From contig OZ252299.1 of the NCBI GenBank assembly GCA_965250285.1, positions 3,264,001-3,328,000 on the forward strand: DNA of 64,000 nt, in the 5' to 3' direction. The notes beneath the pieces are model-generated. The model was not told the origin of the DNA, ran no database searches, and was given only the letters and a program-made list of their open reading frames with translations. Numbering within the stretch: the first letter of the stretch is position 1; each line of letters starts with the position of its first letter. The translations under genes were made by a program, and so were the position numbers. Of this stretch, positions 1 through 64,000 are shown piece by piece. Source of the stretch: Myxococcota bacterium. GTDB lineage: Bacteria; Myxococcota_A; UBA9160; UBA4427.

Positions 1-2
1 GC

Positions 3-635
3 GTCGAGCGGCGGGTGATCCCACTCGACGGCCGCCGTGCCGCCGCGGTGACGATCCTCGTCGTCGAAGGGCGCGCCCCCGCCGAGAACTACGTGCGGGT
101 GCACGAGGGCGAGGCCGAAGGGGTCCCCCACGACGTCGACCACGGCGAGGCCTGCTTCGTGCTGACGCGGCGCGCACCGCGACTCAGCGCCCACGCGGGC
201 CAGTGGGCGCTGCCGGGCGGCCGCCTCGACGCCGGCGAGAATGCCACCGAGGCCGCGCTGCGCGAGAGCGACGAAGAGGTCGGCGCGACGCTCGGCGCCG
301 GCGACGTCCTCGGCCTGATGGACGACTATGCCACGCGTTCGGGCTACGTGATCACGCCCGTCGTCGTCTGGGCACCGGCCGGCGCGCAGCTCGAGGCGAA
401 CCCCGACGAGGTGACCGAGCTCTACCGCGTGCCGCTCGGGGCGCTCGAGGCCCCAGCCGTGCCTCGGCTGCGCACGATTCCCGAGAGCGATCGGCCGGTG
501 ATCTCGGTCGAGATCGTCGGCACCCATGTGCACGCACCGACGGCGGCGATCCTCTACCAGTTCCGCGAGCTCGGCCTGCGCGGTCAGCACACCCGCGTCG
601 ACCACTACGAGCAGCCGGTCTTCGCCTGGCGCTGA
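3..635 (+). CDS. Nudix hydrolase, CoA pyrophosphatase (NudL/PCD1-like); probably 5'-truncated by the window edge
   Basis: Nudix box GGRLDAGENATEAALRESDEEVG preceded by LTRR..L..HAGQWALPGG, typical of CoA pyrophosphatases. The frame is open from the window start; first GTG at 15. Confidence 0.85.
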   Translation, partial: VERRVIPLDGRRAAAVTILVVEGRAPAENYVRVHEGEAEGVPHDVDHGEACFVLTRRAPRLSAHAGQWALPGGRLDAGENATEAALRESDEEVGATLGAGDVLGLMDDYATRSGYVITPVVVWAPAGAQLEANPDEVTELYRVPLGALEAPAVPRLRTIPESDRPVISVEIVGTHVHAPTAAILYQFRELGLRGQHTRVDHYEQPVFAWR

Positions 636-751
636 ACCACCCGACTGCGGCGAACACCCCATCGTTGCGCGGCGCGATGGCTCGCTATGGTAGGGATCGA
701 CGCAGGCCGGTGTCGGCCGGCAAGCACCACGGCAGAAGCGGCAGCGCACGC

Positions 752-1348
752 ATGGACGAACAACTCGAAGAGGTCTCGAAGCGCCTGCGGGCGTGGCGGG
801 ACGAGGCGGGGCTCACCCTGCAGCAGCTCGCCGAGCGCTGCGGCGTGGCCACGAGCACGATCCAGAAGATCGAGACGCGGCAGATGGTGCCGACGGTCGC
901 GGTGCTGCTGAAGATCGCCAACGGCCTCGGTCGGCGCGCAAGTGACTTCGTGAAGAACGAAGATGCCCGCTTCGACGTGCACCACACGACGGCGTCCTCG
1001 CGTCGCAGCCTCGGCGACGGCGAGAAGCTCGAGATCGAGCGGCTCGCCGGCGATCTCCACGGCTCGGCGCTCGAGGTCTGGCGCGTGCGTCACGGCCCGG
1101 GCTCGGGCCTCTTCCAGGACGGCTTCCATTTTCGGGGCGAGCTTCTCATCGTCTGCGAATCGGGCGAGGTCGACGTAAGCGTCGAGGGCAAGGAATACGT
1201 GCTCGGCGCCGGCGACTCGCTGCACTTCAAGGCCGAGCTCCCGCACGGCTGGACGAACCGCGGCGACGAGAGCGCCGTGCTGACCGTGATCGGGCAGCTG
1301 CCACCGGCGCTCCGCGCGGTGCTCGAGGGCGACGCCGAGGCGCAGTGA
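752..1348 (+). CDS. XRE-family HTH transcriptional regulator with C-terminal cupin domain
   Basis: N-terminal HTH (LRAWRDEAGLTLQQLAERCGVATSTIQKIET) and cupin motif (GEVDVSVEGKEYVLGAGDSLHFKAELPHGWTN). ATG at 752. Confidence 0.88.
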   Translation: MDEQLEEVSKRLRAWRDEAGLTLQQLAERCGVATSTIQKIETRQMVPTVAVLLKIANGLGRRASDFVKNEDARFDVHHTTASSRRSLGDGEKLEIERLAGDLHGSALEVWRVRHGPGSGLFQDGFHFRGELLIVCESGEVDVSVEGKEYVLGAGDSLHFKAELPHGWTNRGDESAVLTVIGQLPPALRAVLEGDAEAQ

Positions 1349-1489
1349 GGCGGCGCAAGACCGCTGCGGCGCCTGCTACGCTGACCGCTTCCCGCACTCG
1401 ACCGACGCGACGTCGCAGGCCGGGCACCTCGTTGCCCGGGCCTTCGAGCGCGCCAACTCCTCGCCTCGACACGGCGCGGTGGAGCGCCC

Positions 1490-2962
1490 TTGAGCGACGA
1501 AGCCCCTGCATCCCGCAAGCCACAGCCCCCGAGCGACTCCCCGGCTTCGTCGTGGCTCGACCGGCTGCGCGCCCTGCGCGATCGCGATCACACCCAGGGC
1601 AGTCTGCTCGTCTCGCTCTTCGCCCTCGCTCTCCCCCTCATCGGCATGAGCCTGTTCGGCGGCGTCGTCTTCCAGATCGTCGACCTGAAGCTCGTGAGCG
1701 GGATCGGCGAGGACGCGACCACGGCCGTCGTCGTCACGAACCAGAGCATCCGCCAGGTCTTCTTCATGCTCGTCATGGGGGCGAGCTTCGGCGCGCAGGG
1801 CCTCGTCAGCCGCCACGTCGGCGAGGGGCGAGCCGACTCGGCCGACCACGTCACGGGCCAGACCCTGCTGCTCGGCGTCGGGGTCTCGCTCTTCGCGGCG
1901 ATGCTCGGCCTCGTCTTGGCTCGCCCGCTGCTGGGGGGCATGAACGTCTCGCCGACGGTGCTCGAGCAGGGCATCCCGTACCTGCGCTGGGTCCTGCTGC
2001 TCTCGGGCGGCTTCATCCTCACGAACCTCGCGAACGCCATTCTCAATGGCGCGGGCGACACGACGACGCCCTTTCTGATCGCCGTCGTGCAGACGACGGT
2101 GGGGCTGACCGCCGAGTGGATCCTGATCCAGGGGCATTTCGGTCTGCCGGCGCTCGGGATTCACGGCGTCGCGCTCGGCGCTGCATGCGGTCAGCTCGCC
2201 GGTCTGTTGCTCGTTGCGCGGGTCATCACGACCGGCAACGCCCGCGTGCACCTGCGCGCGCGACATCTGCGCCCCGACCCGCCCCTGCTGCGCCACCTGC
2301 TCGCGCTCTCATGGCCGCCGGCGCTGCAGCTGATCGGCGGATTCCTCGTGACGATCTTCTTCATCCGCTGGATGGGCGACTTCGGCCCGAAGGCCCAGGC
2401 GGCCTACTCGATCGGCCTGCGCCTCGGCATGACGACGCCGATGATCTGCTTTCCGCTGGCGGGCGCGATCGCGACGCTCGTCGGGCAGGCGATCGGCGCG
2501 GGCAACGTGAAGCGCGCCTGGCGCGCCATGGGGATCGGCATCCTCGTCCACGGCGGTCTGATGTGGAGCCTCGCCCTCTTCTTCTTCACGTTCCGCTACG
2601 AGGTGCTCGGCTTCTTCGCCGAAGATCCGGAGGTGATCGAGATCGGTGCTCGCCTGCTCGTGTGGCAGGCCGCGAGCTACGTGTTTCTCGCGTTCTACTT
2701 CGTGTTCTTCCGCGCGCTGCAGGGAGCGGGGGACGTCCGCGTCCCGATGCTGATCTCGATCGCGGGCAGCCTCGGCTTCACGCTACCGCTGGGCTGGGTT
2801 CTGTCGCGCAACTTCGAGATGGGCCCCGACGGCCTGTTCATCGCGAGCTTCGTCGGCGCGGTCGTCTCGACCACGTCGACCGGCCTGTGGGTCGCCACAG
2901 GCAACTGGACGAACGCACGCGCCCGCGCCCTCGAACGGCCGGCGGCCGAGTCGCGCGGCTGA
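1490..2962 (+). CDS. MATE family efflux transporter
   Basis: About 12 hydrophobic segments with a two-fold internal repeat (LNGAGDTTTP / LQGAGDVRVP; LVGQAIGAGN). Confidence 0.9.
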   Translation: MSDEAPASRKPQPPSDSPASSWLDRLRALRDRDHTQGSLLVSLFALALPLIGMSLFGGVVFQIVDLKLVSGIGEDATTAVVVTNQSIRQVFFMLVMGASFGAQGLVSRHVGEGRADSADHVTGQTLLLGVGVSLFAAMLGLVLARPLLGGMNVSPTVLEQGIPYLRWVLLLSGGFILTNLANAILNGAGDTTTPFLIAVVQTTVGLTAEWILIQGHFGLPALGIHGVALGAACGQLAGLLLVARVITTGNARVHLRARHLRPDPPLLRHLLALSWPPALQLIGGFLVTIFFIRWMGDFGPKAQAAYSIGLRLGMTTPMICFPLAGAIATLVGQAIGAGNVKRAWRAMGIGILVHGGLMWSLALFFFTFRYEVLGFFAEDPEVIEIGARLLVWQAASYVFLAFYFVFFRALQGAGDVRVPMLISIAGSLGFTLPLGWVLSRNFEMGPDGLFIASFVGAVVSTTSTGLWVATGNWTNARARALERPAAESRG

Positions 2963-2964
2963 GT

Positions 2965-3021
2965 TCGCAAGAACGGCGGGACGGGCGGGGTGCCCGGGTC
3001 GGGGGGTGATCGTTCTTGCGA
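2965..3021 (+). terminator. Inverted repeat just downstream of the MATE gene (possible terminator or stabilising hairpin)
   Basis: TCGCAAGAACG (2965-2975) and CGTTCTTGCGA (3011-3021) form a perfect 11-bp IR with a long G-rich loop and no U-tract. Confidence 0.35.
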
Positions 3022-3232
3022 GGGGGGGCGATTGGGTCGGGGGTGTTCGAGCGGGCCCGCGCTGTACAGAAAGCGAGGCGCTCGAGCGATCTCACACGAT
3101 CGATCCCGTTGCCAACCTCTCGACCGACCCAACGCCGCGGCGAAGCCGCGCGCAGACCCGCGCACGCCCCTTCACCCAAGCATCCGCTGCACCCAATCGG
3201 CTCGAACACAACGGCCTCGCAAGACGGACCGA

Positions 3233-3418
3233 GTCAGGGGCACGTGTTCCAGCGGAGCGACCGCCGCCCCTGCCCCGCAAGCCCGTCGCCCACGGCGCCC
3301 CGCCACAGCGGGCGGCGCAAGATCGCTCGAAGCTGAAGCGACCGGGGACATGCACGCGCCGCCACCGGAACGCCAAGCAGGACCGGAGGGAGTCGCAGTC
3401 GGAACACGTGCCCCTGAC
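3233..3418. repeat. 186-nt structured intergenic repeat, copy 1
   Basis: Perfect 18-bp terminal IR (GTCAGGGGCACGTGTTCC / GGAACACGTGCCCCTGAC). Internal blocks shared with 6406-6591 and 8470-8610. Confidence 0.9.
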
Positions 3419-3462
3419 CTGGCACCCAACCCACCCGACCAAGATCGAAACGACCCGAGGGT

Positions 3463-4350
3463 TCAGCGGGCCCCCCCCTCCCCCATGTGCATGAGGGGCA
3501 GCGGGTTCGGGCTGTCCGACGACAGGAAGTAGAGCTTCGCCGCCGGATCCTTCGACATCGCCTTCAGCGCGTCGATCGCCTGCAGCTGGATGTAGGCCGG
3601 ATTCTTCTGAATCGCCTCGTTGATGACGCTGATCTGATACGCCTCGGCATCGGCGAGGATGCGCTTGCGCTTGGCCTCCTCTTCGGCCGCCTGCCGCGCC
3701 GCCTCGGCGGCCGCGACCTGCTGCTGCTGCTCGGTGCGGAACCGCTCGAGCTCGGCCTTCTGGCGCTCGACCGCCTGCTCGCGCTCCTTCTTGCGCTCGA
3801 TCGCCTCGGCCAGCACGGGCGGCAGGTTGATCGCGCGCACGAGCACCGTCTCGACGATGATGCCCTTGTCGGCAACGTACTCGCTGATGCCCTTCTGCAG
3901 CTCCATGGCGAGCCAGTCTCGGGTCTCCTCCTTGAAGAAATCCTCGGCCCGCTCGACCTTCGTGCCCAGCTCGCGCACCAGCGAGCGGATCTTCGGCATG
4001 AGATGCACGGCCACCACGCGCTCCTCGTCACCCGTCTCCTTGTACATCATGGGCGCCTTCGAGCCATCGAGGCGGTACTGCACCGAGAGATCCATCCGCG
4101 TCAGCAGCTGATCGCGCGTCGGCACCTCGACCTGCGTGATCTTCTGCGTCTGCTCCCGCACGTCGAAGTTCTTCCAGCGATACATCGGGTTGACGGGAAA
4201 GTAGGGGCCCTCGGGATACGACCGATCGATCACGTCGCCGAAGAAGCTGGCCACACCCACGTGGCCCACTGGGACCTGGTGGAAGAACTGTCGACCGAAG
4301 AGCAGGACGAGGAGCACGGCGACGACGGGAATGGTGACCCTGAGATTCAA
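3463..4350 (-). CDS. SPFH/band-7 (prohibitin-like) membrane protein
   Basis: N-terminal TM anchor, VPVGHVGV, VPTRDQL..MDLSVQYRL and a C-terminal coiled coil. AGGAGG RBS before the TTG start. Confidence 0.88.
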   Translation of the reverse strand: MNLRVTIPVVAVLLVLLFGRQFFHQVPVGHVGVASFFGDVIDRSYPEGPYFPVNPMYRWKNFDVREQTQKITQVEVPTRDQLLTRMDLSVQYRLDGSKAPMMYKETGDEERVVAVHLMPKIRSLVRELGTKVERAEDFFKEETRDWLAMELQKGISEYVADKGIIVETVLVRAINLPPVLAEAIERKKEREQAVERQKAELERFRTEQQQQVAAAEAARQAAEEEAKRKRILADAEAYQISVINEAIQKNPAYIQLQAIDALKAMSKDPAAKLYFLSSDSPNPLPLMHMGEGGAR

Positions 4351-4535
4351 GGGAGATCCTCCTGGGTGCGGGCACGCAGTGATTGGATGACACGAGTTCG
4401 ACCGGCGGATCGGCCCGCGCGGGCGCGTTGGATGGTACCCTCCCCGCCGTCGACTCGAATGTCTCCCCTTTCACACGCGCTCCGGCCCCCACCGCACGCG
4501 ACCCGGCCGACCGAGCCGGCCCGAGAACACGACGC

Positions 4536-5369
4536 ATGCCGCGACCCCGACTCCTCGCCCTCGATCTGGACGGCACCCTGCTGCTGCCCGGCGGCGGGAT
4601 CAGCGAACGCAACGCCGAGGCCGTGCGGCGCGCCCGCGCGGCGGGGGTCGAGGTGGTCATCTGCACCGGCCGGCGTTTTCGCACGACGGCGTGGATCATC
4701 GAGGCGCTCGAGCTGGGTGGGCCCGTCGTGGTCCACAACGGCGTGCTCACCAAATCGGGGGAGACCGGAGAGACCCTGGCGGCGCACTACCTGACGGCCG
4801 ACCTCTTCGAGCACGCGCTCGAGCAGCTGCGGAGCGTGGCCGCGCCGATCGTCTACGTCGATCGCTACCACGACGGCCTCGACATGATGGTCGAGCACCC
4901 GAGCGACGCCCATGCGTACCAGGCGGCGTATCTCGCCGACTACGAAGACGTGCATCGCGTCGTGCCCCGGCTCGACGACCAGGGCCACCACGACGTCGTC
5001 ATGATGAGCCTGATGGCCGATCACGCGGCGCTCGCGGCCCTCCGCGCCCGCCTCGAGAAGACCCTCGACCCGGCCGCGCACACGAACTTCATCGAGAACA
5101 AGAACTACGAGGGCTACATCCTCGAGGTCACCTCGAGCCGCGCGAGCAAGTGGTCGGCGCTGGCCGAAGTAGCGGCGGGGATGGGGATCGGCCCCGACGA
5201 GATCATGGCCATCGGCGACGACCGCAACGACGCCTCGATGATCGAAGGGGCTGGGCTCGGCGTCGCGATGGCGAACGCGGTCGACGCCGTGAAGGCGGTG
5301 GCTGAGACCACGACCGCGAGCAACGCCGAGGACGGCGTCGCAGCCGCGATCGAGCGGCACCTGCTCTGA
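4536..5369 (+). CDS. Cof-type HAD-IIB phosphatase
   Basis: Motifs LALDLDGTLL, CTGR, SKWSAL and AIGDDRNDASMI..AGLGVAMANA. Confidence 0.9.
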   Translation: MPRPRLLALDLDGTLLLPGGGISERNAEAVRRARAAGVEVVICTGRRFRTTAWIIEALELGGPVVVHNGVLTKSGETGETLAAHYLTADLFEHALEQLRSVAAPIVYVDRYHDGLDMMVEHPSDAHAYQAAYLADYEDVHRVVPRLDDQGHHDVVMMSLMADHAALAALRARLEKTLDPAAHTNFIENKNYEGYILEVTSSRASKWSALAEVAAGMGIGPDEIMAIGDDRNDASMIEGAGLGVAMANAVDAVKAVAETTTASNAEDGVAAAIERHLL

Positions 5370-5408
5370 ACGGCGTGCGGCCGACCACGGAACGCTCAGC
5401 CGACCCCG

Positions 5409-5449
5409 AAAAAAGAAGAGCGGGGCCGAGCATACGCTCGACCCCGCTC
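5409..5449 (-). terminator. Intrinsic terminator of pilA
   Basis: Minus strand GAGCGGGGTCGAGC-GTAT-GCTCGGCCCCGCTC followed by TTCTTTTTT. Confidence 0.8.
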
Positions 5450-5474
5450 GAACTCACAACGATCGGGTCGGTTC

Positions 5475-6056
5475 TTAGAACTCCGACTGACCGAAGTTGG
5501 CGGCGCAGGGACCCACGGTCTTCAGCAGGTTGTTACCGAGGTTCGCGGGATCCGAGTTCCACGTACCGGTCGCGGGGCAACCCTGGGTGCCGGCGATGGT
5601 CGGGCCGGGGACACCACCGACGGGCGGCTGGTTGGCGACGTAGCCCCAGACCTGCGGCGTACCGTTGGCGTCGATGTCGGCCACGGCGTCGGCGGTGAAG
5701 CCCGTGAAGGCCGGCGTCACGGCGACGGAGTAGGTGAAGAAGACGTCACCCTCGGGCGACCAGCCGATCACGTCGAAGTCCGTGCCCGGACCACCGGCGT
5801 TCACGAAGGCAACCTTCTGGTTCTGGTTACCGACGGGCGGCGAGATGTTCGCCGGCACGTACGAACCGTACTCAGCGAGGTAGCTCTCCTCAGCCGTGCG
5901 GATGGCGGCGATGTTGACCTTGCCTTCCGAGGTCTTCGACTTCAGCTGGAAGCGAAGGAAGTTCGGGATGGCGATGGCCGCCAGGATGCCGATGATCGCG
6001 ACCACGATCATCAGCTCGATCAGGGTGAAACCCTTCGTGCTCTTGTTGCGCATCAT
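5475..6056 (-). CDS. pilA: Type IVa major pilin
   Basis: Class III signal KG|FTLIELMIVVAIIGILAAIAIPNF with E5, followed by LRFQLKSKTSE as in myxobacterial/Geobacter-type pilins. C-terminal Cys pair. Confidence 0.93.
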   Translation of the reverse strand: MMRNKSTKGFTLIELMIVVAIIGILAAIAIPNFLRFQLKSKTSEGKVNIAAIRTAEESYLAEYGSYVPANISPPVGNQNQKVAFVNAGGPGTDFDVIGWSPEGDVFFTYSVAVTPAFTGFTADAVADIDANGTPQVWGYVANQPPVGGVPGPTIAGTQGCPATGTWNSDPANLGNNLLKTVGPCAANFGQSEF

Positions 6057-6128
6057 AGTTTCGGTTCTCCAGATGGTGGGGAGTGCGACCACGCCCCGAC
6101 TCGAATGACTCAACTGGGTGGTTCCTAG

Positions 6129-6145
6129 AGCAACCCTGATGCCAA
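6129..6145 (-). promoter_or_regulatory. Sigma54 (-24/-12) promoter of pilA
   Basis: Minus strand TTGGCATCAGGGTTGCT has GG-N10-GC and matches TGGCAC-N5-TTGCW, about 73 nt upstream of the pilA start. Confidence 0.85.
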
Positions 6146-6264
6146 ATGGCAACGCGCCATCTCCAGGAGGTGCAACTCCTTCGTCAACCCGAGTCTCTGT
6201 CCGAAGAACTTTTTTCGAATCGAGCACCTGCGCCGATTCAGAGGTCCGAAACCGACGCTCGAAA

Positions 6265-6281
6265 GTGACGGATCCCGACAC
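6265..6281. promoter_or_regulatory. Candidate enhancer (EBP/PilR-type upstream activating sequence)
   Basis: Near-palindrome GTGACGG-ATC-CCGACAC about 120 bp upstream of the -24 element, with an A/T tract (6204-6216) in between. Confidence 0.35.
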
Positions 6282-6405
6282 CCCGACCCGCGCGCGACGT
6301 CACCCGACGTCCATCCCCAACGGATTCATCCAACGCCACCAAAACGACGCCCCTCCCGCCGCCGCACCGCGCGGCGAAAACGCGAACCACCCCCCAAAAG
6401 ACCGA

Positions 6406-6591
6406 GGGCCGGGGTCGTGTTCCAGCGGAGCGACCGCCGCCCTGGCCACGGCCTCCACGCCTCCACCGCCAGCCGTCACGGCGGGCGGCGCAAGCCCGCC
6501 CATACCCAAAACGACCGGGGACGAGCACGCGCCGCCAGCGCAACGCCAAGCAAGCCAGGAGGGAGTCGAAGTCGGAACACGACCCCGGCCC
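6406..6591. repeat. 186-nt structured intergenic repeat, copy 2
   Basis: Perfect 18-bp terminal IR (GGGCCGGGGTCGTGTTCC / GGAACACGACCCCGGCCC). Aligns without gaps to copy 1. Confidence 0.9.
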
Positions 6592-6625
6592 CGAGCACCC
6601 TCACCCGCTCTGCAAGATTCAAGCT

Positions 6626-7084
6626 CTAGTCGAAATCGAGATCGTCGAAGATCCCGCCGAGCCCTTCGTCGTCGTCCCCGAACTCTTCTTCGAAGCCATG
6701 CGCCCCGAGGTCGTCGTCTTCGAACTCATCGTCGAAGTCGTCCTCGCTCGCGACTTCGGCGCGGCGACCGTATTCGGGCGGCTCGGGATGGTCGAGCTCG
6801 CCGGCCTCGATCGACGCGCCCACGTCGTCGGGCAGCGCTTCGGCGAGGCGCTCCTGCTGCGCCTCCCACGCGACGCTGAGGGCGCCCTCTTCGGTGTTGC
6901 CGATGAACTCCGACACGGCGTCGACGTCGGGGAAGTGGCCGGGATCTTGAAAGAACCGGATCAGCTCACCGAAGGCCTTGTACGCGAAGAGCAGATCGCG
7001 CACCGGCACTTCGACGACGCGATCCTCGTCGATGTCGTCGATGCCGTACTCGACGACCTCCTGCACGGTCGTGTAGCGGGCCAT
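6626..7084 (-). CDS. Hypothetical acidic protein with D/E-rich tail
   Basis: 152-aa ORF (MARYTTVQEVVEYG...) with normal high-GC codon usage and no recognised family. Confidence 0.75.
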   Translation of the reverse strand: MARYTTVQEVVEYGIDDIDEDRVVEVPVRDLLFAYKAFGELIRFFQDPGHFPDVDAVSEFIGNTEEGALSVAWEAQQERLAEALPDDVGASIEAGELDHPEPPEYGRRAEVASEDDFDDEFEDDDLGAHGFEEEFGDDDEGLGGIFDDLDFD

Positions 7085-7248
7085 GGCTTGACTCCGGGAA
7101 CCCGAGCACGCGGCTCTTCGATGCGGACGCCCGCGAAGTGTGCGCGGCCGACCCACACGATTCAAGAGGAAACGCGACGTCGGTGCACACCGTCCGTGTC
7201 ATGCACGGACCGTTCCAACTCGCGGGCGGCTTGAAACTGAGGCGTGCG

Positions 7249-8397
7249 CTACGCGATCGCCTTGCCATCGCGCAGCGCCTGAATCTCGTCTCCCGACAGG
7301 CCGAAGTCGGCCAGCACGTCGTCGGTGTGCTGACCCGCGTGGGCCGGCGGGCGATCGAGGGTCGAGACCGTGCGGTCGAAGCGCGGCGACGGCGCCGGCT
7401 GAACGATCCCGTGGCGCTCGACGTAGGTATCCCGCGCCGCGACGTGCGGGTGATCCTTCGCCTCCATCATGCCGAGCACCGGCGCGAAGCAGACGTCGGT
7501 GCCCTCCATGATCTCGCACCACTCGGCTCGGGTCTTCTGCTTGAAGATCTCGGTGAGCCGATCCTTGAGACCGGGCCAGGCGCCCTTGTCCATCTGGTGC
7601 GGAAGCTCCTCATCGGCGAGGCCCGTGTGCTCGAGCAGCAACGCGTAGAACTGGGGCTCGATCGAACCGACCGAAACGAACTTTCCATCCTTCGTCTCGT
7701 AGGTGTCGTAGAAGTGCGCGCCGGTATCGAGCAGGTTGTTGCCCCGATCGGTCTCGTCCCACGCACCCATCGCGCGCATGCCGTGAAAGAACGCCATCAA
7801 CGTCGACGCACCGTCGACCATCGCCGCGTCGACCACCTGGCCCTGACCCGACTGCTGTCGCTCGACGAGCGCCGCGAGCACCCCGATCACGAGCAGCATG
7901 CCGCCGCCCCCGAAGTCGCCCACGAGGTTGAGCGGCGGAACGGGCTTCTCACCCTTGCGACCGATGCCGTCCAGAGCACCGGCCAGCGCGATGTAGTTGA
8001 TGTCGTGGCCGGCGGCCTGGGCCATCGGCCCTTCCTGCCCCCAGCCGGTCATGCGGCCGTAGACGATCCCCGCGTTGCGCGCGTGGCAGACCTCGGGGCC
8101 CAGGCCGAGTCGCTCCATCACGCCGGGTCGAAAGCCCTCGAGCACCACGTCGGCCTGTTCGACGAGCTTCAGCACCGTCTCGATGGCCTCGGGATTCTTC
8201 AGATCGACGGCCAGGCTGCGCCGACCCCGGTTGAGGATGTCTTTCGGCGGATCGTTCGGATCGCCGCCGCGCACGCGATCGGCGCGGTCGATTCGCACGA
8301 CGTCGGCGCCCATGTCGGCGAGCATCATCGCCGCAAAGGGGCCCGGGCCGATGCCCGCAAACTCGAGAACCTTCACACCCTGGAGGGGGCCGCTCAT
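7249..8397 (-). CDS. CaiB/BaiF family protein, alpha-methylacyl-CoA racemase-like
   Basis: [40 protein letters not shown] and [12 protein letters not shown]. Confidence 0.92.
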
Positions 8398-8469
8398 CGC
8401 ATGTCTCCGATCTGGTTGTTGGGCGCCGGGGCGGCGGGGGGGAGCAGCATATCAAAGCGGCGGGTGCAT

Positions 8470-8610
8470 GGGCCGGGGGTGGGGATTCCGACTGCGACTC
8501 CCTCGGGTCTTGCTGTTCGTCGGCGTGGCGGCGCGTGCTTGGCCCCGGTCGCTTCTCTTTCAGGCGGGCGGGCGCCGCCCGCCGTGACGGGGCGCGGTGG
8601 GGGCTCTGGA
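8470..8610. repeat. Structured intergenic repeat, copy 3 (inverted relative to copies 1-2, one arm missing)
   Basis: Reverse complement contains CCGTCACGGCGGGCGGCG...GCGACCGGGG..GCACGCGCCGCCA...GAGGGAGTCGCAGTCGGAA with the same spacing as copies 1-2. Confidence 0.85.
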
Positions 8611-10752
8611 TCAGTCGTAGAGCTGCTGGTAGAGCCAGTAGCTGCGCAGGACGCGGCGGGTGTACGACCGGGTCTGGCCGTAGGGGATGTCCTCGACGAA
8701 GACATCGTCCTCGATGCCGGGGCCGGCCTTCGAAAGCCAGCCGGCCACGGCGCGGGGCCCGGCGTTGTAGCTGGCGATCATGGCCGAGATGCGGCCGTCC
8801 ATGCGCTCACTGAGCTCGGCCAGGTAGCGCGTGCCCAGCGCGATGTTCGTCTCGGGCGTTTCGAGACCGGCTTCGTCGGGCTCAGGCAGCCCGGTGCGGC
8901 CCGCCACGCGCGACGCGGTGCCGGGCATGAGCTGCATCAGACCGATCGCGCCCGCGCTCGAATGAACGCGCGGCCGAAAGCTCGACTCCTCGCGCATGAT
9001 CGCCCACACGAGCTCGCGCTCGACGCCCAGGTCGGGTGCCTGATCGACGACCGTTTCGTAGGCGCGCGGCCAGGCCAGCCACCACAGTCGCTCGACCCCC
9101 GGCCGCAGCCCCTCGGCCAGGCGGGCGAGGTACGCGTCGACGACGATGCGTTCGGCACCGGCGTAGTCGCCTGCGGCCGCCATCACGCGCCCGATCGCCA
9201 TGCGATCACCGACATCGAGAACCGCCGCGCCGTCGCCGCCGGCCGCGTCGACGATCTCGCGCAGCTCGAGCGCCGCCAGCTCGGCCCGATCCGACTCGAT
9301 CAGGAGCGCGGCGCGCTGGAGCCGCCAGTACGGCACCACGGCCTCGGCGTCGTTCGGGGGCGCCATCGCGCGCGCCGTCGGCGCCGCGGTTCGGAACGAC
9401 CGGCCGAGACGCTGCTGCGCGCGCAGGCCGTAGTAGGTAAAGGGGGCCTCCCGGGCGAGCGCCTCGAACTCGGCGCGGGCCTCACTCGCCTGCCCCCCCT
9501 GCTCGGCGGCCCGCGCGGCCCAGTACCGCGCCTGGCGCGTCTTCGCCGGGCCCAGCCCCTCTGCCTCGGCCGAGGCCACGATCGCCCGAAAGTCGGCGCG
9601 GGCGTCGGCGAAGTGCCCGGCCTCGAAGTCGGACCAGCCGAGGCGCCAGAGCGCCTCGCGCACCCGCGACGGGAAGGCGGTGTAGCCGGCGACCTCGCGA
9701 AAGCGTTGCCGCGCGGCGTCCGGCTGGTTACGCCCTTCGAGCAGCGTGCCGAGCAGAAAGAGCGAGCGACTCGCCCACTCGTCGTTCTTCGACTCGCCGA
9801 GCTCGGCGAAGATCTGCATCGCGTCGGGGACCGCGCCGTGGCGCGCCGCCGCGCGAGCCGTCCAGAAGCGAGCCTCGTCGCCATCGCCAGCGGCCTCGAA
9901 CGACTGACGGGCCTCGGCGTAGCGGCGGATGCGGAAGAGCGCGACGCCCTTGCGCTGGTGCAGCAGCTGCCGCTCGGTCTCGTCGACGAGCTGCGCGAGG
10001 GCCTCGGTGTAGGCCTCGGCCGCCTCGGCGCTGCGGCCGCGGGCGAGCAAGGCGTCGCCGGCCGCCGCGGCCTCTTCGGGGGTGCGATCTTCGGGCGCCT
10101 TCTCTTCGGGGCGCGACGCCGCCTGCAGCACCTCGCCAAGCAGCTGCTCGGGTGGCTGATCAGCGGGGAGATGCCCCGCTCGCTGGAGAGACTCGACCAT
10201 CTCGAGCTTCACGGCTCGGCGACGGTGCGTGAGCGACTCGGCCTCGAAGGCCGTGCGCCAGGCCGCCCGCGCGCCGGCCTCGTCGCCGCGCTCGAGCAGC
10301 GTGCGGGCGCGCAGGCGATCGAGCCCGGGCTGCACCCGCGGTGGCGCACCGCGGCGCTCGAGCCGTCCCAGGGCCGCGAGCGCCCCGGCGGTGTCGCCTG
10401 CAGCGCCCAGCGCCTCCGCCTCGACGAGCACGATCTGATCGTTCAGCAGCTCGGCTGCGCGGGCACGCTCGAGCAGGGGCGCGACGGCGTCGATCTGCCC
10501 CGCATCGAGTGCTCGGGTCGCCGCGGCCAGGGCCTCCGCCCCTTCGTGGTGGCGAACGCCGAGGGCGATGCCGTGGCCGCCGGGCAGATAGACGAGCGGT
10601 GTCGGTGCCCGGCGGGCGGCGAGGCCGGCCTCGCCGGGAATCAGCGCGACGATCATCCACAGTGCGCTGAGCCCGGTGGCGCGGGCGCGACTGAAGCGAC
10701 GACGACGCGAAGCGGCGGGAGAATCGGCAGCGCCGAGGCGACGTTGGCGCAC
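8611..10752 (-). CDS. Soluble lytic transglycosylase (Slt70-like) with TPR repeats
   Basis: SLT motifs AIMREESSF, GAIGLMQLMP and ASYNAG; helical TPR-like N-terminus. GTG at 10752 with GGAGGAG RBS (start uncertain). Confidence 0.88.
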   Translation of the reverse strand: MRQRRLGAADSPAASRRRRFSRARATGLSALWMIVALIPGEAGLAARRAPTPLVYLPGGHGIALGVRHHEGAEALAAATRALDAGQIDAVAPLLERARAAELLNDQIVLVEAEALGAAGDTAGALAALGRLERRGAPPRVQPGLDRLRARTLLERGDEAGARAAWRTAFEAESLTHRRRAVKLEMVESLQRAGHLPADQPPEQLLGEVLQAASRPEEKAPEDRTPEEAAAAGDALLARGRSAEAAEAYTEALAQLVDETERQLLHQRKGVALFRIRRYAEARQSFEAAGDGDEARFWTARAAARHGAVPDAMQIFAELGESKNDEWASRSLFLLGTLLEGRNQPDAARQRFREVAGYTAFPSRVREALWRLGWSDFEAGHFADARADFRAIVASAEAEGLGPAKTRQARYWAARAAEQGGQASEARAEFEALAREAPFTYYGLRAQQRLGRSFRTAAPTARAMAPPNDAEAVVPYWRLQRAALLIESDRAELAALELREIVDAAGGDGAAVLDVGDRMAIGRVMAAAGDYAGAERIVVDAYLARLAEGLRPGVERLWWLAWPRAYETVVDQAPDLGVERELVWAIMREESSFRPRVHSSAGAIGLMQLMPGTASRVAGRTGLPEPDEAGLETPETNIALGTRYLAELSERMDGRISAMIASYNAGPRAVAGWLSKAGPGIEDDVFVEDIPYGQTRSYTRRVLRSYWLYQQLYD

Positions 10753-11036
10753 GCTGGCTCCTCCCCTGCTCCGGGCGCCGAGGCGAGTCGGCACCGGGTG
10801 GGTGGCACGCTCCTGGCTGGCGCGTGCGCCGACGTCATGGGAACGCCGATCGATCGAAGGGGGGAGGCGAAACGGTACAGCGCCGCCCTGCCCTTGTCCG
10901 CGACACACGTCACTTCGGACGCGCGCCGGGCATGTCGCGTTCCCTCCGCGCGGCGCGGGTCGGATCGCCGACGGCCCCTTCGCCGCGCCCGTGATCCGGG
11001 CGCCGCCGCGCTCGGCGCCCCCTATGCTCGGGCCCG

Positions 11037-12110
11037 ATGTCGAGACGCACTGCGCACGCACGATCGAGTGGTGGCACCGGCCGGCAAGCGGCGCCGCGGC
11101 GGGTCGCGATCGTCGGCGCCGGCGCGCTCGGCGTCGGCCTGGCGACGGCACTTCACTCGAGCGGCGTCGAAGTGCATCTGATTGCGCGCGCTGCGAGCGG
11201 CCGGGCGAGCGAGCTGAAGCACGGCTATCGGCGCAGCGGCCTCTTCGGCGACGCCGAGGTGCCGGCCCGCGACGCCCACGTGAGCGAGTCGCTCGAGGCG
11301 CTGTCCTCCATCGACGCCGACTTCACTCTGGTCTGCACGAAGACGACGGCGACCGAGACGCTGGCGCCCGAGCTCGGCGCGGCGCTCGCGGCCACACCGA
11401 GCCCGTCGCCCCTGGTCGTCTGCCACAACGGCTGGGGCAGCGCCGAACGCTTCGCGGCGTTCGTGCCCGCCGAGCGCGTGTTCAGCGGTCGGGTGATCAC
11501 GGGCTTCCACCCGGTCTCGCCCGATCACGTCGCGGTGACCGCCCACGCGCAGCCGATCCATCTCGGCAGCCTGTTCGGTGCGGATCCGGGCCGGCTCGCA
11601 CCGCTCGCAGCAGCGATCGACCGAGGCGGCCTGCCCTGCGCGGTCACCCGCGACGTCCGCGCCGACCTGCTTGCAAAGCTGCTCTACAACGGCCTGCTGA
11701 ATCCACTCGGTGCGCTGGTCGGGGCCCGCTACGGCGTGCTCGCCGAGCGGCCGGCCACGCGCGCGATCCTGGTCGCCCTCGCCCACGAGATCTTCGCCGT
11801 CTTCGACGGGGCCGGGCTAGGCACCCACTGGCCCGACGCCGATGCCTATCTCGAGACCTTCTTCGAAGAGCTGCTGCCGCCGACGGCCCAGCACGCGTCG
11901 TCGATGCTGCAGGATCTCCGAGCCGGTCGTCCCACCGAGATCGACGCGATCAGCGGCGCGGTGTGCGAGCTGGGCGCGCGCCACGGGGTCGCCACGCCGC
12001 TCGACGCCGCGCTGCTCGAGCTGGTGCACGGGGCCGAGTCGCGGGCGCGCACACCGCGAGATGCGGCCCCGCGCCCGGGCGAAACCACCGCCGAGCCCGA
12101 GGCCCTCTGA
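11037..12110 (+). CDS. panE: Ketopantoate reductase family protein
   Basis: GAGALG Rossmann motif, CTK, HNG, KLLYN and SSMLQD..TEIDAISG. Confidence 0.85.
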   Translation: MSRRTAHARSSGGTGRQAAPRRVAIVGAGALGVGLATALHSSGVEVHLIARAASGRASELKHGYRRSGLFGDAEVPARDAHVSESLEALSSIDADFTLVCTKTTATETLAPELGAALAATPSPSPLVVCHNGWGSAERFAAFVPAERVFSGRVITGFHPVSPDHVAVTAHAQPIHLGSLFGADPGRLAPLAAAIDRGGLPCAVTRDVRADLLAKLLYNGLLNPLGALVGARYGVLAERPATRAILVALAHEIFAVFDGAGLGTHWPDADAYLETFFEELLPPTAQHASSMLQDLRAGRPTEIDAISGAVCELGARHGVATPLDAALLELVHGAESRARTPRDAAPRPGETTAEPEAL

Positions 12111-13765
12111 TGAGCGAACGCATCGACGCATTGCCGGAGGGCCTGGTCGACGACCTTGCGCGACCCGCCGGCTATCCGCTCGATGAAGATGCCGGAGCCG
12201 GCATCGAGCACATCCAGACGCACCTCTCGCACGTCTTCCTGCTGGCGCGGCGCGTCTACAAGCTGCACAAGGCCGCGGCCCTCGGGTTCGTCGACTTCGG
12301 GCTCCGCGAAGCGCGCAACACCGACTGCGTCGACGAGGTCCGGCTCAACCGCCGACTCGCGTCGGACGTGTACCTCGGAGTCGCCCCGATCGAAGTCGGC
12401 GCCGATGGCCGCTATCGCGTGGGCGAGCGCATCGATGCGCCGACACGCCTCGACCCGATGCGCGAACACTGCGTCGTCATGCAGCGGCTCGAACCCGACC
12501 GGGACGCCCTCAGCCTGCTCGAACGCGGTGAGCTGACGCGCGACCAGCTCGAGCGCGTGAGCGCAAAGATCGCGCGGTTCCATGCGGGGCTCGAACCGAT
12601 CGACACCGGCGCGGCCGGCGACGTCGTGGCGCCCGCCCAGGCGAACCTGGCGGCCATTGACGCGGCCGGCGACGACGTGGTGCCCACGACCGAGGCCGTC
12701 GCCCTCCGACGCGCGACCGAAGCGAGACTCAGCGACCTGGCGGGCACGTTCGAGCGACGTCGCCGGGCCGGCCGAATCGTCGAGGGGCACGGCGACCTTC
12801 ATCTCCAGCACGTGTGGCTTCCCAGTGACGCGCGCGGTGCGGAAGACCCGCCCATCATCGACTGCCTCGAGTTCAGCGAGGCACTGCGCGTCACCGACGT
12901 CGCCGCCGAGATCGCGTTTCTCGCAATGGACCTCGCCTACCGCGGCGCGGGCGCGCTCGCCGAGCTGTTCGTGCGCCGGTACGCCGAAGCGACGGGCGAC
13001 TTCGACCTCTATTCGACGATCGATCTCTACGTCGCCCACCGCGCGACCGTACGGGCCAAGGTCGCGGCGCTCGCCGCAAGCGACCCCGAGATCGAAGCGA
13101 CCCAGCGTGCGGCCTCGCGGCGCAGCGCGCGCCGCCACGTCGCGTTCGCCCGGCGTGCGCTGGCACCGCGCACACCCGGCCACGTCGTGCTGGTCGGGGG
13201 CGTAATCGCGACGGGCAAGAGCACCGCCGCGCGCGCCCTCGGCGACCGCATCGGCGCGGTGGTCGTCTCGAGCGACCGCGTGCGCAAGGCGCGGCTTGGC
13301 CTGCGCCCCACCGATCGCCTCACTGCGGAGCCGGGGGCGGGCGCGTACACGCCCGAGGCGCGCGCGGCCGTCTACGACGCGATGCTCGAGGCAGCGGCCC
13401 CGATCATCGCCTCCGGACGCACGGTCGTGCTCGACGCGACCTGGTCGTCGCGCGACCAGCGCGAACGCGCGCGCGCTTTCGCGAACCGGGCTGGCGCGGC
13501 GCGCTGCCTGTTCATCGAGACGCGGTGTGACGTCGACGTCCTGCGCGCGCGGCTCGCCGAGCGGCGGGCACGCAACGACGATGCGTCCGACGCCGGCCCC
13601 GAGCTGCTCGACGCGAGCCTCGACGCGTTCGACGCGCTCGACGAGCACGACCCCTGGCCCCGCGCCGACCGAGCCGTCATCGATACTGGCCGGGTCTCGA
13701 TCGACACGGCCATCGCAGCCACCGCTCACGATCTCGGCCTCGACGACGCAACCGTCTGGGATTGA
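12110..13765 (+). CDS. Bifunctional APH-like kinase / P-loop (AAA_33, gluconokinase-like) protein
   Basis: IQTHLSHVFL..VYKL, EGHGDLHLQHV and IIDCLEF, then GGVIATGKST, SSDRVRK and VVLDATW. ATG overlaps the panE stop. Confidence 0.88.
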   Translation: MSERIDALPEGLVDDLARPAGYPLDEDAGAGIEHIQTHLSHVFLLARRVYKLHKAAALGFVDFGLREARNTDCVDEVRLNRRLASDVYLGVAPIEVGADGRYRVGERIDAPTRLDPMREHCVVMQRLEPDRDALSLLERGELTRDQLERVSAKIARFHAGLEPIDTGAAGDVVAPAQANLAAIDAAGDDVVPTTEAVALRRATEARLSDLAGTFERRRRAGRIVEGHGDLHLQHVWLPSDARGAEDPPIIDCLEFSEALRVTDVAAEIAFLAMDLAYRGAGALAELFVRRYAEATGDFDLYSTIDLYVAHRATVRAKVAALAASDPEIEATQRAASRRSARRHVAFARRALAPRTPGHVVLVGGVIATGKSTAARALGDRIGAVVVSSDRVRKARLGLRPTDRLTAEPGAGAYTPEARAAVYDAMLEAAAPIIASGRTVVLDATWSSRDQRERARAFANRAGAARCLFIETRCDVDVLRARLAERRARNDDASDAGPELLDASLDAFDALDEHDPWPRADRAVIDTGRVSIDTAIAATAHDLGLDDATVWD

Positions 13766-13774
13766 CGGGCGCCG

Positions 13775-14557
13775 TCAGCGCCCCTCGAACCGCGGCGCGC
13801 GCTTCTCGAGGAACGCGGCGACGCCCTCGCGATAGTCGTCGCTCGCGTAGCAGCGGCGGATCGCCTCGGCGATCGCCTCGGGGTCGCGCTGGGCCTCGGG
13901 GCGCGCGAGGTCGCGGAGCACCCGCTTGGCAGCGGCGAGCGTGAGGGGCGCATTCGACGCCATGCCGGCCACGAGGTCGTTCGTCGCCGAGGCGAGCGCG
14001 GGCTTCGGGTGCACGCTCGACACCAACCCGAGCCGCAGCGCCTCATCGGCCTTGACCCGCCGCGCCGTCAGGAAGAGGTCGCGCGCGGAGGCGTCGCCCA
14101 CCACGCGCACCAGCGTCGCGAGCCCCGATGCGCTGTAGCCGAGCCCGAGTCGGCCGGCCGGGATCGCGAACACCGCGTCTTCGTCGGCGATGCGAATGTC
14201 GGCGCAGAGCGCGAGCGCACAGCCGCCCCCGACGCAGAAGCCATGGATCATCGCGACCAGCGGTTTCGACATCGACTGCAAGGCGCCGAACGCGTCCCCA
14301 TTCACGGCGTCATACGCCTGCGCTGCTTCGCCCACGCGATTCTCGCTGAACTCGGAGATGTCGGCGCCCGAGACGAACGCGACGTCGCCCGCGCCCCGCA
14401 TCACGACGACCCGCACCGCATCGTCCGCCTCGAAGCGGGCCACGGCCTCGGGGATCGCGGCCCACATCGCGTGGTTCAGCGCGTTTCGCCGCGCCTCGTG
14501 ATCGAAGATCAACCAGCCGATCGGCCCCTCGACGCGGGTCTCGACGTGTCCGCTCAT
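13775..14557 (-). CDS. Enoyl-CoA hydratase/isomerase (crotonase)
   Basis: AFVSGADISEF, KPLVAMIHGFCVGGG and DYREGVAAFLEKRAPRF. Confidence 0.92.
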   Translation of the reverse strand: MSGHVETRVEGPIGWLIFDHEARRNALNHAMWAAIPEAVARFEADDAVRVVVMRGAGDVAFVSGADISEFSENRVGEAAQAYDAVNGDAFGALQSMSKPLVAMIHGFCVGGGCALALCADIRIADEDAVFAIPAGRLGLGYSASGLATLVRVVGDASARDLFLTARRVKADEALRLGLVSSVHPKPALASATNDLVAGMASNAPLTLAAAKRVLRDLARPEAQRDPEAIAEAIRRCYASDDYREGVAAFLEKRAPRFEGR

Positions 14558-14611
14558 GCGATTCTCCTCGGCGCGCGCTTCGCGTTCGCCCTGGCTCGAT
14601 CGCTCGTGCCC

Positions 14612-15250
14612 TCAAGAGGGCACGAGCGCGTCGGTCATGGCGCGATCGATCTCGTGCCAGTCGTGACAGCGTACGATGCGCCGCGCGACGTCCGCGGGCA
14701 GTTCGGGCAGCGCCCGATTCCACGGGCGGTCGACCAGCGCGACGTGCCAACCCGCCTCACTCGCGAGCCGAAGCGCCATCTCCAGCGAATCCTCGACGGC
14801 GAAGCCGAAGGGCATCTCGAGCATCCGCTCGACCGGCTCGTAGGGGACGCCGGCCACGACCTCGGTCGGCCGGCCGTACTTGTCGACGAAGTGAAGCCCA
14901 TCGTGGGCCATCTGGTGCGCATCGAGCCACGCCTTCGAGGCCTCGGCGCACACGGGGGGGCGTCCGGTGACGATGTGCACGCGCCATCCCCTCGAGCGCC
15001 AGCCTGCGAGCGCCGCACGCGCGCCGGCGCGCGGTGCGAGCGCACCGAGCTCTTCGGGCGAGTGCGCACGCTCGAAGAAACGTTCGAGCTCGACGCCCTC
15101 GAGCGCGAACGATCGACCGAGATCGAAGTGCGCGACGTCTTCGACGTCGACCCGGCGACCGTGCGCTCGCCCGAGCAGATCGATCAGGCCCTCGATGGTG
15201 TGCGAGAGCACGTCGTCGAGATCGACGTACACCGCGTCGGCTGCGCTCAC
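14612..15250 (-). CDS. HAD-superfamily 5'(3')-nucleotidase-like (NT5C-type) protein
   Basis: VYVDLDDVL, IVTGRP, DKY, AVEDS and RPWNR motifs. Confidence 0.75.
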   Translation of the reverse strand: MSAADAVYVDLDDVLSHTIEGLIDLLGRAHGRRVDVEDVAHFDLGRSFALEGVELERFFERAHSPEELGALAPRAGARAALAGWRSRGWRVHIVTGRPPVCAEASKAWLDAHQMAHDGLHFVDKYGRPTEVVAGVPYEPVERMLEMPFGFAVEDSLEMALRLASEAGWHVALVDRPWNRALPELPADVARRIVRCHDWHEIDRAMTDALVPS

Positions 15251-16764
15251 GCATCGCCCTCGCTGGCCCGGTCGAGCGCGGCCTCGAGCGCCCGGGCCTT
15301 GTCGAGGGTCTCGTCGTACTCGGCATCGGGGTCACTGTCGGCCACGACGGCGCCGCCGACGTGCAGATACGCACGCTCCTTCTTCACGAGCCAGGTGCGA
15401 ATCACCACCGAGAGATCGAGCCCACCCCGCACGTCGAGGTAGCCGAGCGCCCCCGAGTAGATGCCACGACGCACGGGCTCGAGCGCACCGGCGATGCGCA
15501 TCGCCGCGATCTTCGGTGCGCCGGTCATCGAGCCGGGCGGGAAGCACGCGCGCACGAGATCGACGGCATCGCAGTCTTCGCGCAGGCGACCGACGACCGT
15601 CGATACGAGCTGGAACACGGTCGCGTAAGCCTCGACCTGCATCAGCTCGGGCACCCGCACGCTGCCCGGCCGGCAAACACGACCGAGATCGTTGCGGACG
15701 AGGTCGACGATCATCAGGTTCTCGGCTCGATCCTTGGGCGACGTCAGCAGGTCTTCTGCGAGCGCCGCGTCGGTATCGGCGTCGGCACCGCGCGGCCGCG
15801 TGCCCTTGATCGGCCGACTCTCGACGTGCCCGTCCGCCTCGGCTTTGAGGAAGCGCTCGGGCGAGCTCCCGACGATGCACACGTCGGGGAGCTCGATGTA
15901 CGCAGCGAACGGCGCCGGGCTCTCCCGTCGCAAGGCGGCGTAGAGCGCGGCGGGCTTGCCTTCCCACGGCGTGCTCATGCGCTGGGTCAGGTTCACCTCG
16001 TAGACACCGCCCTGGCCGATCTCGTCGAGCACATGTCGCACTCGCGCGGCATAGAGATCGCGCCCCGGGCCGGGATCGACCGGGTCCGACGGCGCGAGCG
16101 GTGCCGGCGCAGCCGTACGGGCCGGGCGCCGCTCCGTCGCTTCGAGACCGGCTTCGACGCTGCGCAGCCAATCGCGCAGCGCTTCGTCGGCGCTGTGCGA
16201 CGCCTCGTCTCCGCTCTCACCGAACCCGAGCGCGATCGCCCACGCGTCGCCCGACATGTGATCGAGGGCGACCAGTCGGTCGACGAGCAGCAGCGTGAGA
16301 TCGGGCGTGTCGAGATCGCTCGTCTGATCGAGCTCGAGCGATTCGATGCAGCTCGCGAGCTCATAGCCGAAGACCGCGATGGCGCCGCCCACGAAGGGCA
16401 GATCTTCGACGTCGGCGAACGCCTCGGGCGTCGATCGTGGCCAGAGCGCGCGAACCGCTTCGAACGCGTCGCCCTGACCGACGTGCTGGCCCGGCACCCA
16501 GCCCGGTCGCACCGCGCGCCTGACCTCGAGCGCGAGCGCCTCGCCGCGCGCGGTCAAGATGGCGAATGGATCGACCCCGAACAGGGAGTACCGACCGAGA
16601 CGGCGATCGACGAGCGCACTCTCGAGCAGCCAGGGCAGCCCGTCCCCGCGCATCGACTCGACGAGTGCGAGCGGATCGGGGCAGGCGCGCAGCGGGGCGC
16701 GCGTCAGCGCAATGTGCGCTTGGGCCGAGCCCGACCGGGGCGCGTCGAAAGGGAAGAACGACAT
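15247..16764 (-). CDS. pabB: Aminodeoxychorismate synthase / anthranilate synthase component I (chorismate-binding)
   Basis: SSPERFL, SRPIKGTRPR, KDRAENLMIVDLVRNDLGRVC and FPPGSMTGAPK. Confidence 0.85.
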   Translation of the reverse strand: MSFFPFDAPRSGSAQAHIALTRAPLRACPDPLALVESMRGDGLPWLLESALVDRRLGRYSLFGVDPFAILTARGEALALEVRRAVRPGWVPGQHVGQGDAFEAVRALWPRSTPEAFADVEDLPFVGGAIAVFGYELASCIESLELDQTSDLDTPDLTLLLVDRLVALDHMSGDAWAIALGFGESGDEASHSADEALRDWLRSVEAGLEATERRPARTAAPAPLAPSDPVDPGPGRDLYAARVRHVLDEIGQGGVYEVNLTQRMSTPWEGKPAALYAALRRESPAPFAAYIELPDVCIVGSSPERFLKAEADGHVESRPIKGTRPRGADADTDAALAEDLLTSPKDRAENLMIVDLVRNDLGRVCRPGSVRVPELMQVEAYATVFQLVSTVVGRLREDCDAVDLVRACFPPGSMTGAPKIAAMRIAGALEPVRRGIYSGALGYLDVRGGLDLSVVIRTWLVKKERAYLHVGGAVVADSDPDAEYDETLDKARALEAALDRASEGDA

Positions 16765-16888
16765 GAGGCACTCGACGAGGTAGCGGGGCGCGAGAAGCGC
16801 GGAAGCTACCCCACACAGCCGGCAGCGTCAGTGCGGCCACGTGCGTCGGCCGTAGCCCAGCCGCATTCGACCCTGATAGACTGCCGCG

Positions 16889-17899
16889 ATGCCTGACATG
16901 CCCACGCCGCGACGCATCGAGCTGCCGCCCCAGACCCACGCAGGCGGCGCCGAGCCGCCGATCGCCCTCTCGGTGCACGACGCCGGCGCGGGCCCGGCCG
17001 TCGTGCTCTCCCACGGCTTCCCCGAGACGGCCTACAGCTGGCGCCACCAGATCGCGCCCCTGGTCGAGGCGGGCTACCGCGTCATCGCCCCCGACCAGCG
17101 TGGCTATGGCTCGAGCGATGCGCCCGAAGGCATCGAGACGTACGACATGGATCACCTGACCGGCGATCTCGTCGGGCTGCTCGACGCGCTCGAGATCGAG
17201 CGCGCGGTGTTCGTGGGCCACGACTGGGGCGGGTTCGTCTGCTGGGCCATGCCGCTGCTGCACCCCGATCGCACGGCCGGCGTGATCGGCGTCAACACGC
17301 CGTACACGCCTCGCACGCCGACGAAGCCCACCGAGATGATGAAGATGCTCGTGAACGGCGACGTCGAGCGCATGTACGTGCTGTGGTTCCAGGAGCCCGG
17401 CGTGGCCGAGGCGGTGCTCGACGCCCAGCCACGGCTCGTCTTCGAGAAGCTGCTGCGTCAGCCCGTGCCGCCCGAGGAGGCCGCTGCTCGCATGATGGCC
17501 TCGGGCGAGCTCGACATGAACCCGTTTCGTCGGCTCGCCGAGCTCGAGACGATGAGCGAGCCGCTCGTGAGCGACGCCGAAATCGACGCCTACGCCGACG
17601 CGTTCGAGCGCTCGGGCTTCCGCGGTGGCATCTCGTGGTATCGCAACTTCGATCGCAACTGGGAACGCCACCCCGAGATCGGTGTCCAGAAGATCGATCA
17701 TCCCTCGCTGATGGTGACGGCCGCCTGGGACGCGGCCCTGCCCCCGACCATGGCCGCGGGGATGCCGGCGCTCTGCAACGATCTCGAGATGAAGCAGATC
17801 GAAGCGTGCGGGCACTGGACGATGCAGGAGAAGCCCGACGAGCTGAACGCGATCCTGATCGACTGGCTGGGGCGCCGCTTCCCCGCCGGCCGCGGCTGA
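16889..17899 (+). CDS. Alpha/beta hydrolase, epoxide hydrolase family
   Basis: HGFPE, PDQRGYG, nucleophile GHDWGG, SWYRN and CGHW. Confidence 0.9.
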   Translation: MPDMPTPRRIELPPQTHAGGAEPPIALSVHDAGAGPAVVLSHGFPETAYSWRHQIAPLVEAGYRVIAPDQRGYGSSDAPEGIETYDMDHLTGDLVGLLDALEIERAVFVGHDWGGFVCWAMPLLHPDRTAGVIGVNTPYTPRTPTKPTEMMKMLVNGDVERMYVLWFQEPGVAEAVLDAQPRLVFEKLLRQPVPPEEAAARMMASGELDMNPFRRLAELETMSEPLVSDAEIDAYADAFERSGFRGGISWYRNFDRNWERHPEIGVQKIDHPSLMVTAAWDAALPPTMAAGMPALCNDLEMKQIEACGHWTMQEKPDELNAILIDWLGRRFPAGRG

Positions 17900-17920
17900 T
17901 CGCGAGAGGGCGCAACCAAG

Positions 17921-18793
17921 ATGACCGAGAACAACGCTGCGCGCCGCGTATGCTTCTATCACGCGGGCTGCCCCGACGGCATGGGCGCCGCCTGGAGCGT
18001 CTATGACGCCTGGCAGGGCGTGGGCGAGTTCGTGCCGCGCGGGCACGACGACGTCGCGCGAGCACGCGACTGGAAGGGCGCCGACGTCGTCTACGTCGAC
18101 ATCGCGCCGCAGCTCGCCGAGGCCCGGGCGCTCGGCGAAGCCGCCTCGAAGCTCACCGTGCTCGACCACCACGTGACGGCGCGCGCCCGCTTCGAGACCG
18201 ACCCCGACCTGTGCCGCACGCTCGAGCAGGCCGGTCACGAGCTGCACTTCGACATGGATCGCTCGGGTGCCATGATGGCGTGGATGCACTTCCACCCCGA
18301 TACGCCGCCGCCCGACCTGTTGCGCTACGTGCAGGACCAGGATCTCTGGCACTGGGCGCTGCCCGACTCGTCCGAGGTCAATGCGGCGATCGCGTCGTAC
18401 CCGTACACGCTCGACGCGTGGAGCGCCCTGGCGAAGAAGTCGGCGGCCACGCTCGCCGACGAGGGTCGCCCGATCCTGCGCGCGAACCGCATGGAGGTCG
18501 AGCGCGTGCTCAAGAACGCCGCGCCGGTCATCGTCGATGGCCAGAAGGTCGAGGCCGTGAACTCGACGGTGCATCGCGCGCAGGTCGGTCACGAGCTCGC
18601 CGATCGAGCGCGGTTCGGCAAGCCCTGGGGCTGTGTCTATCGCATCCAAGGCTCCAAGGTGCATGCGACGCTCTACTCGATCGGCGACTTCCACGTCTCG
18701 CCGATGGCCCAACGACTCGGCGGCGGCGGGCACCCGAACGCGGCTGGCTTCACGGTCAGCGTCGCCGACTGGGTCGAACGCTTCATGACCTGA
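17921..18793 (+). CDS. DHH/DHHA1 phosphoesterase (nanoRNase-like)
   Basis: FYHAGCPDG, YVDI, LDHH, DRSGA, QDQDLW and GGGGHPNAAGF. Confidence 0.82.
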   Translation: MTENNAARRVCFYHAGCPDGMGAAWSVYDAWQGVGEFVPRGHDDVARARDWKGADVVYVDIAPQLAEARALGEAASKLTVLDHHVTARARFETDPDLCRTLEQAGHELHFDMDRSGAMMAWMHFHPDTPPPDLLRYVQDQDLWHWALPDSSEVNAAIASYPYTLDAWSALAKKSAATLADEGRPILRANRMEVERVLKNAAPVIVDGQKVEAVNSTVHRAQVGHELADRARFGKPWGCVYRIQGSKVHATLYSIGDFHVSPMAQRLGGGGHPNAAGFTVSVADWVERFMT

Positions 18794-18816
18794 GGCGATC
18801 GATTCGGGAGGACCGC

Positions 18817-19395
18817 GTGACGCATCACCCCACCGAGCGCCCGGCCACGCTCGCGCTCGGCCCTTTCGGCTGGATGCATCCCGAACGGGTCGGCGCCGCG
18901 CTCGCCGTGCTCTCGGCGCTCGCCCTCGCGCTCTCGGTCTGGCTCGCCGTGCTGGGGGCGCCGCTGCACACCGATGTGGCGCCGACGGGCATCGTGGCAT
19001 TCGAGCTTGCGCGCACCGCGGCCGGGGCCGGGGCGATCCTCGACTCATGGGATGCGCCGGCCCGCGAGGCCGCGATGCTCGTGCAGGGCGTCGACTTTCT
19101 CTATCTGCTGGTCTATCCCGCCGCGTTCTCGATCGGGGCCGTCTGGCTCGGTCGGCGCCTCGGTGGGCGCTGGCAGCGCTTAGCGCTCCCGCTCGCCTGG
19201 GCGATGTGGCTGGCGGCGCCGCTCGACGCGGTCGAGAACCTCGCCTTGATCGAACAGATCCAGTCCGGGCCGAGTGAGGCGGCGGCCTGGCTGGCTTGGG
19301 CCTGCGCGATCCCCAAGTTCGCGCTGGTCATCGTGCTGGCGGGCTTCGTGATCGCCGGCTTCGCCGCGCTCGGTGTGCGTCGTGCGCGCGCGTGA
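18817..19395 (+). CDS. Hypothetical membrane protein (about 4 TM)
   Basis: Hydrophobic segments with GIVAFELA, DFLYLLVY, DAVEN and KF motifs. GGGAGG RBS before the GTG. Confidence 0.7.
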   Translation: MTHHPTERPATLALGPFGWMHPERVGAALAVLSALALALSVWLAVLGAPLHTDVAPTGIVAFELARTAAGAGAILDSWDAPAREAAMLVQGVDFLYLLVYPAAFSIGAVWLGRRLGGRWQRLALPLAWAMWLAAPLDAVENLALIEQIQSGPSEAAAWLAWACAIPKFALVIVLAGFVIAGFAALGVRRARA

Positions 19396-19700
19396 AGCCC
19401 TGACGGCCATCTGGCGCTCGCAGTCATGAAGCACGACGACGTGGCCCGACGCCCCGAGCACACCGATGCCGCCTGAGCCGAAACCGCACTCTTTTCGGCA
19501 TCTTGCGCCGCTCGTCGCACACGAGTGAGTCCGCTCTGGGTGCCGACGACGGCGCTGTCCAGGTTGCCGAGCCGAGCCGTCTCGGGGACGATTCGGGGTG
19601 GCGCCGTGCACCGTGGTGCCCGCGCCGAACCCCTACTCACCGCCGGTATCCGCCCGCTGCCCGCAGCGGCTGCGCGCCGGCCAGGCAGGAAGGATCCCCC

Positions 19701-21434
19701 ATGCACGATCTCGTGATTCGCGGTGGCACCGTCGTCGACGGCACCGGTGCACCGAAGCGTCGGGCCGACATCGCCATCGATGGCGACCGGATCACGGCCG
19801 TGGGCGAAGCGGTCGGCGAGGGTCGGCGCGAGATCGACGCGACGGGCAAGCTCGTGACGCCCGGTTGGGTCGACATCCACACCCACTACGACGGGCAGGT
19901 CACCTGGGATCCGCACCTGACGCCCTCGGGCTGGAACGGCGTGACGACGCTGGTGATGGGCAACTGCGGCGTGGGCTTCGCGCCGGTCAAGCCCGGCGAA
20001 GAAGAGTTCCTGATCCAGCTGATGGAAGGCGTCGAGGACATCCCCGGTACGGCGCTCAGCGAGGGCATCGAGTGGAAGTGGGAGAGCTTCCCCGAGTACC
20101 TCGACGCGCTCGAGAAGATGCCGCGCTCGGTCGACGTCGGCGCGCAGATCCCGCACGGCGCCGTGCGCGCCTACGTGATGGGCGAACGGGGCGCGAAGAA
20201 CGAGAAGGCGACCGACGAAGACATCGAGCAGATGGCCGCCATCGTGAAGGAAGGCCTCGAGGCCGGCGCGCTCGGCTTCTCGACGTCGCGCACGATCCTG
20301 CACCGCGCGAAGGACGGCGAGGTGGTGCCCGGCACCTATGCCGAAGACGCCGAGGTGCTCGGCATCGGTCGCATGCTCGGCGAGGTCGGCCACGGCGTCT
20401 TCGAGGTCGCGAGCGATCTCGCGCCCGAGGGCGACGAGCTCGCCTGGATGAAGCGCCTCGGCAAGGAGACCGGCCGCCCGGTCGCGTTCGCCTGCCTGCA
20501 GTCGCCGGCCGATCCCGAGCAGTACAAGCGTCTGCTGAAGGAGGTCGACGCCGACATGGCCGATGGCGGGCGCCTGACGCCCCAGGTCGCCCAGCGGCCG
20601 GCCGGTCTGCTGCTCGGCTGGGAGACGACGGCCCATCCGTTCATGTTCAGCGCCGCCTGGGGGCAGCTCGCCCTGCTCTCGCCCGACGAGCGTCGCGCGA
20701 AGCTGGCCGAGCCCGAGACGCGCAAGGCCGTGCTCGAAGGCATGCCCGACCTCAGCAACTCACCGCTGCCGGGGCCGGCGCTGATGATCGTGAACGGGTT
20801 CTCGATGATGTTCCCGCTCGGCGACCCGCCCGACTACGAGCCGGGCCCCGAGAAGAGCCTGCAGGCGATCGCCGAGCGCGAAGGCCTTGATCCGCGTGAG
20901 CTGGCCTACGACATCATGATGGAGCGCGACGGACGCGGGCTGATCTACCTGCCGCTGCTCGGCTACGCGCACGGCTCGCTCGACTCGATCGGCGAGATGA
21001 TGCAGCACCCGCGCGCCGTGTTCGGCCTGTCGGACGGTGGGGCGCACTGCGGTCTCATCTGCGACGCGAGCATGCCGACGTTCCTGCTGACGCACTGGGT
21101 GCGCGACCGCGCACGCGGCGAGAAGCTGCCACTCGAGATGGTGGTCGAGAGCCAGACGAAGCGAACCGCCGAGCTCTACGGCATGGCCGATCGGGGCGTG
21201 CTCGCCCCCGGCATGAAGGCCGATCTCAACGTGATCGACTTCGAGGCGCTGCACATCCACGCGCCCGAGATGATCTACGACCTGCCGGCCGAGGGCCGAC
21301 GCTTCGTGCAGAAGATCGACGGCTACGACTACACCGTGCAGAGCGGTGAGGTCACGTACGAGGGCGGCGAGCCGACGGGTGTCCTCCCCGGCAAGCTCGT
21401 GCGCGGGCCGCAGGCGGCCCCTGCCCAGGCCTGA
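19701..21434 (+). CDS. Amidohydrolase, N-acyl-D-amino-acid deacylase family
   Basis: [42 protein letters not shown] and [12 protein letters not shown]. Confidence 0.92.
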
Positions 21435-21463
21435 ACGCAGGGCCCGACTTCGAGTGAGATCCG

Positions 21464-21499
21464 AGACCCGGGCGCTTCGGCGCCCGGGTCTTCTGCTTT
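21464..21499 (+). terminator. Intrinsic (possibly bidirectional) terminator
   Basis: AGACCCGGGCGC-TTCG-GCGCCCGGGTCT (12-bp stem, UUCG tetraloop) plus TCTGCTTT, between convergent genes. Confidence 0.8.
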
Positions 21500-21509
21500 C
21501 GGGGCGCGC

Positions 21510-22616
21510 CTACTCGAGGCGCTGATGAAAGCGCCGCACCGCGAGCACCATCGTCACCACGAAGAACGCGAACAAGAAGCCGATGTCGAGCGAGAGCCCG
21601 GCGAAGCTCGCGTCGCGCAGCACGACGCCTCGCACGATGCGCATGAAGTGCGTCATCGGCAGGATCTCGGCCAACCACTGAGCGGGGACCGGCATCGCGA
21701 CGTAGGGGAACATGAAGCCCGAGAGCAGGATCGACGGGATCAGGTAGAAGATCATGATCTGCATCGCCGCGAGCTGCGATGGGACGACGGTCGAGATCAG
21801 GAGCCCGAGCGACAGATTCGTGAAGATGAAGAGCAGGCTCACGAGCATCAGCTTCGTCCAGCCGCCGACGACCGGGACGGTGAACATCGCGTGTCCCAGC
21901 CAGACGATGATGCACGCCTGCAGCAAGCCGATCAGCACATAGGGCACGATCTTACCCGTCATCAGCTCGACGGTCGTCACCGGCGTCGCGATCAAGAGCT
22001 CGACGTTGCCCCGCTCGCGCTCGCGCACGATCGAGATCGAAGTGAAGATCGTCATCGTCATCGTCAGGATCACCCCGAGCAGACCCGGCACCGTGAACAG
22101 CGCGGCGCGCTGGCTCGGGTTGTAGAGCAGCGTGACCGACAGCAGCGACTTCGATTCCGTCGGTGGTTTGGTGTCGCCGGGATAGAAGGGCATCGCGCCG
22201 AGGGCCTGCAGAGCCGCCGCCATGATCGTGTCGGAGCCATCGACGATCAGCTGCGCGATCGGCTCGCCCGCCTCGGCGTAGAAGCGCCGCTCGGTGTCGC
22301 GCGGGATGTACACCCCGGCCGACACGCGCCCGTCGCGGATCGCCCGCTGCAGTTCGTCGGGGTTCGTGTACGTGACGGTCGGCACGACGACCTCGGTCGC
22401 CTCGAGGTCCATCACCAGCTGCCTCGAGAACGAGGTCTGCGCGTGGTCGACCACGCCGATCGGGACGTCGCGCACCTTCGTATTGATCGTGTAGCCGAAC
22501 AGCAGGAGCTGGATCAGCGGGATCATCACGACCATGCCGAACGTCAGACGATCCCGGCGAAGGTGGGTGAACTCTTTCGCGCAGACCGCGTAGACCCGGA
22601 GCAGCGCCTCCTTCAC
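21510..22616 (-). CDS. ABC-2 type transporter permease
   Basis: KEFTHLRRD, IQLLLFGY, SIVRERERGN.E.L..TP and LLSGFMFP. GTG overlaps the ATPase stop. Confidence 0.9.
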   Translation of the reverse strand: MKEALLRVYAVCAKEFTHLRRDRLTFGMVVMIPLIQLLLFGYTINTKVRDVPIGVVDHAQTSFSRQLVMDLEATEVVVPTVTYTNPDELQRAIRDGRVSAGVYIPRDTERRFYAEAGEPIAQLIVDGSDTIMAAALQALGAMPFYPGDTKPPTESKSLLSVTLLYNPSQRAALFTVPGLLGVILTMTMTIFTSISIVRERERGNVELLIATPVTTVELMTGKIVPYVLIGLLQACIIVWLGHAMFTVPVVGGWTKLMLVSLLFIFTNLSLGLLISTVVPSQLAAMQIMIFYLIPSILLSGFMFPYVAMPVPAQWLAEILPMTHFMRIVRGVVLRDASFAGLSLDIGFLFAFFVVTMVLAVRRFHQRLE

Positions 22617-23533
22617 GTCTGGCCACCCCCGGTGGAAATCACGAAGACGTCCTCGATCGAGGCCTCGGCGGGCTCGATCACCGCATCGGCAGGCAGCTTC
22701 TCGCGCACGGCGCGCTCGGGATCGCCGACGTCGCGACTCACCAGCACGCGCAGCGCGAGACCGACCTGGGTGACCGATACGATGCCCGGCTGGCCGCGCA
22801 GCGGAGCGATCCAGTCGGAGGGCTCCCCGCCGCTCACGCGCAGCACCGACGCGGGCAGATTCGACTCGAGCTCTTCGACGGTGCCGTCGGCCACCTTCAC
22901 GCCCATGTCGAGGATCGTGAGCCGGTGGCAGCGCTCGGCCTCGTCCATCAGGTGGGTCGACACCATGATCGTCGTGCCGTCTCGCGCGAGCTCGAAGAAG
23001 CGCGACCACATGTCGCGACGCGTATTCGGATCGACCTCCGACGTCGGCTCGTCGAGGATCAGCAGCTCGGGCTTCGTCAGCACGGCCGCGGCCAGCGCGA
23101 TCCGGCGCTTCTGGCCGCCACTCATCGGCCCCACGCGGCGATTCGCGATCTTCTCGAGGTTGTACAGCTCGAGCAGCTCTTCGGTGCGCGTCTTGATCTG
23201 CGCGGCCGACATGCCGTGAATCCGCCCGAGGAATCGGAAGTTCTCGAAGACATCGAGGTCTTCGTACAGCGAGAACCGCTGGGTCATGTAACCGACGCGC
23301 TTGCGAATCTCCTCGGCGTCGTGTGCGACGTCCATCCCGAGCACGTCGACGCGGCCCGAGGTCGGCTCGAGCAGGCCGCAGATCATGCGGATCGCGGTCG
23401 TCTTGCCCGAACCGTTCGGGCCGATGAACCCGTGTACGCGGCCTCGCTCGATGTTCATCGAGAGCGAGTCGACGGCGAGGTGGTCCCCGAAGCGCTTCGA
23501 GAGGTCATGGACCTCGATCGCGTGTTCAGGCAT
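22613..23533 (-). CDS. ABC transporter ATP-binding protein
   Basis: Walker A GPNGSGKT, signature MSGGQ and Walker B LILDEPT. Confidence 0.93.
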   Translation of the reverse strand: MPEHAIEVHDLSKRFGDHLAVDSLSMNIERGRVHGFIGPNGSGKTTAIRMICGLLEPTSGRVDVLGMDVAHDAEEIRKRVGYMTQRFSLYEDLDVFENFRFLGRIHGMSAAQIKTRTEELLELYNLEKIANRRVGPMSGGQKRRIALAAAVLTKPELLILDEPTSEVDPNTRRDMWSRFFELARDGTTIMVSTHLMDEAERCHRLTILDMGVKVADGTVEELESNLPASVLRVSGGEPSDWIAPLRGQPGIVSVTQVGLALRVLVSRDVGDPERAVREKLPADAVIEPAEASIEDVFVISTGGGQT

Positions 23534-23537
23534 GCAG

Positions 23538-24512
23538 CTAGTCCGAGCTCGGCAGCACGCGCACGGGGATCCCCACCCGAAGTTCGAGCGCGGACTCTTC
23601 GATCAGATCGACCTGGGTGACGTACGAGAGCCGCGTTCGATCCTCCTCGGACAGTGCGTAGTACGGCGTGTAGGCCGGGCTGCTCTCGATGTGGCGCACA
23701 CGTCCGACGTAGGGCTGTGCGCGTCCATCGACCCGCACGTCGACGCGATCTCCGACGTTGATCTTGCTGAGCCACGGCTCGGGGAGATAGACCCGGGCCC
23801 ACGGCCGATCGCCGGCGAGCACGGTGGTCACGACCGCCTGGGCGGGCGGCTTGTCGCCGATCTTGAACGGAAGCGAGTCGACCAGGCCCGCGCGTTCGGC
23901 CTGCACCGTGTACCGCGCGAGCTCGGCCTCCTCGTACGCGAGCTCGGCCATGGCGGCCGCGAGCTGGGCGGCCGCCTGCTCGATCTCCTCGATCCGGAAG
24001 CCCGCGGTCAGGAGCGTGAGCTGCTCGACGGCTCGCTCCTCGCGCGCCTCCGCCTGCGCCATGCGATTCTCGTACGCATCGAGCTGGCGCGCACTGACGA
24101 CGTCCTGCTCGAGCAGTGCCTGCTCGCGCTCGAGCTCGAGCTTGGCCGTCGCGAGGTTGATGCGCGCCGCTTCGAGCTCGGCCCGGGCCTTGGCCACCTC
24201 TTCTTCGCGGAAGCCGCGCTTGCGCTCGGCGAGTCGCGCCTCGGCCTGGCTGACCTGCCCTCGACTCTGCGCGACGCGCGCCTCCTGAAGCCGCGGATCG
24301 AGCCGCAACAGCGGCGCGCCGGCTTCGACGCGATCTCCTTCGCGGACGAAGATCTCGATGATGGGCTCGGACACGACGGCGCGACCGTTCACGCGATCCC
24401 ACTCGAGCGTGCCGAGCGCGGCCTCGCGGCGCTCGGAGCAGCCGAGCGATTGAACGAGCAGGATCGCGGCGGCGAAGACGCACACGCCGTGGCGCAGCGG
24501 TGTTGCGATCAA
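23538..24512 (-). CDS. HlyD-family membrane fusion protein (probable lipoprotein)
   Basis: SLGC lipobox-like motif, lipoyl-like VREGDRVEAGAPL, long coiled coil and a YTPY motif. Start uncertain. Confidence 0.85.
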   Translation of the reverse strand: MIATPLRHGVCVFAAAILLVQSLGCSERREAALGTLEWDRVNGRAVVSEPIIEIFVREGDRVEAGAPLLRLDPRLQEARVAQSRGQVSQAEARLAERKRGFREEEVAKARAELEAARINLATAKLELEREQALLEQDVVSARQLDAYENRMAQAEAREERAVEQLTLLTAGFRIEEIEQAAAQLAAAMAELAYEEAELARYTVQAERAGLVDSLPFKIGDKPPAQAVVTTVLAGDRPWARVYLPEPWLSKINVGDRVDVRVDGRAQPYVGRVRHIESSPAYTPYYALSEEDRTRLSYVTQVDLIEESALELRVGIPVRVLPSSD

Positions 24513-24940
24513 GGGGACGACCTCCCGACGTCGACGATGCTCGCGTCGGGTGCGGGGCACGGCATGGGTCTCGACACCGCGCGATCCCGGCGACGCGCAG
24601 ACTCGCAGCGCGACGCGACCTCGCGCACGGGCTGCCTTGCGCGCGATGCTATCTCGGTGTGTCGCGGCCGACACGCTCGATGCGAAGGTCGGCGGCGGGT
24701 TGCCTGCGCGCGGGGCCGTTCGAAAACGGCGCGCGGGAAGGCGGGCGCCGGCGAGCCAACCCAGCGAGTGCCTTCGTGATTCAAGCACCGCGCGCCCCGA
24801 GGCATGCTCGGTCGGGGCACGCGACGAGATCGGCCCGGGCAACGGGGCGCCCGGGCCGCGCTGTCGATGCTCGGCGGTGGCATCAGAGCGCGGCGCCCCG
24901 AGTCACGCCGCGGCGCTTGACTCCGGCTGCGGGGCTCGGA

Positions 24941-26512
24941 TCAGGCCGCCCGTGCGCGGCCCGACGCCATGGGCACCACCCCCGGCTGCCGAAACCGCGC
25001 CTCGAGGCCCTCCCAGTCGACCGAGAGGCGGCCACCCGAGCCCGCGTTCTGCTTCTCCCAGCTCATCAGCAGGTCGATGCAGGCATGGTCGATGTAGCCG
25101 AGGCGATCGAGGTGCACGTGCAGATCCGCATCGCGCGGGATCGACTCGAGCGCCTGCACGAGCTTCGGCAGCCGCATGACGGTGGCGGCGCCGGTCAGAT
25201 CGAGATCCCAGCGATCGCTGGCCTCGTCGTGCTGCACGTCGACGCGCAGGGTCGAGACATCGAACAGGATCCGCAGCAGCGAGAGGGCGATGCCGAGCAC
25301 GACGCCAGTCAGCAGATCGACCGTCACGATCGCCACCAGGGTCGACGCGTAGATCGCGAGCTCGATGCGACCGAAGCGCGCGAGCTCTTTGATCGCGGCC
25401 ACGTCGACGAGCCGGTAGCCCGTGAAGACGAGCACCGCAGCGAGCACCGAGGTCGGGATCGCGCGCAGCACGAAGGGCAGCGCGGCACAGAAGACGAGCA
25501 GCCAGACCCCGTGCAGGATCGCCGAGCCGCGCGTGCGCGCGCCGGCGGCCACGTTCGCGCTGCTGCGCACGATGACGCCGGTCATCGGCAGTGCGCCGAC
25601 GAGACCGCAGAGCACGTTGCCCAGCCCCTGGGCGCTCAGCTCGCGGTCGAAGCGGGCCCGCGGCCCGTCGTGGAGCTTGTCGACGGCGGTCGCGCAGAGC
25701 AGCGTCTCGGCGCTCGCGACGAACGCCAGCGCGAAGCCCGACACGAGCACGCCCCAACCGAGCGAGCCGAGGTCGGCGACGGTCGGGAACGTCACCGCCT
25801 CCATCATGTTCTCGGGGATGTCGACGCGATTGACGCCGAGCCCCGCAATCGAAGCGAACGCGGTCGCGCCCACCACGGCGACGAGGGGCGCGGGCACGGC
25901 CTTGAGCGCCTTCGGCGCGAGGGGCTTCCACGCGACCATCAAGCCGAGTGTCAAGAGGCCGACCATCGCGGCCTGAAAGTGGATCGATCCGTCGGCGGGG
26001 GTCACGCCCTTCATGATCGCCTCGGGGATCGCGACCAGGTTCTCGAGCCCGGTCGTGCGCGGCGTGTCGTCGACCATCACGTGAAACTGGCTCACGAAGA
26101 TCAACACGCCGATGCCCGCGAGCATCGCGTGGATCACCGCCGGCGAGACGGCGCGAAACCACTGCCCGAGACCGGCGACGCCCGCGATCAGCTGGATCGC
26201 GCCCGCGGCGAGCACGATCCACCCGAGCGCTCCGTAGCCGTGCGTTTGCACGAGCTGATAGACGATGACGCTCAGGCCCGCCGCCGGGCCACTGACCTGC
26301 AGCGGAGCACCGGCAAAGACGCCGACGATCAGACCGCCGATGATGCCCGTGATGAGACCGGCGGCCGGCGGCGCGCCCGACGCGATCGCGATGCCCATGC
26401 AGAGGGGCAACGCCACGAGGAACACCACCACCGAGGCGAGCATCTCGTTTCGCCACGACCCCTTGAAGACCGAGAGCTCGGAGAGCACGTCAGAAGCCCA
26501 CGCCCCCATCAC
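24941..26512 (-). CDS. SulP/SLC26 anion (probably bicarbonate) transporter
   Basis: VVFLVALPLCMGIAIASG, QVSGPAAGL, ETLLCA and LPMTGVIVRSSAN, with a short STAS-like C-terminus. Confidence 0.92.
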   Translation of the reverse strand: MMGAWASDVLSELSVFKGSWRNEMLASVVVFLVALPLCMGIAIASGAPPAAGLITGIIGGLIVGVFAGAPLQVSGPAAGLSVIVYQLVQTHGYGALGWIVLAAGAIQLIAGVAGLGQWFRAVSPAVIHAMLAGIGVLIFVSQFHVMVDDTPRTTGLENLVAIPEAIMKGVTPADGSIHFQAAMVGLLTLGLMVAWKPLAPKALKAVPAPLVAVVGATAFASIAGLGVNRVDIPENMMEAVTFPTVADLGSLGWGVLVSGFALAFVASAETLLCATAVDKLHDGPRARFDRELSAQGLGNVLCGLVGALPMTGVIVRSSANVAAGARTRGSAILHGVWLLVFCAALPFVLRAIPTSVLAAVLVFTGYRLVDVAAIKELARFGRIELAIYASTLVAIVTVDLLTGVVLGIALSLLRILFDVSTLRVDVQHDEASDRWDLDLTGAATVMRLPKLVQALESIPRDADLHVHLDRLGYIDHACIDLLMSWEKQNAGSGGRLSVDWEGLEARFRQPGVVPMASGRARAA

Positions 26513-27129
26513 GCTGCCCTCGTCGCGGCGATGTCGATACGCTCGAAGCGCGCATCCTTGTCGCCGACGAAGACTTCACCGCTCACGAAGTCGTAGACCC
26601 AGGCGTGCAGCTCGAGCTCGCCCCGCGCCTCGGCCGCAACGACGCTCGGGTGCGTGCGGAGGTGATCGATCTGTGTGACCACGTTGGCCGCGACGGCCTC
26701 GACGAGGCGCTCGCCGCCCGAGTCGATCTCGACCGGGCGATCGATCGCCTGCTTCGCGTGTTCGATCCAAGACGACACGGCCGGCAACGACGCGGCCGAA
26801 GCGGGATCGAGCGCGGCCGCCATCGCGCCGCAGTGCGTGTGGCCGCAGACCGCGATGTGACGAATGCCGAGGGCCTCGATGCCGTACTCGATCGTGGCCG
26901 CCTCGCCGCCGTTCGCGTCCCCCCACGGCGGGACGAAGTTGCCGGCGTTGCGGATGACGAAGACCTCACCCGGGCCCGACTGGGTCAGCAGTGAAGGAAC
27001 GATGCGCGAATCCGCGCAGGTGATGAGCAGAAGTTCCGGCTTCTGCCCGCCCTCGAGCGCTTCGAACGCGCTCTCGTGCCCGGCGTGCACGCCACGCTGG
27101 TAGCGGAGAATTCCGTCGACAGCCTTCAT
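26509..27129 (-). CDS. Beta-class carbonic anhydrase
   Basis: Zn ligands ITCADSR and CGHTHCGAM, plus RNAGN. Confidence 0.95.
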   Translation of the reverse strand: MKAVDGILRYQRGVHAGHESAFEALEGGQKPELLLITCADSRIVPSLLTQSGPGEVFVIRNAGNFVPPWGDANGGEAATIEYGIEALGIRHIAVCGHTHCGAMAAALDPASAASLPAVSSWIEHAKQAIDRPVEIDSGGERLVEAVAANVVTQIDHLRTHPSVVAAEARGELELHAWVYDFVSGEVFVGDKDARFERIDIAATRAA

Positions 27130-27204
27130 GATGTCCGAGTACCTCCTCGATCGAGCGACTGGCTCACTCGGCTGCGAATCGGCGCCGCGATCCCTGAGGA
27201 GATG

Positions 27205-27240
27205 TCGAAATATCGAAAGGTTCGTTAGCGAAATCCGAAT
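27205..27240. promoter_or_regulatory. Putative LysR/NhaR binding region in the divergent promoter
   Basis: AT-rich tract with repeated (T)CGAA(A)/TTCG half-sites: TCGAAATATCGAAAGGTTCGTTAGCGAAATCCGAAT. Confidence 0.5.
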
Positions 27241-27257
27241 AGGCAGATGGAGGCCGA

Positions 27258-28163
27258 ATGTCCCTCGAAACGCTCAACTTCCATCACCTGCTCTACTTCC
27301 GAGCGGCCGCGCGCGAAGGCGGGGTGAGTCGCGCCGCCGAACGCCTGCACGTGTCGGCGCCGACCATCAGCACACAGATCAAGCAGCTCGAGGATCAGGT
27401 GGGCGAAGCGCTCTTCCTTCGCACCGGCCGGCGACTCGTGCTGACCGATCTCGGGCGCACCGTGCTGCGATACGCCGACGGCATCTTCGACATGGGAGAG
27501 GAGCTGAAGGCCGCCGTGCGCCGCGGCGAGATGGCCCATCCCGAGCGACTCACCGTCGGACTGCCCATGGTCGTACCGAAGCTCATCGCTCACCGGCTGC
27601 TCCAGCCGGCGCTCGAGCTCGATCGGCCGATCGAGCTCGTCTGCATCGAAGACAAGCCCGAGCGATTGCTGGGCGAGCTCGCGACCTACTCGATCGATCT
27701 GATGCTGAGCGACGCTCCGCGCGGCAGCGAGGTCGCAGTTCGCGCGTTCAACCACCTGTTGGGCGACTGCGGCGTCACGTTCTTCGCGGCCCGCGATGTG
27801 GCGCGCGCTCACCGTCGTCGCTTCCCGGCGAGCCTCGACGGCGCACCGATGCTCTGGCCGACGCCGATCGCGGCTCTGCACGCCGGGCTCGAGCACTGGT
27901 TTCAAGACCTCGGGATCCGACCTCGCACGATCGCGAGTTTCGATGACTCGGCACTGATGAAGGTCTTCGGCTCGACCGGCGCCGGCATCTTCCCGACGCC
28001 GTCGGTGATCGAAGACGAGGTGCGCGCCCAATACGGCGTCGAGATCGTCGGGCGCACCGATGACGTGCGCGAACGCTTCTACGCCATTTCGGTCGAGCGG
28101 CGGCTGAAGCACCCCGCCGTGTTGGCGATCAGCGAGGGCGCTCGCTCGCAGATCTTCGCATGA
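27258..28163 (+). CDS. nhaR: LysR-family transcriptional activator, NhaR-type
   Basis: LNFHHLLYF, FDDSALMKVFG and ERFYAISVERRLKHPAV are characteristic of NhaR. Confidence 0.85.
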   Translation: MSLETLNFHHLLYFRAAAREGGVSRAAERLHVSAPTISTQIKQLEDQVGEALFLRTGRRLVLTDLGRTVLRYADGIFDMGEELKAAVRRGEMAHPERLTVGLPMVVPKLIAHRLLQPALELDRPIELVCIEDKPERLLGELATYSIDLMLSDAPRGSEVAVRAFNHLLGDCGVTFFAARDVARAHRRRFPASLDGAPMLWPTPIAALHAGLEHWFQDLGIRPRTIASFDDSALMKVFGSTGAGIFPTPSVIEDEVRAQYGVEIVGRTDDVRERFYAISVERRLKHPAVLAISEGARSQIFA

Positions 28164-28211
28164 GCTCGGCTCGCGGCAGGCGACCCGGGCGGGCGCGCCC
28201 ATCGAATCGCT

Positions 28212-28490
28212 TCACGCCTTCGACGACCACTCGCCCGGCGTGAGCGTCTGCATCGAGAGCGCGTGGATCTCGGGCCCCATCATGTCTTCGAGCAAGCCGT
28301 AGACGAGCTGCTGGCGCTTTACCCGCGAGAGCCCGTCGAACCGGTCGCTCACCAGGATCGCGCGATAGTGCCCCGCGCCGTCTCGCGCACCTGCGTGACC
28401 TGCATGCAGGTGACTCTCGTCGATCACTTCGATGTGGGTCGCGGCGAGCCCTTCGCTGAGCTTCGCCTCGATTCGCGCGCGACGATCCAT
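28212..28490 (-). CDS. bolA: BolA family protein
   Basis: VIDESHLHAGH, FDGLSRVKRQQLVY and IHALS..TLTP. Confidence 0.92.
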   Translation of the reverse strand: MDRRARIEAKLSEGLAATHIEVIDESHLHAGHAGARDGAGHYRAILVSDRFDGLSRVKRQQLVYGLLEDMMGPEIHALSMQTLTPGEWSSKA

Positions 28491-28516
28491 CGCACCGTGC
28501 CCCCGCCAAACGTGCG

Positions 28517-29674
28517 TCAGTCCTTCGGCAGGCCGAGGATGCGCTCGCCGATGATGTTCTTCTGGATGTTCGGCGTGCCGCCGCCGATCACCACCTCGGG
28601 CCAGCCGAGCGCGAAGCGCGCCCACTTGCCGCCCTCGGGCGCATCGTCGCACTCCATCAGCGGACCGCGGCTGCCGAGGATCTCCATGGCGAGTTCGCCG
28701 AACTCGACCTCGAGCTCGGCCCGGGTCAGCTTGTTGATCGATGTCTCGCTGCCGAGCTCCTCGCCCTTGAGCTGCTTGGTGAGAAATCGCTGGCCGTTCA
28801 GGCGCATGGCCTCGATCTTCACGTCGGCCCGGGCGAGGCGACGCCGGATCGTCGGGATCTCGCTCGCCTTCTGCCCGCCGCGCACCGTCTCGTTCGCCAA
28901 CGTGTGCAGCTCGGCGAGCTTCGCCTGCAGGCCGTAGACCTCGGCGATGCTCGAGCGCTCACTCGCGAGCGCCGACACCGTCACGTCCCAGCCGCCCCCT
29001 TCGGGACCGAGCCGATTCTCGACGGGCACCCGCACGTCGTCGAAGAAAACCTCGGCGAACATCGCGCCACCGCCCATATTCTTGATCGGCCGCACCTCGA
29101 GGCCCTTCGAATCCATCGGGACGAGCAGGCAGGTGATGCCGTCGTGCTTGGTCTCGACATCGAACTGGGTGCGAACCAGCAGGATCATCATCTTCGACCA
29201 CATGGCGATCGAGGTCCAGATCTTCTGGCCGTTCACGACGTACTCGTCGCCCTCCCGCACGCCCTTGCACTTGAGGCTCGCGAGGTCGCTGCCCGAATCG
29301 GGCTCGCTGTAGCCGGTGCACCAGTGGTACTTGCCGTCGAGGATGTCGGGGATCCACTTCTGCTTCTGCTCGTCAGTGCCGTACTTGATGAGGGCCGGAC
29401 CGACCCACGCGAGGCCCATGAAGCAGGTGCCGAGCGAAGGCGCCTTCCGCTTGGCCATCTCTTCCTTGAGGATCACCTGCTCCATGACGCTGCCACCGCC
29501 GCCGGTGACCTCCTTCGGCCAGTTGAAACCGACCCAGCGCTTTTCGCGCACCTGGGCGTACCAGTTGGCCATCAGCTCCGGCGTGCGCTCGGCGCCCTCG
29601 GGCATGTGCTCATCGAGAAAGCCGCGGACCTCGTCGCGAAACGCCTGCTCTTCGGAGGAGAGATTGAAATCCAT
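28517..29674 (-). CDS. Acyl-CoA dehydrogenase (catalytic subunit type)
   Basis: GYSEPDSGSDLASL, VNGQKIWTS and IGGGTPNIQKNIIGERILGLP. Confidence 0.92.
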   Translation of the reverse strand: MDFNLSSEEQAFRDEVRGFLDEHMPEGAERTPELMANWYAQVREKRWVGFNWPKEVTGGGGSVMEQVILKEEMAKRKAPSLGTCFMGLAWVGPALIKYGTDEQKQKWIPDILDGKYHWCTGYSEPDSGSDLASLKCKGVREGDEYVVNGQKIWTSIAMWSKMMILLVRTQFDVETKHDGITCLLVPMDSKGLEVRPIKNMGGGAMFAEVFFDDVRVPVENRLGPEGGGWDVTVSALASERSSIAEVYGLQAKLAELHTLANETVRGGQKASEIPTIRRRLARADVKIEAMRLNGQRFLTKQLKGEELGSETSINKLTRAELEVEFGELAMEILGSRGPLMECDDAPEGGKWARFALGWPEVVIGGGTPNIQKNIIGERILGLPKD

Positions 29675-29677
29675 GAC

Positions 29678-30805
29678 CTAGAGACCTCCCAGTCGCGCAA
29701 CGCGCTCGTAGTGCCAGTCGGCATCGCCGAAGAGCGGGCGCATCCACTTGCCCCGCTTCAGATAGAGCTGAATGTCGTACTCCCAGGTGTATCCGACCCC
29801 GCCGTGCAGCTGCACGCCGTCGATGCCCTGCCCCGGGAAGACGTCGCTCGCGAGCGACTTCGCCCGCGACACCGCGAGCGACGCAGCCGCGTCGCCCTGA
29901 TCGATGGCCCAGATCGCGTAGTAGACGAGTGACTTCACGTTCTCGACATCGACATACATCTCGGCGAGCGGATGCTTGACGCCCTGGAAGCGACCGATCG
30001 GCTCGCCGAACTGGATGCGCTCCTGCGCGAACTTCGTCGTGATCGCCAGCGCGTTCTCGGCGGCGCCAGCGCTCTCGGCCGTGACCAGCGCCGCGCCCAG
30101 ATCGACGAGCCACTGGATCGCGGGCCAGGCGTCGCCGGTTTCGCCGAGCACAGCCGATTGCGGGATGCGCACGCCCGCGAAGTCGAGCCGCGCGGTGCGC
30201 TTCGTGAGATCCATCGTGGTGAGCGTCGTCGCCGTCAAACCCGTGGCCGACGCTTCGACGACGGCGAGCGAGAGCGCGTCGGGCGCGTCGCCGCTGCGAA
30301 AGGCGACGACATGCAGGTCGGCGACGCCCGCGTCGGGCACCAGCGTCTTGGTCCCGGTCAGCACGATGTCGTCGCCTTCGGCCTGGCCGCGCAGGGCCAC
30401 ACCCTCCGGCGACAGATCGTCCGTCGCTTCGATCAGCGCGAAGCTGCCGACCTTCGTGCCGTCAGCCAGCCCGGGCAGCCATCTCTCCTGCTGCGCCTCG
30501 TTGCCAAAGCGCGCGATCGCCTGGCCCGCGAGCACGGTCGACAGGAGCGGCGACGGGAAGAGGCTGCGGCCCGTCTCTTCGAGCACGACGACGAGCGTCT
30601 CGAGATCGAGGCCGACGCCGCCGTGGGCCTCGGGCAGACACAGACCGACCCAGCCGAGTTCGGCCATACGCGCCCACAGCGCGCGGTCGAAACCGTCGTC
30701 GCTCTCGACGATCTTGCGCACCTGCTCGAGGGGCGCGTTCTGTTCGAGGAACTTGCGCACCTCGGCCCGGAGCAGCTCCTGCTCCTCGGTGAATCCGAAA
30801 TTCAT
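29678..30805 (-). CDS. Acyl-CoA dehydrogenase (partner subunit type)
   Basis: ERIQFGEPIGRFQGVKH and QLHGGVGYTWEYD; lacks the SEPxxGSD motif. Confidence 0.9.
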   Translation of the reverse strand: MNFGFTEEQELLRAEVRKFLEQNAPLEQVRKIVESDDGFDRALWARMAELGWVGLCLPEAHGGVGLDLETLVVVLEETGRSLFPSPLLSTVLAGQAIARFGNEAQQERWLPGLADGTKVGSFALIEATDDLSPEGVALRGQAEGDDIVLTGTKTLVPDAGVADLHVVAFRSGDAPDALSLAVVEASATGLTATTLTTMDLTKRTARLDFAGVRIPQSAVLGETGDAWPAIQWLVDLGAALVTAESAGAAENALAITTKFAQERIQFGEPIGRFQGVKHPLAEMYVDVENVKSLVYYAIWAIDQGDAAASLAVSRAKSLASDVFPGQGIDGVQLHGGVGYTWEYDIQLYLKRGKWMRPLFGDADWHYERVARLGGL

Positions 30806-30963
30806 GCGTGGCTCTCCGGCATGCTCGATGGAACGCTCGTCAGCGGTCAGGCCGCGTTCGACGGGCGGATGCGGAGACTACCACGAAGCCGAGCGATTCC
30901 GCGGGGACCGGGGGGAGGCGCCCGGCGCCATGCGTCGTTTCCGGCGCTCGAAGTCGAGCCGCC

Positions 30964-31779
30964 ATGGACCGAGACGCGGCGCTTCGCTTCCATGGCCGCA
31001 TGGTGCAGCCGACCCGCGACGCAGATCTGTCCGACGCAGCCCGCCTGGCGCGGCGCATCGGTCGATTCGACTGGGCCCGCATCGAGGCGGATCTGGACGC
31101 GGTGGGCTTTGCCCGACTGTCCAGGTTGGTGACGGCACGCGAAGCGCTCGGCCTGCGGCGGCTGTTCGACCACGGCGAGCGGTTTCGAAAGACCGTCGAC
31201 ATGGATCATCACGCCTACGGCTCGGGCGACTACCGGTACTTCGCAGCGCCCCTGCCGCCCCTCGTTCAGACGCTGCGCGAGGCCCTCTATCCGCCCCTCG
31301 CTCAGGTCGCCCGAGGGTGGGCCGAGCGGCTCGGCGCATCGAGCGCCTGGCCCGATCGCCTCGACGGGTACCTGGCCGAGTGTGCGTCGTTCGGTCAGAC
31401 CGAGCCCACGCCGCTGCTGCTTCGCTACGGCCCGGGCGGCTACAACCGCATGCACCAGGACCGCTACGGCGAGCGGATGTTCCCGTTTCAGGTGGTGTGC
31501 CTGCTGTCTCGCCGGGCGCACGCGCCGGGGGGCGAGCTCGAACCCGGCGCCGAGTTCAGCGGAGGACCGGTCTTGATCTCGGAGCACCGGCCGCGCATGC
31601 AGGCGCGCGTCGATGCCGTGGATCTCGAGCTCGGCGAAGCGCTGGTCTTCGCCGCAAGCGAGCGACCCGTGCCTTCGAAGCGCGGCTGGGCGCGGGCCAC
31701 GATGCGTCACGGCGTCGGGACGGTCCACGCTGGCCAGCGCACGACGCTGGGCCTCATCTTCCACGACGCGGCTTCGTAG
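30964..31779 (+). CDS. 2OG-Fe(II) oxygenase (DUF2086/prolyl-hydroxylase-like)
   Basis: GDYRYF, PTPLLLRY, HQD.YGE..FP, RPRMQ and RHGV..V..GQR.TLG.IFHDA. Start may be at 31000. Confidence 0.85.
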   Translation: MDRDAALRFHGRMVQPTRDADLSDAARLARRIGRFDWARIEADLDAVGFARLSRLVTAREALGLRRLFDHGERFRKTVDMDHHAYGSGDYRYFAAPLPPLVQTLREALYPPLAQVARGWAERLGASSAWPDRLDGYLAECASFGQTEPTPLLLRYGPGGYNRMHQDRYGERMFPFQVVCLLSRRAHAPGGELEPGAEFSGGPVLISEHRPRMQARVDAVDLELGEALVFAASERPVPSKRGWARATMRHGVGTVHAGQRTTLGLIFHDAAS

Positions 31780-31842
31780 CAGCAGCGCGCGACGCAGCTT
31801 CATCGAAGCACCGCGTGACGCGGCTTCATCGAAGCGCCGCGC
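31765..31842. repeat. Three tandem 26-bp units, two with an internal palindrome
   Basis: GACGCGGCTTCGTAGCAGCAGCGCGC / GACGCAGCTTCATCGAAGCACCGCGT / GACGCGGCTTCATCGAAGCGCCGCGC. Confidence 0.75.
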
Positions 31843-31929
31843 GATGCGGAGCGCCCCGAAATGAGAGCGGCGAGCCGACTCACGTCGACTCGCCGCTGCA
31901 TCGATCACCCCGCTCCTCGCGGGTCGGTC

Positions 31930-32439
31930 TCAGCCGACCTCGACGGGGATCGTTCGAACCTCGGGCTCGGGCGGCGTCGCCTTGGGGACGTGCACCTCGA
32001 GCACCCCGTCGGCGTAGCGAGCCGCGATGGCTCCCTCGTCGACGTCCTGGTTGAAGCGGATGCGCCGTTCGAAGCGGACGAGGCCGTCGTCCTTGGCATC
32101 CGATTCGGTGGACTCGGAGGCGTCGGCGCCCGTCTCTGCAGACGCCGAGGCCTCGTCGGCCTTGGGCGCGGGGCCGAAGCGGCGCGCGCCCTTGATGGTG
32201 AGGACACCCTCTTGCACCGAAACCTCGAGCTGGTCTCGAGCGACGCCCGGGACCTCGGCCGTCACTTCGAAGCCCTCTTCGGTCTCGACCGCCTGAATGC
32301 GGGGCGACCAGGTCTGGAGCCCGGCCGCGTAGCGGCGAGCGGGGGCGCCGAGACGGTTCATGCGTCCGAACGCGCGCTCGGCCTCACGCAGGGCAGCCCA
32401 GGGATGAACGGGGCGTCGATGAATCAAACCAACAGACAT
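31930..32439 (-). CDS. Hsp20/alpha-crystallin small heat-shock protein
   Basis: AEVPGV..DQLEVSV..GVLTIKG and ARYADGVLEVHVPK..IPV. GGAGG RBS. Confidence 0.9.
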   Translation of the reverse strand: MSVGLIHRRPVHPWAALREAERAFGRMNRLGAPARRYAAGLQTWSPRIQAVETEEGFEVTAEVPGVARDQLEVSVQEGVLTIKGARRFGPAPKADEASASAETGADASESTESDAKDDGLVRFERRIRFNQDVDEGAIAARYADGVLEVHVPKATPPEPEVRTIPVEVG

Positions 32440-32717
32440 GATTTTCATTCCTCCAAACACGAGATCGCACCGTACAGTGGCTCTCGTACTCTGCCGTCGA
32501 TCTCGAGCCGATCGCGCTGGCGCGTCCCATCCGCGCCGGTCGATCTGGCGATGTCGCATGGATGTTCACGCCGGGCGGAGGGTCAACCGCGCGGCGACAT
32601 TTTTTCGATGAGCAGCCCCCAGGCGCCGCTCAGGGGCGCGCAGCCCAGGTGGCTTCCCGGAGGGCGCGCGCACGCGATGCCGGCCGCGCCGCCGAGTCGA
32701 GGCAGGCATGCGAGGTC

Positions 32718-33911
32718 TCAGATGACGCCTTCGTCGCGCAGCGCCGCGATCTCGTCGGCCGACAGACCGAGCTCGGCGTAGATGCGATCGGCGTCCTCGC
32801 CGAGCTCGGGCGCGAGCGCCCGCTTGCGAGGCGGCAGGTCGTCGAACTTCAGCGGGTTGCCGTGAAAACAGACCTCGCCGATGCGTGGATGGGGGCGCCG
32901 CTCGATCATGTCTCGGGCCAGCATCTGCGGGTCGTCGGCCAGCTCCTCGGGGCGCACGACCTTGGCCACGGGCACGTCGGCGCCGTCCGGCCCGAGCGCG
33001 GCGAGCACCTCGTCGCAGGTTCGCTCGGCCGACCAGTCGGCGAAGATCGTGTTCAGCTCGGTGCGATTCGCGGCGCGCACGCGGTGATTCGCGAAGCGCT
33101 CGTCCTTGCCGAGCTCGGGGCGGCCGATGCCCTCGCAGAGCTTGCGAAAGAGTCGGTTGCTCGCGCTCGCCATCACGACGTGGCCGTCGGTCGTGGCGTA
33201 GCAGTCGTAGGGCGCCGTAAAGGGATGTTGATTGCCCATGCGTTCGGTCGTCGCGCCAATGCCCTCGTGAATCGTGAGCGCCGAGTCGGTCACGGCGAAC
33301 ATCGCATCCTGGTTCGAGAGGTCGAGCACGCGGCCCCGACCGGTGCGCTCGCGCTCGAGCAACGCGGTCACCAGACCGACCGCGAGGTAGAGCCCGCCGA
33401 CGAAGTCGCCCAGCGCTCCGCCGCCACGCACAGGCGGGCCGCCTTGAAACCCCGTCATGGCCATGAAGCCGCTCGCCGCCTGAGCCACGATGTCGTACGA
33501 CGCGCGGCCAGCGGCGGGCCCCGTTTGTCCGTACCCCGACAGCGATGCGACGACGCAGCGCGGGTTCCGTTCCTGGATCACGTCGGGACCCAGCCCCTGC
33601 TTCTCCATCCAGCCCGCCCGAAAGTTCTCGACGACCGCATCGGCCCCCTCGACGAGTCGCAGCAACAGCGCCCGCCCCTGCTCGGTGCGGACGTCGAGTG
33701 TGATCGAGTGCTTGCCTCGATTGTTGTTCTGAAACGACAGCGAAAGCTCGCCCTTCTTCGAAGGGCCGTAGCGATAGTCGTCGCCGGTGCGGGGCCGCTC
33801 GACCTTGATCACTTCGGCGCCGAGATCGGCGAGGATCGCGGTCGCGAAGGGACCGGCCACGACCCGGGTGAGGTCGAGGATGCGAAAGCCTTCGAGGGGG
33901 CGGGTGGGCAT
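32718..33911 (-). CDS. CaiB/BaiF class III CoA transferase
   Basis: PLEGFRILDLTRVVAGP, NRGKHS, ENFRAG, SGYGQTGP and catalytic GD. Confidence 0.92.
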   Translation of the reverse strand: MPTRPLEGFRILDLTRVVAGPFATAILADLGAEVIKVERPRTGDDYRYGPSKKGELSLSFQNNNRGKHSITLDVRTEQGRALLLRLVEGADAVVENFRAGWMEKQGLGPDVIQERNPRCVVASLSGYGQTGPAAGRASYDIVAQAASGFMAMTGFQGGPPVRGGGALGDFVGGLYLAVGLVTALLERERTGRGRVLDLSNQDAMFAVTDSALTIHEGIGATTERMGNQHPFTAPYDCYATTDGHVVMASASNRLFRKLCEGIGRPELGKDERFANHRVRAANRTELNTIFADWSAERTCDEVLAALGPDGADVPVAKVVRPEELADDPQMLARDMIERRPHPRIGEVCFHGNPLKFDDLPPRKRALAPELGEDADRIYAELGLSADEIAALRDEGVI

Positions 33912-34116
33912 CGATTCAGCTCCATTCGAACGGGCGCGAGGCGCCTGAGGGGCACCAGAGGGCCTTCGCCCCGGGCCGTGCTTCCTTCTGCCGCGCGTCG
34001 GCCGTACACTCGAACGGGACGGCGCGAGGAGATCTCCGCCGGCCCTCCCCGCCGCCGCGGTGCGAGGCCCTTCGGCCCGCACAGGGGTGACCCCGGTCGC
34101 GGAAACGGAGGGAGCC

Positions 34117-34671
34117 GTGATGGTCGACGAGTTCTCACAGACGAACACACCCGACACGCGAACCCGCCCGAAGGGCGAGATTCTGTACGACGCATTCTAC
34201 TCCGGCGCCATCGGTGGGAGCATCGTGGCGCTCTTCTTCCTCGTCGTCGACGCGTTCGGTGAAGGGCCGCTCTTCACACCGTCGCTGATGGGCAGCGTGC
34301 TCTTCGGCGGCGCGCCTGCCGACACGCTGACCGGCATCGACATGCCGATGGCGGCCGCCTACACCATCGTCCACTTCATCAGCTTCGGGCTGCTCGGGCT
34401 GGCGGCGTCGTTCATCGTCCACGAGGTCGAGCTGCACGCGAAGGATCCGATGCTCACCCTGGCGCTGCTCTTCATCCTCTTCGAGGCGACGTTCGCCTTC
34501 GCCGCGAGCGTCTTCATGCCCGGGATCATGGAGCGAATCGGAGGGGTCCACATCGCGGCCGCGAATCTGCTCTCGGCCGCCGGCATGGGGCTGTTCTTCC
34601 TGACGGCGCACCGACCGGGCGTCTGGGACGCGTTGAAACGCGGCGAGCCCGAGCCGCAAAGGCACGGCTAG
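34117..34671 (+). CDS. Hypothetical membrane protein (about 4 TM)
   Basis: Hydrophobic helices with P.FTPS.MGS.LF and YT.VH motifs. GGAGGGAG RBS. Confidence 0.75.
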   Translation: MMVDEFSQTNTPDTRTRPKGEILYDAFYSGAIGGSIVALFFLVVDAFGEGPLFTPSLMGSVLFGGAPADTLTGIDMPMAAAYTIVHFISFGLLGLAASFIVHEVELHAKDPMLTLALLFILFEATFAFAASVFMPGIMERIGGVHIAAANLLSAAGMGLFFLTAHRPGVWDALKRGEPEPQRHG

Positions 34672-34739
34672 CGGCCGACGCAGAAGGCGGGTCGGATCGA
34701 ACGCGGCAGAGGCGCCGCTGCGCGACGCGCCGTGTCGAG

Positions 34740-35105
34740 CTAGAGCCGGACGACCGCCAGGATCGCGCCGATCGTGCCCACCAGCGCGATCGCGTAGAGC
34801 ACCCCGCCGACGAGGCCGTCACGCGCCTCGCCGCCGAAGTCGATCAGCAGCGACCGAACGTGGTGTGCGCCCTTCCAGAGCGGCAGCGCGATGATCGCGG
34901 CCACCACGAGCGCGCCGATCGGAATACCCAGAATCGACGCCGTCGCGAGCGCGTGCGCGCGCTCGTAAGAGAGGTCGACCAGACCGAGCGGCGCCGCGAT
35001 GCCGACCATGATCAGCCACGGCGTGAGCAGCATCGTCCCGAGCAGGATGCCCTGACCGAACATGAGCCAGATGATGGGCTCGAGCGTGAGCAGCAGCTTC
35101 TTCAT
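34740..35105 (-). CDS. frdD: Fumarate reductase membrane anchor subunit D
   Basis: EPIIWLMFGQG resembles the FrdD EP..W.LF..GG motif; three TM segments; last gene of the frd operon. Confidence 0.8.
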   Translation of the reverse strand: MKKLLLTLEPIIWLMFGQGILLGTMLLTPWLIMVGIAAPLGLVDLSYERAHALATASILGIPIGALVVAAIIALPLWKGAHHVRSLLIDFGGEARDGLVGGVLYAIALVGTIGAILAVVRL

Positions 35106-35542
35106 CCGAAGACCCCTCCGATGATCGCGCAGAGGATCACGGTCACCGCGATCCACGCCACGTAGAGGCCGGCGAGGATCAACTGGGCCGGCGGCGGCTT
35201 GAGCGGGCCGATGGCCTTGGGCTGCGCCTTCGGGAACAGCGAGAAGAAGCGCACGGCCACGAAGACGACGCTGACCAGCGTGATCACGTGGAAGAGCAAG
35301 TAGATCGGGTTCGACAGCTGCGCGAGCGCGGCGTCCCAGGCCTCGGGGCCGCGGCCCAGCGCCCAGACGAGGCGCAGCGCCACGAGCCCGGCCAGGATGT
35401 AGACGATGCCCGTCGCATCGAAGAGCAGGTAGTTGCGGATGCGCGGGGCCGACCACCAGCTCGCGGGCTGGCGCGGCGGTGCCGTGCGCGTCGGCCCGGG
35501 CTTCGGCGGGGCCATCGCTTCGGGATGAGCCGATCCGGCCAT
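35102..35542 (-). CDS. frdC: Fumarate reductase membrane anchor subunit C
   Basis: SWW..P..RNY, L.NP and F.L.PKA motifs; three TM segments. Confidence 0.8.
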   Translation of the reverse strand: MAGSAHPEAMAPPKPGPTRTAPPRQPASWWSAPRIRNYLLFDATGIVYILAGLVALRLVWALGRGPEAWDAALAQLSNPIYLLFHVITLVSVVFVAVRFFSLFPKAQPKAIGPLKPPPAQLILAGLYVAWIAVTVILCAIIGGVFG

Positions 35543-35543
35543 C

Positions 35544-36308
35544 TCAGTTTCCTCCTCGGGGCAGCACGAGGTGCTTGGCCCAATCGATCACGGCCGCGAA
35601 CTTCGCCTGATTCACGGCCGCCGCGGGATCGACGTTCTTCGGGCAGACCTCGCTGCATTCGTTCGCGTACGAGCAGCTGAAGACCGTGCCTTCGCCGCGG
35701 AAGATGTCGAGCCGCTCCTCTTCGCCCTCGTCGCGCGAGTCGAGGTTGTACCGGTGTCCGAGCGCGATGGCGGCGGGCCCGATGAACTCGGGCTCGTTAG
35801 CCACGACGGGGCAGGCCGAGTAGCAGAGCAGGCAATTGATGCACATGCTGAACTGCTTGAACGTCGAGAGCTGCTCGGGCGACTGGCTGTACGTGCCCTT
35901 CTCGTTCAGCGCTTCGAAGTCGTCGGCCCGCTCCTTCGCGCGCACGATCCACGGCTTGACCTTGCGGAACTTGTGCATGAAGCCGTCGAGCTCCACGACG
36001 AGATCCCGGACGATGGGAAAGTTGGCGAGCGGCTCGATCACGATGCGATCGGCGTAGTCGTCGAGCGACGTCTTGCAGGTGAGCTTGGGCTCGCCGTTCA
36101 CCATCATCCCGCAGCTGCCACAGACCGCCATGCGGCACGACCAGCGGTGCGAGATCGACGAGTCGCACTCGTCCTTGATGTAGTTGATCGCGTCGAGGAC
36201 CTTCCAGCCCGGCTGCACCGGGATCTCGAACTCCTGCAGTCGCGGCTCCTGATCCTGATCGGGATCGAAGCGCGTGATCGCGACCTTCAGCTGTCGTCCG
36301 TCGGCCAT
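35544..36308 (-). CDS. frdB: Fumarate reductase iron-sulfur subunit
   Basis: CRMAVCGSC..C, CINCLLCYSAC and CSYANECSEVCP. Confidence 0.92.
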   Translation of the reverse strand: MADGRQLKVAITRFDPDQDQEPRLQEFEIPVQPGWKVLDAINYIKDECDSSISHRWSCRMAVCGSCGMMVNGEPKLTCKTSLDDYADRIVIEPLANFPIVRDLVVELDGFMHKFRKVKPWIVRAKERADDFEALNEKGTYSQSPEQLSTFKQFSMCINCLLCYSACPVVANEPEFIGPAAIALGHRYNLDSRDEGEEERLDIFRGEGTVFSCSYANECSEVCPKNVDPAAAVNQAKFAAVIDWAKHLVLPRGGN

Positions 36309-38038
36309 CAGTACTTGCGCTCCTCGGGCTCCCAGTGGCCCAGCGTCACGTCCTTCTTGCCGAGGCGGGGTCGGCCGCCGGCTTCGTCTCGATGACACAT
36401 CGTGTGATAGAGGTAGTTCTGGTCGTCCCGCGTCGGGAAGTCACGGCACGTGTGCGCGCCGCGCGACTCCTTGCGATGCGCCGCGGACACCGCCAGCGAC
36501 TCGGCGACCTCGACCATGTTGTGCAGCTCGAGGGCCGCGATGATCTCGGTGTTGAACACCTTGCTCTTGTCGGTGAGCTTGAGATCACCGAGGCGGCTCT
36601 TGATCGACGCCATCGCCTCGACCGTGGCGTGCATCGACTCTTGCCGTCGGTACACACCGCAGCCCTCTTCCATCGTCGCGTTCATCTCGCGGCGGAGCTG
36701 GGCGATCTGCTCGTGCCCCGTCCCTGCCCCGCGCATGGCGTCGACGCGCGCCGCCTCGGCGGCCACCTCGGCCTTGAGTGCGTCTTCGTTGCCCGCCGAC
36801 GTCCCATCGGCGAACTCGAGGGCGTTGAGTCCGGCGGCCGCCCCCGCGACGAGGCACTCCGTCAACGAGTTCGAGCCAAGCCGGTTCGCGCCGTTCAGCG
36901 AAGCGCACGCGACCTCGCCCGCGGCGTAGAGGCCGGGCATCTCGGTCTCGCTCTTCACGTTCGTGTCGACGCCGCCCATCATGTAGTGAACGACCGGCCG
37001 AATCGGGATGTACTCGTAGACCGGATCGACCCCGATGTAGGTCTTGGCGAGCTCCCGCACGAAGGGGAGCTTCTCCATGATGTGGGCCTCACCGAGGTGC
37101 GTGAGGTCGAGCCCGGCGTAGAGACCGAGTTCGCTCTTGAAGCCTCGGTCGGCCTCGAACTCCTGGATGATGGCGCGCGAGATCATGTCGCGCGGGCCGA
37201 GCTCGGCCTTCTGCCCGACGCCGTAGTCGTACTCGACCAGGAAGCGCTCGTCGTTCTTGTTGCGCAGGTAGCCACCCTCACCGCGCGTCGCCTCGGTGAT
37301 GAGGATGCCCGTGCCCGGCAGACCCGTCGGGTGGTACTGGACGAACTCCATGTCCTTGAGCGCGAGGCCCGCGTGGTAGGCGAGGGCCATGCCGTCGCCG
37401 GTCTTGATCGTGCCGTTGGTGGTGAACGGAAAGATCTTGCCGGCGCCGCCGGTCGCGAGGATCACGGCGCGACCGAGCACCGCGGTGTACTCGCCCGTGC
37501 GGATGTTCATCGCGGCGACGCCCTTGGCCTCACCGTTCTCGATGAGGAGCTTCGACACGAAGTACTCGTCGTAGCGGACGATGTTCTCGAAGCGCATGCA
37601 GTGCTGGAAGAGCGCGTGCAGCATGTGGAAGCCGACCTTGTCGGCGGCGTACCACGTGCGCTTGGTCGTCATGCCACCGAATGCCCGCGTCGCCACCGTG
37701 CCGTCTTCGTTGCGCGACCAGGGGCAGCCCCAGTTCTCGAGGAGCGCCAGCTCCTTCGGCGCCTCCTGCGCGAAGTACTCGATGACGTCCTGGTCACCGA
37801 GGAAGTCGGAGCCCTTGACGGTGTCGTAGCCGTGCAGCTCTTCGTTGTCGTCGGCACGCGCCACCGCCGCCGCGCCGCCTTCGGCGCTCACGGTGTGGCT
37901 GCGCATCGGATAGACCTTGGACACCAACGCGATCGAGCACGTCGGGTTGGCCTCCGCTGCGGCGATGGCCGCGCGAAGTCCGGCCGCGCCGCCACCGACG
38001 ATCACGATGTCGTGGCGGGATGCCTGGATCTCGGCCAT
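36308..38038 (-). CDS. frdA: Fumarate reductase flavoprotein subunit
   Basis: GGGAAG, SHTVSAEGG (covalent-FAD His with FrdA-type Glu), QYHPT, ELGPRD, HYMMGG and GANRLGSNSL. Confidence 0.92.
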   Translation of the reverse strand: MAEIQASRHDIVIVGGGAAGLRAAIAAAEANPTCSIALVSKVYPMRSHTVSAEGGAAAVARADDNEELHGYDTVKGSDFLGDQDVIEYFAQEAPKELALLENWGCPWSRNEDGTVATRAFGGMTTKRTWYAADKVGFHMLHALFQHCMRFENIVRYDEYFVSKLLIENGEAKGVAAMNIRTGEYTAVLGRAVILATGGAGKIFPFTTNGTIKTGDGMALAYHAGLALKDMEFVQYHPTGLPGTGILITEATRGEGGYLRNKNDERFLVEYDYGVGQKAELGPRDMISRAIIQEFEADRGFKSELGLYAGLDLTHLGEAHIMEKLPFVRELAKTYIGVDPVYEYIPIRPVVHYMMGGVDTNVKSETEMPGLYAAGEVACASLNGANRLGSNSLTECLVAGAAAGLNALEFADGTSAGNEDALKAEVAAEAARVDAMRGAGTGHEQIAQLRREMNATMEEGCGVYRRQESMHATVEAMASIKSRLGDLKLTDKSKVFNTEIIAALELHNMVEVAESLAVSAAHRKESRGAHTCRDFPTRDDQNYLYHTMCHRDEAGGRPRLGKKDVTLGHWEPEERKY

Positions 38039-38187
38039 GAGGACCTCCATCTGGGTCGATTACGAGACGGTCTGTCTCGCATGGGAGAGAGGGTTTACCG
38101 AATCGCCCGATTCACGGAAAGGTGATTGAGAATTCAACCTTTTGGGCGATTCCGGGCCCTTTGGGGGCCCCGCCCGACTTCGATGCC

Positions 38188-39297
38188 TCACATCGTTTCG
38201 GAGTGCGCGGATGCGTCGCGGGCCGGCAGCTGCTGCGTGAGACAGTGCACCGCGCCGAGCCCGATCACCAGGCTCCGGCTCTCGATGCCGATGATCTCAC
38301 GCCCCTCGAAGCACTCGCGCAGTGTCCCGATTGCGCGGGCATCGCTGGCGCCCCCGAAAATCGGGACGAGCACGGCCGCGTTCGAGACGTAGAAGTTGGC
38401 GTGACTGGCCGGCAGGCGGTCGGTGCCCGAGAAGCATGGCGTGGGCATCGGCAGCTCGACGATCTCGAGACCCGGCCAGCTCTGTCGACGCAGGCCATGG
38501 AGCCGAGCGAGGTTGTCGGCGAGGGCCCCGTGATTCGCGTCGGCCGCATCGTCCTCGACCGCCGTGACGACCACCGAGTCAGCCACGAAGCGCGTGAGGT
38601 CGTCGACGTGCCCGTCCGTATCGTCGCCGACGATCCCTTCGCCGAGCCAGACGACGCGCTCGGCCGCCAGCGCGTCGAAGAGGACGCGCTCGAGGGCTTC
38701 GCGCGAGCGCGCTCGACCCTGGGCGCCCCGATTCGGGTGCAGCAGGCACGCTTCGGTCGTCAGCACGGCGCCCGCGCCATTGCCGTCGATCGCGCCCGGC
38801 TCGAGGACGATCCCGGGCTCGAAGCGCGGCACGTCCAGCGCATCGGCCATACGCAACGCCACCCGGGCATCGTGATCCCAGGGCGGGTACTTGCCGCCCC
38901 AGGCATCGAACTCGAAGTCGACCGCGGCCACCGGGGCGAGGTCGTCGGGCGCGGGCTCTGCGGCCGTCACGAAGAGCGCGCCGTGATCGCGCACCCATGC
39001 GTCGTCGGTCTCGATCTCGTACAGATCGACCCGCGATTCGAGCGACGCGTCTCGCGCGCGCAGCTGTTGAGTGACCCGTTCGCCCATCGCCTGGTCGCGC
39101 ACGTTGATCGCGACCCGCTCGCCCGGCGCGATCGCGGCGACGATGTCGACGAAGGTCGACTCGACGGCGGCGAGTCCCTCTGTCCAGGTCTCGACGTTGT
39201 GGGGCCAGCTCAGCCAGGTCGCCGCATGGGGCTCCCATTCGGCGGGCCAGCGGTAGCCCGCCGCGCGCGGGCTCTCGGCACCGCCCGGCGGCCCCAC
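38188..39297 (-). CDS. aguA: Agmatine deiminase
   Basis: PAEWEPH, DAWVRDHG, TTEACLL..NR, DDTDGHVD and GAVHCLTQQ. Confidence 0.92.
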   Translation of the reverse strand: MGPPGGAESPRAAGYRWPAEWEPHAATWLSWPHNVETWTEGLAAVESTFVDIVAAIAPGERVAINVRDQAMGERVTQQLRARDASLESRVDLYEIETDDAWVRDHGALFVTAAEPAPDDLAPVAAVDFEFDAWGGKYPPWDHDARVALRMADALDVPRFEPGIVLEPGAIDGNGAGAVLTTEACLLHPNRGAQGRARSREALERVLFDALAAERVVWLGEGIVGDDTDGHVDDLTRFVADSVVVTAVEDDAADANHGALADNLARLHGLRRQSWPGLEIVELPMPTPCFSGTDRLPASHANFYVSNAAVLVPIFGGASDARAIGTLRECFEGREIIGIESRSLVIGLGAVHCLTQQLPARDASAHSETM

Positions 39298-39300
39298 GGT

Positions 39301-40227
39301 TCAGGACTCGTCGCGCAGGCGGCGCTGTAGATCGCCATAGGCGTCGATGCGCCGGTCGCGCAGAAACGGCCATTCGCGCCGGGTCCGCTCGACGAGGCCC
39401 AGGTCGCAGTCGACGACGAGCACGGCCTCTGCATCAGCCGGGGCCCGCGCGATCACGCGGCCGCGGGGGTCGGCCACAAACGACTGCCCCCAGAAGCGGA
39501 TCCCATCCTCTGCGTCGGCACCCGGAAGGCGTTCGTGCCCCACCCGGTTCACGGCGACGACGAAGACGCCGTTGGCGATCGCGTGGGCGCGCTGGGCCGT
39601 CTCCCAGCTCTCGTGCTGGGTGGCGTCTTCTTCGGCGCTCTCGCCGTGCTGCCAACCGATGGCCGTCGGGTAGAGCAGCAGCTCGGCCCCGGCGAGCGCC
39701 GTCAGCCTGGCGGCCTCGGGAAACCACTGATCCCAGCACACCAGTGCCCCCACGCGGCCGACGCGCGTGTCGTGCGCGACGAAGCCGAGGTCGCCCGGCG
39801 TGAAGAAGAACTTCTCGTAGTAGAGCGGGTCGTCGGGGATGTGCATCTTGCGATAGCGGCCGGCGAGACTGCCATCGGCGTCGAGGACCACCGCGGTGTT
39901 GTGATAGACGCCGGCCGTGCGGCGCTCGAAGAGCGATCCGACGATCACCACGCCATGCTCGGCCGCCGCCTTGCCCAGGGCCTCTGTGCCCGGGCCGGGG
40001 ATCGGCTCGGCCTCGTCGAAGCGAGCGGCGTCTTCGCTCTGACACGGGTAGGTCGCCTGAAACAGCTCCTGCAAACAGACGAGCCCGGCTCCCTGCGCGG
40101 CTGCTTCGGCGACGCCTGCGAGCGCTCGCTCGAGGTTGGCCCGACGGTCCGACCCACAGGCCATCTGCACGAGGCCGACGCGCAGTGTGCGCTCGGGTTC
40201 GGGGACTTCGGCGGAGGGGCTCGACAT
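39301..40227 (-). CDS. aguB: N-carbamoylputrescine amidase (nitrilase family)
   Basis: LQELF, YRKMHIPDDP.YYEKFFF, VCWDQWFPE and YPTAIG. Lies next to aguA. Confidence 0.9.
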   Translation of the reverse strand: MSSPSAEVPEPERTLRVGLVQMACGSDRRANLERALAGVAEAAAQGAGLVCLQELFQATYPCQSEDAARFDEAEPIPGPGTEALGKAAAEHGVVIVGSLFERRTAGVYHNTAVVLDADGSLAGRYRKMHIPDDPLYYEKFFFTPGDLGFVAHDTRVGRVGALVCWDQWFPEAARLTALAGAELLLYPTAIGWQHGESAEEDATQHESWETAQRAHAIANGVFVVAVNRVGHERLPGADAEDGIRFWGQSFVADPRGRVIARAPADAEAVLVVDCDLGLVERTRREWPFLRDRRIDAYGDLQRRLRDES

Positions 40228-40414
40228 GGCGCTTCTCTAGTGCACGGCCCGAGGCGCTGCAAGCAGGGCGGCTCGGGGCGCGACGTGGTCCGCGCGGCGC
40301 GACACCGGGGGGGATGAGCTGGGGCCGGGGGCCCTCGTGACCGGAGCTGTCACGCTGCCGCGCGACGTTCTCGGTCGGGCGGGATCCGGGGGATTGGAGA
40401 GGGAGAGCGCGAAC

Positions 40415-41044
40415 GTGATCAGCCAGACCCGAACGAGCGGTTCCAGTGGTTCGAGTGGTTCCAATGGTTCAAGCGGTTCCGATGGTTCGAGTGGTTTCAA
40501 TGGTTCAAGCGGTTCCAGTGGTTCGAATGGTTCCAGTGGTTCCAGAGACGTGCGCAGTGCACGCAGCGATCGGGACGAGAACGGAGACGGAGAACGGGAC
40601 GACGCCCGCATCGATCGCGCCAACCGGCGTTTCCGGCGCGATCGAGGCAGACACGCGAGCGGCCCACGGCGACGTCGCGCGCCTCTCGCGCGTCGAGGCG
40701 CGGCCCTACGCGTCCGCATGGCGCCGGTCGACGCGTCCCGCGCTCGGCCCGCCGCCGGCGGCGCCCCTGCATCGGCCATCGCACGACCCTCAGCGCCCCG
40801 CGGCGGCGTGAGTGAAGGCCTGGCCGTGATGCTCTCGGTCGTCGTCTTCGGGCTCGGGGCCGCCGCCGTCGTTGCGCAGAGCGAGCTGCAAGCACGCGAT
40901 CCCGGCCTCGACATCGCGCTGCTTCGAGCGCACGCATCTCGCCCGCCTGCCTCGGTCACCCCCGACGGCACTCGCCACGTCCACACCTCCAGCTCGCCGG
41001 CGGCGCCCCCCACGTGGTCGCCGGCGGGGGACGTGGCGAGGTAG
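40415..41044 (+). CDS. Hypothetical protein with a GSS/GSN repeat and one TM segment
   Basis: GTG at 40415 after GGAGAGGGAG and a hydrophobic segment LAVMLSVVVFGLGAAAVVA; otherwise low complexity. Confidence 0.4.
   Translation: MISQTRTSGSSGSSGSNGSSGSDGSSGFNGSSGSSGSNGSSGSRDVRSARSDRDENGDGERDDARIDRANRRFRRDRGRHASGPRRRRAPLARRGAALRVRMAPVDASRARPAAGGAPASAIARPSAPRGGVSEGLAVMLSVVVFGLGAAAVVAQSELQARDPGLDIALLRAHASRPPASVTPDGTRHVHTSSSPAAPPTWSPAGDVAR
40439..40546. repeat. 12 x 9-bp tandem repeat (GGTTCNNNN) with a 36-bp higher-order period
   Basis: GGTTCCAGT GGTTCGAGT GGTTCCAAT GGTTCAAGC GGTTCCGAT GGTTCGAGT GGTTTCAAT GGTTCAAGC GGTTCCAGT GGTTCGAAT GGTTCCAGT GGTTCCAGA. Confidence 0.92.
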
Positions 41045-41136
41045 CCTGGCGCCTCGCACGCGGTGACCCGCTCTGGGCACCGCGTGCGAGGCCCGCGTGG
41101 GCGACGCCGCGCGCCGCGGGCGGGGGTCGCTCGAAG

Positions 41137-41628
41137 ATGACGAAGCGAGTCGAGCACGGAACGACGGGGCCGACCGCCCTGCCGCCGGTCGAACGTTGGC
41201 TCGTCGATGGCTTCAACGTGCTCCACGCCGTGGTCCTCGGCGGCGAGCCGCGGGCCGAGTTCTGGAGCGCGTCACAACGCGCGAGGCTGATCGACCGGCT
41301 GGCCCGCGGCCTCGGCGAAGGCGCGGCCGGACGAGCCGGGATCGTGGTCGTGTTCGACGGCCAGCGGCCGCTCGAAGGCGACGCAGCGCATCCAGCCCCG
41401 GCGCTCGAGGTCGTGTTCGCTCCATCGGCGGACGAGTGGATCGTGAAGCACGTGCGCCGCGCCGCGAACGAGGCCGGTGCCGTGCGGCCGGTCGGCGTCG
41501 TGAGCAACGATCGGCAGGTCGCCGGGCGCTGCCGGCACGCGGGGGCCCCGGTCGTCGCCCCAGCCCACTTCATGTCGCACTTCCCGGCCACCGAAGGCGA
41601 GGCCGCCGAAGGCCCGAGCGGTCACTGA
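41137..41628 (+). CDS. NYN domain (YacP/Rae1-like) PIN-fold protein
   Basis: WLVDGFNV, VVFDG, SADEWI and VVSNDRQV acidic motifs. Confidence 0.8.
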   Translation: MTKRVEHGTTGPTALPPVERWLVDGFNVLHAVVLGGEPRAEFWSASQRARLIDRLARGLGEGAAGRAGIVVVFDGQRPLEGDAAHPAPALEVVFAPSADEWIVKHVRRAANEAGAVRPVGVVSNDRQVAGRCRHAGAPVVAPAHFMSHFPATEGEAAEGPSGH

Positions 41629-41675
41629 GACACCTGACCGGGCCGGGCGCTCTCCCGACGGCTCACGGCGGCGGT

Positions 41676-42653
41676 TCAGAGGGCGCTGTGGGGCAGCGGG
41701 CGCCCTTCGAGACCGGCGATCAGGTTGTCGATGGCCAACGCGACCATGCGGCGCCGGGTGCGGATCGTCGCGCTGCCGATGTGCGGCGCGAGCACGACAC
41801 GCTCGTGGGCCAGCAGGCGACTCGCCGGATCGAGGGGCTCGACCTCGAACACGTCGAGGCCGACGCCCGCGAAGCGACCCGCGTCGAGCGCGTCACACAG
41901 CGCCGCCTCGTCGACGATGGGTCCCCGGGCCGTGTTCACGAGCACGGCGTCCGGCTTCATGCGAGCGAGCGCGTCGCCACCGATCAGGTGGCGCGTATCC
42001 GGCGTCAGTGCCACGTGGAGCGAGACGAAGTCGGCGGCTTCGAGCAGCACCTCGAGCTCGACCGACTCGACGCCGTCGATCTCTCGCGGCGTGCGCGACC
42101 AGCCGAGCACGCGCATCCCGAACGCCCGGGCTCGCTGGGCGACCGCCTGCCCGATCGCGCCCAGCCCCACGATGCCGAGCGTCGAGCCCGCCAGGTCGCG
42201 ACCGAGCAGCATGTCGGGCGCCCAAGGGCGTTCGGGGCGCCAATCGCCGGCCCGCACGAGGCGCTCGGCCTCGCCGAGGCGGCGGGCCGCGGCCATCATG
42301 AGCGCGAAGGTGAGCTCGGCCGTCGTCTCGGTAAGCACCCCTGGGGTGTGTCCCACGGTCAGGCCGCGTGCGCGCGCGGCGGCCAGATCGATGTGATCGA
42401 CCCCCACCGAGACCGTCGAGACGGTGCGCAGTCGCGGCGCCGCGGCGATCAGCTCGGCGTCGACGCAGTCGGTCAACACGCACAGCAACCCGTCCGCCTC
42501 CGCGACGCCTGCCCGAAGCGCGACGGCGCCGAGCGGACCAGCGCCGGCGGGCGCGATCTCGACAAGCGCGGCGGCGTGCAAGGCCTGGAGAGGATCGTGG
42601 CCGGGATCGGCCAGACCACCCAGGTCGTGACTGACGAAGACGCGCGGCGGCAT
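41676..42653 (-). CDS. D-isomer-specific 2-hydroxyacid dehydrogenase (glyoxylate/D-glycerate reductase)
   Basis: VGVDHID, GIVGLGAIG, VNTARG, GLDVFEVEP and PHIGSA. Confidence 0.92.
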   Translation of the reverse strand: MPPRVFVSHDLGGLADPGHDPLQALHAAALVEIAPAGAGPLGAVALRAGVAEADGLLCVLTDCVDAELIAAAPRLRTVSTVSVGVDHIDLAAARARGLTVGHTPGVLTETTAELTFALMMAAARRLGEAERLVRAGDWRPERPWAPDMLLGRDLAGSTLGIVGLGAIGQAVAQRARAFGMRVLGWSRTPREIDGVESVELEVLLEAADFVSLHVALTPDTRHLIGGDALARMKPDAVLVNTARGPIVDEAALCDALDAGRFAGVGLDVFEVEPLDPASRLLAHERVVLAPHIGSATIRTRRRMVALAIDNLIAGLEGRPLPHSAL

Positions 42654-43068
42654 TCAGGCAGCTCCTCGGCGGGCGGCGATTCGACGCGGGGCCTCGGCGG
42701 CGCGGCCGCCCCTGCACTCCAAAACAGCGTTCGCCGCTGCGCGAGGTGCGGCGGCACCGGGCTCGTCTGGGCCCGTTCGCATCCCGAAGGGACTCGCAAC
42801 TAATTCCCCAAGTCGCCTTGAGCCGCAGGGTCGATTCAAGATAACGTCACGCTCCCGTACGCCTTTTCCGCGCGCCTGGTTCGGATTCGGCGTCGCCCAT
42901 CGTCATCGATGCTGCTCCGCGAGCGAACCCCCACCGGTGTCCGTCCAGACCGGCCCCGTCCGCTCTCGGTGCGGCCATCTGCGCCCCCGCATGGGTCCAT
43001 GCCGGTGAACATTCGAGATCAGGGGGTCGGCCGCGTGCGGTCGACCCGCTCCACCAGTCGAGGAAAGC

Positions 43069-46000
43069 ATGTCTGCTGAAGCGCCCAACCCGCCGCCGGC
43101 CAAGAAGTCGGGCTCGCTCAGGTTCGCGGAGTTCACGGTTCGGAACAAGTTTCCGATCGCCGTGCTCCTCGTGATCGGAACGCTCTTCTTCATGTTCCCG
43201 ATCGTGAATGCGGCCCTGATCCCCTTCGATCTGGGGTGGAAGAACCTGCCGGCCGTGAAGGTCGACACGGATGCGCGTCATCAGTGGCCCGATCACCCGT
43301 TCATTCGGGCGCAGAACAAGTTCGCAAGCAAGTTTGGCGGATCGATGCAGGTGGCGATCGCGGTCGTCGTCGAAGAGGGCACGATCTTCACGCCCGAGAT
43401 CATTCAGAAGATCAACCGCATCACGCGGCGGCTCGACGGCCGCGGCTTCGAGAGCCGCACCGACGAGCGCGAAGAGCTCCGCGAAGAGCTCGAAGAGCAG
43501 GGGCTGTCGTCGAAGAAGATTCTGAAGGCACTCGACGAGGCGTACCCGCCCTACCCGGTCAACCACTACCAGGTGAACTCGGTCACGGCGTCGAACACGC
43601 GCGTGATCCAGATCGAGGCCTCGGGTGACATCGAGACCACGGTGCTGATGGACCGGGTGCCGGAGACCCAGGAGCAGGCCGACGAAATTGCGGCGCGCGT
43701 GCGCCAGAACCCGCCCTTCATCTTCGGTCGCCTCGTCTCGCTCGATGAGAAGGGCGCCCTGGTGATGGCCGGCTTCGTCGCCGAGCGCTTCACGAACAGC
43801 CGCGTGTTCCAGGCGGTGTTCGACCACGTCCAGCAGATCAAGGCCGACGAAGAGACCGAGAACGTGCGCATCTACGTCTCGGGCACGCCAATCCTCGTGG
43901 GCTGGGTGCTCAAGCACGCCTTCCAGGTGCAGCTCTTCCTCTTCCTCACCGTCGTGATGATCTTCACGTTGCTCTGGGCCTACTTCCGCCGTTGGCACGG
44001 CGTGCTGATCCCCGCGATCGCGGCCGTCGCAACGTCGATCTGGGGCTTCGGCTTCACCGGCTGGGTCGGCATCACCTTCGACCCGCTGATCCTGGTGATT
44101 CCGACGATCATCACCGCGCGCGCCGTGTCGCACACCGTGCAGATGGCCGAGCGCTTCTTCGAGGACTACGAGATTCTGCTGCCGCAGATCGGCGACCCCG
44201 AGGAGGCGAAGACCGAGGCGGCGACCGTCGCGATGAGCGAACTCATCATCCCCGGCACGCTCGGCATCATCACCGACGTCGCCGGCCTGCTGGTGATTCT
44301 TGTGACGTCGATCCCGCAGATGCGCGACCTCGGCATCTTCGGCGCGTTCTGGGTGTCGTCGATCATCATCACGGTCGAGATCCTGCACCCCGTGCTGATC
44401 TGTTACCTGCCCGCGCCCCACGACCACGAGCACTTCCTGCCGGGTTTCATGGTGCGATTCACGCGCTTCCTCGGCGACATCACGACGCACCCCGTCTACA
44501 AGTACGTGATCGCGGTCGGCACCGTCGTCCTGCTCGCGCTGTCGACCTACATCACGCTCTTCTACTCGCAGATCGGTGAGGCGCGACCGGGCACGCCGCT
44601 GCTCTTCCCCGACCACGAGTGGAACGTGGCGACCGGAGAGATCGCGCGGCGCTTCGGCGGCGTCGACAACTTCGTGGTCTACCTCGAGGGCGACAAAGAG
44701 AAGGCTTCGGGCGACGCCGAGCCAATTCGCCGCATGGAGGAGTTCGAGCGCTGGATGGGTCGCTACACCGACCTCGGCGCGACGCTCTCGATCGTGCCGA
44801 TCCTGCGCACGGCCTGGGGCATGAACCACTACGGCGATCCGAAGTGGAGCTTCGTCTCCGACGACCAGGCGACGGTGCGACAACAGATCTACCAGCTCCG
44901 AACGAACGGAGCGCCCGGCGCGATGGATCCCTACCTCTCACCCGAGGGCAAGGATTCGAACATCATCTTCTTCTACCGGGATCACCGGGGCGAAACGATC
45001 CGCAAAGCGGTGATCGCCGCGCAGGAATTCATCAAGCGCAACCCGATCGGCGAGGTGATCGTGCGCCTCGAGAAGGACAAGGCGCCGCCCGATGCCAGCT
45101 TCTTCACGCGCGCTCGCCTGACGGACGTCTGGTACTACATGCTCGATCCGCTCCTACCGTACCGGCACCACACACTCACGGTGCAGATCCGCAACGAGGA
45201 CGGCAACTACAGCCACGTTCCCGTGAACGACATGACGCAGACGAGCGATCTGCCGGAGTGGATCGAAGACTTCCGCGAGAACTCGCTCTACGCCTACGAA
45301 GATGCCTTCGACATGCTCGAAGAAGGCGAAGTGTTCGGCTGGCCGAGCGAGCTCCAGGAGTGGGGCGTGCAGGACATCGACTATTGGTGGGAGAGCGAGG
45401 AGTTCGGCATCCGTGCCGTGGCGCTCAACACCAAGGACCTCATCGTCGAGGACACGAAGGCCGTCGACGGCGCGCCGCTCTACCAGGCCACGAACTCGTG
45501 GACACGCGGCGTGCAGTTCGTCATGGCCGGCGGTCTGATGGGCATCCTCGCCGCGATCGACGACGAGGTCGAGCGCAGCCACGTCGCGAACATCGTGCTC
45601 ATCTTCCTCGTGATCTTCGTGCTGCACTCGGTGACGTACAAGTCGGTGCCGTCCGGCTTCATCATCCTGCTGCAGATCGCGACGGCGACCATGCTCTCCC
45701 TCGCGTACATGGCGATCGCGGGCATGGGCCTCAACATCAACACGCTGCCGGTGCAGTCGGTCGGCGTCGGCATCGGCGTCGACTATGCGATCTACATCGT
45801 CGACCGTATCCGGCATGAGGTGCAGGATACGGCCGACATCGACGAGGCCGTGAGGCGCGCGATTCGTACGACGGGCATGGCGGTCTCGTTCACCGCCTCG
45901 ACGATCGTCGGCGGCATCATCCTCTGGACGTTCTCCGATCTGCGCTTCCAGGCCGACATGGCGAAGCTGCTCTCGATCCTCATGGTCATCAACATGCTCG

Positions 46001-46131
46001 GCGCCCTGACCGTCGTGCCGGCCTTCTACTCGGTGTTCCGACCGAAGGTCGCGACGGCCCTGTTGACCGAGGACCAGCTCGAGGCGATCCGTCGCCAGAA
46101 GGAGATGGAGCGCCGCAAGGGCCTCGAGTAG
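43069..46131 (+). CDS. MMPL/RND-superfamily transporter (1020 aa)
   Basis: Duplicated 1+5 TM architecture; ARAVSHTVQ..ERF, GIITD and GVGIGVDYAIY motifs. Confidence 0.88.
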   Translation: MSAEAPNPPPAKKSGSLRFAEFTVRNKFPIAVLLVIGTLFFMFPIVNAALIPFDLGWKNLPAVKVDTDARHQWPDHPFIRAQNKFASKFGGSMQVAIAVVVEEGTIFTPEIIQKINRITRRLDGRGFESRTDEREELREELEEQGLSSKKILKALDEAYPPYPVNHYQVNSVTASNTRVIQIEASGDIETTVLMDRVPETQEQADEIAARVRQNPPFIFGRLVSLDEKGALVMAGFVAERFTNSRVFQAVFDHVQQIKADEETENVRIYVSGTPILVGWVLKHAFQVQLFLFLTVVMIFTLLWAYFRRWHGVLIPAIAAVATSIWGFGFTGWVGITFDPLILVIPTIITARAVSHTVQMAERFFEDYEILLPQIGDPEEAKTEAATVAMSELIIPGTLGIITDVAGLLVILVTSIPQMRDLGIFGAFWVSSIIITVEILHPVLICYLPAPHDHEHFLPGFMVRFTRFLGDITTHPVYKYVIAVGTVVLLALSTYITLFYSQIGEARPGTPLLFPDHEWNVATGEIARRFGGVDNFVVYLEGDKEKASGDAEPIRRMEEFERWMGRYTDLGATLSIVPILRTAWGMNHYGDPKWSFVSDDQATVRQQIYQLRTNGAPGAMDPYLSPEGKDSNIIFFYRDHRGETIRKAVIAAQEFIKRNPIGEVIVRLEKDKAPPDASFFTRARLTDVWYYMLDPLLPYRHHTLTVQIRNEDGNYSHVPVNDMTQTSDLPEWIEDFRENSLYAYEDAFDMLEEGEVFGWPSELQEWGVQDIDYWWESEEFGIRAVALNTKDLIVEDTKAVDGAPLYQATNSWTRGVQFVMAGGLMGILAAIDDEVERSHVANIVLIFLVIFVLHSVTYKSVPSGFIILLQIATATMLSLAYMAIAGMGLNINTLPVQSVGVGIGVDYAIYIVDRIRHEVQDTADIDEAVRRAIRTTGMAVSFTASTIVGGIILWTFSDLRFQADMAKLLSILMVINMLGALTVVPAFYSVFRPKVATALLTEDQLEAIRRQKEMERRKGLE

Positions 46132-46150
46132 CCCCCACGGTTCGATACAG

Positions 46151-46194
46151 AAGCGGCGCGTATCCCTGACGGGATGCGCGCCGCTTGTCGTTTC
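46151..46194 (+). terminator. Intrinsic terminator after the MMPL gene
   Basis: AAGCGGCGCGTATCCC-TGAC-GGGATGCGCGCCGCTT followed by GTCGTTTC. Confidence 0.75.
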
Positions 46195-46239
46195 GGGGCC
46201 GCGTCGGGCGTGCGCATGTCGCTGCGCGACGCGAGGCGG

Positions 46240-47853
46240 TCAGACGTCGGCGGTGGCGGCGTCGAGCGGGCGGGCGAACGCCACCTCGGCCGCGGTGTGC
46301 AGGCACAGCAGCACGATCGCGAGGCTGGCCGGCCCGAACTCGGTGCCCTGCCGGTAGTGTGCGACGCCGTTCAGATCGAGCAGCCCGACCACGAGCAGCG
46401 TGCTGATGCCGATGCGCGGCCAGCGCGCGGCGAGAAGCAGCGGGACCGTGATCGAGACCAGGTAGTAGCTCGGCGGCGTGGCGAGCATGGGAATCGCCGC
46501 GCAGCCGAGCGCGGCGGCCTCCCACCGCTCGGCGCGCCCGAGCGCGCGCCACAGCAGGCCGAGGAACCCGACGAGCACGACGATCCGAAGCGTGACCGCA
46601 GCCGCTGGCGCATCGGGCAGTGCCCACGTCACGAGACTCGCGAGGCCGAGTTGATTCGGCAGCGCGAGGGCACCGAAAGCTGAGAGCTTGCCGGCGAGCG
46701 AAACGAACGCGCCGAGACCGTCGCCGAGCATCACGACTACGAGCCCGATGATCACGACCAAGCCGGCGCCGAGGCCGACGACGAAGCGTCGGGCCGATGC
46801 GCCGACACGCCGCTCGGCCAAGGCGATTCGGGTCTCCCGCACGAGCGTCGTCCCCAGCATCGCCGCCGGAAACAACCGCAGCGCCGACGCAGCAACAAGC
46901 GCGATGCCGGCCGCGGCCGGGCGATCGCGGCGCAGCGCGCACACGCCGAGCACCGCACCGCTCCACCAGAGGAACCGCAGCATCGAGTCGCCGAGATAGA
47001 CGTAGCGCCAGAGAAAGCCGCTGCCCCACGCGATCGCGAGCAGGGCCGCCATCTCGAGACCGAACGCCCACCCGACGCACGCGATCGTCGCAGCCACCAA
47101 CAGCCGGTCGAAGTGCAACAGCCCCCAGACGGCAATCTCCGAGTCGAGATCGACGACCTTCGTCACGATCTGCCCCAGTGCGATCCAGGCCGGGGTCGCG
47201 TTGTAGCCGTAGTCGTGGAAGACGGCGTACTGGTAGCCCGGGGGCCACCGACCGACGAACCAGGCGACGTCGTCGCCGAACGCCAGCCAACGCGCGGGCT
47301 CGAATCGTGCGGGGCAATCGGCGCCGGCCCGGCGCACGACCGCTTCGGGAACGGGCTCGAGGGTCTCGAGATCGCGCACGCGGCGGTCGGGGATGGCGGG
47401 CCACAGCCCGCGCTCCTCCATCGCCGTGAGACTGCACTCGTAGAGACCGTCGTGTCCGAGCTCGTCGAAGTACTTCGAGCCGACGAAGTAGACGAAGTTG
47501 TCGCTGCGGGCGAAGCCGTTGGTGTGCGACATCGCGAACCAGTTGTAGTAGCCGGCGTAGCTCACGGCGCCGAGCAGACACAACGCGATCAGGCGCGCGC
47601 GCACGAGCCGCGGATCGGCGCTCGAACGAAGCCAGAAACCGGCGGCGAAGACCACGAGCCCGGCGAACACGACGAGCGTGCGGAGCTGAACCAGGGTGAT
47701 GTCGGTTTGCTGCGCAGCCTGCCGAGCAGCACCGCCGCCCTGCGCCTCGGCCACCAGTGGCCAGGCGATCGTCGCGGCCGCGAGCCCCCCTGCGGCCAGA
47801 TGCCCCGCGACCCGGTTCCCGCGCGTTCGATCCATCGCATTCATCGACGCCAC
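46240..47853 (-). CDS. Polytopic membrane protein, possible GT-C-type glycosyltransferase
   Basis: More than 10 TM segments, with a periplasmic loop containing D...YFVGSKYFDELG.DGLY.C and DYGYNATP.W. Family assignment is inferred. Confidence 0.6.
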   Translation of the reverse strand: MASMNAMDRTRGNRVAGHLAAGGLAAATIAWPLVAEAQGGGAARQAAQQTDITLVQLRTLVVFAGLVVFAAGFWLRSSADPRLVRARLIALCLLGAVSYAGYYNWFAMSHTNGFARSDNFVYFVGSKYFDELGHDGLYECSLTAMEERGLWPAIPDRRVRDLETLEPVPEAVVRRAGADCPARFEPARWLAFGDDVAWFVGRWPPGYQYAVFHDYGYNATPAWIALGQIVTKVVDLDSEIAVWGLLHFDRLLVAATIACVGWAFGLEMAALLAIAWGSGFLWRYVYLGDSMLRFLWWSGAVLGVCALRRDRPAAAGIALVAASALRLFPAAMLGTTLVRETRIALAERRVGASARRFVVGLGAGLVVIIGLVVVMLGDGLGAFVSLAGKLSAFGALALPNQLGLASLVTWALPDAPAAAVTLRIVVLVGFLGLLWRALGRAERWEAAALGCAAIPMLATPPSYYLVSITVPLLLAARWPRIGISTLLVVGLLDLNGVAHYRQGTEFGPASLAIVLLCLHTAAEVAFARPLDAATADV

Positions 47854-47926
47854 CGGGTCTCCGAAGCCCGCCGCAGACCGTCGTCGCCGTCGCGTACGGC
47901 GGCGCGATCCGCGGGCGATCGATCCC

Positions 47927-48895
47927 TCAGTACTCGCGGAACAGCTCTTTCAGGCTCGCGACGCGGGGCAGCTGGATGCGCGCGACGGCGCCTGCCCCGA
48001 ACTGGTTGCGATCTTCGTCCTGCGGAAAACCACCGTCCGCAATGTTCCCCTTGAGACGCAGGTACGAGAAGCTGCCCTCGAGGATCAGCCACGCTCTGGC
48101 GCCGCGATTCAGGAACCCCGGCGCCCAGTTCACCCGCATCAGCGGACCGACCGAGGTGCGCTCGAAGTTCGTGGTCGTGGCCCCGCTCTGGCTGAAGTTG
48201 TCGTTCTGCACCTCGAGCGCGAGGCCGAGCACGGCGCTCAGGCGATCGCTCGCATACCAGCGGGCGAACGCATCGACGACGAAGCCGTCGAACTCGCGGT
48301 CGAGGTCGGGGGTGCTCGCCGAGTCGAGGGCATCGGTCTTGCCGAACGCGTACCCGAAGTCGATTCCGAAGTCGAAGGCGTCGGTGTAGAGCTCGCCGAA
48401 CAGGCCGAGCCGATTGCGACGGCTCGTGTCGGTGAAATCGGTGGAACGGCCGTTGTACAGGTAGCTGATGCCGCCCGCGCCAATGTTCGGGTTGCGTCGA
48501 AACACGCTCCCGCCGACGACGAAGTCGCCGACCTTGTCGTCGAAGCCGGGCGGATCGGCTTCACCGTCGACGGAGCGGTTCGACCAACCGCCGCCGAGCA
48601 GCGCACGCCACCCCCAGCTGCGCCCGATGGGCGCGACCACGCTGCCGATGACGCCGATTCGATTCGCCTGCGAGCGTTGATCGCTGCGCCAGCCGCCGTC
48701 GGCGATCGTCGTGTGTTCGTAGATCGGCACGAGCAGCGTGAAGGCCGCGCCCTTCACGGCGGCCGGTGCCCGCCGGTCGAGCTCGCCCTGCCGGTACTGC
48801 GCCGCCGCCGGCGCGACCGAGAGCAGCAGAAGGCCCATGGCCAGCGAGAACACGATGCCCTGCCCGGGGCCCCGCCGCGCCCATGCAATGCTCAT
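47927..48895 (-). CDS. Exported protein, probable outer-membrane beta-barrel
   Basis: Signal peptide (..SVAPAAA|QY), alternating aromatic/hydrophobic strands and a short C-terminal helix SLKELFREY. Confidence 0.65.
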   Translation of the reverse strand: MSIAWARRGPGQGIVFSLAMGLLLLSVAPAAAQYRQGELDRRAPAAVKGAAFTLLVPIYEHTTIADGGWRSDQRSQANRIGVIGSVVAPIGRSWGWRALLGGGWSNRSVDGEADPPGFDDKVGDFVVGGSVFRRNPNIGAGGISYLYNGRSTDFTDTSRRNRLGLFGELYTDAFDFGIDFGYAFGKTDALDSASTPDLDREFDGFVVDAFARWYASDRLSAVLGLALEVQNDNFSQSGATTTNFERTSVGPLMRVNWAPGFLNRGARAWLILEGSFSYLRLKGNIADGGFPQDEDRNQFGAGAVARIQLPRVASLKELFREY

Positions 48896-49731
48896 TTCCT
48901 GCTGCCCCCCGGTTCGATCGAGTGCTCGATGTACTCGATGATGCGCGATGCGTTCTCCTCCACTGCGCGGCCCGAGACGTCGATGGTGCGCCAGCCGTTG
49001 CGCCTGAAGAGTCGTCGCGCGCGCGTGACCTCACCCATCACCTGCTCGACGTCGGTGTAGTTCGTCGAGTTCGAGATGCGCAGCGCACGCAGCCGTGCCT
49101 GCCGGACCCCGAGGAGCGTCGTGGGATCGATGATGAGACCGAAGACCTTGCGCCGGTCGAGCTCGAGCAGCTCGCGGGGCGGGTCGATTCCGGGCACCAG
49201 CGGCACGTTGCCCGTCTTGTAGCCGCGCTGGGCGAGGTACATCGAGAGCGGCGTCTTCGACGTGCGAGAGACGCCGGTCAGCACGATATCGGCCTCCCAG
49301 AGCGTCGCCAGGCTCGCCCCATCGTCGTGACGCACGGCGAACTCGACCGCGTCGACTCGGTTCATGTAGTCGTCGCTGAAGCCGTGCAGCAGACCGGGCT
49401 TGTGCGCCGGCTCGATGTGCAGAGTCTGCGCGAGGCGGGTGATCAGCGGCCCCAGCAGGTCGACGGTGACGACCCCCAGTCGCTGGGCCTCGTTGTTCAG
49501 CACCTCGATGATCGCGGCGTCGACCAGGCTGTACACGACGAAGGCGTTGGCGCCGCTCGCGGTCTCGACGAGCCGCTTCGCGTCGCTCGACGCGCGCACC
49601 TCGCCGTAGACTCGAAGCCTCCACGGCGTCGGGAACTGCGCCATGGCCGCGCGGACGGCGGCGGTGCCGGTATCACCGGTGCCGTCACTGACCACGAAGA
49701 CCTGCAGGACGTCCGAGTTGGCCTCCCCCAT
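48892..49731 (-). CDS. PEP synthase/PPDK regulatory kinase-pyrophosphorylase (PSRP, DUF299)
   Basis: VSDGTGDT, EFAVRHDDG, GVSRTSKTPLSMYLA and AVEE.A. Confidence 0.93.
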   Translation of the reverse strand: MGEANSDVLQVFVVSDGTGDTGTAAVRAAMAQFPTPWRLRVYGEVRASSDAKRLVETASGANAFVVYSLVDAAIIEVLNNEAQRLGVVTVDLLGPLITRLAQTLHIEPAHKPGLLHGFSDDYMNRVDAVEFAVRHDDGASLATLWEADIVLTGVSRTSKTPLSMYLAQRGYKTGNVPLVPGIDPPRELLELDRRKVFGLIIDPTTLLGVRQARLRALRISNSTNYTDVEQVMGEVTRARRLFRRNGWRTIDVSGRAVEENASRIIEYIEHSIEPGGSRK

Positions 49732-49820
49732 GGCCGGGACGGTAGCAGCGGGTGCCGGGCAGGCAGCGCACGGCCGTTCCGTTGACGAAGCCCGGCCCCA
49801 CCGGCAGAATCCCCCCTCCC

Positions 49821-52457
49821 ATGGCGTACAACCCCGCGGAAATCGAGCCGAAATGGCAGGACTACTGGCTGGCGCAGAGCACCTTCCGCGCCGAGATCGA
49901 CGCCAGTAAGCCCAAGTACTACGTGCTCGACATGTTCCCGTACCCGTCCGGCGACGGGCTCCACGTGGGGCATCCCGAGGGCTACACGGCCACCGACATC
50001 CTCGCTCGCTACAAGCGCATGCGGGGCTTCAACGTGCTGCATCCGATGGGCTGGGACGCGTTCGGTCTGCCGGCCGAGCAGTACGCGATCAAGACGGGGA
50101 CGCATCCGCGGATCACGACCCAGCGCAACGTCGACAACTTCCGACGCCAGATCCAGCGGCTCGGGTTCAGCTACGACTGGTCGCGCGAGATCGACACGAC
50201 CGACCCGGGTTATGCGCGCTGGACCCAGTGGATCTTCCGCAAGCTCTTCGAGAAGGGCCTCGCCTACCAGGCCGAGGTCGCGGTCAACTGGTGCCCGGCG
50301 CTCGGCACGGTACTGGCGAACGAAGAGGTGATCGACGGCAAGAGCGAGGTCGGCGGCCACCCCGTCGTGCGCCGCCCGATGAAGCAGTGGATGCTGCGCA
50401 TCACCGAGTACGCCGACCGGCTGATCGACGACCTCGACGACCTCGACTGGCCCGAACCGATCAAGAAGATGCAGCGCGACTGGATCGGCAAGAGCGAAGG
50501 CGCCCACGTGCGCTTCGCGACCGATGGGCATCCCGATACGGCGATCGAGGTCTTCACGACCCGGCCCGATACGCTCTTCGGCGCCACCTACATGGTGCTC
50601 GCTCCCGAGCACGAGCTCGTCGCGAAGATCACCACCGAGGCGCAGCGCGCCGACGTCGAGGCGTACGTCGAGAAGACCGCGCGCCGCAGCGAGCGCGCGC
50701 GCGTCGCCGAGGCGGGCGAGAAGACGGGCGTATTCACCGGCGCGACGGCGACGAACCCGGTGAATGGCGAATCGATCCCGATCTGGATCGCCGACTACGT
50801 TCTCGCGGCCTACGGCACGGGCGCGATCATGGCGGTGCCGGGCCACGACGAGCGGGATCACGCGTTCGCGAAGACCTTCGACCTGCCGATCGTCGAGGTG
50901 GTGGCCGGCGGGGACGTGCAGGAGGCCGCGTACACCGGCGACGGCCCCGCGATCAACTCGAGCTTTCTCGACGGGCTCGACACGCCCAGCGCGAAACGCC
51001 GCATGATCGAGTGGCTCGAGGCCGAGCAGAAGGGCGCGGGTACGATCACGTACAAGCTGCGCGACTGGCTCTTCAGTCGGCAGCGCTACTGGGGAGAGCC
51101 CTTCCCGGTCATCCACTGCGATGACGGCGCGGTCAAACTGGTGCCCGAAGAAGATCTGCCGCTCACGCTCCCCGAGCTCGACGACTTCAAGCCGTCGGGG
51201 GACGACCTGACCCCGCTCGCGCGCGCCCACGACTGGATCGAGACCGTCGACCCCGAGACGGGTCGCGTCGCGCGGCGAGATCCGAACACCATGCCCCAGT
51301 GGGCCGGCAGCTGCTGGTACTTCCTCCGCTTCGTCGATCCGCACAACGACGAGGCGCCGTGGTCGCAGGAGGCCGAGCAGTACTGGATGCCCGTCGACCT
51401 CTATGTGGGCGGCGCCGAGCATGCCGTGCTTCACCTGCTCTACGCGCGTTTCTGGCACAAGGTCTTCTACGACCTCGGCCTCGTGCACACGAAGGAGCCG
51501 TTCCAGAAGCTCGTCAACCAAGGGATGATTCTCGGCGACAGCTACCGCTACTACGACACCGACACCGCCGACGAAGGCGGCGACGCCCAGGCGTATCCTT
51601 CGAGCCACGTAAAGGAGACCGACGAGGGCCCCGTCACGAAGGAAGGCGGCGTGCCCGTCAAGGCGCGTTGGGTGGCGCTCAAGGACGTGGTCTTTCGGGA
51701 CGAGAAGGCCTGGCACCCGACGATCGAGGGTCTCGAGCTCGAGCGCGTCGTCGAAAAGATGTCGAAGAGTCGCGGCAACGTCGTCAACCCCGACGACGTC
51801 GTCGCCGAGTTCGGCGCCGACTCGATGCGGCTCTACGAGATGTTCATCGGCCCGCTCGAGAAGGCGGCGCCCTGGTCCACCGAGGGCATCCAGGGCATCT
51901 ACCGGTTCCTGCAGCGCAGCTGGCGGCTGCTGATCGAGGAGGCGCCCGACCGCGAGAGCGAGGCGCTGCGCGAACTCGCATCGGGCGACGGCACGGCCGA
52001 CCAGCAGCGCCTGCTCGCACAGACGATCGCCGGCGTCACCGACGACCTCGAGACGATGCGCTTCAACACCGCGATCTCGAAACTGATGGTCTTCGTCCGC
52101 GACATCGCGAAGGATGCGCCGCTGACGCGCGATCAGGCCGAGGCGTTCGTCCGAATGCTCTCCCCGATGGCACCGCACCTCGGTGAAGAGCTGTGGCAAC
52201 AGCTCGGCCACGAAGGCACCCTCGCTTACGCACCGTGGCCCGAGGCCGATGAGAGCAAGCTGGTCGAAGACGAGATCACGCTCGTCCTGCAGGTCAACGG
52301 CAAGAAGCGCGGCGAGATGAACGTGCCGGCCAGCCTGCCGAAGGACGAGATCGAGCAAGCCGCCCTCGCCCACGAGCGTGTGCAGGCGAGCCTCGACGGG
52401 CGCGACCCGAAGAAGGTCATCGTCGTGCCCGGCCGCCTCGTCAACGTCGTCGGCTGA
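49821..52457 (+). CDS. leuS: Leucyl-tRNA synthetase
   Basis: MFPYPSG.GLHVGH, FTTRPDT editing domain, [13 protein letters not shown] and KMSKS. Confidence 0.98.
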
Positions 52458-52477
52458 CTCGACGCGCCAGCACGCGG

Positions 52478-53821
52478 TCAGAAGTAGAACTTGAACTGGA
52501 AGAAGAGCGAACTCGGCGACGTGCCGAACTCGCTGCGCAGATCGATCGAAGGCGGCGGCCCCGCATCCGATTCGGGGCGCTTGCCGATGTTGATCGCCGC
52601 GCCGACGAGAAACTCGGCCTCGTCGCTGACCGAGTAGCGCAGAATCGGCTGGATCTGCATGCTGCCGTCATCGCCCGAGATGACCATCAGCCCGCCCAGA
52701 TTGATGAGCGGCGTCGCCTCCCAGTTCGCCGACAACCCGATCAGATGGTGGCTGACGGCGAAGCTCTCCTGCGCCGCGACGCGCACGAAGCCCACGATCG
52801 GATCGTCCGGGTCGCCCGCACCGTTGTAGAAGTACTGCGCCTGCACCGTCACGCCCTGCGAGAAGTAGTAGCCGGCGGCGATCGTGGCCTCGACGCGGTC
52901 CTCGATCAGATCGGGCCCACCCGGCGTCGCCTCGATCGAGCCGGGCTCGGCGATCTCGACCGACACCTCGCCGCGCACATCGAACCCGCGCGTCTCGCCC
53001 GCGAAGCCCGCGGCGATCTGGTAGGCGCCGTACACCTTGCCGCCCTGAATCGAGACGTCGGTGCCGAACAGGTTGCCGTAGAGCCGTCCGAGCACCGACG
53101 AGCCGTACCAGTCGGCGCCGGCATGCTCCTGGTCGGGGTTGATCGGCTGCCCCATGAGATCGGTCTTGCGACCGGCCACGCCGATCACGTCGAAGCCCGA
53201 GAGATCCCCGAAGGCCCAGGTCACGCGCCCGGCGTCGACCCCCGGCTTGTATTCCTGATCGAACTGCCTCGGATCGAAAGGCAGGTAGACGTCCATGGGC
53301 GACCAGAGGAAGGCGTGCCCGAGGCTGATCGCCTGCCGTCCGAAGCGCAGCGAGAGGTGGTCGCTCTCGCGCGCCGCATTCAAGCGGTCGAGACTGAGCG
53401 CGAGGCTCACGTCCGGCTCGGTCACCTGATCCCAGTCGAGATCGAGCGCGCGGTATCGGGACGTCCCGGGCGAGAGTCCGAGCGTGGGCAGCGTCGCGCC
53501 ACCCGTCGGCGACGCGTAGGTCGATGCGGTGAAGAACTGCACCAGGTGCCCGGTGTAGCTCCAGTGCTCGTCGGGTTTGCCCGCCGCGATGATTCGAAGC
53601 GGCGACTGCAAGAACGCGTCCGCCCTCGCGTCGTCGGGGAAGAGCACGTCGTCGTCATAGTTGATCGAGAAGCCGGCGATCGTCCGAAAGCTGCCCTCGA
53701 GACCGAATGCGCCATCCGGGTCGCCGTAGATCGCGGCTGCAGCGCCCGGCCAGATCGCGACGGCGAGCAGCCCGATCGACGCGAGCGCATGCACGAAGAA
53801 CCGGCTCGGTTGCACGGTCAC
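52478..53821 (-). CDS. Probable outer-membrane beta-barrel protein (partner of the LolA-like/ABC operon)
   Basis: Signal peptide, LDRL and RFGRQAISLG...WSPMD..PF..YKPGVDA; ends in FFQFKFYF (BAM signal). Confidence 0.75.
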   Translation of the reverse strand: MTVQPSRFFVHALASIGLLAVAIWPGAAAAIYGDPDGAFGLEGSFRTIAGFSINYDDDVLFPDDARADAFLQSPLRIIAAGKPDEHWSYTGHLVQFFTASTYASPTGGATLPTLGLSPGTSRYRALDLDWDQVTEPDVSLALSLDRLNAARESDHLSLRFGRQAISLGHAFLWSPMDVYLPFDPRQFDQEYKPGVDAGRVTWAFGDLSGFDVIGVAGRKTDLMGQPINPDQEHAGADWYGSSVLGRLYGNLFGTDVSIQGGKVYGAYQIAAGFAGETRGFDVRGEVSVEIAEPGSIEATPGGPDLIEDRVEATIAAGYYFSQGVTVQAQYFYNGAGDPDDPIVGFVRVAAQESFAVSHHLIGLSANWEATPLINLGGLMVISGDDGSMQIQPILRYSVSDEAEFLVGAAINIGKRPESDAGPPPSIDLRSEFGTSPSSLFFQFKFYF

Positions 53822-54570
53822 TCCCAGTCCTGGAACTCGTCGGGCGGACCGTCGTAGACGATCTGGCCGTCGCGCATCCAGATCAGTCTCGTTCCTTGTC
53901 GCATGATTCGGCGGTCGTGGGTCGCCATGACCAGCGTCGCGCCGTGCACCTCGTGCAGCTCGCGCATCACATCGATCAGAGCGTCGGACGTGCGCGAGTC
54001 GACGTTCGCAGTGGGTTCGTCGGCGAGGATCAGCGCCGGGCGGGGCGCGAGCGCACGCACGAACGCGACGCGCTGTTGTTGGCCTCCACTCATCTGGGTC
54101 GGGAAACGATCTTCGAGGCCTTCGAGACCGACTTCGGCGAAGAGCGCAGCGACCCGCGCGCGGCGCTCGGCCGGCGGCACACCCTGCAGCATCATCACGT
54201 ACTCGGCGTTCTCGTACGCCGTCAGCACCGTGATCAGGTTGTAGTTCTGAAAGACGAACCCGATGCGATCCCGGCGCAGCTTCGAGCGATCGGAGCGGCT
54301 CATGACGGCCGCGTCGCGCCCCTCGACCTTGACGCTGCCGCTGTCGAGGTCATCGAGACACCCGATCTGCTGCAACAGACACGTCTTGCCGCTGCCCGAC
54401 GGCCCGGCCAGCACGGCGAAGTCTCCGCGGTGAATGTCGAGGTCGACGCCGTCCAGCGCACGCACGAGGGTCACGCCCTCTCCGAACGTCTTCACCACGC
54501 CGCGCAGCTCGACGACGGCCTCGGCCGGCGCCCCCGCCGCGTCGCTCGCGCTCGTCATGCCTTCGGCCAT
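53818..54570 (-). CDS. ABC ATP-binding protein, LolD/MacB-type
   Basis: GPSGSGKT, IGFVFQNYNL, MSGGQQQRVA and LADEPTAN. Confidence 0.92.
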   Translation of the reverse strand: MAEGMTSASDAAGAPAEAVVELRGVVKTFGEGVTLVRALDGVDLDIHRGDFAVLAGPSGSGKTCLLQQIGCLDDLDSGSVKVEGRDAAVMSRSDRSKLRRDRIGFVFQNYNLITVLTAYENAEYVMMLQGVPPAERRARVAALFAEVGLEGLEDRFPTQMSGGQQQRVAFVRALAPRPALILADEPTANVDSRTSDALIDVMRELHEVHGATLVMATHDRRIMRQGTRLIWMRDGQIVYDGPPDEFQDWE

Positions 54571-54600
54571 CGTCCCCTCGAATCCATGCTCGCTGCGCGC

Positions 54601-55857
54601 CTAGGCCCGCAGCTCGTGCGCAAGGTGCATCTTGCCGATGATCCGCATCGGGAAGATCGCCGTCAGCAGCGTGGCCAGCGTGATGTTGCGCAGCACCGCG
54701 GCGTACGAGCTGAAGGCGAGATCGGGGCGCACGATCGTGCTCACTGCGAAGTTTCCGAGCGTCATGTCGTCGTTGCCACCCATGAGACTCGCGAGATCGA
54801 GGCCGTGGTGCATGAAGTACCAGAGCGGCACCCACCCGAGCAGCGACCCCAGCGCACAGCCGAGCAACGCGAGGATCAGCGCCTCGACGACGATCTGCAT
54901 GCCCAGCTCGAGACTCGAGACGCCGATCGCCATTTGAACGGCGAACTCGCGTCGACGCTCGAGCACGCTCATCAGCAGCGTGTTGAAGATCGTGAAGAGC
55001 GTGAGCGCGACCAGGATCGTCGTGAACACGATGTTGCCGCCGCGATCCGAGCGAATGTAGGCGGCGAGGCCGGGCTGCACGTCCTCCCAGCCGAGCAACA
55101 CGAGCTCGCCTCGTGGATCGACGAGCGCCTGCGCCGCGCGCGTCACGCGGCGACGATCGGATCGGTGCTCGAGCACGATGCCCAGGTCGGTGGCGGTGCC
55201 GGGCGCGAGGCCGAGGAAGTGCGCGGCCGCGTCGATCGGCATCTGCACGACGTAGCCGTCGAGCCCGGGCTCACCGCTCCGGAACACGCCGCGCACGCGA
55301 AACAACGACTCGACGAGGTCGCCGTTCACGTCGTTGGCCGAGATCACCAGCTTCTTGCCCGGCGCGAGGTCGAGGCGCTCGGCCATGTCGATCCCGATCA
55401 GAACCCAGCGATCGTCGTCGCCGCGCAGGTACTCGCCGTCGACGATGTGCTCGGCGACCGGCGAGAGGTCACGCTCGATCGCCGGTTCGAGCCCCATGAT
55501 CGCAACCCCCGTCGCCTCGACGCCGCTGCGCGCCATGCCCTGCGCATTCAACAGTCGCTTCGCCACGGCGACGCCGTCGATGGCCTGCAGCTGCGTCGCG
55601 AGCTCGCGCGCGCCAGCGACGTTCGAGTCGAGGTCGGGCGCATCGAGGTACCCCGACCGTTGAATCGTGAGATGGCCGGCCTGGAGACGCGCCGCATCGT
55701 TGATCAGCTGGTTGTAGACGCCGTCGCCGAAGCCGATGAAGAAGATCGTGAGCCCGACACCGAACGCGACGGCCACCGCACTGATGGTCGTTCGCCGCGC
55801 GTGTCGGCGACTCGAGCGCGCGGCCTGGCGCACGATCGTCGCCCAGTTCATGCGCAC
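54601..55857 (-). CDS. ABC permease, LolC/E-FtsX (type VII) family
   Basis: RRT-TM1, a periplasmic domain and NTLLMSVLERRREF..AIG. Confidence 0.88.
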   Translation of the reverse strand: MRMNWATIVRQAARSSRRHARRTTISAVAVAFGVGLTIFFIGFGDGVYNQLINDAARLQAGHLTIQRSGYLDAPDLDSNVAGARELATQLQAIDGVAVAKRLLNAQGMARSGVEATGVAIMGLEPAIERDLSPVAEHIVDGEYLRGDDDRWVLIGIDMAERLDLAPGKKLVISANDVNGDLVESLFRVRGVFRSGEPGLDGYVVQMPIDAAAHFLGLAPGTATDLGIVLEHRSDRRRVTRAAQALVDPRGELVLLGWEDVQPGLAAYIRSDRGGNIVFTTILVALTLFTIFNTLLMSVLERRREFAVQMAIGVSSLELGMQIVVEALILALLGCALGSLLGWVPLWYFMHHGLDLASLMGGNDDMTLGNFAVSTIVRPDLAFSSYAAVLRNITLATLLTAIFPMRIIGKMHLAHELRA

Positions 55858-55894
55858 CCCCGATGATGCGCCTGCGCCCCGCGGCGGCCCGCGC

Positions 55895-57151
55895 TCACGA
55901 GATCCTCCGCAGCGCTTCGACGGGAACGACCCGAGCCGCGTGAAACGCGGGATAGAGGCCCGCCAACAGCGCGATCGGGATCAGCGAGAGCGGGGTTCGC
56001 ACGATGCGCGCGAGGTCGAAGTCGGCGCGCCAGATCGGGTCCCAGACGACGCCATTCATCTCGATCTGCCCGCCGAACGCAGTGGTATCGATCCCGTTCG
56101 CGCTCATGTAGAGCGTGGCGAGGGCGCCGATCGCCATGCCGATCGCGGCACCGAGCGCGCTCAGGATGACGACCTCGATCGACATCTCGCCGAAGACGCG
56201 CCAGGGCGACGCGCCGAGCGCCTTCACGAGCCCCATCTCGGGGATGCGCTCGTAGGCCGCCATCAGCATCGTGTTGAGGATGCCGAGCGCCGCCGCGGTG
56301 AAGAAGATGAAGGCGAAGATGGCCATGTACCGATCACTGAGGTCGACCATGTCGGACATCGTCGGGTTGAGCCCCCGCCAGCTGAGGACCTCATCGGCCT
56401 CGGGCGCGACCTCACGCACGAGGCCGGCGAGCTGGGCTTCGTCGAGCACGGGCTGGCGGGTTCGCGCGGGCGCGCCCGGCCCCGGTCGGGTGCTGAGCGC
56501 GATCTGGTGCACGCGCCCGTTCGCAACGAAGATCTCGTCGAAGGTGGCGGCCGGCACCATCACCGCCGTGCGATCGATGCGGTCGCCCATGGCGGAGAGG
56601 ATGCCCCGCACCCGCCACAGCTCGTTGCCCATCGAGCCGTCGGCCGCGGCGACGACGACGATGAGCTCGTCACCGACGTCGGCGTCGATGCTCCGGGCGA
56701 GCTTCTGCCCCAGGACGACGCCGGTCGGGTCGTCGTCGTCGATGAAGGCGCCGTCGACGAGGCTGGTGGCGAGCTTGAAGGCCGCGCGTTCGCGCTCGGG
56801 CTCGAGGCCCCAGATCTCGGCGCCGGCGCTCTTCTCGCCGGCCCCGACCAGCCCGGCACCGAACGATCTCGGGGCCGCGTGGATGCCCTCCTCATCGGCC
56901 CACTCGACGATCGCGCGGGCCCCCTTCACGTCGCGGTACATCGACGGCCGTTTGCGATAACCGTCGCCGTGCACCTGCACCTGCCCGACCTGGACGTCGG
57001 TCAGGTTGGCGATCGTTCCCTTGAACATGCCCATCATGAGGCTCTGGAAGAGGACGAGCACCGCGGTGCTCGCCGCGATCGTCGCGAGCGTGACGAGGGT
57101 GCGGCGGCGATTGCGCCACAGGTTTCGCCAGGAGATGACCAGCCAGCTCAC
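55895..57151 (-). CDS. ABC permease, LolC/E-FtsX (type VII) family
   Basis: WRNLWRNRRRT, NTMLMAAYERIPEMG..KALG and YPA..AAR..P.EALR. Confidence 0.9.
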   Translation of the reverse strand: MSWLVISWRNLWRNRRRTLVTLATIAASTAVLVLFQSLMMGMFKGTIANLTDVQVGQVQVHGDGYRKRPSMYRDVKGARAIVEWADEEGIHAAPRSFGAGLVGAGEKSAGAEIWGLEPERERAAFKLATSLVDGAFIDDDDPTGVVLGQKLARSIDADVGDELIVVVAAADGSMGNELWRVRGILSAMGDRIDRTAVMVPAATFDEIFVANGRVHQIALSTRPGPGAPARTRQPVLDEAQLAGLVREVAPEADEVLSWRGLNPTMSDMVDLSDRYMAIFAFIFFTAAALGILNTMLMAAYERIPEMGLVKALGASPWRVFGEMSIEVVILSALGAAIGMAIGALATLYMSANGIDTTAFGGQIEMNGVVWDPIWRADFDLARIVRTPLSLIPIALLAGLYPAFHAARVVPVEALRRIS

Positions 57152-57188
57152 GTGACGCCTCGACGCGCCTGGCCAACGCGCAGCGCCG

Positions 57189-57992
57189 TCATCGCTTCAG
57201 GCTCTGGATCGTGAAGAGAGAATCTTCGATCGGCGCGTCGAAGTCGAGCTCTTCGTACACGATGATCGTGCGTTGATCGGGCTTGTGCGTCGGCAACAGC
57301 TCGACCCGCGTCGGCACGCGACGCCCGCCCCGTTCGTCCACATCGCTGAAGATCATCACCCGCGCTTCGCGCAGATCTTCGTCGTAGTACGTGATGCGCC
57401 GCGGAATCGGCTCGCCGTCCCCGGCCGCGAGCACCGAGAGCCTGCCCCACACGACCGGCGCATCGGGCTTGGGCACGCAGATGACCTCACGGACGGGTTG
57501 ACCATCGAACTCGGTCGTCTCGCCCCAGCTGAAGGTGTAGTCGCGGGCCATGCGACTCTCTTTGACGAGATCGTCGTTGGAAAAGTCAGAGCCCATCCAT
57601 GAGGCCGACATCATCGAAGACGGCAGCTTCATGACGCGCCGCACCTTCGGCAGGTAGTTCCAGATCTCGTTGCCCCGCCGCAGCGTCGTCGTCCCACGCT
57701 CCTTCTTCGGCGCGAGGATCTTGAAGAGCGAGAGATCCTGCCCCTTGCTCCATGCCTCGATCTCGAGGGTGCGGGACCAGTTGGGCGTGGTGACCTCCAT
57801 GCGCATGAGCGCGCGGCTCTGATCGGACCGGTAGAGGTCGTCGATCGCGTCGAGGAGCGCCTTCGCTTCGGGGACCGACGGCGCCGGCTGCGCCGCAGCC
57901 ACGGGAACGCACGCGAGCAAAGCCAGCCAGAGGCTCACGACGATGCGCGCGGCGCGCTGCCATCGGTGCGGTGGGTGGACGGTGGGGCGCAT
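57189..57992 (-). CDS. Outer-membrane lipoprotein-sorting (LolA-like) periplasmic protein
   Basis: Signal peptide, P..ERG...L, W.YLP..RR and SWMGSDFS.DD. Confidence 0.85.
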   Translation of the reverse strand: MRPTVHPPHRWQRAARIVVSLWLALLACVPVAAAQPAPSVPEAKALLDAIDDLYRSDQSRALMRMEVTTPNWSRTLEIEAWSKGQDLSLFKILAPKKERGTTTLRRGNEIWNYLPKVRRVMKLPSSMMSASWMGSDFSNDDLVKESRMARDYTFSWGETTEFDGQPVREVICVPKPDAPVVWGRLSVLAAGDGEPIPRRITYYDEDLREARVMIFSDVDERGGRRVPTRVELLPTHKPDQRTIIVYEELDFDAPIEDSLFTIQSLKR

Positions 57993-58057
57993 CCGACGCG
58001 TGCCTCCTCGAATCCAGGACCGGCCGGGACGGGAGCGCAGGGCGCGTCGTGTCTCGC

Positions 58058-58930
58058 TCAGATCACGAGATCGACGAGCAGCGCCATGAAGACGCCCGCC
58101 AGGAAGGCCAGACTCACGAGGAACATCTTACGCGCTGCGGCGTCCGTCTTCTCGCGAATCACCTCGATCGAGGCCCAAAGGAACCAGCCGCAGAGGCCGG
58201 TCGCGACCGCGCCGTAGAACGGACCGACGTAGCCGAGCGCCCACGGTGCGAGGGTCACCGGCACCAGGCCCATCGTGTACCAGAGCATGCGCCAGCGCGT
58301 GGCTTCGTCGCCGATCACGCTCGGCAGCATCTTCACGCCGGCCGCTTCGTAGTCGGCCTTGCGGTAGAGCGCGATGGCCCAGACGTGCGGCGGCTGCCAG
58401 AAGAAAACGATCGCGAACAGGAGCAGCCCACCCAGGCCCACATGCCCGTTGACCGCCACGTCGGCGATGAGCGGAGCCACCGCACCTGCGGCGCCGCCGA
58501 TCACGGCGTTCCAGGCCGATCGCGGCTTGAGCCAGATCGTGTAGACGAACACATAGAAGAGGATCGAGGCGACACCGAGCCCGGCGGCGGGCACGCCCGA
58601 GATCGCGTAGAGCACGACCGTCGACAGCAGCCCCAGCACCAGGCCGAATCGCAGCGCAGCCGGGGGCGAGATCCGGCCAGAGGGAATCGGCCGATCCTTC
58701 GTTCGCTCGGCGCGACCGTCGGCCTCCCACTCGATGTAGGCGTTGAGCGTGTTCGCCGAGGCGGCGGCCAGCGCGATGCCGAGCAACACGGCGGTGCCGA
58801 ACCACAGACTCGGCCAGACGCCGGTCGCGATGCCCATGGCCGGCAAGCCGGTGAAGAGCACCATCGGCAGGAGCCGCGGCTTCGTCAGATCGAGATAGTT
58901 GCGAGCAGTGACGAGGGTCTGGCTGGCCAT
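58058..58930 (-). CDS. cyoE: Protoheme IX farnesyltransferase (heme O synthase)
   Basis: LTKPR, RT..RPIPSG, YTIWLK, IGG.AGA and FFWQPPH.WAIAL...DY. Confidence 0.93.
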   Translation of the reverse strand: MASQTLVTARNYLDLTKPRLLPMVLFTGLPAMGIATGVWPSLWFGTAVLLGIALAAASANTLNAYIEWEADGRAERTKDRPIPSGRISPPAALRFGLVLGLLSTVVLYAISGVPAAGLGVASILFYVFVYTIWLKPRSAWNAVIGGAAGAVAPLIADVAVNGHVGLGGLLLFAIVFFWQPPHVWAIALYRKADYEAAGVKMLPSVIGDEATRWRMLWYTMGLVPVTLAPWALGYVGPFYGAVATGLCGWFLWASIEVIREKTDAAARKMFLVSLAFLAGVFMALLVDLVI

Positions 58931-59181
58931 GAAGAAGCTGCTGGTCCGTCCTCGGGAGACCCGATCGCCGACACCCCGTCGAGACACCCCGCGCCGCCTC
59001 GCATCGAGGGGGTGACGTGGGGGGCCGCATTCGGCCCCGCGCTGGGGGCCCGGGGCCCGGTCTCGAGCCGCTGCCGTTCGATGATCCGCCTGGGCGAGCC
59101 TCGGGCTGCCCTCGCGGAGCGCGCAGGGTACCGTCCCACCTCGGGAATCGCACCCACGAGCAACCCATCGAGGCACCACGC

Positions 59182-59805
59182 GTGAGCGCCCACGATCAGC
59201 CTGAGCCCGCTCCCTCCGGGGCCGACCGATGGCTCGGACGGCTCGTTGCCGCGGCGCTGCGCTGCCTCGGCGCGACCTGGCGGGTGCATGTCACGGGGCC
59301 CGATCCGTTCGCGTCGGGCCGCCAGCCGGTGCTCGGCGCGCTGCTGCACCGCGACTTCCTGGTCGCGGCCTGGTTCTATCGCGACCGCGGGATCCACGTC
59401 GGCGTCTCGCGCAGCCGCGACGGTGCGCGCATCGACGCCGTTCTCCGCGCGCTCGGCTACGGCGGGTCGGCCCGTGGCTCGAGCACCCGGGGCGGCCTCG
59501 CGGCGCAGCGCGCCCTCCTCGGCCGGCTCGAAGCGGGTGCGTCCGTTGCGGTGGTCGTGGACGGACCTCGCGGGCCAGCCGGCGAGGCCAAGCCCGGCGT
59601 CGTGCAGCTGGCCCGGCACGCTGCCCGCCCGATCCAGCCCGTGGTGTTCGAGTCGCGGCCCGCCTGGCGCTTCGGCAGCTGGGACCGCACGGCCCTGCCC
59701 CTGCCGTTCGCACGCATCAACTGTCGCTATGCCGACCCGATCGAGGTCGCGGAGGGCGAGAAGGCCGAACCCGTCGCGCGGACACTGACGCAGCGACTGG
59801 ATTGA
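59182..59805 (+). CDS. DUF374 / lysophospholipid acyltransferase family protein
   Basis: S.SRDG, RGSSTRGG, DGPRGP and SWDR..LPLPF. Confidence 0.85.
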   Translation: MSAHDQPEPAPSGADRWLGRLVAAALRCLGATWRVHVTGPDPFASGRQPVLGALLHRDFLVAAWFYRDRGIHVGVSRSRDGARIDAVLRALGYGGSARGSSTRGGLAAQRALLGRLEAGASVAVVVDGPRGPAGEAKPGVVQLARHAARPIQPVVFESRPAWRFGSWDRTALPLPFARINCRYADPIEVAEGEKAEPVARTLTQRLD

Positions 59806-59807
59806 GG

Positions 59808-62180
59808 TCAGGCCCCAGCGAGCACCGTCTCGACCGTCTGCTCGAGCCAGGCCCCGACATCGGGGTGAGTGAGCAGACCGCTCTTCTGCAGCCGCCGGGC
59901 GGCGAGCGCGTGCACCTCGGCGGGGTTGCTCACGCGCAGTGCGTGCCGCGCGTCTTCGGCGACCTCGAGGCTGTCGAGGGCGCGGACGATCTCCTTGACC
60001 AGCGGCACGGCGGCGGGGACACCCGAGAGCTCGCCGATCCCGAGACCGACGAGGATCGGCACCGCGAGCGGGTTCGACGCCATCTCGCCGCAGACCGAGA
60101 TCGGGATGCCGGCCGACTTCGCCGCCCGCACCGATTGATCGATCAGCTGCAGCACGGCGGGGTGAAGCGGGTCGTAGAGGTGCGCCACGCGCTCGTTGCC
60201 GCGATCGACGGCGAGGGTGTACTGCGTCAGGTCGTTCGTCCCGATGCTGAAGAAGTCGCACTCGGCCGCGAGCGCAGGCGCGAGGATCGCCGCCGACGGC
60301 ACTTCGATCATGATGCCGATCGGCATGTGCGGGTCGTAGGGCAGCCCGCGATCGTCGAGCTGCTGTCGCGCCTCTTCGAGATACGACTTCGCCTCTCGCA
60401 GCTCTTCGACGCTCGAGATCATCGGCAAGAGCAGTCGCACCTGGCCCTCGGCGCTCGCCCGCAGGATCGCGCGCAGCTGGGCCTTGAAGGCGCGCTCGTT
60501 GTCGAGCGCGAGACGGATCGAGCGACAGCCGAGCTGCGGGTTCTCTTCGAACTCGAGGCCGAGGTTCGGGATGCCCTTGTCGCCGCCGAGGTCGAGCGTC
60601 CGAATCGTCGCGGTCGCGTCGCCCATCTGACGAACCACGCGCAGATAGAGCTGCTCCTGTTCCTCCTGGCTCGGGAAGCCGCGATGCGCGAGTGCGAGCA
60701 GCTCGGTGCGGAAGAGCCCGATGCCTTCGGCACCGTGCTGACCGATCAGCCGCAGATCGGCGAGCAACCCGACGTTCGCCGAGAGCTTCACGACATGGCC
60801 GTCGCGGGTCTCGGCCGGGCGCTCACGCAGCGCGTCGAGATGTTCGACGGCCACCTCGTACTGATGCTGTGCATCCTGGTAGTACGCGAGCAGACCTTCG
60901 TCGGGCGAGAGATACACGGCCCCCGTCGACCCATCGACGATGCACTGCTCGCCCTCGCGCGCCTCGTCCGAGATGCCGGTCACGCCGGTCACCGCGGGGA
61001 TCTCGAGCGTGCGCGCGAAGATGGCCCCGTGCGAGGTCGAGCCGCCGTGCTCGGCGACGATCGCCGCCACGTTCTCCATCTCGAGCTTCGAGAAGAGACC
61101 GGCCAGCACCGCATCGACGACGAGCACCGAGCCGGGCTGCATCGGCTCGTGGTGGTCGCGCACGCCGAGCAGCTGCTCGATCACGCGCTGCCCGACGTCC
61201 TGGATGTCGGCGCCGCGCTCGCGAAAGTACGGATCCTCGATGCGCTCGAAGGTCTCACGGTAGGCGTCGAGCACCGCGCGCAGCGCCCTGAGCGCATTCG
61301 CCTCGCGCGCCACCGCCTGCTCGAGATTCTGAACGAAGCCCTTGTCCTCGAGGATCTGGATCTGCGTGTGGAACACCGCCGCGAACTCGGGACCGAAGCG
61401 CTCTCCCACGTTCTCGCGCGCGTCTTCGATCTCACGGCGCGTCGCCGCGAGGGCGGTATCGAGATCGACGGCCTCCTGCTCCGCCGTCGCCGCCGGCGTG
61501 TACTCGATGTGGTCGAGATCGACGGGGCTCTCGACGCGGTAGACCGGGCCGATCGCGACGCCCCGCGACGTCGGAATCCCGCGCAGCTCGACGTTCGACT
61601 CGGCGCGGGTCGAAGGTCGACTCCCCGTGACGCGCGCGACGACCTCGCTGCGGGTCTCGTCGCTGCGCGACATCAGCGAGAGCAGCTGGGCGTTGACGAC
61701 GACCGGAGCGATCAGCTGCGCACAGGTCTGCAGTAGATCGACATCCTCTTCGTGGAATCGCCGGGGGGTCTCGGTCTGCGTGACGAGCACGCCGATCGCG
61801 ATGGTCGAGCCCTGCATCGTGAGCGGCACCGCGAGCAGCGACTCGAAGCGCTCCTCGCCGGTCTGGGGGAAGTAGCGGTAGTTCGGGTCTTCACTCGCGT
61901 GCTCGATCGCGATCGGCTCGCCCTGCTCGGCCGAGAGGCCGACGAGGCCCTCGCCGAGCGACAGACGCACCTTCCCCACAGACGAGGGGTCGAGCCCCTT
62001 CGTCGCGCGCAACGTCAGATGGGTCAGATCGGTGTCGGTCAGATAGACCGAGCACACGTCGGCCTCGAGTCGTCTCGCGACGAGCTCGGTGACGTTGGCG
62101 AGGGTCTCCTGCAGGTCGTGGCTTCGAGAGACGATCTCGGCCACGTCCGCGAGGATCGAAATGCGGTCCGGAATGGCCAC
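59808..62180 (-). CDS. ptsP: PEP-protein phosphotransferase with N-terminal GAF domain (EI-Ntr)
   Basis: GAF (DVCSVYL..GEGLVG), phospho-His GGSTSH, GIGLFRTE, RTLDLGGDK, SIGTNDLTQY and VCGEMA. Start at 62180 or 62216. Confidence 0.92.
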   Translation of the reverse strand: MAIPDRISILADVAEIVSRSHDLQETLANVTELVARRLEADVCSVYLTDTDLTHLTLRATKGLDPSSVGKVRLSLGEGLVGLSAEQGEPIAIEHASEDPNYRYFPQTGEERFESLLAVPLTMQGSTIAIGVLVTQTETPRRFHEEDVDLLQTCAQLIAPVVVNAQLLSLMSRSDETRSEVVARVTGSRPSTRAESNVELRGIPTSRGVAIGPVYRVESPVDLDHIEYTPAATAEQEAVDLDTALAATRREIEDARENVGERFGPEFAAVFHTQIQILEDKGFVQNLEQAVAREANALRALRAVLDAYRETFERIEDPYFRERGADIQDVGQRVIEQLLGVRDHHEPMQPGSVLVVDAVLAGLFSKLEMENVAAIVAEHGGSTSHGAIFARTLEIPAVTGVTGISDEAREGEQCIVDGSTGAVYLSPDEGLLAYYQDAQHQYEVAVEHLDALRERPAETRDGHVVKLSANVGLLADLRLIGQHGAEGIGLFRTELLALAHRGFPSQEEQEQLYLRVVRQMGDATATIRTLDLGGDKGIPNLGLEFEENPQLGCRSIRLALDNERAFKAQLRAILRASAEGQVRLLLPMISSVEELREAKSYLEEARQQLDDRGLPYDPHMPIGIMIEVPSAAILAPALAAECDFFSIGTNDLTQYTLAVDRGNERVAHLYDPLHPAVLQLIDQSVRAAKSAGIPISVCGEMASNPLAVPILVGLGIGELSGVPAAVPLVKEIVRALDSLEVAEDARHALRVSNPAEVHALAARRLQKSGLLTHPDVGAWLEQTVETVLAGA

Positions 62181-62232
62181 CTCCCGCCGGACGAAACGTC
62201 CGCGAACAGATGGCACAGCGTAGCAGGGGGGT

Positions 62233-62256
62233 GCGGGGCCCCGTGTGGGGCCCCGC
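62233..62256. other. GC-rich hairpin between the HTH gene and ptsP
   Basis: GCGGGGCCCC-GTGT-GGGGCCCCGC, a perfect 10-bp stem with no U-tract. Confidence 0.45.
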
Positions 62257-62306
62257 GCCTGCGAGGGACGCGCCGGGCCCGGGGGCCCTCGGCGCCCTCG
62301 GCGCTG

Positions 62307-62597
62307 CTACTGGTGGTGCGGGAAGGGCAGCGACGGGCGCGTGGGCGGAAACACGAGGTCCTTGTCCTCGAAACGCAGACCGAGCGCGAGAAGAATCTTG
62401 CGCTTGGTGTCCATGCGGCAGTTCATGCCCTTCTCGACGCTGTGGATCGTGCGCAGCGCCACCTTCGCCTTACGAGCAAGCTGCGCCTGAGTCATCAGCT
62501 TGTTCTCACGCAGCTCGCGCACGCGGTTGTGCACGCGCTCGGGCTGCTCGGGCTGTGCCTGCAGAGCAGGCGGGTTCATATCGTGCATCTCACTCAT
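62307..62597 (-). CDS. Small XRE-family HTH regulator
   Basis: NRVRELRENKLMTQAQLARKAKVALRTIHSVEKG..CRMDTKRKILLALG. Confidence 0.85.
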   Translation of the reverse strand: MSEMHDMNPPALQAQPEQPERVHNRVRELRENKLMTQAQLARKAKVALRTIHSVEKGMNCRMDTKRKILLALGLRFEDKDLVFPPTRPSLPFPHHQ

Positions 62598-62792
62598 GGC
62601 CGAAATCCTCGGGAGGCTCCGTGAATCACTCACGGAGAGCGGTCTCAAAGCACGTCCCAGATTTCGGAGGACGAGGGGCTTTCTTTAGTAAAAATGGGCT
62701 CTTGGAAGGCTTCGTGACGATCGGAGTGCGCGCGCAGGCTGCTCGCAGGGTTGCGGAGTCGCGCCCGCAGGTTGAGGGAACGCATCGCCGCC

Positions 62793-62829
62793 GCACGAAC
62801 CCTCAATGGACCCAAATGAGGGTTCGTGC
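62793..62829. promoter_or_regulatory. 13-bp perfect inverted repeat in a divergent intergenic region
   Basis: GCACGAACCCTCA-N11-TGAGGGTTCGTGC. Confidence 0.5.
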
Positions 62830-62967
62830 ACCGGCAATTTCGAGGCGCTCCGGCCATGGGTCGCATTCCGCTCCCATGCGACGCGCGCCCGCCAAAGTGC
62901 GGCATTCCGCCCGTATGCGACTCACGCCCATCACTCTGCTACCTCATGGGCTTTCGAGGAGAGCCCG

Positions 62968-64000
62968 TTGCGGCGCGCCCTGATCCGCACCCTCATCCTC
63001 GCTTCGCTCTTCCTGCTGGCCATCGCGGGTGGCTATCTCCTTTCTGCCCGCGTGGGAAAGGAAGCGCTGCGTGTCGAGGTCGAGCGGCAGCTCGAGAAGA
63101 TCTTCTTCGGCGACGTCGAGATCGGTCAGACCCGCCTCGTCATCCGCGGCGGCCTCTACCTCGAGGGCGAGGACATCTCGGTCTACAACTGGGAGACCGG
63201 TGAGTTCATCGGCGGTCTGCACGCGCCCCGCGCGGTCGCCGAGATCGATCCGTTCGCGCTGATCCTCGGCCGCTTCCGTCTGCTCTACCTGATGGCGGAC
63301 GGGATCGAGTTTCACATCGAGCACATCGACGTCGCGAAGTGGCGACCGCCGCCGGTGCAGTGGCTGCAGGACAAGCGCGACCGCACCCGCATCGAAGGCG
63401 ACCTCGAGAACAGTCTCGACTTCTGGCGCACCGTCGAGAACGTCACGCGCACCCTGCTGACCAAGCCGCTCGCCGCCCGTCAGATCGAAGTGCGGCACGG
63501 GCGGGTCACCTTCCGCGACAACCGCGTGCTCGACACCGACGGCGAGCCCCTCGAGCTCGAGCTCGTCGACGTCGAGGGCGAGCTCACCCACCAGTGGCTG
63601 TCGGGCAACGCCGAGCTGATGGTCGACGCACGCCTGATCCGCAAAGCCGCAGGCGACGACGCACCGGGGCACCCCGTGCACATCGAAGGGCGGCAGCGCG
63701 ATGACGACATGCAGCTCTGGCTGCGCACCGAACGCGTGCCCGCGATCCTGCTCGGCTACTACGTGCAGCCGGGCGGCTTCGACTATGCGCCCCGCGGCGC
63801 CATCACCGGCGACGGCTACTTCGAGACCGACGAGATCGGCCATGCCCGAATGACCCTCGACTGGGAGGTCGAGGGGTTCTCGGCGCGGCTTCCGACCCAC
63901 GCGACGCCGCTGTCGCTCGCGACGCCGAAGCTCCGCGTGCGGGGAGACGCGACGCTCGACCCCGACAAGTTCGAGCTGCTGCGCATGGATTTCGATGGCG
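62968..64000 (+). CDS. AsmA/YhdP-like envelope protein, runs off the window end
   Basis: GAGGAG RBS plus TTG; MRRALIRTLILASLFLLAIAGGY TM anchor followed by beta-rich sequence with no stop before 64000. Absent from the ORF track because it is truncated. Confidence 0.7.
   Translation, partial: MRRALIRTLILASLFLLAIAGGYLLSARVGKEALRVEVERQLEKIFFGDVEIGQTRLVIRGGLYLEGEDISVYNWETGEFIGGLHAPRAVAEIDPFALILGRFRLLYLMADGIEFHIEHIDVAKWRPPPVQWLQDKRDRTRIEGDLENSLDFWRTVENVTRTLLTKPLAARQIEVRHGRVTFRDNRVLDTDGEPLELELVDVEGELTHQWLSGNAELMVDARLIRKAAGDDAPGHPVHIEGRQRDDDMQLWLRTERVPAILLGYYVQPGGFDYAPRGAITGDGYFETDEIGHARMTLDWEVEGFSARLPTHATPLSLATPKLRVRGDATLDPDKFELLRMDFDG

Follow-up and report, generated by a model that had tools for sequence, protein, structure and literature searches.

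The window analysed here, a stretch of 64,000 nucleotides (G000:C1:3264001-3328000), belongs to the 95%-complete genome of a Myxococcota bacterium (G000), assembled as a single contig of 6.25 Mb with 68.6% GC. Close to its start lie three copies of a repeat that we designate element A (Table 1). The first of them, located between the converging MatE and SPFH genes, consists of a perfect 18-bp terminal inverted repeat enclosing a core of 150 bases, exactly as the original prediction had described it, and folds with z values of −4.0 on the plus strand and −4.1 on the minus strand, none of 200 shuffled sequences folding as well. An ungapped alignment of copy 2 with copy 1 gives 75% identity, while copy 3 is devoid of the left conserved block and of the closing stem. 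The conserved blocks named in the original prediction are present in the copies, and so are the two flanking 6-mers it had pointed out, GACCGA before copies 1 and 2 and GCACCC after all three. Profile searches of the whole genome returned exactly four copies, the fourth lying outside the window and the next match having an E value of 0.5. All four are intergenic, and the long blocks of the element are confined to them throughout the 6.25-Mb genome, with the exception of one stray 13-mer.

Other repeats occur in the same surroundings. A second, unrelated palindromic stretch (2963..3232) abuts copy 1 on its 5' side and fills, together with it, the convergent gap between the MatE and SPFH genes; this stretch is single-copy in G000 and gave one weak match of 39 bases in G022, a genome from the same taxonomic family. 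Further downstream, an array of about 14 tandem units of 9 bases occupies positions 40418-40554 of the window. Elsewhere in the chromosome, a third dispersed family of about 110 bases was detected in 19 regions (G000:C1:616386-616497 and 18 more).

Table 1. Element A, its parts and examples of hairpin B in G000. Positions are those of the window unless a genome coordinate is given.
Feature	Position	Strand	Remarks
Element A, copy 1	3233..3418	+	Full, 186 nt
P1 left arm (terminal stem)	3233..3250	+	Perfect complement of 3401-3418; covariation across copies and genera
Left conserved block	3251..3269	+	G-N-A triplet between C and G at 3253-3257; N free across genera
Variable interior, length conserved	3270..3385	+	No excess folding or coding signal
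Inner conserved block, likely P2 5' side	3311..3318	+	Complementary to 3356-3363
Inner conserved block, likely P2 3' side	3356..3363	+	Complementary to 3311-3318
Right conserved block, purine-rich	3386..3400	+	Second G-N-A triplet at 3394-3398
P1 right arm (terminal stem)	3401..3418	+	Perfect complement of 3233-3250
Unpaired 3' tail	3419..3427	+	Gives element A its polarity; similar tail after sister hairpin B (by-eye comparison)
Element A, copy 2	6406..6591	+	Full; flanked by a pilin-type gene (5475-6281, −) and an ORF (6626-7165, −)
Element A, copy 3	about 8471..8601	−	Lacks its 5' third; directly follows the stop of an SLT (lytic transglycosylase) gene
Element A, copy 4	G000:C1:3457150-3457334	−	Full, outside the window; from the profile search of the genome
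Hairpin B examples	G000:C1 2793-2930, 7145-7416, 5764142-5764680		IS5-type MITEs

Distribution, genomic context and turnover

A covariance model built from five copies detected element A in four of the 68 genomes of the taxonomic family, namely G000, G001 from the same genus, G005 and G022, so that the carriers span three genera and the copy number ranges from 0 to more than 50 within a single family. G001 harbours three copies and G022 two. The extreme case is G005, with 54 matches to a two-block pattern and 51 full plus 7 right-arm-only copies recovered from the fetched loci, a more than tenfold expansion relative to G000 (at least 51 full copies versus 4). When a second model was run over 151 genomes of the order, four had matches, the fourth being a weak and shorter hairpin in G105; this 110-base hairpin (L096:1501-1610) shows a stem base and left block like those of element A around a short interior. 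Across 151 genomes of the phylum only G000 matched, leaving 150 others without the element. These covariance-model searches scored 16-37 candidates per genome, so rare divergent copies can be missed, and one diverged copy of G001, in the gap orthologous to that of copy 2, did escape them at first.

A loose pattern matched in 26 of 225 genomes of the class; of these matches, 24 loci from non-carrier genomes were fetched, and at E 0.001 the model accepted none of them. Exact patterns, built from the G000/G001 version and therefore expected to miss the G005 and G022 versions, gave no locus for element A or for the sister hairpin B described below in IMG/VR, one chance match in the JGI metagenomes and five loci in GTDB, of which one was genuine (L011, on the same contig as in G001) and four were chance; no true copy outside the genus came from these scans. 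BLAST against plasmids and phages returned short chance matches only. At the gathering cut-off Rfam 15 had no match in the window, and at E up to 1 it gave a single unrelated weak match among the element sequences of 10 loci. A search of the openly accessible literature listed no description of the family. Element A is a real but narrowly distributed repeat, and the observation behind the original prediction is confirmed.

The presence of the element varies between orthologous sites. In G001, the gap corresponding to that of copy 1 contains two copies, one of them nested in another inverted repeat of about 40 bases, the gap of copy 2 holds the diverged copy mentioned above, and the gap of copy 3 is free of the element; the gap of copy 4 carries a B-like hairpin in G001 and is empty in G022. 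Copies share 71-75% identity within G000, 81% in the G001 pair and 74% in G022, compared with 66% and 58% for copies occupying the same gap in different genomes. Copies thus resemble each other more closely inside one genome than across orthologous gaps, which points to turnover or homogenisation at favoured sites. Same-strain assemblies, available as contigs, which drop rare variants, displayed no variant inside copies and no excision or polymorphism.

The expanded set of G005 allowed the genomic context to be described in greater depth. According to codon-model gene calls, 37 of the 46 scorable copies are located between convergent genes, 7 between co-directional genes (both kinds) and 2 between divergent ones. 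Element A lies there nearly always inside a fixed unit of 280 bases composed of a small hairpin, the element, its tail and a leader, and about 33 of the 51 full copies, counted by eye, have hairpin B directly upstream and the leader repeated in inverted orientation at the far end. Partial units also appear in tandem, as in BIME-type mosaics. Comparison of three G005 loci (L026, L034 and L042) with a fourth (L040) disclosed a third module, C, upstream of element A. In L026 and L034 a multi-copy sequence that runs into the contig end abuts module C, the same place being uninterrupted in L040; this sequence has the look of an IS110-type end targeting the mosaic.

Terminal stem, interior and folding strand

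The terminal stem P1 is the part of the element for which pairing is best documented. In a set of 15 copies from the four genomes, 94% of cells were paired and 11 of 22 pairs showed double changes, a level reached by none of 500 shuffles, whereas slid controls gave 36-50%; within G005 alone, four pairs had double changes. The stem measures 18-19 bp and encloses an interior of about 130 bases, and among the strongest column pairs by mutual information the only Watson-Crick pair falls in P1. Covariation is thus seen in the terminal stem and is almost nil in the interior.

Conservation is distributed in a similar manner. Among the 51 full copies of G005, arms and subterminal blocks are 97% identical, a value overstated because copies were collected through their conserved ends, and identity drops to 70%, 80% and 55% in the three segments of the interior. 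Every one of these copies is different from the others, and transversions (604) exceed transitions (485). Length, on the other hand, is nearly fixed: the distance from block to block is 128-131 bases in 51 of 51 copies of G005, and whole elements measure 184-188 nt in the four genomes and three genera in spite of only 55-68% identity between genomes.

The interior itself folds no better than shuffled sequence. For 26 of the 51 G005 copies, mean z values as RNA were 0.03 and −0.16 on the two strands, the interior of copy 1 gave +0.9 and +1.1, and values stayed near zero as RNA and as DNA on either strand, copy 2 on the minus strand (z −2.5) being the sole exception among 33 copies or copy sets. 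One inner helix, P2, of 7-8 bp, is nevertheless plausible: it is paired in 96% of the 51 G005 copies, with no double change there, and compensatory changes were seen by eye in copy 4 and between genera. The original prediction had paired the left block with the middle block, an arrangement that copies 1 and 2 would allow but that neither copy 4 nor the relatives preserve; comparison of the copies by eye makes it more likely that the middle block pairs with the block at 3356-3363. A coding function finds no support either, as ratios of non-synonymous to synonymous changes ranged from 0.7 to 1.26 over the six frames, length variants cover 128-131 bases, tblastx yielded low-complexity matches only and NCBIfam had no match. 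Linkage among 42 dimorphic sites fell from a mean r2 of 0.28 at 1-5 nt to 0.04 beyond 70 nt (0 of 2000 permutations). Such a decay with distance is the one expected from recombination or gene conversion between copies, although clustered multi-base changes could contribute, and the interior looks as if it has been shuffled by recombination between copies.

Read on the plus strand, both conserved blocks contain a G-N-A triplet between C and G, of which only the central base differs from genus to genus. G-N-A triplets are able to face each other in a 'zipper' form. In our reading of the alignment, the two facing triplets would extend the stem through a 3x3 loop, beyond which a 6-bp stem in the same register in G022 and tandem G.A pairs in the other carriers could follow. 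According to PMC13037366, such triplets give rise to DNA mini-hairpins of very high stability that contain a sheared G.A pair, the RNA forms being less stable. Each G005 unit contains on average 6.7 G-N-A motifs on the plus strand and 1.1 on the minus strand against a genome expectation of 1.5, a count inflated by the A-rich composition of the plus strand. Wobble pairs lean the same way, with 7 G.U cells at variable stem positions of the four-genome set and, in G005, 4 G.T against 2 A.C. The triplets together with this wobble lean suggest that the plus, A/C-rich strand is likelier to be the folding strand, the wobble part of the evidence being thin. The original prediction had favoured the G/T-rich strand, which does reach a lower folding energy; this advantage is compositional, given that interior z values are about zero on both strands, and the preference for that strand is not upheld.

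A probable hairpin element moved in trans and the alternatives

REPINs, as portrayed in PMC3116915, keep their ends conserved, whereas the spacer between them varies more and counts through its length. Element A displays the same pattern, conserved ends around a free spacer of fixed length, which leads us to read it as REPIN-like. The original prediction of a REP/REPIN-like element is supported by a dispersed and intergenic location, a strong bias to convergent gaps, paired conserved ends, a variable spacer of conserved length and mosaic clusters. We consider, with a probability of roughly 0.6, that element A belongs to the REPIN-like DNA hairpins, is non-autonomous and moved in trans, and stands out by a fixed-length spacer of unusual size. 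In such a scheme, the plus strand, when single-stranded, would fold its ends into P1, topped by an irregular purine-rich section in which two facing G-N-A triplets and then tandem G.A pairs would account for most of the invariant columns. An HUH enzyme of RAYT-like type, or one of the hairpin-nuclease type, would recognise the base of the stem and its G.A-rich head together with the unpaired 3' tail, cut out the unit and re-insert it. The interior would act as a spacer of which only the length counts, and copies, homogenised and shuffled by gene conversion, would survive mainly at harmless sites behind stop codons, where they might perhaps double as 3'-UTR hairpins.

The search for a mobilising enzyme covered the main candidate families. 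No RAYT or Y1 transposase and no reverse transcriptase, which are among the partners that the original prediction proposed to look for, was found in the four carriers: Y1_Tnp matched in 0 of 4, RVT_1 in 0 of 4 with a control that matched in 3 of 14 known genomes, and REP_Tyr_transpos (RAYT-like) in 16 of the 68 family genomes, none of them a carrier, with no element A in 20 fetched loci. In G079 (30 matches) and G007 (13), a RAYT-like gene of some 230 codons is present in numerous diverged copies that score below the family cut-off. Among the carriers, IS110 occurs only in G005, as one transposase, and in G022, and IS91 only in G005, whose IS91 elements are not linked to element A and were discarded as mobiliser. 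DUF559 gave one weak match in G022 and none in the other carriers. GIY-YIG domains in the carriers belong to two long proteins and a small one; three of the seven matched loci were viewed, with no flanking repeat, and the other four have open frames of 693-1312 codons. Moreover, the element A model found no match in 25 RAYT-like, IS110, IS91 and DUF559 loci, nor did the element A profile in the 51 loci of transposases or nucleases that were fetched. G000 is a single contig, but the assemblies of the other three carriers are fragmented and may lack a gene. The mobiliser has probably been lost from these genomes or diverged too far to be detected in them.

The main alternative, though an unlikely one, is that element A is the relic of an IS end, a hairpin originally placed between a transposase stop codon and the right inverted repeat that spread as a MITE and later lost its outer ends. 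Precisely such a history is seen for hairpin B, which in G000 has 35 copies, arranged in tandem arrays of up to four units, most of them inside IS5-type ends (MITEs), with two retaining the C-terminus of the IS5 transposase; furthermore, intact IS5 elements of G082 (L179) and G078 (L181) carry it between the stop codon and the right end. By eye, the two hairpins A and B resemble each other in the base of the stem and in the 3' tail, and at the copy-4 gap one takes the place of the other. However, element A was found neither in the 51 transposase and nuclease loci examined above nor beside the IS110, IS91 and RAYT-like ones, and its copies show, by eye, neither flanking IS5 inverted repeats nor a target duplication, whereas IS5 ends are seen for B. 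Hairpin B itself, with 47 matches in G005, occurs outside IS5 ends in G001, G005 and G153, is not carried by four sister IS5 elements (L176-L178 and L180) and has a B-like counterpart in an element of a different IS5 subgroup in G170 (L183), which together make it look like a passenger entering IS ends. Two inverted copies of B were also observed flanking a 230-base spacer in G001 (L116:253-760, on G001:C336), an arrangement that looks like a decayed REPtron or MITE; the spacer contains an HUH-looking triplet, but no family match or convincing homologue was found for it.

It is distinctly unlikely that element A is a structured RNA selected by the host, such as a 3'-UTR stabiliser, a terminator or a small RNA, that became multiplied and whose stem and G.A-rich loop serve as a protein-binding site. 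The covarying stem would fit this explanation, as would the location of copies behind stop codons and the two positions that G000 and G001 have in common. RNA, too, can form facing G-N-A triplets and tandem G.A pairs. REPs have, in addition, been proposed to act as RNA (PMC3733652). Against it stand the unstructured interior, the failure to match Rfam, the spread in copy number within one family and, in copies 1 and 2, the lack of matches to a sigma-70-type promoter or to a terminator. Nor is orientation fixed with respect to transcription, since copies 2 and 3 lie opposite to the transcription crossing them and the G005 copies occupy all the contexts enumerated above. The multi-copy structured RNA of the original prediction is accordingly weakened, with covariation restricted to the terminal stem and an interior that folds like its shuffles.

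Variable segments of fixed length between invariant blocks, together with the IS110 transposase of G005, could also recall guides, either bridge-RNA-like or spacer-like, directing insertion or recording target DNA. This is very improbable. The segments are point variants of one consensus, G000 and G001 lack IS110, the IS110 locus of G005 lacks element A, and in 46 copies the segments matched their own flanks no better than those of other copies (7.9 and 8.0, 8.0 and 7.9, and 6.9 and 6.9 bases, own versus other), a flank test that largely refutes the guide reading. As for a retron-like msr/msd or an msDNA-derived repeat, also raised by the original prediction on account of the terminal inverted repeat and of an AGC, with its G, shortly after the left arm, its likelihood is negligible in view of the missing reverse transcriptase in all four carriers, the absence of a long msd-like stem inside and the lack of conservation after the arm, where the three bases differ in G022 and in some G005 copies.

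Beyond the REPIN-like reading of element A taken by itself, a bolder and rather unlikely proposal would treat A and B as interchangeable cargo modules of a new mobile-DNA system of this bacterial order. A single-strand enzyme other than a RAYT, an Ssn nuclease or an IS5 transposase would read the shared stem base and tail, and in A also the sheared G.A head, measure the 130-base spacer by its length and deliver the modules to sites following stop codons and to IS ends. As it stands, element A adds a further, moderately interesting case to the lineage-specific hairpin repeats, the notable aspects being a very long unpaired spacer of fixed length across three genera and the expansion in G005 in the absence of a recognisable RAYT. 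Should the copying enzyme prove new, it would constitute an additional class of hairpin-guided single-strand transposases or nucleases and help to explain REP families that lack a dedicated transposase, of which PMC3733652 gives examples. The copying enzyme and the common base of A and B are the interesting part, and the 51 divergent copies of G005 constitute a ready test set.

Comparison with known systems

Integron attC sites were considered and rejected as relatives of element A. Its core triplets stand in reverse order relative to the attC consensus, and it forms a family separate from the 45 attC-like regions of G000, which are arranged in arrays (G000:C1:109232-111538 and from 5464421 on) that suggest integron cassette arrays. 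The IS5-family MITEs (NF033581) represented by hairpin B share a similar stem base and tail with element A and pair with it in the G005 mosaics. Unlike these, element A is devoid of IS5 inverted repeats and of any transposase remnant, and IS5 ends were not found to contain it. The G005 mosaics are reminiscent of BIMEs in that several hairpin modules follow one another in a set order and orientation in convergent gaps, but their modules are irregular hairpins of 110-190 nt instead of 35-nt REPs.

There is precedent for hairpin repeats that have no transposase of their own (PMC3733652), and some of them are targets of small GIY-YIG Ssn nucleases (PMC11893778). The CGTC-type REPs and Ssn-related motifs are, like element A, polar hairpin repeats behind genes that were long thought to be transposase-less. 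Element A differs from those descriptions in having no CGTC or TGTC tag, in its unit of 186 nt versus 20-50 nt and in lacking the stem of 8-9 bp with a loop of 4-5 bases, and none of the loci viewed showed an Ssn gene flanked by the repeat. In an Edaphobacter contig, a short REP (L012:3001-3040) presents, by eye, the two subterminal motifs of element A around a 3-base loop; our model does not score this locus.

With regard to the REPINs and RAYTs of Pseudomonas fluorescens SBW25 (PMC3116915), the spacer of element A, of about 130-150 nt, is unpaired and does not form a single long hairpin, its arms are not palindromic REPs, no GTAG tag is visible, the unpaired tail is different and the carriers have no RAYT. 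Formally, then, element A is not a REPIN, by reason of its unpaired spacer and the missing REP tag and RAYT, but it would work like one, and it has in common with the SBW25 elements their extragenic and dispersed location, their occurrence in clusters and their inverted conserved ends.

Follow-up and report, generated by a model that had tools for sequence, protein, structure and literature searches.

A lineage-specific intergenic DNA repeat with mirrored arm changes that probably spreads as a REPIN/BIME-like hairpin unit

We wanted to understand how two copies of a repeat can differ in the sequence of their arms and yet stay perfectly paired. The repeat, here called module A, lies in the window (the whole 64,000-nt stretch analysed, which belongs to a 6.25-Mb genome referred to as G000). 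As an earlier sequence-only reading had claimed, copies 1 (3233-3418) and 2 (6406-6591) are both exactly 186 nt long and align without gaps; 139 of their 186 positions are identical. Its second claim was confirmed as well: the left arms differ at 6 of 18 positions, every difference is mirrored, and the 18-bp arms of each copy pair perfectly. Given an interior mismatch rate of 35/150, six mirrored changes would occur by chance with a probability of about 2e-7. When a one-base shift of a G-run is allowed in both arms, the six differences become about three substitutions and one symmetric indel, that is, about four events.

The features around copy 2 and the positions of the other copies in G000 are collected in the table. 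The arms are not the ends of the element, since conserved bases flank them externally in copy 2: CGA precedes the left arm and GCACCC follows the right one. The end signature on the right lies 25 nt past the stop codon of the upstream minus-strand ORF. This bears on the proposal that pairing is kept while the outer sequence is free. Pairing is indeed kept while the arms change, but the outermost sequence is not free, since a short conserved end signature sits just beyond the arms. The length of 186 nt is not universal either, the interior measuring 114-116 nt in 12 genus-type copies and 111-114 nt in 49 copies from another genome, G005. Two contigs from public runs, which may come from the source sample itself, cover copy 2 with zero letter differences. 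The 151-aa ORF at 6626-7081 has an acidic tail and was present in one of five relatives searched (89% in the congener G001). A 9-bp tandem repeat array was also seen in the window at 40418-40554.

Table. Positions of module A copies and of the features surrounding copy 2 (window coordinates, except copy 4)
Feature	Position	Strand	Basis
Copy 1 of module A including its end signature, located between the convergent genes for MATE and SPFH	3233..3427	+	
Flanking type IV pilin-like gene with N-methyl motif, outside the element	5475..6035	-	
CGA, short conserved other end of module A	6403..6405	+	
Module A copy 2, 186-nt unit bounded by 18-bp inverted arms	6406..6591	+	
Left arm of copy 2, rich in G; its inner part GTGTTCC is conserved within the genus, and its outer part varies in a mirrored fashion	6406..6423	+	
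Conserved motif inside the left arm, near-invariant across family copies	6424..6438	+	
Conserved motif inside the right arm	6558..6573	+	
Right arm of copy 2, exact complement of the left arm	6574..6591	+	
End signature outside the right arm (GGGTGC on the minus strand), common to families A, B and D	6595..6600	-	
Flanking host ORF, 151 aa, no Pfam family, stop adjoining the end signature, outside the element	6626..7081	-	
Truncated copy 3 of module A, lacking its left third	8462..8604	-	
Module A copy 4	G000:C1:3457148-3457333		

Module A is an interspersed repeat, with four copies in G000, three in G001, two in G022 and at least 56 in G005, where 56 of 59 scored candidates were accepted by the covariance model. 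This model detected A in 4 of 41 family genomes, and a rebuilt model in 4 of 68. Because G001 is 83% complete and the other genomes are drafts, a gene missing from them is to be read as not found rather than absent. A DNA search across the class matched 5 of 225 genomes; in the three that do not belong to the genus, the matches were short. Pattern scans returned 79 loci in genome contigs (51 in G005, one in G001 and 27 chance hits by model score), 10 in metagenome contigs (six true, two chance, two with partial motifs only) and none in viral contigs, and the plasmids searched held no match; the collection scans thus yielded nothing beyond close relatives. On a lower-GC contig (L129:2830-3050, also L130), a tandem unit carries the two inner motifs of A without its arms.

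Orthologous A sites were found filled, empty or halved across relatives. Copy 1 is the surviving half of an inverted doublet, which is complete at the same site in both relatives. At the site of copy 3, a complete doublet is present in L134 and the site is empty in G001; conversely, one site holds a doublet in L127 and is empty in G000. Such doublets, with their GGGTGC ends outward, occur in G001 as well as in L008, L127, L133 and L134, the last three being contigs of one metagenome assembly that we assumed to represent one organism. In G001, the site of copy 2 is occupied by a diverged A copy whose stem has another sequence, with 17 of its 18 positions paired. Presence and absence at orthologous sites therefore amount to gain or loss of A. 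No target duplication, YTAR included, was visible around A at the sites compared, where the flanks of the relatives are too diverged to be read. Same-site copies from different genomes are only 0.62-0.68 identical, no closer than other pairs, and the tree of 14 copies is unresolved apart from the G001 pair (0.81). Among G005 copies, linkage decays with distance (r2 from 0.21 to 0.04), a decay to which recurrent mutation could contribute, and 71-89% was obtained in the four-gamete test. Judged from these patterns, sequence is shuffled among A copies. A DGR-like adenine bias was not seen in A copies.

We then considered the genomic context of A. All four G000 copies are intergenic. In G005, convergent gene ends lie beside the GGGTGC end in 44 of 52 copies, 33 of the 52 are placed between convergent genes, and the 90 ORFs neighbouring them are unrelated host genes. 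No G005 copy was shown to lie inside a gene, a flanking gene being assigned for 47 of the 52 and five being unclassified. Among 16 other copies, 13 face a stop (10 by script and three by reading) and three face a gene start. A is thus extragenic, multi-copy and biased towards gene 3' ends and convergent pairs, as REPs and REPINs are; like them, it also occurs in inverted doublets and in mosaics. The latter are found in G005, where A copies lie amid short repeated units and one further module. In two of these mosaics (contig ends L072 and L107), the end of an IS110/IS1111-like element, presumably of IS110 type given its N-terminal motif, falls at the identical position of a mosaic module, which indicates that the A-bearing mosaic acts as a target in G005.

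A k-mer and inverted-repeat survey of G000 revealed two sister families: module B, a 118-nt hairpin with 37 motif hits, and family D, with 21 true copies among 24 hits and about 130-137 nt between arm ends. Both form doublets and carry the tag GG[G/T]TGC-NN-GGG ahead of a 17-20-bp arm. B and D are homologous to each other, and A matches them in its ends only, so that the three share the end signature GGGTGC-NN-GGG with an arm, usually just past stop codons and often as inverted doublets. An Rfam scan of B and D returned chance matches only. The site of copy 4 holds A in G000 and L127, but in G001 it holds a module of the B type, 23 nt past the stop codon that all share, showing that A was replaced by B at one site. 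At this site G001 also has an extra 468-aa gene (L303:1177-2390, also L304) with a GGG-R-A-A and GVSGG pattern, which we take to be patatin-like; it is missing between the same genes in G000. Eleven of the 21 D hairpins cluster in about 90 kb (G000:C1:5231000-5319000) among ordinary host genes.

B is also found within an insertion sequence. In G083, it sits between the transposase stop and the right end of an intact IS5, in six identical copies. Most G000 copies of B carry IS5 ends at CTAG, B being inside IS5-derived MITEs located on CTAG stop codons; tandem expansions of a 135-nt unit, up to four units, were observed in such MITEs in G000 and L142. Out of 21 IS5 loci, B is present in three and A in none; in 11 close relatives whose tail could be read, B is missing, so that it looks acquired by one IS5 sub-clade. 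It replaced about 85 nt of the IS5 tail, with boundaries at CCGA and GGCAC, which places the outer stem inside the element. The stem is accordingly not target sequence, the ends of A being the same as those of B at this replacement. When B is free, its end lies at various distances from the stop, from 2 nt upward.

The maintained pairing had been ascribed to selection on structure or to arm-to-arm templated correction. The closing stem is kept well beyond copies 1 and 2: among 204 stem cells in 12 genus-type copies, 189 are Watson-Crick, 12 are G.T, none is A.C and three are of other kinds. Covariation between the arms exceeded that of 500/500 shuffles, in a test inflated by the relatedness of the sequences, and slid partners were paired at only about 40%. 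Covariation was scarce in the inner helices, and for 11 of 12 copies shuffled sequences folded as well as the interior did, whichever strand was used (z about 0); hence the structure of A resides in its arms. Selection for a folded RNA that extends past the arms is not supported, while templated correction gains support. Counted as pair types and not as events on a tree, compensated and unpaired types number 14 and 7 in genus A copies and 18 and 2 in D, where 228 cells contain no G.T. Across A and D, 20 of 32 compensations are of the transversion type, a count that register shifts of the G-run may inflate for A. In RNA helices, compensation usually passes via G.U, which transversion flips cannot do; a single step in which one arm is copied from its partner therefore fits better. 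Such correction does not appear to be continuous, because young sets gather unpaired changes (one compensated and nine unpaired for G005 A, none and 19 for IS5-borne B) and because one G.T pair is retained in 9 of 12 A copies. Two copy-specific inverted repeats extend beyond the family ends, over 48 bp (94%) and 76 bp (83%), and judging from them symmetrisation does happen, although outer repeats of this kind are overall no commoner than in the control (5/45 versus 7/90). Altogether, we lean slightly towards templated copying between arms at the DNA level rather than selection alone.

To look for a protein that could mobilise A, we searched the genomes and loci for known enzymes. No Y1 transposase was found in the carrier genomes G000, G001, G005 and G022. 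Y1 was detected in 19 of 68 family genomes, but neither A nor B occurs in any of the 30 Y1 loci that were fetched, so that a cognate Y1 transposase flanked by the repeat, as known for REPINs, was not encountered for A. IS110 was present in two of five genomes, DDE_Tnp_1 in one (with no match in G000 or G001), IS91 in one and GIY-YIG in all five, and none of the loci read contained A, B or D. The reverse transcriptase domain RVT_1 was found in none of the five genomes, nor was there an adjacent RT as in retrons. Neither the 90 G005 neighbours scanned (out of 94) nor the 47 ORFs scanned around D (out of 107, at E 1e-15 only) included a transposase, recombinase or RT. In short, no mover of A was found in the genomes and loci searched.

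These results led us to regard A as a lineage-specific intergenic DNA repeat that probably spreads as a non-autonomous REPIN/BIME-like unit via a single-stranded hairpin, although a candidate mover was not found. In this model, the GGGTGC end together with the paired arm would be recognised by a protein acting in trans. When a copy is made or converted, one of its arms would sometimes be templated by the other, so that a single step produces a mirrored change; copies whose arms match would be the ones that continue to spread. Copies 1-4 of G000 may then be old residents remaining after partial deletions. That no excision or circle was seen counts against mobility. We think it unlikely that A is instead a decayed IS5-type MITE, with a hairpin derived from the IS5 3' tail, moved by the transposase onto TAG stops and having lost its terminal repeats by erosion. 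This would agree with the position of sister B in the intact IS5 tail of G083 and with its IS5 ends at CTAG in G000, with the fact that several A copies lie 22-25 nt from the stop, a distance equal to the length of an IS5 end, and with the insertion of IS5 MITEs at CTAG or YTAA (PMC3189936). Yet an IS5 end profile hit none of the 36 flanks examined (0/13 for A, 0/21 for D, 0/2 for free B) against 4/4 positive controls, and the autonomous parent found for B has no counterpart for A among the 21 IS5 loci. The lack of a DDE_Tnp_1 match in G000 and G001, the variable stop-to-end distance of free B and the three of 16 A copies facing gene starts also speak against it, and losing terminal repeats while keeping an internal hairpin would reverse the logic of a MITE.

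Rather improbable, in our opinion, is that A is a structured RNA, either a 6S-like small RNA or a 3'-UTR stability element, under selection on its fold. Its near-fixed length is close to the 187 positions of the 6S model, motifs are conserved inside both arms, the whole unit folds with a z of -4.6 on the plus strand, and distinct wobble types favour this strand by 7 to 1 (p 0.07). Moreover, no 6S match was obtained in G000, in which the slot between zapA and the 5-formyl-THF cyclo-ligase gene ygfA (L016:1400-1456) is only about 54 nt; the model RF00013 also matched none of 24 family relatives versus 3 of 16 other order members, meaning that it is weak in this family. On the other hand, no Rfam match to A came near a gathering score, RF00013 included, and neither a sigma-70 promoter nor an intrinsic terminator was matched in 6030-6700. 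The unremarkable folding of the interior and the scarce covariation of the inner helices do not suit an RNA, nor do the predominance of transversions and the lack of G.T in D, and dozens of shuffled G005 copies together with empty orthologous sites misfit a single-function RNA gene. The stop-free frame of both 186-nt copies had suggested an in-frame palindromic insert, like the RPE of Rickettsia, held at 62 codons to enter genes. This we consider highly improbable: open frames are common at 70% GC and differ between copies, and all placements in G000 are intergenic. The lack of 3-base periodicity (p 0.81 and 0.42) and the variation of lengths by single bases removed the in-frame idea. A bolder proposal, somewhat unlikely for now, can also be made. 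A, B and D might be interchangeable cassettes of an undescribed small mobile DNA class defined by the GGGTGC tag and the paired arm, which an enzyme outside RAYT, IS5, IS110, IS91 and RT would move or swap at fixed sites, rebuilding one arm each time, IS5 having acquired one cassette likewise. The three families differ in length and carry one end tag, they were swapped at a single site, and their mirrored changes can be measured separately from the unpaired ones, so that templated copying could be tested directly against selection. Should no new enzyme emerge, A would be a well-characterised yet ordinary lineage-specific repeat.

Finally, we compared A with known systems; no description of the family was found in the literature searched, mostly open-access texts without supplements. 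A resembles integron attC sites, in which pairing is conserved while the sequence is free and which are presumably read as folded single-stranded DNA. Unlike attC sites, A has no RYYYAAC/GTTRRRY ends, is neighboured by host genes and is not in cassette arrays. The attC-like repeats of G000 itself are a separate family located away from A: a likely chromosomal integron holds 54 of them in two arrays (49 and 5) at G000:C1:5464425-5489944 and 109238-111404. The bcr1 repeat of the Bacillus cereus group (about 155 bp; summarised in PMC3184786) is like A in size, non-conserved distribution and compensatory changes; it differs by its direct repeats of 5 bp and by an RNA fold that is extended, whereas pairing in A is confined to the terminal arms and a duplication was not found. 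A touches IS5-family MITEs only through B. The latter rides in an IS5 and its MITEs on CTAG stops, but A, D and free B have neither the terminal repeats nor the CTAG duplication of IS5 MITEs such as MITEPsy1 (PMC3189936), and their conserved part is the hairpin with its end tag. The closest likeness is to REPINs and REP-BIMEs with their RAYT (PMC3116915, PMC3733652, PMC3686654). They are extragenic with a bias to convergent ends, form inverted doublets, have a fixed length (for REPINs, a fixed spacer length; PMC3116915) with a variable interior, commonly show compensatory changes and bear a short tag at the stem foot; singlets as remnants, class replacement and targeting by an IS110-type element are likewise shared with A. 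The units differ in scale and tag, A, B and D being 118-186 nt long with long-range arms against REP palindromes of 20-40 nt, and GGGTGC standing in A where REPs have GTAG or CGTC (PMC3733652). Unlike REPINs, the carrier genomes tested held no RAYT and none was flanked by A or B. CGTC REPs are also without a dedicated transposase (PMC3733652), and how REP-like repeats arise, persist and replace one another in this situation is the question that module A touches.
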